Source: a virus (lineage: Duplodnaviria > Heunggongvirae > Uroviricota > Caudoviricetes). From it: a DNA stretch of 10,471 nucleotides. Location: IMG/VR virus record IMGVR_UViG_3300025122_006001. One strand, given 5' to 3'. Both the position numbers and the translations under genes were made by a program. The notes under the pieces are model-generated. The model saw nothing but the letters and a program-made list of their open reading frames with translations, made no database searches and was not told the origin of the DNA. This document shows positions 1 through 10,471 of the stretch, in pieces. The stretch's first letter is position 1; every line of letters begins with the position of its first letter.

Positions 1-465
1 GGCATTGCCACAAGTGGGGCACTTAGAGTGTTCAAACCGGCTCCACCACTGATCTGTCTGTTTACTAGCTGTTCTAATTTTACGACCAGCAGTTACAGTA
101 GGCTGCTTTGACTGCGATAAAGCTTTTGCATAATCAATTGTTTCGCCTTTATCTTCAAATATAGACTTGTTATCTCCAAGAAGCATTACTCGAATAACTT
201 CTGAACCTTTATTAGTAATTTCAATTTTATCTCCAACGCTTTTTACGAGTTCTGATTTCTCCATTGCTACCACGTCTTCGCTTGAAACAGTAGCAGGTCT
301 GCGATATATCCTATCTTCAACTTTGTTGTCTTCATCTTTCCAAATATTAAATAAGTTTTTCGCAGCTTTTGGATGAACTAAATCTTTACTATGTAACCGA
401 TCAGTTATCTCTGGGACAAGAATAACTAAGTAATCGAAAACAGATTGTCCAAGTGTATTATGCAT
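1..465 (-). CDS. Hypothetical phage protein, 3'-truncated (155+ aa, MHNTLGQSVFDYLV...HSKCPTCGNA); possible winged-helix-like segment and a CxxC at the window edge
   Basis: Manual translation: ATG at 465-463 and 155 codons with no stop to position 1. It is missing from the ORF track because its stop lies outside the window. It overlaps the upstream gene stop by 8 nt (ATGCATAA). Confidence 0.85.
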   Translation of the reverse strand, partial: MHNTLGQSVFDYLVILVPEITDRLHSKDLVHPKAAKNLFNIWKDEDNKVEDRIYRRPATVSSEDVVAMEKSELVKSVGDKIEITNKGSEVIRVMLLGDNKSIFEDKGETIDYAKALSQSKQPTVTAGRKIRTASKQTDQWWSRFEHSKCPTCGNA

Positions 466-1888
466 ATTCTTTCTTTCTATTCTTATTTAGCCATTCCTCT
501 GTTTGTTCAGCCGATACTTTTTTTTCACAATCAAAATGAAGATGACGATGACAATTAGTACAAAGAACAATACATTTTTCTAACTCTCGCTGTATTACCT
601 TAAACCCAAAACTACAGCGAATAAGATCAGAAATTTTCTGCGTTTTTGAACTAGAATCTATATGATGAAAATCTAAACAAAACCATCGTTTTTCACCACA
701 ACAGGCACAAGAAGCGTTTTTCTTATAATCATCTAGCCAATCGCGCTTCTGTTTTTTCGCCAATCTTTTTGTTTTATTTATATGCTCTTTATTATTGATA
801 AAACGATCGGAACGACGTTTTAATTCTTTTTGCATTTTTTTCTTTTCACTTTTAGCAACCGCCTCTGTGCTCTTTATATGCTTATCATAATATTCCTGTT
901 GTACTGATTTTCGTTTGTATATTTTCTCTGCCTCAATACATTCAGGTGCGTTGCAGCATGCGTGAGAATGATATGTGTGTTTATAGCACCTTGTGCCACA
1001 ATGCTTACATGTCATTTGTTTATTATATTTCCTTTTAGAATCTACTCGCCTCTTAATAAGTCTTTCTGTTTCAAAACACTCATCAGAACAATATTTAACA
1101 TGATTAGGCGAAAAAATAAATTTCTTTTTACAGTGCACACATTCTGTGTAATCATCATCTAGATATTTTATATCATTCGACAAAAAATCTAATTTCTCTA
1201 CAGAGTTTAACCACTGAAAAGTCTGTTCAGGCGTTAAATCTCCTTTAAACAAAAAATGCAGATGTCTATGACAATTGGCACAAAGTAAAATACATTTATC
1301 TGCTTCTGCCTTTATGACAGCCAAGGGACAACCATTGTATACAATTCCTGCCATATTCAATTTCTTTTGAGAAATATCTAAATGATGAAAGTCTAAACAA
1401 AACCATCTGTTTTCACCACACTTCTCGCAAGACTTAGACTCTTTATAATTTGTTATCCATTCTCTTTTTTGTTTCCTTTCTAATCTCTTTTTTTGCTCAA
1501 CGGCTCGCATTTTCGTTGGGTTGTTCTTTCTATGCCGACGACTACTTTCTGCCTCTTTCTTTTTATCACGCTTAGATTTTCTAACGTGCGTATTATAATG
1601 TTTTCTCTGAGCTAGTTTCTTTCTATGGAGTTTTTCTTTGTCAATGCAGGATTCTTTGTTACAACAGCCTCCTGAATGATATGTCTTCCTATTCATAAAA
1701 AGACCACAATGTTTACACGTCATTTTTATGGCATAATTGGACTTGCAGAGCTTTTGCTCATATTCTTTTCTCGCCATCTTAAAACATTGACGACTACAAT
1801 AAAATCTATTTTCAGAGGAAGAAATGAATTTCTTTTCACAATACCGACAAGTTTTGTATTCCTCCGGTAAATATTCTGTTTTTGGCAT
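458..1888 (-). CDS. Tandem-duplicated HNH endonuclease (476 aa): two units, each with CxxC..YCSxxC, CKHC..CC..C, a basic helix and an HNH-type nuclease (CxxCGExRWFCLDFHH...KCIxLCxNCHRHLH)
   Basis: The motifs are visible twice in the translation (about aa 6-230 and 242-472). An AAGGAG Shine-Dalgarno site lies 6 nt before the ATG at 1888. Confidence 0.85.
   Translation of the reverse strand: MPKTEYLPEEYKTCRYCEKKFISSSENRFYCSRQCFKMARKEYEQKLCKSNYAIKMTCKHCGLFMNRKTYHSGGCCNKESCIDKEKLHRKKLAQRKHYNTHVRKSKRDKKKEAESSRRHRKNNPTKMRAVEQKKRLERKQKREWITNYKESKSCEKCGENRWFCLDFHHLDISQKKLNMAGIVYNGCPLAVIKAEADKCILLCANCHRHLHFLFKGDLTPEQTFQWLNSVEKLDFLSNDIKYLDDDYTECVHCKKKFIFSPNHVKYCSDECFETERLIKRRVDSKRKYNKQMTCKHCGTRCYKHTYHSHACCNAPECIEAEKIYKRKSVQQEYYDKHIKSTEAVAKSEKKKMQKELKRRSDRFINNKEHINKTKRLAKKQKRDWLDDYKKNASCACCGEKRWFCLDFHHIDSSSKTQKISDLIRCSFGFKVIQRELEKCIVLCTNCHRHLHFDCEKKVSAEQTEEWLNKNRKKEYA
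662..1420. repeat. Nucleotide trace of the internal duplication in the HNH gene: 662-700 versus 1382-1420
   Basis: 36 of 39 nt are identical at an offset of exactly 720 nt (CGExRWFCLDFHH coding segment). Confidence 0.9.
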
Positions 1889-1910
1889 GAAAATCTCCTT
1901 TCATGCATAA

Positions 1911-1937
1911 TTTCGACAAATTATCAACAAATCCTTT
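1911..1937 (-). promoter_or_regulatory. Candidate phage promoter motif AAAGGA-N17-GAAA (copy upstream of the HNH gene)
   Basis: Minus strand reads AAAGGA tttgttgataatttgtc GAAA. It has the same spacing and a shared TTTGT as the copy at 6731-6757. Both copies lie in the only two real intergenic gaps. Only two copies were seen, so this is inference. Confidence 0.35.
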
Positions 1938-1942
1938 AACTT

Positions 1943-1996
1943 TTATCTGAATTTTTTGTCTTCAAAAGATAGGACAAGCGCTAGAAATTCAGATAA
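1943..1996 (-). terminator. Long stem-loop directly after the stop of the 260-aa gene (possible terminator or processing site)
   Basis: Perfect 12-bp inverted repeat TTATCTGAATTT (1943-1954) / AAATTCAGATAA (1985-1996), with an inner TTGTC/GACAA stem (1956-1960/1973-1977). The stem is AT-rich and has no clear U-tract, so it is not a canonical intrinsic terminator. Confidence 0.4.
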
Positions 1997-2779
1997 TCAG
2001 TCTCTAGTTAGAGCATATCTTTCATAATATGGTTCTTCGTCGCGCCTATTATACCAGCTATAGGGCTCATTACGAAGCTCTCTCGCCATAAAACCCTCGC
2101 CAACACGACCATCTCCATTATAATTTTCGAGTCCCATTCTATATCTTGTTTGTTTACGAATATCTTTCATTCTTCCTCTAAGATTTTCATCTTCATCTCT
2201 CCACGGCCAAACTCTTTCCAACATTGGCAAGTCTAGGTTTGACCACGGACCTGCAACAGACTTAGCCGTTTTATATTCGAATGACTCTGCATATGCTTCA
2301 CCTCCTGACGCTAATCGCAACAAGTCAATAAGATAATATAGCTTATTGATTCTACGATGAACACAATCAATCGCTATCTTAAAATTTGGAAACAACTTAA
2401 CTTGAACAGAAGTAAATTTGGATACATCTCTCGATAAACAATTAAAAACTGCCCTTTTTAAAGACGTATTGTCTAAATCCTCAAAAGCATCAACAAGCTT
2501 AGCGATATCTTTTAGCGAATAAACGAATAAATCTACAGAACGTGAGTCTGCGACTGTATTACCGGGCACGCTAGTATCATATAACAAATCAACAGATTCT
2601 TTCCACAAGAACTTAAACGTATGAATATCTTGATCTATATCTTTTTTAAATCCAGCAATAAGATGAGATATCGTCTTTGCCTTGACTGTGCCGTTCTCTC
2701 GATGTTGACAAGAGCCATCATCAGATAGCCTAATATCATTAACAGCGAGTTCTTTTTTTATCAAATCCCAGTTATTCAT
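1997..2779 (-). CDS. Hypothetical phage protein (260 aa) with a Trp/Tyr/Arg-rich C-terminal ~90 aa
   Basis: Long ORF on the coding strand whose ATG overlaps the upstream small ORF stop (ATGA). No family recognised. Confidence 0.85.
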   Translation of the reverse strand: MNNWDLIKKELAVNDIRLSDDGSCQHRENGTVKAKTISHLIAGFKKDIDQDIHTFKFLWKESVDLLYDTSVPGNTVADSRSVDLFVYSLKDIAKLVDAFEDLDNTSLKRAVFNCLSRDVSKFTSVQVKLFPNFKIAIDCVHRRINKLYYLIDLLRLASGGEAYAESFEYKTAKSVAGPWSNLDLPMLERVWPWRDEDENLRGRMKDIRKQTRYRMGLENYNGDGRVGEGFMARELRNEPYSWYNRRDEEPYYERYALTRD

Positions 2780-2910
2780 TTTTTCGCGGGTTCATGTTTT
2801 CCAACTAACACGTCAACATATTTTTTAGGATGAACGGTTTTCCAGTATCTTTTTAGCTTCTTCTTATCAAACTTCTTACCACGAGCTTTTTCTGAAGTCA
2901 ACACTCGCAT
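2776..2910 (-). CDS. Small basic protein (44 aa, MRVLTSEKARGKKFDKKKLKRYWKTVHPKKYVDVLVGKHEPAKK)
   Basis: It fills the 2780-2909 gap exactly, with a TGATG overlap upstream and an ATGA overlap downstream. It is below the ORF-track length cutoff. Confidence 0.8.
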   Translation of the reverse strand: MRVLTSEKARGKKFDKKKLKRYWKTVHPKKYVDVLVGKHEPAKK

Positions 2911-3752
2911 CAGTTATCGAGTTCCAATCTCACTTGTTCATTAGATCTTTCTCTTAGCTTGGGATGACTGCCGATCCTTTCAGCTGTTTGCTCATGATCT
3001 ACGAAGTCAATATCTTCTGGGGTTTGTCCCAGATCAATAAAAGCGGGATCTGCTTCATCTGCTTTATCCACTTCATCTGCGGACTTCTCTGGTCTCACTG
3101 TTCCCACTGGCTGTAATGCTTTTGGCGGTCGCCCTCTCTTCTTGCCCGTAGATTTTTTAGTAGTCACTTTCTTCCTTTTTCTGCGCATTTTCGGCTTTTT
3201 AGCATCACCATCATCATCTTCTGCAACTTTTATTTGCTTAACATGCTGTGTTTGGGATTTTGACAACTCATCTTTAGAGAGAACTTTTTCACGTTGTGCG
3301 TCCCAAGCTCGCATAGTTGTTGTAGGTTCTTCTGGGCGACATGGTTCTTTTGATGTTTCTTCGTTTTTTTCTTTCTCTGTTTTCATTTTGCCCACAATTA
3401 AATCTTTAGAAGACTCTACTTCTAATAAGCCCATATCTATAGCTTTTTGGAACTCTGGTTCATCAATTTGATCTTGTCGTAAAAATTTCATATCATCTTT
3501 TTCAAAAACAACATTATAAACTACTAAGCGATTTTTTCCTATATTTCGAACTGGAAATTCGGTAGGATGGGTATCTAGTTTCGGAGCTCCCTCAACAAAT
3601 GATATCCACTCTTTCTTAACAGCCATTTGGATATCTGACATATACGCATCTGCGTCTTTAAGGGTGATTATGTCATTCGCCTTCATTGGGTGCCCAATAG
3701 TAGGTAGTGTCAGCTCTCCTGAGAACTTAGATGAAACTTTAATTCGCATCAT
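2910..3752 (-). CDS. Hypothetical protein (280 aa): two ~55-aa N-terminal repeats, then a charged low-complexity tail with an AT-hook (KKRGRPPK)
   Basis: AGGAG Shine-Dalgarno at 3756-3760 and a TAATG overlap with the upstream gene. The RGRP core is at aa 206-209. Confidence 0.85.
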   Translation of the reverse strand: MMRIKVSSKFSGELTLPTIGHPMKANDIITLKDADAYMSDIQMAVKKEWISFVEGAPKLDTHPTEFPVRNIGKNRLVVYNVVFEKDDMKFLRQDQIDEPEFQKAIDMGLLEVESSKDLIVGKMKTEKEKNEETSKEPCRPEEPTTTMRAWDAQREKVLSKDELSKSQTQHVKQIKVAEDDDGDAKKPKMRRKRKKVTTKKSTGKKRGRPPKALQPVGTVRPEKSADEVDKADEADPAFIDLGQTPEDIDFVDHEQTAERIGSHPKLRERSNEQVRLELDN

Positions 3753-4348
3753 TATCTCCTTTTTCTGTTAACCTCTTCAAAAACATTATCGGTTAATCTA
3801 TCAAACAGTCTTCTATTAGGCGTCCAGCCTTTCTGCATATTATGCGGGCCAACTGGTTCTTGCTCTTTATTAATATTAATATGCCCCAAAGAATCTTCCG
3901 GGTCAAAGAATCTATGATCGCTGGCGTCCTGATGCTGCACACCGTCTGGCGATTTATTCCCAGAAGGGAACTCACCATCAAAAGACATCGTATTCTCCAT
4001 ATCGTCGATATCTTTTTTTACCTGTTCAGCGTATTCTTCCTTGCCAATCTCGCTTATATTTGCTTTAGCACGAGGGTCGAGTGGGCTTCTTACCTCAGTT
4101 CCAAATCCAGTGCCCTCACCAGGCGTTGTTAATTTATGACCTTGCTCATCTCCGGGTTTGCTCTTTCTGCGATAAGGATTGTAAGAGGGACTGAATCGAT
4201 CATAATCAAAAGTATCTGGCGGCCCTGAAAAATTACGCGCCACTACAAACAAATGGTTGCCACATTGGCAACCATCGTCAATATCTCGAAATGCCATTGT
4301 TCGTTTACACTCCTTGCAAACAAACGCTAACTTATCTATGGGTGTCAT
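3752..4348 (-). CDS. Hypothetical protein (198 aa) with an N-terminal Zn-ribbon-like motif (CKEC-x12-CQC) and a Pro/Gly/Asp-rich, probably disordered remainder
   Basis: Translation; the ATG is 2 nt after the upstream stop. Confidence 0.85.
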   Translation of the reverse strand: MTPIDKLAFVCKECKRTMAFRDIDDGCQCGNHLFVVARNFSGPPDTFDYDRFSPSYNPYRRKSKPGDEQGHKLTTPGEGTGFGTEVRSPLDPRAKANISEIGKEEYAEQVKKDIDDMENTMSFDGEFPSGNKSPDGVQHQDASDHRFFDPEDSLGHININKEQEPVGPHNMQKGWTPNRRLFDRLTDNVFEEVNRKRR

Positions 4349-4350
4349 TA

Positions 4351-5241
4351 TTAGACCACTATTAAATCTGGGTATGCTTTCTTAGCCTCTTCAATTGTAG
4401 GGAATAATTCTAATGCTTTGTCATCAACAGATAGCTTGTCTTCCGCATCTTTCTTTAACGACCTCTCCCAAACAGTTAACGCATTTTTTTTATTGTTTAA
4501 AACAAGGAAATGCTGCTTCACTTTTCCATCAATAAAAGCAAGCAACCTTGCTTTAGCAGAATTAATATCATTCATCTGCTGTTGCTCTTGCTCTGTCATT
4601 TCTCTACTTTCAAGTGCTGCTTTGCCAAAAAGCGTAAACAACATTGCATCTGCATCTTTTAGTGATGCTGTAACCATTTCATAAATTTTGTCTTCTTTCG
4701 CCATTCTTTTTTCATCTACTTGAATATCTTTATTAAGAGGCATTGTTTTATGTAGACCCTTAAATCTATCTGGATGGTTTTGCAATTGGCTTTTATGGTT
4801 ATTAGATGGAACCTTTGTCTTCATTGCTTCCGAGATATCTAGCCCAACATATTTATCCCAAAACACAGTATCTTTATCTTTAGCACCTTCTGCTGAACGA
4901 ACTACCTCATAGTGCTTCTGGTCATGAGCTTCTGCGACCTGCTGAACAGTTAAAAGACGAGAATCAGATATCTTATCTGAGCGACGAAGATTATATACTT
5001 GTTTATTATTATCAAACTTAGATTCTATAGTTCCTGGGTGGTCGTCGCCTGTGCGAGATTTGCTTAATTGTTGTTCCCAAGGAACATTTGTATCTTTCGC
5101 CCTATGGTCGCCTTTTTGAAGAAGCCAGTCATAATTACCAGGGTTCTTAGGCGTAAATTTATGAGGCTTAGTCTTTTCAACAAGCATCTGATCATAGTGC
5201 TTAGGGTCGTCTTTTTTAGCCATTTTGCTTTGATTAGACAT
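4351..5241 (-). CDS. Hypothetical phage protein (296 aa), possibly virion or head associated
   Basis: Long ORF whose ATG directly follows the iscB stop. Its apparent original Shine-Dalgarno site lies on the far side of the IscB cassette (GGAGAG at 6713-6718). Function is inferred only from position after terL. Confidence 0.85.
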   Translation of the reverse strand: MSNQSKMAKKDDPKHYDQMLVEKTKPHKFTPKNPGNYDWLLQKGDHRAKDTNVPWEQQLSKSRTGDDHPGTIESKFDNNKQVYNLRRSDKISDSRLLTVQQVAEAHDQKHYEVVRSAEGAKDKDTVFWDKYVGLDISEAMKTKVPSNNHKSQLQNHPDRFKGLHKTMPLNKDIQVDEKRMAKEDKIYEMVTASLKDADAMLFTLFGKAALESREMTEQEQQQMNDINSAKARLLAFIDGKVKQHFLVLNNKKNALTVWERSLKKDAEDKLSVDDKALELFPTIEEAKKAYPDLIVV

Positions 5242-6459
5242 TTAACTTTTCCATAATAAAGTCTGAAAACTCTCCAATAACTTCAAGCGTTTGCAATTTA
5301 CATTTTTACCAATAACGTCTCCATCTAATTTTCTAACATCAAAATATCCAGAATTTCTTCTACCAAAAATAAAACATTCAATTTTATTTAATAAAATTTT
5401 GTCAAATCTTTGAAAATCCTCTATAAATCTATATGCTGTATTTCGTATGTGACTTCGAGCACCTTTAAACAGTTTTCTGTTCTGTTTTCTCACTTGCTTA
5501 ATGATATATAGATGACCTCTTATTTGATCTATCCCCCCAGCAGTCACAAAAGCATCATTAATATGTGATTTAGATAAGTTCAATCTTATTCTGTTAGATT
5601 TTGTAATATAACCATAAGTAATATTAATAGGTAATCCTAACTTCTTTGCCTCTGCTACTATTCTCCACCTAATAATTGACATGAAAGTTTCTGGTTTAAA
5701 CTGTCTTGATCTTTTTGCTTTTAACTTAATTTCACCATTGTGATGTTTATCATGACAAGTCAAGCAGAGAGTAAGCAGATTTTCAGGATTATCTGTTCCT
5801 CCCTGGCTTCTAGGAATTATATGATGCACTTGAAGAATCTTATCTTTAGATTTCCCTTTACAATACTGACAAACATGATTATCTCTATGCAAAATATATT
5901 CCCTTATATTATAGAATCCTAGTTGTTCACCTTCTTGGTATTCTTTGCCATTGATATCTGGATCTTTAATTTTCTGTATATCAAAATTAGCTACTTCTAT
6001 ATTAATTTCTGTGATAGGAAGCAGTTTTGTGATTTTCTGAATTAATTTAATATGAGAATCTAATTTGTGTTGAACAGAAGGGGCTAACCAACCTTTTTCT
6101 ATTTTTCTGTTTAGAAACCTAGATTTACGATACCAAGTTTTTCTTGATCTTCTCGTTCTTCTATACATCTTTTTTTCTGAATTAAGATTAGGCATGTCAG
6201 TTCTCAACTGCGCTTCAGCAGAAAATACTTCTTTTTTCTCTGTGACAGCAGATAAGCCAACGCTTTTATAACCTGTATCTACTCCTAAAATAATTCTTTG
6301 TTTTGTCTCGCCAGTTGCATTTTTCAGTTGAATCGTGAACGGTGTTCTCTTTACAACACGAGCATCTCCTTTCTTTAACAAGACTCTTGCTTTACGAGAA
6401 GTAGTGGGCATAAGAGGTTCGCCTCTCATGTTGAGCACATAAATAGCAGGTACTCGCAA
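5242..6459 (-). CDS. iscB: IscB RNA-guided endonuclease (RRXRR/PLMP family), ~405 aa from TTG 6459; the frame is open to ATG 6636 (464 aa)
   Basis: PLMP motif (GEPLMPT), RuvC-I (ILGVDTGYKSVG), Arg-rich bridge helix (RRTRRSRKTWYRKSRFLNR), RuvC-II (INIEVANFD), HNH (CQYC..VHHIIPRSQGGTDNPENLLTLCLTCHDKHH) and RuvC-III (SHINDA). GGAG lies 8 nt before TTG 6459. Confidence 0.93.
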   Translation of the reverse strand: MRVPAIYVLNMRGEPLMPTTSRKARVLLKKGDARVVKRTPFTIQLKNATGETKQRIILGVDTGYKSVGLSAVTEKKEVFSAEAQLRTDMPNLNSEKKMYRRTRRSRKTWYRKSRFLNRKIEKGWLAPSVQHKLDSHIKLIQKITKLLPITEINIEVANFDIQKIKDPDINGKEYQEGEQLGFYNIREYILHRDNHVCQYCKGKSKDKILQVHHIIPRSQGGTDNPENLLTLCLTCHDKHHNGEIKLKAKRSRQFKPETFMSIIRWRIVAEAKKLGLPINITYGYITKSNRIRLNLSKSHINDAFVTAGGIDQIRGHLYIIKQVRKQNRKLFKGARSHIRNTAYRFIEDFQRFDKILLNKIECFIFGRRNSGYFDVRKLDGDVIGKNVNCKRLKLLESFQTLLWKS

Positions 6460-6707
6460 GTCCTGCTCTCCCTGTACTCGGGGAGTTAGAGCCTCATCGG
6501 GACTGTTATCAAAGGTTTTGAGATTCTGCAACACCGTCCCTACCTCACAGGACTGTTTAATCACAGAATCACAGTTGCTACGGACTTGAGGAGCATCCGT
6601 AGGTGTGTATGTGTTTCCCTCTGATAACTTCTGCATTATATTAATGCTCCCTAGTCAACCTAGAACTCATTTTATTGAGATCTCAGCATTAGCTGTCGGT
6701 AGTTGAC
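6445..6707 (-). ncRNA. IscB omegaRNA scaffold (approximate 3' end)
   Basis: It lies directly 5' of the PLMP-coding region. Stems seen: GTCAAC/GTTGAC (6707-6702/6659-6654), CAGC-TAAT-GCTG, ACGGA/TCCGT (6600-6580), GTCC/GGAC (6553-6536) and AGCAGG/CCTGCT (6467-6445). Layout matches known IscB loci. Confidence 0.8.
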
Positions 6708-6730
6708 TAAATCTCTCCAATATACCTTTC

Positions 6731-6757
6731 TTTCACAAAAAGCATAGCTTATCCTTT
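6731..6757 (-). promoter_or_regulatory. Candidate phage promoter motif AAAGGA-N17-GAAA (copy between terL and the IscB cassette)
   Basis: Minus strand reads AAAGGA taagctatgctttttgt GAAA, the same geometry as 1911-1937. It overlaps the terL stop codon. Confidence 0.35.
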
Positions 6758-9700
6758 ATCTTATGACAGGGTTTCTCCAAGGCTGGCGGTTAGCTAAAGC
6801 ATCTGCAACCTGTTGTCCTGTGCCGGATCCAATAGGACCTTGCATGCCCTGCCATACTCTTTCATTTGGTTGCGGCACGATACCCATATTTACCATCTTG
6901 CCCTGAGGCAGCATATTAGCATTCATATTGATTGCCGAATAGCAAGCTCCTGCAAGGGCATCGACTAAATCATCTGTCTTTATGCCATCTCCATTTCGCC
7001 TGGCAGAAATTCGATAACCAGTGGGAATGACCTTCTTTTGCAACCCGACCATTTCGTCCATGAGCAACGTTGCCGCAGGGTCATTATTAGGAACAATAAG
7101 TTTTCCAGCATTCACTATCTGCAACAGCTCAGAATAAATCACCATCTTGTGCCTGTTGGTGAAACGAGTCTCTTTATTTGGCAGTCCAGCTTTGCGCAAT
7201 CTAAGCTTACTCTCAATAGAATTCCAGGCATCGTATGTTACCATGCCAATTCTAAATAATCGCTTCAGCTTAATCACGAACTCATCTACTACCGAAGCTA
7301 TAACAGGCTGATTAGTCGTAGGATGCCAGTATTTCAGCAAATCCACCATAATCATATAATCTGCCTTACGTGTTTCTTCATTCAAAAATATTTGTTTGTG
7401 AACTAACGCTAAAGCATAATTATGACTTGTCGCGGCAGGATCGAGATGCAAGAAGTATATTTGTCCAGGTTCTCCAGTTTTTCTAAAACGAATATTGCCC
7501 TTGAAACATGACTTAGTGTGTTCTTCTGAAAAGAAGTTTTCACCAGCGATACCACTAAACTCTGCCCCAAATTCCATCTCAAACTCTTCTTCACTCATCG
7601 AGCTAAATTCTCGTTTTAGAGACTGACGGGTTCTTGCTGGCATAACATCCCAGCTTGGAAGTCTACAAGCGAGTCTTGTGTCATATAAATCAGCTTGCGA
7701 AAAAAGCTCCCAGAACTTGCCTTCTTTACCACGAGGCGATGATATACTGATAGTTTTTCCGTCATAAATAATGTCATTTTCCGGCTCTCCCTTGTCATCA
7801 ACTTTTTGTTTGCCATCACTATCTAACACGGGCACTTTGCGATAGTAAGTTGCAATGGTGGGAGTTAGGGATGCATAAATGCGATCTCCAGAAGAAGCGC
7901 CTCCTGTCGTTCTATATGAAGCAACTTCGTCAAGTATCAGCACAAAAACACCCTTACCTAGCAACGTAGCAGAGTTGCTATGCCCCACCTCAATAACAAT
8001 AGAGCCTTTTGTTTTCAATCCCATGTCCCTTGCCGCAAAATTTCTATTTTCTTCTTTATCTTTTGGCGTTAAAAGATAAACTTTACCCTCCTCTAAACCA
8101 TCTTTAATGTATTTGTCTGTAAAATATTTACTAGACAGCAGCTTACTTCTTATTTCTGCATATGCGACACCAGATTGTGCTTGCGAGTTAGCAACAGTCA
8201 ATATATTAATAGGGTTTGCATCGGCAATATTGTAATAGCCAAACGGATCGCCTCCAGGGCACTCCAAAAGCTTTAATGCCTCATAAAGTGCTATAATACT
8301 GACACAAAAATCTTTGCCCGAATTATGAGCTATAAACCCGTTGCTAACAAAGCTTTGCAACGATTTTTGACTACTCACTGAAAGATCAAACGTGCGTTTT
8401 TTACCAATTTTATTGATAGATCTAATTTTAAAAAACGAAAATGGACATTGATCCCTGTGCGTTGTTTTAATACTACTGTCAATACTTAATAACCTATTCA
8501 ACGCCATATGCACAGCCCCATCCTTGCCAATGAATCCAATATTTTTAAAAAATCTTTCTACATATAGTTTCCTTGAAAAATATAATCCGTAACTTACTGT
8601 GTGATATTGCCTTTTTATGTTTTTTTCATCTACAATATACGAATTAACCTTTTTAGTCCTTAAATTTGCTATAATACCAAACTTTAATAAAAGCTGTTGA
8701 ATCAAAATAGCCTGCTGTTTATTTGAACTATAAAACTCTATAGTGCAAACATTACGAGTCCCGACATGGCCATCACAGCTGAATAAAGCCCTAAGATATG
8801 CCGCTATAACATTTTTCGGACACTTAAACATCTCCAACGGCACAGATTTATAGTGACACGTTTTACCAGCCAAGTCCCATTTAGTTAACAGTTGCATCAA
8901 ATCGTTTTTCTTTCGCCTAGAACGATTTCTACCTGCTTTCTCGGAATAAAAAGATTCATTGACATATCTTTTTGAAGTGATCTTGTATTGGCAATGTGCT
9001 GATCGTGCACCAGTCCACGGATCCTTAAACATCTTTAAATTGTCACTAACTGCATCTAATCGAGAAGTCATATCTTTTAAGATGACATCATTGTCGCATG
9101 TAAAAAAAGTACATGTCTGAGAACAATTTCCATCTCCTGTCATATAGCCCAACAAAGATGCTTCATCAATAGAAATTTTCTGCGAATTTCCAAAGAATGG
9201 CACTTCTTCACAGATTGCAATCTTGTCTTTTTCTAAATCTAAGTCTTTTAACTGGATCCATCCACGTTGAGTCATAAACGGATGATTCTTAGTAGCCTCA
9301 ATAGTAAAGCCGCTCATAGCTTCTAAACAGAAGACTTCTCGTTCTCCCTGATAAATAATCTCTGCATTCTTTATTATTTGCATCTTGTTAAATTGTTCAT
9401 CATATGTCCATGAATCTATATTATGTTGCCCACTATCCCAGAGCTCCCCAAATGTATGCATGGCGCCATCTTTCGGATCAATGAGCATCATGTCCTCAGA
9501 TAAACATCTACGACCCCAGACAAGAACTAACTCTCTAAAAATAGCTTGACTAAAATACTTACTTCGCACGTTGCCGCGAACATCGTCTGTGAGCCCAAGA
9601 TCTTCACAAAGCTGCAATTCTGCTTCGGTAAGCTTGATGTGTTCATTCCCTCTAGATCCACGATAAAAAACCTTAAGGATTAGCGCTTGAGCGGGTGTTA

Positions 9701-9869
9701 GATTAACGGGAGTGCGTTGATAGGGGAGCCCTAAATAGTCTTCGCTGTTACAAAATTCTATGATATCTGGAATTTTTCTTGATGCAGTAGGCTCAAGAGA
9801 CACCTTCATATCCGTAATAATATCAGAAACGGATGTTCTAGTGCGAAATGGTTTGCGCCCTTTTGGCAT
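6756..9869 (-). CDS. terL: Terminase large subunit precursor containing an intein (1037 aa; ~642 aa after splicing)
   Basis: After intein removal the Walker A reads WGRR|SGKD. Also present: Walker B VLILDEVA, coupling motif ISISSPRG, and RNase H-like nuclease acidic motifs LHLDPA, TYDAWNS and DDLVDA. Confidence 0.92.
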   Translation of the reverse strand: MPKGRKPFRTRTSVSDIITDMKVSLEPTASRKIPDIIEFCNSEDYLGLPYQRTPVNLTPAQALILKVFYRGSRGNEHIKLTEAELQLCEDLGLTDDVRGNVRSKYFSQAIFRELVLVWGRRCLSEDMMLIDPKDGAMHTFGELWDSGQHNIDSWTYDEQFNKMQIIKNAEIIYQGEREVFCLEAMSGFTIEATKNHPFMTQRGWIQLKDLDLEKDKIAICEEVPFFGNSQKISIDEASLLGYMTGDGNCSQTCTFFTCDNDVILKDMTSRLDAVSDNLKMFKDPWTGARSAHCQYKITSKRYVNESFYSEKAGRNRSRRKKNDLMQLLTKWDLAGKTCHYKSVPLEMFKCPKNVIAAYLRALFSCDGHVGTRNVCTIEFYSSNKQQAILIQQLLLKFGIIANLRTKKVNSYIVDEKNIKRQYHTVSYGLYFSRKLYVERFFKNIGFIGKDGAVHMALNRLLSIDSSIKTTHRDQCPFSFFKIRSINKIGKKRTFDLSVSSQKSLQSFVSNGFIAHNSGKDFCVSIIALYEALKLLECPGGDPFGYYNIADANPINILTVANSQAQSGVAYAEIRSKLLSSKYFTDKYIKDGLEEGKVYLLTPKDKEENRNFAARDMGLKTKGSIVIEVGHSNSATLLGKGVFVLILDEVASYRTTGGASSGDRIYASLTPTIATYYRKVPVLDSDGKQKVDDKGEPENDIIYDGKTISISSPRGKEGKFWELFSQADLYDTRLACRLPSWDVMPARTRQSLKREFSSMSEEEFEMEFGAEFSGIAGENFFSEEHTKSCFKGNIRFRKTGEPGQIYFLHLDPAATSHNYALALVHKQIFLNEETRKADYMIMVDLLKYWHPTTNQPVIASVVDEFVIKLKRLFRIGMVTYDAWNSIESKLRLRKAGLPNKETRFTNRHKMVIYSELLQIVNAGKLIVPNNDPAATLLMDEMVGLQKKVIPTGYRISARRNGDGIKTDDLVDALAGACYSAINMNANMLPQGKMVNMGIVPQPNERVWQGMQGPIGSGTGQQVADALANRQPWRNPVIR
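8322..9506 (-). mobile_element. Intein with LAGLIDADG homing endonuclease (395 aa) inserted in the TerL Walker A
   Basis: N-terminal Cys (CLSEDM, TGT at 9506), block B TKNH, endonuclease blocks LLGYMTGDG and YLRALFSCDG, LLLKFGI, block F TFDLSV, C-terminal HN (ends 8322) and +1 Ser. Confidence 0.95.
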
Positions 9870-10237
9870 TAAATTATATTCTCTAAATCTATATTAAATC
9901 CTACCGTTGCAGAAATATCTGCAAATTCCTGAGATACTTTAATCCCACTATCTTTTAAAAATGTATTCACAGAATTGAATTGCTGTGCTACGTGGGACTG
10001 CAATGCTGTGACAAACGACTTCATTTCTGCATGCGGATTAAAATATCTATCTACAACAATAAAATAAGCAAGCTCAATGCTATTGCGCAATACGATCTTG
10101 TTAATTTCATCTGTGTCTATCTCAGAGTCTGACAAATGCCCTTGCATCGCTTTTAAGAGCCGAAATGCTTTCTCTGAGTCTGCCCTTGCTCCTCCTAAGT
10201 GGTCAGCAATTACTTTATACTCTTCTGGCTTAATCAT
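9869..10237 (-). CDS. Hypothetical protein (122 aa, MIKPEEYK...) coupled to terL; positional small-terminase candidate only
   Basis: TAATG overlap with terL. The start is revised from 10255 to 10237 because 10238-10255 is TnpB element right-end sequence. Confidence 0.8.
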   Translation of the reverse strand: MIKPEEYKVIADHLGGARADSEKAFRLLKAMQGHLSDSEIDTDEINKIVLRNSIELAYFIVVDRYFNPHAEMKSFVTALQSHVAQQFNSVNTFLKDSGIKVSQEFADISATVGFNIDLENII

Positions 10238-10345
10238 GTCAATGACCCCTATCATAAAGGATGGGGCTTGTAACTGAATCGTGAGAAACGTTACTATAAG
10301 CCGATTGACATACGGCTCGTTTTTCAGCGGCTTGCCGCTGAAAAA
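10238..10345 (-). ncRNA. TnpB right-end omega/reRNA scaffold (at least this part), overlapping the tnpB 3' end
   Basis: Stems seen: 11-bp TTTTTCAGCGG-CAAG-CCGCTGAAAAA (10345-10320), AGCCG/CGGCT (10317-10299), GTAAC/GTTAC (10294-10270) and the right-end hairpin. The loop ATGTCAAT is complementary to the terminal ATTGACAT. Confidence 0.7.
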
Positions 10346-10469
10346 GCGATCGAAGAGCTATATTACAAGCTCCAATACGATCTGCATTATCTTGATATCT
10401 ACAAGATCTGCACCGGAATTTCAAGCCATTCCGGTTGGCTTTTTCACAGTGACCACAGACAGGACAAGA
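10239..10469 (-). CDS. tnpB: TnpB RNA-guided nuclease, C-terminal fragment (Zn ribbon + RuvC-III), 5'-truncated
   Basis: The frame is open to the window edge and reads SCPVCGHCEKANRNGLKFRCRSCRYQDNADRIGACNIA, giving two CxxC pairs and an ADxxGAxNIA motif. The track start at 10424 is an artefact of truncation. Confidence 0.88.
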   Translation of the reverse strand, partial: SCPVCGHCEKANRNGLKFRCRSCRYQDNADRIGACNIALRSLFQRQAAEKRAVCQSAYSNVSHDSVTSPILYDRGH

Positions 10470-10471
10470 CT

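Follow-up and report, generated by a model that had tools for sequence, protein, structure and literature searches.

How can mobile nucleases crowd around the gene for the terminase large subunit (terL) of a phage without breaking a gene, and does their contact with start codons reflect one strategy? The window analysed here (the whole stretch of 10,471 nt) comes from an uncultured marine tailed phage and covers its core gene block next to the terminase, with all genes on the minus strand. An earlier note had proposed that four nuclease classes, occupying roughly 40% of the window, share a strategy of taking over the start sites of an essential operon and act together as an allele-exclusion set. 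The features, all on the minus strand, are the following.

10239–10471 (−): C-terminal part of TnpB (zinc-finger/TNB and RuvC end), from PF07282 and PHROG transposase matches
10238–10400 (−): 3' region of tnpB, structured according to RNA folding, presumably the omegaRNA scaffold and the right end of the transposon
9869–10237 (−): 122-aa gene before terL, conserved in most mapped relatives
6756–9869 (−): TerL precursor, 1037 aa, phrog_17415 (terminase large subunit, E 7e-17)
8322–9506 (−): LAGLIDADG intein, 395 aa, C122 to N516, then S517 (Pfam Intein_splicing, LAGLIDADG_3)
6708–6755 (−): spacer after terL, read from the sequence
5242–6707 (−): whole IscB-1 insert, 1466 bp, from filled versus empty alleles (L001, L112)
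6485–6707 (−): IscB-1 omegaRNA scaffold, Rfam HEARO (cmscan)
5242–6459 (−): iscB-1 gene, 405 aa from its likely start TTG 6459 (Pfam RRXRR and HNH)
4351–5241 (−): conserved 296-aa gene after terL, with full-length homologues
1997–4348 (−): three conserved syntenic genes of 198, 280 and 260 aa with native tight junctions, from ORFs and synteny
1889–1996 (−): HNH cassette leader, with a 13–15-bp inverted repeat (TTATCTGAATTT...AAAAAATTCAGATAA) and the SD AAAGGAG
458–1888 (−): tandem-duplicated HNH endonuclease gene, 476 aa, two stretches matching PHROG HNH families
1–465 (−): first part of the conserved 161-aa gene that follows HNH, from homologues

Profile matches and junction sequences place TnpB, the LAGLIDADG intein, IscB and the double HNH where they had been reported, and selfish DNA amounts to about 4315 of the 10,471 nt (41%), close to the proposed share. 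As also proposed, the stop codons of tnpB and iscB adjoin an ATG (TGA-c-ATG and TAA-ATG) and that of the HNH gene overlaps the next one (ATGCATAA), all read directly from the sequence. The downstream genes are unbroken, being full length relative to their homologues in relatives and not pseudogenised, and comparison of filled with empty alleles shows that element boundaries, not merely ORF ends, coincide with start codons. This comparison is the stronger evidence; tightness from ORF stop to ATG is by itself weak evidence, because native junctions in these phages are equally tight (−1, +2 and −1 nt in the window phage, and ≤ +2 nt for about one third of the junctions in the relatives L001 and L002). 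The three nuclease ORFs all end within 1 nt of the next ATG or overlap it, against a background of ~35% (nominal p ~0.04), and some constraint common to the three, beyond chance, may exist.

The earlier interpretation thus stands for the boundaries at start codons, the intact genes and the recurrence of IscB at such sites; it finds no support for the single strategy, as the three free-standing elements reach an ATG for different reasons, or for the cooperating set. We think it probable that the core block carries independent selfish nucleases, each persisting where nothing is broken, and known target-site rules together with selection explain the pattern better than a shared strategy does. Several elements would have invaded the terminase-proximal block independently, each surviving by harmless placement. 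The nucleases would be active and would home, downstream genes would be translated by re-initiation after the nuclease stop, and the neighbouring genes are presumably essential, judging from conserved synteny. Displaced or weak SD sequences make translational coupling plausible at the nuclease/host-gene junctions.

The clearest case is IscB-1, at the gene after terL. Its omegaRNA matches the full HEARO model (6707–6485, 112.6 bits versus a gathering score of 83, E 3e-23), and the protein scores 368 bits with NCBIfam guided_IscB and has intact RuvC and HNH motifs in an alignment to solved IscB structures. The ORF of 464 aa, open from ATG 6636, runs through the omegaRNA, and the 405-aa product from TTG 6459 is the likely one. 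The stop codon TAA (5244–5242) is directly followed by ATG 5241–5239. With a slash marking each insertion boundary, the empty site of L001 and L112 reads GGAGAAATTTA/ATGTTT and the filled site GGAGAGATTTA/GTCAAC...GTTAA/ATGTCT; the element separates the SD (GGAGAG) of the 296-aa gene from its ATG, with a placement on the empty allele accurate within 1–2 bases. The insert lacks tnpA, a target duplication and a hairpin at its TAM-side end, and in the filled allele the 15 nt before the 296-aa gene contain no strong SD. From the flanks, the predicted guide is ATATTGGAGAGATTTA (6723–6708), which holds the displaced SD, and the predicted TAM is ATGTCT at the start of the 296-aa gene, the flank being ATGT and not ATGA. 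The hairpin of the TAM-side end has been lost (z +0.23 when the terminal 100 nt are folded as DNA) whereas the end of the paralogous IscB-2 keeps it, so IscB-1 cannot serve TnpA as a regular substrate.

Insertion at N/ATGA without duplication is documented for ISC elements whose end reads 5'-GT(CA) (PMC4810608), and GstIscB has the TAM TTCAT beside its left end, an omegaRNA made from its right end and a same-orientation bias (PMC10055086). IscB-1 would be a TnpA-less IS200/IS605-type (ISC/OMEGA) element of a clade targeting N/ATGA (TAM TTCAT, the former being the reading on the iscB-sense strand). Its omegaRNA guide would need transcription from a co-oriented upstream gene, and in an operon densely packed with genes, start codons would account for most of the ATG(A) sites where transcription occurs and an insertion does no harm, which would be why IscB-1 landed between SD and ATG. 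The N/ATGA target, the need for co-oriented read-through and the loss of gene-breaking insertions are the better explanation of the ATG contact, and for IscB the adjacency is largely accounted for by TAM composition and gene density, an outcome that the earlier note had named as contrary to its proposal. As the guide would spell the SD region of the uninterrupted allele, IscB-1 could be an RNA-guided homing nuclease acting against element-free relatives.

Contact of IscB with start codons recurs in other phages, above what ATGA frequency alone gives. Of 21 distinct viral contexts, 13 have an ATGA between −4 and +28 nt relative to the IscB stop, compared with 20% expected at random positions (p = 3e-5) and with 19/71 after other long ORFs (p = 0.004); in 7 of these 13 the ATGA begins an ORF of 150 codons or more, versus 14% of all ATGA sites (p = 1e-3). 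Filled and empty alleles are found in Ralstonia phages (Claudette filled; Gervaise empty, with an ATGAA start codon) and in Staphylococcus Silviavirus (VL10 filled, Romulus empty), and IscB-2, on the same contig outside the window and with an 80% identical protein, sits where a 528-aa gene starts with ATGA.

These contacts could instead be adaptive, as the earlier note read them, the placing of a nuclease stop on a core-gene start being a selected strategy in which core translation needs termination and re-initiation after the nuclease ORF. Insertion would then be neutral and nonsense or frameshift decay penalised, which would protect the element from loss. In support of this idea, the SD of the 296-aa gene in the filled allele lies 1.47 kb upstream, with just a weak GGA near the ATG, the end of IscB-1 is shortened by ~50 nt, which brings the stop beside the ATG, and stop/start contact is seen in independent lineages: TAAATG here, TGATGA in Claudette, ATGCTTAA in VL10, where the insert supplies a new start together with a recoded N-terminus, TAAcATG in contig L014 and an ATGA overlap in contig L010. 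However, in many related IscB elements the stop is kept apart from the ATG by 9–28 nt or by an SD that belongs to the element, in roughly half of the IscB contexts no gene begins downstream, the same Ralstonia element also occupies a non-start ATGAG in phage Adzire, and tight or overlapping junctions are normal for native genes of these phages. We therefore regard a selected strategy as unlikely, and retain independent insertions sorted by harmlessness.

TnpB illustrates a different route to an ATG. The window holds only its last ~76 residues, ending at TGA 10241–10239, the gene being cut off by the end of the source contig. This frame (10239–10469) scores 26.0 bits, just under the Pfam cut-off of 26.3; the Logan contig L190 extends it to 107 aa, with a Cas12f1-like TNB domain (73.6 bits) and a match to positions 317–389 of the 389 of NCBIfam guided_TnpB. 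The 3' region (10238–10400), which no Rfam family covers, folds into 4–5 hairpins (RNA fold z-score −3.86) and ends in ...GGGGTCATTGAC at 10238; the following ATGATTAAGCCAGAAG (10237–10222) is the predicted guide. Taken as its reverse complement, this region can be aligned with IscB omegaRNAs at their 5' ends (GTCAA-N-ACCCC-hairpin-GCTTGTAA). The true start of the 122-aa gene is ATG 10237, 1 nt (c) past the TnpB stop, because this residue is also the first one of the homologues in L001, L002 and L112; its own stop overlaps the terL ATG (TAATG). The junction reads TTGAC/ATGATTAAG when filled, and TTTAC/ATGATAAAA (L001) or TTCAC/GTGATAAAG (L112) when empty, so the right end adjoins the ATG of the gene before terL, within 1–2 bases of empty-allele placement. 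In L001 and L112 the gene upstream of this site has a stop overlapping the start codon next to the insertion. The left end and TAM fall past the contig end, and the element is known here from its right part alone. TnpB at an ATG is a single case and one event, at a right-end flank on which the TAM sets no constraint; the element would belong to the same transposon-end family as IscB, and its right end would abut the 122-aa gene by happenstance.

The intein would be taken out at the protein level. It matches the DnaB and VMA inteins of the PDB and sits exactly between VWGRR and SGKD of the TerL Walker A motif, with an exact gap in the intein-less TerL of L001 and L002. The exteins are 78% identical to TerL of L001 and have no Pfam or PDB sequence match. 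A homologous intein at the same site is present in 5 of ~45 related marine phage contigs mapped for element presence, all five from distant relatives, with 61–65% identity for the intein and only ~55% for those exteins, and is missing from the closest relatives. As the intein is more conserved than its exteins and missing from the closest relatives, these comparisons indicate lateral mobility. Relatives in this TerL family use at least three intein sites, namely Walker A and, in the C-extein, residues ~367 and ~453, one of the latter two being confirmed.

The HNH gene is an ordinary free-standing homing gene whose only non-disruptive position is a 1-nt spacer. The two halves of the protein are 41% identical over 234 aa, each with Cys-rich modules, LDFHH and CxNCHRHLH. 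The cassette fills a junction that reads stop-T-ATG (TAA-T-ATG) in the empty L002, which places it to within 1–2 bases; the leader is missing there and is kept in L084, which carries a deletion scar. Codons 2–6 of the 161-aa gene differ between HNH carriers (MHNTLGQS) and the HNH-free L002 (MIYKNSQS). The 198-, 280- and 260-aa genes upstream have no Pfam or PHROG matches. The doubled gene would have homed to a junction that is occupied in many relatives too: 14 of the ~45 contigs carry an HNH gene there, always in single copy, 33–50% identical while the flanking genes reach 77%. In the same contigs neither IscB at this site nor TnpB was found (0 of ~45 each). The elements thus occur independently of one another among relatives, which gives no support to a cooperating allele-exclusion set.

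Domestication, with HNH as a packaging accessory of the terminase or IscB and TnpB as weapons against competing phages or host DNA, is very improbable. HNH proteins reportedly assist terminases in other phages, and the recurrence at one junction in 14 contigs would fit such a role. Homing nucleases are also able to exclude competitors (reviewed in PMC13565253). Nevertheless, HNH is missing or deleted in the close relatives L002 and L084, whose modules are otherwise intact, it lies five genes from terL, and its divergence relative to its flanks fits turnover and not a conserved function. IscB and TnpB are at these sites in this phage only; their predicted guides are no more than flanking sequence, which holds for every transposon copy, and inspection of these guides suggests that the empty allele of the phage itself is all they match. 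Finally, an assembly chimera of different phage or bacterial insertion sequence fragments is hardly conceivable: although the source is a 14.5-kb contig of a short-read metagenome, with two IscB copies and related strains coexisting in the sample, identical contig pieces from metagenomes of other studies bridge each junction (X2 record 14 for TnpB/122-aa gene, X2 record 10 for IscB/296-aa gene and X4 record 15, from a hydrothermal-vent sample, for HNH/next gene), TnpB, the 122-aa gene and TerL recur in an independent Logan assembly, and the insertions are base-exact relative to empty alleles.

The closest known systems compare as follows. P-loop inteins in phage large terminases are known from actinobacteriophages and others; such inteins are also treated in bioRxiv 10.1101/2025.01.02.630785. 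The intein described here shares with the known ones the LAGLIDADG type in Walker A, Cys1, the C-terminal HN, Ser+1, the patchy distribution and a conservation exceeding that of the host gene, and differs in the multiple sites used by the TerL family.

TnpB of the ISDra2/IS608 type is RNA-guided, with the omegaRNA at the right end. IS605B-type TnpB-only elements are partners of ISC transposons (Kapitonov 2016, PMC4810608). The TnpB described here resembles both in its C-terminal TNB domain, its structured 3' region, its TTGAC-type right end homologous to IscB right ends, and a guide that would be flank; it differs in being known from its last ~100 residues alone, without the catalytic RuvC residues, and in the contact of its right end with a start codon, a feature that does not follow from the TAM rule.

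IscB-1 is closest to the N/ATGA-target transposons ISC1-1_MA (Microcystis), ISC2-1_HM and ISC2-1_MS (Kapitonov, Makarova, Koonin 2016, PMC4810608) and to GstIscB/ISGst5 (Meers et al. 2023, PMC10055086). It shares with them a non-autonomous HEARO omegaRNA plus IscB organization, the 5' end GTCAAC, insertion immediately before ATG(A) (on the opposite strand, TAM TTCAT) without target duplication, co-orientation with the upstream gene and a guide equal to flanking sequence. In contrast with these elements, about whose relation to start codons the two papers make no mention, IscB-1 resides in a phage core operon with ATGT as flank, has lost the hairpin and ~50 nt of its TAM-side end, so that the iscB stop touches the host ATG, and has split off the host-gene SD, turned into guide.

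Like the T-even free-standing homing endonuclease genes seg and mob (Edgell, Gibb, Belfort 2010, PMC2988022), the HNH gene lies between conserved genes, is polymorphic for presence among relatives, has start/stop overlaps with its neighbours, and is accompanied in carriers by altered flanking codons, as expected from co-conversion. It differs in being an in-frame tandem duplication of a ~238-aa unit (single-copy in 14/14 relatives), and in overlapping the start of the downstream gene, whereas T4 mobE/nrdA overlaps the stop of the upstream gene.

All genes of the 10,471-nt window are on the minus strand and, as the earlier note had said, selfish DNA makes up about 41% of it. The features are listed here in order of transcription.

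Features of the window
10469-10239, minus strand: tnpB, last ~76 codons
10237-9869, minus strand: 122-aa gene
9869-6756, minus strand: large-terminase precursor, 1037 aa
6707-6485, minus strand: HEARO/omegaRNA, ahead of IscB
6459-5242, minus strand: IscB
between IscB and HNH, minus strand: conserved genes of 296, 198, 280 and 260 aa
1888-458, minus strand: HNH gene, 476 aa
465-1, minus strand: 161-aa gene, start only

The order 122-aa gene, TerL, 296, 198, 280, 260, (HNH), 161 is common to two IMG/VR contigs, L001 (~75% protein identity to the window) and L002 (~60%), and to about 50 metagenome contigs. The source is a 14.5-kb marine metagenome contig whose end falls inside tnpB. The arrangement is not an assembly artefact, since each of the three free-standing junctions is spanned by identical contig pieces from other marine and hydrothermal-vent metagenomes. 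Two contigs of the probable source run, one joining 5208 to 6887, which may be an IscB-less relative, and one skipping 799 nt within the HNH gene, are attached through short anchors at 85% likeness and are not relied on here. Megablast against GenBank phages, with the window and two related IscB loci as queries, returned no match. Because Pfam, PHROGs and the ESM Atlas give no function for the conserved neighbours, the term "essential operon" is a synteny-based description only. In one relative (L117:2600-6637) the 122-aa protein makes up the N-terminal domain of a larger protein (1345 aa) that also has beta-helix and glycosyl-hydrolase-like domains, and this hints that the small protein may be an adaptor or anchor module of a tail-fibre/depolymerase-type protein.

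The element whose position is most informative is IscB-1, an ISC (OMEGA) element of the IS200/IS605 superfamily, which lies between terL and the 296-aa gene. The protein matches Pfam RRXRR (209 bits) and HNH, and scores 368 bits with the NCBIfam guided_IscB equivalog, for a cut-off of 175. Its motifs LGVDTG, IEVANF, HHIIPRSQGG...N and HINDAF are intact and correspond, in an alignment with solved IscB structures, to the catalytic motifs, in the expected arrangement of a split RuvC with an arginine-rich bridge helix and an inserted HNH. A full-length omegaRNA (Rfam RF02033, HEARO, 112.6 bits, 6707-6485) precedes iscB-1 on the same strand. The iscB frame is open for 59 codons further upstream, across the omegaRNA, to the ATG at 6636, and gene callers give lengths of 464 aa for this protein and 471 aa for a second copy described below; homology and the HEARO model indicate a true start near TTG 6459. 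The empty site, in the related phage contigs L001 and L112, reads ...GGAGAAATTTA|ATGTTTAATCAAAGC, and the filled site in the window reads ...GGAGAGATTTA|GTCAAC...(1466 bp)...GTTAA|ATGTCTAATCAAAGC. These alleles place the element exactly between SD and ATG, with 1 nt of ambiguity and no target duplication, at the last of ~47 positions in its spacer. The flank is ATGTCT versus ATGTTT in the empty alleles, so that the ATG is kept and the fourth base is not A. This is a site-specific insertion without duplication, of the N|ATGA class, and the placement of IscB-1 turns out to follow the N|ATGA target rule.

This rule is known from ISC elements with GT(CA) ends, which insert at N|ATGA (Kapitonov 2016, PMC4810608), and from GstIscB (Meers 2023, PMC10055086). 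The latter needs the TAM TTCAT at its left end, which reads as ATGAA downstream of iscB; its omegaRNA comes from the right end and depends on transcription running through from an upstream gene in the same orientation. We re-derived the rule on 80 viral IscB loci, which collapse to 21 distinct contexts. An ATGA lies within -4..+28 nt of the IscB stop in 13 of the 21 contexts; randomly chosen positions would give 20% (p = 3e-5), and positions following other long ORFs 27% (p = 0.004). The ATGA near the stop opens an ORF of at least 150 codons in 7/13 cases, versus 14% of all ATGA sites (p = 1e-3). In three contexts (the window and two other viral loci, L008 and L009) the left flank carries an SD correctly spaced from the ATG that adjoins IscB. 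Among cultured phages, an exact filled/empty pair is also found in Ralstonia phages, where the site is empty in Gervaise (TGAgtgccact|ATGAAACAC) and filled in Claudette (…|GTCAACC…CTG|ATGAGCAAACAC); Claudette's element is present as well in phage Adzire, at an ATGAG that is a non-start. Our observations support a corollary of the N|ATGA rule, namely that in co-oriented, gene-dense DNA it brings elements to start codons and splits the ribosome-binding site from the ATG. The papers behind the rule (Kapitonov 2016; Meers 2023) do not mention start codons, and we did not find this corollary stated there.

Another pair comes from the Silviaviruses, in which Romulus (L186:620-760) is empty and Staphylococcus phage vB_SauM_VL10 (L184:1180-2800) is filled. 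The ~1.56-kb IscB insertion of VL10 is placed at the 11-nt overlap of two genes, and the insert supplies a new ATG and the recoded first ~10 codons of a RusA-like resolvase (MLNLTNSKKK versus MTNSKKK), overlapping the iscB stop. About 45 sequenced relatives lack the insertion.

A second copy, IscB-2, lies outside the window on the same source contig (L189:12251-13741), ~6.5 kb past window position 1, and its protein is 80% identical to that of IscB-1. It has its own HEARO (121.8 bits) and immediately precedes the ATGA start codon of a conserved 528-aa gene (flank ATGATA). All relatives mapped across this site lack the insertion, namely L001, L084, L002 and about a dozen others. The two copies differ at their TAM-side ends. 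The end hairpin of IscB-2 is intact (GGAGG...CCTCC), whereas the last 100 nt of IscB-1 form no hairpin (z +0.23), so that IscB-1 does not have the subterminal hairpins at both ends that go with Y1 transposase. Hairpin and ~50 nt are missing from this end, and the iscB stop touches the host ATG. Because IscB-1 lacks the TAM-side hairpin that its paralogue has, it is an end-degenerate and probably TnpA-immobile copy. A further IscB, 45% identical, was observed at another position, downstream of the 161-aa gene, in another relative (L103:6151-6609), where it is cut by the contig end.

Within the window the TnpB match is marginal (26.0 bits for a cut-off of 26.3). Both assemblies with the TnpB locus, including the source contig, stop ~300 nt into the gene, short of the left end, the TAM and the full RuvC catalytic triad. 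A Logan contig (L190) adds 31 residues, and the resulting 107-aa fragment scores 73.6 bits with PF07282 (TNB) and matches guided_TnpB NF040570 at positions 317-389/389; it thus contains the C-terminal zinc-finger/TNB region and the RuvC end, and on this extended fragment the identity is unambiguous. As a query, the 76-aa fragment finds relatives only 40-56% identical over ~40 residues, too distant for placing the element ends. The filled site reads ...GGGGTCATTGAC|ATGATTAAGCCAGAAGAG in the window, and the empty site ...TTTTTAC|ATGATAAAACCAGAAGAG in L001 and ...TTTTCAC|GTGATAAAG in L112; in these two empty alleles, the upstream gene ends in a stop that overlaps the start codon (ATGA/GTGA). An exact-pattern scan of IMG/VR for the TnpB/start junction gave no match. 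The tnpB 3' region, a candidate omegaRNA overlapping the end of the gene, is strongly structured (z -3.86), with relatives too distant for covariation, and its right end is homologous to ISC right ends. The first ~37 nt of its reverse complement (GTCAATGACCCC-hairpin-GCTTGTAA) can be aligned to IscB omegaRNAs at their 5' ends, therefore the TnpB and IscB elements share one transposon-end family. A HEARO-like match on the plus strand at 10238-10366 (E 0.47) is not a chance hit; it is this same TnpB right end, reverse complemented, and reflects end homology. Empty sites fix the boundaries of the IscB ends, and homology to these ends favours a right-end boundary at GAC|ATG over one after GACAT, which would split the ATG; the left end is beyond the contig.

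The HNH gene reaches its ATG in another way. Its 476-aa product has no Pfam match, and PHROG HNH families match it twice. The gene consists of a ~238-aa unit duplicated in tandem and in frame, with halves 41% identical to each other. Homologues at this junction are single copies in 14/14 relatives and are 33-50% identical to the halves; identity of the flanking genes reaches 77%. The cassette (~1.53 kb) consists of an inverted-repeat leader and the ORF, the stop of which overlaps the next ATG (ATGCATAA). L002 has the empty site, stop-T-ATG, and L001 has a single-copy HNH with the same geometry as the window. With an ORF of its own between conserved genes, present or absent at one junction, this is a free-standing HNH homing endonuclease gene. 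In a close relative, L084 (3494-3607), the gene is gone, and what remains is the hairpin of the leader with ~40 nt from the end of the ORF; this deletion scar shows the loss of a homing gene with retention of the purine-rich stretch before the next ATG.

The last element is inside TerL. The predicted TerL identity rests on phrog_17415 (E 7e-17), on the Walker A motif GRRSGKD, which is restored if the intein is spliced out, and on synteny; the phrog_9 match is weak, and the exteins match nothing in Pfam, NCBIfam or PDB sequences. The intein carries the splicing motifs (C122; block B TKNH; ...IAHN|S517), scores 37.8 bits with Pfam Intein_splicing for a cut-off of 35.8, and matches mini-inteins in PDB, including the DnaB and VMA inteins. 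Its translation contains two LAGLIDADG motifs with their acidic residues (LLGYMTGDGN and LRALFSCDGHV; Pfam LAGLIDADG_3, E 1.7e-11). It is absent from the Walker A site in L001 and L002, where the gap falls exactly between VWGRR and (S/A)(G/S)KD. In this phage family, inteins interrupt TerL at no fewer than three positions, namely in Walker A, at C-extein residue ~367 and at residue ~453 (KTDD|xDALAGA). The intein of L002 (8461-9711) is in the nuclease domain and that of L112 (8424-9485) occupies the third site; others are in L113, L118, L119 and L124, and some TerL contigs have two together.

The earlier note proposed that these nucleases share a strategy of "start-codon parasitism". Comparison of occupied and empty alleles, which it called for, gives a base-exact SD/ATG insertion for IscB and places the HNH boundaries and the probable right end of TnpB (from L001, L002, L112 and L084). 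The downstream genes are all full length and hence not pseudogenes. As a description of the IscB geometry, which recurs, the term is fair; as a strategy common to four nucleases it does not hold, either in mechanism, since each element comes into contact with the ATG for a different reason, or in distribution, since the elements occur independently in ~45 relatives. This distribution is patchy: neither TnpB nor another IscB occurs at these sites in the relatives, and their P-loop inteins (five) and single HNH genes (fourteen) combine in no regular pattern, which argues against inheritance or action as a set. Nor did we find support for an "allele-exclusion set" beyond the general literature on homing and marker exclusion. 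An adjacency to ATGs beyond chance holds for the IscB insertion boundary, where it follows the known rule, and hardly for the ORF ends by themselves, since native junctions are equally tight (-1, +2 and -1 nt in the window; about a third at +2 nt or less in L001/L002). The HNH and TnpB sites each offer essentially one non-disruptive position, and only the IscB boundary is informative within the window. In conclusion, known rules together with selection account for most of the pattern.

We propose the following working of the locus. The TerL intein would splice out. IscB-1 and its omegaRNA would recognise the uninterrupted allele, with the guide ATATTGGAGAGATTTA followed by ATG(T/A), and recombination with the carrier genome would then copy the element in; the closest relatives differ from the guides at 2-3/16 positions. 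With the hairpin and ~50 nt gone from its TAM-side end, IscB-1 would no longer depend on TnpA. The 296-aa gene, with its SD now 1.47 kb away, may be translated mainly by re-initiation at TAAATG; what the sequence shows of such coupling to a nuclease ORF is the displaced SD and the contact of stop and start. The base-exact filled/empty pairs give guide and TAM for two IscB copies, and the RNA-guided homing model is therefore directly testable.

A broader reading, which we consider rather unlikely, takes ISC/IS605 elements with (T)TCAT = ATGA(A) targets as start-codon seekers by design, which would dock between SD and ATG of transcribed genes and use the host 5' UTR as guide. Their phage-borne ends would evolve fusions of nuclease stop and host start (TAAATG, TGATGA, ATGNNTAA), after which expression of the core gene would need an intact, translated nuclease ORF; the same logic would apply to the TnpB and HNH neighbours. 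If true, such an addiction-like lock would make the decay phase of the homing cycle slower, and if downstream translation really depended on the nuclease ORF, selfish genes would have a new means of resisting decay.

In any case, the window illustrates compactly, in a natural setting, how an essential-looking packaging region can take up several kinds of selfish nuclease with no gene broken, the gene upstream of tnpB being beyond the contig end. None of the elements is of a new kind, and the target rule has been known since 2016. Transposon ends shared between TnpB and IscB elements, as here, are on record for ISC/IS605B partner pairs. The locus stands out for the presence of five nuclease genes in 14.5 kb, the association of TnpB and two IscB copies of one transposon-end family, an end-degenerate IscB-1 with its stop touching the host ATG, and an HNH gene doubled in frame.

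Follow-up and report, generated by a model that had tools for sequence, protein, structure and literature searches.

A 1,466-bp IscB–omegaRNA cassette occupies positions 5242-6707 (minus strand) of the window, by which we mean the whole analysed stretch of 10,471 nucleotides. It sits, in the orientation of the phage genes, between the GGAG-N7 and the ATG of a 296-aa gene downstream of terL (Table 1), and is referred to here as copy 1, being one of two IscB copies on the contig. As judged from alignment with the empty alleles of related phages, the cassette boundary is a genuine insertion junction and not a chance arrangement. The system is of a known kind, since the start-codon position is the usual landing place for IscB elements of this clade. 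We read copy 1 as a non-autonomous ISC element of the IS200/IS605 superfamily, composed of IscB and a HEARO-type omegaRNA, which would act by RNA-guided homing or retention, and give this reading a probability of roughly 0.45.

Table 1 Features of the IscB–omegaRNA locus and its neighbours in the window.
Feature	Position	Strand	Basis
296-aa conserved phage gene, intact, now without its own SD	4351..5241	minus	ORF
Predicted TAM ATGTCT	5236..5241	minus	Junction from empty alleles and established TAM position
Cassette 3' end without left-end hairpins	5242..5331	minus	Fold of last 90 nt
iscB CDS, 405 aa	5242..6459	minus	Likely start TTG 6459 behind GGGAGAG; stop TAA 5244-5242
omegaRNA scaffold (HEARO)	6485..6707	minus	Rfam RF02033, 112.6 bits, E 3.2e-23
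Predicted 16-nt guide ATATTGGAGAGATTTA	6708..6723	minus	Immediately 5' of HEARO model position 1
terL, large terminase, 1,037 aa, with LAGLIDADG intein	6756..9869	minus	Pfam Intein_splicing, LAGLIDADG_3; PHROG terminase large subunit

On the minus strand the locus reads ...GGAG (6718-6715) AGATTTA (6714-6708), then the insert from GTCAAC (6707...) to AGTTAA (...5242), then ATGTCTAAT (5241...). The initial annotation had placed the cassette exactly between a ribosome-binding site and its start codon and had proposed to look for empty alleles in related genomes. Such alleles are present in related marine phages and match both flanks, and the annotated insert length of 1,466 nt agrees with our recount from 6707 to 5242. 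L001 and L165, whose 296-aa gene shares 75-76% amino acid identity with that of the window, have an uninterrupted site reading ...GGAGAAATTTA followed directly by ATGTTT; this joint, ...GGAGAAATTTA/ATGTTTAATCAAAGC (here and below, a slash marks a junction), is colinear to the base with the two flanks in the window. Uninterrupted GGAG-N6-7-ATG sites are also found in L166, L002 and L167/L168, in keeping with the predicted cassette-free form, a normal GGAG-7nt-ATG start. The sole ambiguity at the junction is 1 nt, an A that ends both the left flank and the insert. Comparison of the cassette flanks with the empty alleles shows a scarless junction without target duplication, and the flanking motif is ATGT, not ATGA.

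The same comparison bears on the direction of the change. If the cassette were ancestral and the relatives had lost it by precise excision, their "empty alleles" would be donor joints; scarless IS200/IS605 excision does make empty and excised sites alike. We consider this very improbable, however, since none of the six related lineages carries the cassette and all of them, even the more distant ones at 63% and 53% identity, keep a normal SD-spacer-ATG. Parsimony strongly favours a single gain over repeated loss, and copy 1 is without the left end that excision needs. No filled site was found in a second phage lineage, the other filled contigs belonging to the same phage as the window, and for this reason homing can only be inferred. 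In four sequencing runs, contig X2 (4971-5552) runs across the 3' junction with the cassette in place, and no contig joins across 5242-6707; these contigs are short and of low depth, and so are uninformative on the absence of an empty allele. A megablast search of 50,697 GenBank phage records with the whole window found nothing matching, and among sequencing runs the stretch occurs only in Logan contigs assembled from marine and vent metagenomes, with no RNA dataset among them.

The cassette encodes a recognisable IscB. Its protein matches the Pfam families RRXRR (4.5e-62 over the full profile) and HNH (5.6e-15) and aligns in the PDB to OgeuIscB-type chains (E 1.8e-46), including the N-terminal PLMP/RRXRR region, where ...GEPLMP... 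and GVD61TG are aligned. The RuvC/HNH catalytic positions are matched by D61, E155, H212/H213, H299 and D302, all of them kept; the RuvC-II Glu and the RuvC-III His/Asp align with solved IscB, as expected for an HNH domain within a split RuvC. A longer ORF running from ATG 6636 through the omegaRNA is probably an artefact. OgeuIscB itself (PDB 7XHT, 7UTN, 8CSZ) has the same domain order and catalytic residues (phmmer E about 1e-43, D61 to D61), and its TAM, NWRRNA, lies 3' of the target, as predicted for copy 1; copy 1 differs in being about 90 residues shorter and in lacking the C-terminal tail.

A cognate omegaRNA lies directly upstream of iscB on the same strand. The RF02033 match covers the full model (positions 1-211; gathering score 83), and HEARO model position 1 coincides with the first inserted base (6707). 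The 5' stem-loops of the omegaRNA double as the IS200/IS605 right end, of which 58 nt fold as DNA at -9.1 kcal/mol (z = -3.8); its terminus ...GTTGAC, or GTCAAC on the iscB strand, agrees with Kapitonov's 5'-GTCA. Between copy 1 and copy 2 the omegaRNA body is ~97% identical. In the established IscB architecture the guide is the 5' flank of the omegaRNA and the TAM is the 3' flank (10.1101/2023.03.14.532601). The guide and TAM predicted in the initial annotation, a 5' flank including the ribosome-binding site and a 3' flank beginning with the ATG, follow this architecture. The predicted guide, whose 16-nt length is borrowed from OgeuIscB, is the SD-bearing stretch that formerly served the 296-aa gene as its leader; the first three bases of the predicted TAM are the start codon of that gene. 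That ATG-type TAMs are known was also correct: GstIscB uses TTCAT, which is ATGAA in guide orientation, and the ISC target is N/ATGA. A 9-nt repeat, ATTGGAGAG, present both in the guide flank and close to the 3' end of iscB, was considered as a mark of another boundary and rejected because copy 2 encodes the conserved LLE motif and the empty alleles place the junction elsewhere. Multi-copy IscB families in IMG/VR sample 3300045988 (47-48% identity) were also set aside for defining the ends, as they have a different omegaRNA start and each occurs at one site.

Among described elements, those closest to copy 1 are ISC transposons with an N/ATGA target, for example ISC1-1_MA (Microcystis), ISC2-1_HM and ISC2-1_MS (Kapitonov, Makarova & Koonin 2016, PMC4810608). 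They have in common with copy 1 a 5' terminus GTCA..., iscB as the sole gene, the lack of a target duplication and insertion immediately 5' of an ATG-starting tetranucleotide; a further likeness is that tnpB relatives have the same ends but are turned the other way with respect to them. Copy 1 departs from them in its ATGT instead of ATGA flank, its missing 3' (left-end) hairpins and its marine phage host. GstIscB of ISGst5 from Geobacillus stearothermophilus (Meers et al. 2023, 10.1101/2023.03.14.532601) likewise has an omegaRNA upstream of iscB that is bounded by the right end, a guide taken from the flank, a TAM adjoining the left end and an element co-oriented with the upstream gene, and its proposed role is to cut the element-free site and thereby force re-copying. 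Unlike it, copy 1 has no tnpA on its contig, has lost the left end and differs at position 4 of its predicted TAM. The rules published for the family comprise an omegaRNA bounded by the right end, a TAM at the left end, donor-joint cleavage followed by recombination, and an orientation bias toward the upstream gene (10.1101/2023.03.14.532601).

A survey of the IscB clade showed that the position of copy 1 is ordinary. In 22 of the 30 relatives for which both ends could be mapped, a long co-oriented ORF begins at the boundary ATG; among control ATGA sites this holds for 20% (p about 5e-10). The same start-codon arrangement also occurs in cellular genomes. Flank position 4 is A (ATGA) in 34 of 36 relatives, the choice of boundaries having been partly guided by ATGA; one other relative, L094, stands at ATGT. 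In 15 of the 36 the iscB stop lies at most 4 nt from the boundary ATG. A replacement SD is borne by the left end in 8/36 relatives compared with 13% of controls, which is not significant (p = 0.09). The earlier suggestion that start sites are favoured as hard to mutate was not supported: the arrangement is the common state of the clade (22/30), and therefore no selection for such sites is needed. The placement between ribosome-binding site and ATG is explained by the N/ATGA target together with the retention of harmless, transcribed insertions, with no special adaptation of copy 1. No statement of a start-codon landing rule for N/ATGA-targeting IscB elements was found in the accessible literature; the term "start codons" has no occurrence in PMC4810608, and HEARO is absent from Weinberg 2010.

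Copy 1 is atypical in three respects: its ATGT flank, its missing left-end hairpins and its missing IscB C-terminal tail. The last 90 nt of the cassette fold as DNA at only -2.2 kcal/mol (z = +0.38), and the pattern GGAGG..CCTCC..GGxTxTCC plus 10-22 nt that precedes the boundary in copy 2 and about 30 relatives is absent. The left-end hairpins encode the IscB C-terminal tail, and both are missing here (the last ~20 residues): the protein ends 2 aa after "LLW", where 35/35 aligned relatives continue, and the iscB stop adjoins the next ATG (TAA/ATG). Because the hairpins needed by TnpA are lost, TnpA probably cannot move copy 1, and no Y1 transposase TnpA was found on the 14.5-kb contig. The second IscB on this contig, copy 2, lies at 12251-13766 of ERZ27249004:k141_52630 (L084); it is 80% identical and has an intact left end and the flank ATGATA. 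A TnpB is encoded there as well, and both abut start codons. The core of the TAM-interaction domain (FGRR..GYFD..LDG..LLE) is present in copy 1, with a loop, DVIGKNVNC, that differs from the consensus TKVHASASY and from copy 2 too. GstIscB cleavage is reported to be highly sensitive to TAM mutation (10.1101/2023.03.14.532601), and the copy 1 enzyme may be dead or impaired. The ATGT-flanked L094 lends no support to a retuned TAM specificity, as its TAM domain resembles that of its ATGA-flanked sisters and does not share residues with copy 1.

It is quite possible, though we do not favour it, that copy 1 is an immobilised relic: an ISC insertion minus its left end and IscB tail that cuts nothing useful and persists as a harmless passenger whose precise deletion is rare. 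Its harmlessness would follow from read-through transcription and from stop-start coupling that keeps the 296-aa gene expressed. The missing hairpins and the truncation relative to all 35 relatives would fit such a history, as would the off-consensus ATGT in light of the TAM sensitivity of GstIscB, the filled site in one phage lineage only, and the fact that the two copies diverge most in the TAM-domain region (65% amino acid identity, dN 0.25). Against a relic speak an uninterrupted 405-codon ORF with every RuvC/HNH catalytic residue, an omegaRNA well above the Rfam threshold over the full model, and a dN/dS between the copies of 0.245 for the whole gene (dS 0.50) and 0.29 for the C-terminal part, which is not neutral.

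For the homing/retention reading, the following sequence of events may be envisaged. A read-through transcript from terL, the co-oriented gene upstream, would carry the old leader ATATTGGAGAGATTTA with its SD fused 5' to the omegaRNA scaffold; no terminator-like or minus-strand promoter-like site was found in 5100-7000. The loaded IscB would recognise an element-free allele by guide match and then by ATGTCT as TAM, and its cut would fall between the SD and the ATG. The cassette would next be restored by recombination with a genome that carries it, be it a sister copy or a co-infecting relative; the occupied allele would itself be immune because GTCAAC replaces the TAM. The 296-aa gene would be translated by termination-reinitiation at TAA/ATG, a plausible coupling of iscB to this gene. 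Since transposition was probably lost with the left end, RNA-guided homing or retention would be the sole selfish route left, provided that the truncated enzyme still accepts ATGT.

Several observations were counted for this reading: the exact junction, a HEARO beginning at the first inserted base, the aligned catalytic residues and the dN/dS of 0.245; the co-orientation with terL without a terminator-like site, the clade-wide start-codon placement and the stop-start adjacency in 15/36 relatives; and the absent left end of copy 1, the published family rules, the N/ATGA target and the spread of TnpB on plasmids. Counted against it were the ATGT flank, the TAM sensitivity of GstIscB, the missing C-terminal tail and the differing TAM-domain loop, as well as the filled site in a single lineage, the guide mismatches with the closest empty alleles (2-3 of 16 positions) and the lack of an SD in the occupied allele.

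Two known forms of spread resemble the proposed one. T-even phages carry free-standing homing endonuclease genes (SegF, SegB, Mob; PMC13565253) that are likewise flanked by conserved phage genes and could be passed on when a co-infecting relative, once cut, is repaired from the copy that carries them; copy 1 differs in that its target would be set by an RNA guide and a TAM, not by protein, and in that self and non-self would be told apart, as with homing introns, by whether the insert is there. According to a 2026 review (PMC13565253) that summarises a preprint (Mears et al. 2025), TnpB drives IS605 through plasmid populations by TnpA-independent spread into empty homologous sites, termed "non-restorative homing". 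There the drive concerns TnpB on plasmids and was shown experimentally, whereas for copy 1 it concerns an IscB in a phage and is one we infer.

Free-standing phage homing endonucleases are also known to exclude competitors (PMC13565253), and the nuclease might instead serve as a phage weapon: in competing related phages it would cleave an essential gene within its translation-initiation region, a form of RNA-guided marker exclusion that does not depend on copying of the cassette. Such a role would suit a 14.5-kb contig so rich in nucleases (intein, double HNH, TnpB and two IscB) and a guide within a leader that keeps the GGAG-N6-7-ATG form in all relatives; we nevertheless regard it as improbable. 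Each known relative mismatches the guide at at least two positions, and none has the canonical ATGA TAM at this site; moreover, the arrangement is found in cellular genomes too, where such a benefit does not apply. Nor is the essentiality of the 296-aa gene supported: it has no Pfam or PHROG match, its AlphaFold model (mean pLDDT 59.9) is too poor for a fold search, and the ESM Atlas gave no usable match. Its homologues in marine phage contigs share 76-32% identity.

A more far-reaching proposal, which we find doubtful, is that the cassette, its left end gone, now acts purely as an RNA-guided homing endonuclease gene of marine phages, independent of TnpA. Its TAM would have moved to ATGT, its guide would be locked onto the SD leader of a conserved gene, and the downstream gene would be expressed through stop-start coupling; together with TnpB and copy 2 it would then mark "start-codon parasitism" as a general OMEGA strategy in compact phage genomes.

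Overall, the locus offers a fully readable natural triplet of predicted guide, target and TAM with a compact, phage-borne IscB of 405 aa, and copies 1 and 2 form a natural pair for the roles of the left end and C-terminal tail in TAM reading and activity. The survey supports the rule that start codons are the usual landing place of N/ATGA-targeting IscB elements and that their guides are therefore ribosome-binding-site leaders. Such a rule would explain how IscB elements are transcribed and why gene-dense genomes tolerate them. Should copy 1 still home without its left end, it would amount to a natural RNA-guided gene drive among phages.

The window is part of L084, a contig of 14,517 bp from a marine metagenome, shows no DNA-level similarity to any GenBank phage, and carries on its minus strand a phage packaging/structural gene block. 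On this strand, GGAG (6718-6715) and AGATTTA are followed by GTCAAC, which starts at 6707; at its other end, the IscB cassette (copy 1) closes with AGTTAA, whose last base is 5242, ahead of ATGTCTAAT. The empty alleles of two related marine phages, L001 (IMG/VR) and L165 (Tara Oceans), whose 296-aa proteins share 75-76% identity with that of the window phage, read ...GGAGAAATTTA|ATGTTTAATCAAAGC. The arrangement GGAG-N6-7-ATG without insert was also found in L166 (from the same sample as the window), L002, and L167/L168. Because of these empty alleles, the junction is exact, bar one ambiguous A; moreover, the HEARO model was matched over its full length from 6707, so that its position 1 is the first inserted base. 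These results confirmed the initial annotation, which had placed an IscB cassette between a ribosome-binding site and its start codon and had proposed looking for empty alleles in related genomes.

Features of the window and of the contig L084 that contains it
Feature	Position	Strand	Remarks
TnpB C-terminus	window 10238-10471 (L084:1-304)	-	runs to contig end; Pfam Cas12f1-like TNB, 1e-19
122/128-aa gene	window	-	part of packaging/structural block
terL	window 6756-9869	-	1,037 aa; LAGLIDADG intein
Predicted guide ATATTGGAGAGATTTA	window 6723-6708	-	from family rules
omegaRNA (HEARO)	window 6707..6485	-	Rfam HEARO, 112.6 bits, full model length
Predicted TAM side ATGTCT	window 5241-5236	-	from family rules
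296-aa gene, then further small genes	window	-	beyond cassette from terL
476-aa double HNH endonuclease	window 458-1888	-	two tandem PHROG HNH-endonuclease matches
Copy 2 IscB-omegaRNA	L084:12251-13766		80% aa identity to copy 1; intact left end; some 1.7 kb past window position 1

The cassette ORF contains RRXRR and HNH domains, and its catalytic motifs are intact, with D61, E155, H212/H213, H299, and D302 at catalytic positions in the alignment to solved IscB structures. An ORF from ATG 6636 passes through the omegaRNA; based on alignment with OgeuIscB, iscB likely starts at TTG 6459, preceded by GGGAGAG, giving a 405-aa product. For IscB elements, the guide sequence comes from outside the element, the left end adjoins the TAM, and co-orientation with the upstream gene is preferred (10.1101/2023.03.14.532601). 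Several ISC families have the 5' terminus GTCA and the target N|ATGA (Kapitonov et al., PMC4810608). Judged from its sequence, the cassette is an IscB family member derived from this ISC N|ATGA group, although it lacks the left end, a defining transposon feature. The earlier assignment of the 5' flank as guide and the 3' flank as TAM side follows these established rules. GstIscB, reported to be highly TAM-sensitive, recognizes TTCAT, i.e., ATGAA in guide orientation (10.1101/2023.03.14.532601), whereas the copy 1 flank is ATGT. Since the empty allele of every close relative also has an ATGT flank (ATGTTT), the cassette inserted into a site that departs from the consensus. Compared with the guide, the closest empty alleles carry 2-3 mismatches. 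No filled allele was found in a second phage lineage, the other cassette-bearing contigs being the same phage (98.7% identity).

The cassette is co-oriented with terL, with no terminator-like site between them. The 296-aa gene may be translated by reinitiation at TAA|ATG; no SD was found in the final 15 nt of iscB. A second in-frame ATG, codon 7 of the 296-aa gene, lies at window 5223-5221 (-), ...AGCAAAATGGCT; it is replaced by ACT in L001 and L165, and the public gene call begins there (290 aa). This codon may have arisen as an alternative start once the SD had been displaced.

We then compared copy 1 with copy 2. The omegaRNA body is about 97% identical (window 6485-6660 versus L084:12300-12475), the 5' stem-loop region (first 48 nt, right-end stem-loops) is strongly diverged, and the ORF shows 85-90% identity along its length with an abrupt difference at the 3' end. 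Set against an ORF dS of 0.50, the omegaRNA-body identity suggests very strong scaffold constraint or gene conversion between the copies. The whole-gene dN/dS of 0.245 indicates that purifying selection has, on average, acted on iscB; divergence between the copies is greatest in the C-terminal 75 residues (65% identity). The left end of copy 2 has the clade architecture, namely GGAGG..CCTCC, a small hairpin, and GGGTTTCC plus 14 nt, and adjoins ATGATAAAA, where the next gene truly starts (MIKILENLK), as comparison with the L001 empty allele shows. Inside this left end, an ATG 4 nt past the stop codon of iscB shares the reading frame of the next gene's start and would extend that protein by 8 residues (MGFHNTFF). 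After reconstruction, the empty site falls 5 nt short of the L001 intergenic spacer. Copy 1 has none of this architecture, nor any hairpin in its last 90 nt (fold z = +0.38). In the IscB clade (L087-L164, L013, L016, L080), the left-end hairpins lie inside the CDS and encode a conserved C-terminal tail (ERR, GAAAGGAGG; LP, CTTCCTCC; GVS, GGGGTATCC), such that a single DNA stretch is at once TnpA substrate and coding sequence for the protein tail. As a result of this dual coding, left-end loss leaves the copy 1 protein ending 2 aa past 'LLW', while all 35 of 35 aligned relatives extend further. With the left end missing, TnpA probably cannot excise or move copy 1, and thus homing would be the only selfish route remaining.

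To place this locus among its relatives, elements at 50-66% identity were gathered from IMG/VR and metagenomes, with right ends mapped by Rfam and left ends by the conserved GGxTxTCC followed by 10-22 nt and ATGA. Of the 30 loci with both ends mapped, 22 have a co-oriented ORF of at least 85 codons beginning at the boundary ATG, compared with 20% (135/673) of the remaining ATGA sites in these flanks (binomial p about 5e-10). Among the empty sites reconstructed for these 30 loci, 18 have the boundary ATG as the earliest start codon following an in-frame stop, and 10 have a core SD 3-11 nt upstream of it, inside the guide (13% in controls, p = 0.004). In 15/36 loci, the stop codon of iscB is found no more than 4 nt from the boundary ATG, often as the TGA of ATGA. 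The TAM logo (A35 T36 G35 A34 of 36) is biased because left-end boundaries were chosen partly by seeking ATGA; the ORF test is unbiased. Placement between RBS and start codon is therefore the rule among relatives, not the exception. A homing drive aimed at start sites, as initially proposed, goes beyond this evidence; target specificity and retention explain the placement.

Other insertions accompany the cassette. The TnpB right end ...GGGGTCATTGAC directly adjoins ATGATTAAGCCAGAAG, where the gene with the 128-aa call has its true start (MIKPEEYK, window 10237), and a weak HEARO match at 10238-10366(+) corresponds to that right end read as its reverse complement. Comparison of the junction with the L001 empty allele, ...ATTTTTAC|ATGATAAAACC, predicts a TTAC-like TAM and a guide formed by the gene's first codons. 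The TnpB and IscB elements thus have the same type of right end, but it faces opposite ways with respect to their genes. The 476-aa double HNH gene is probably another free-standing insertion, because L001 has no ORF as large in the interval matching window 458-1888. The terL intein is also present in L002 (1,049 aa) and L167 (about 1,035 aa) and absent from L001 terL (649 aa). In a more distant relative (L167:2318-2953, L168:1461-2096), a 211-aa gene separates terL from the 296-aa gene's homologue; there, this intergenic slot holds a different insert.

A 2026 review discusses how OMEGA elements may home into phages or plasmids independently of TnpA and cites an experimental demonstration for TnpB on plasmids (PMC13565253); none for a phage IscB was found in the literature searched. 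By analogy with the family, a read-through transcript would yield an omegaRNA with the SD leader as guide, the RNP, if the truncated enzyme is active and accepts ATGT, would cut the empty allele beside ATGTCT, and the cassette would then be restored or spread through recombination with an occupied genome. An occupied allele would be protected because GTCAAC stands in place of the TAM. Overall, this locus offers a natural pair of IscB copies with and without the left end, as well as a single phage contig on which three OMEGA elements cluster at start codons, and the start-codon rule is now quantified by the survey.
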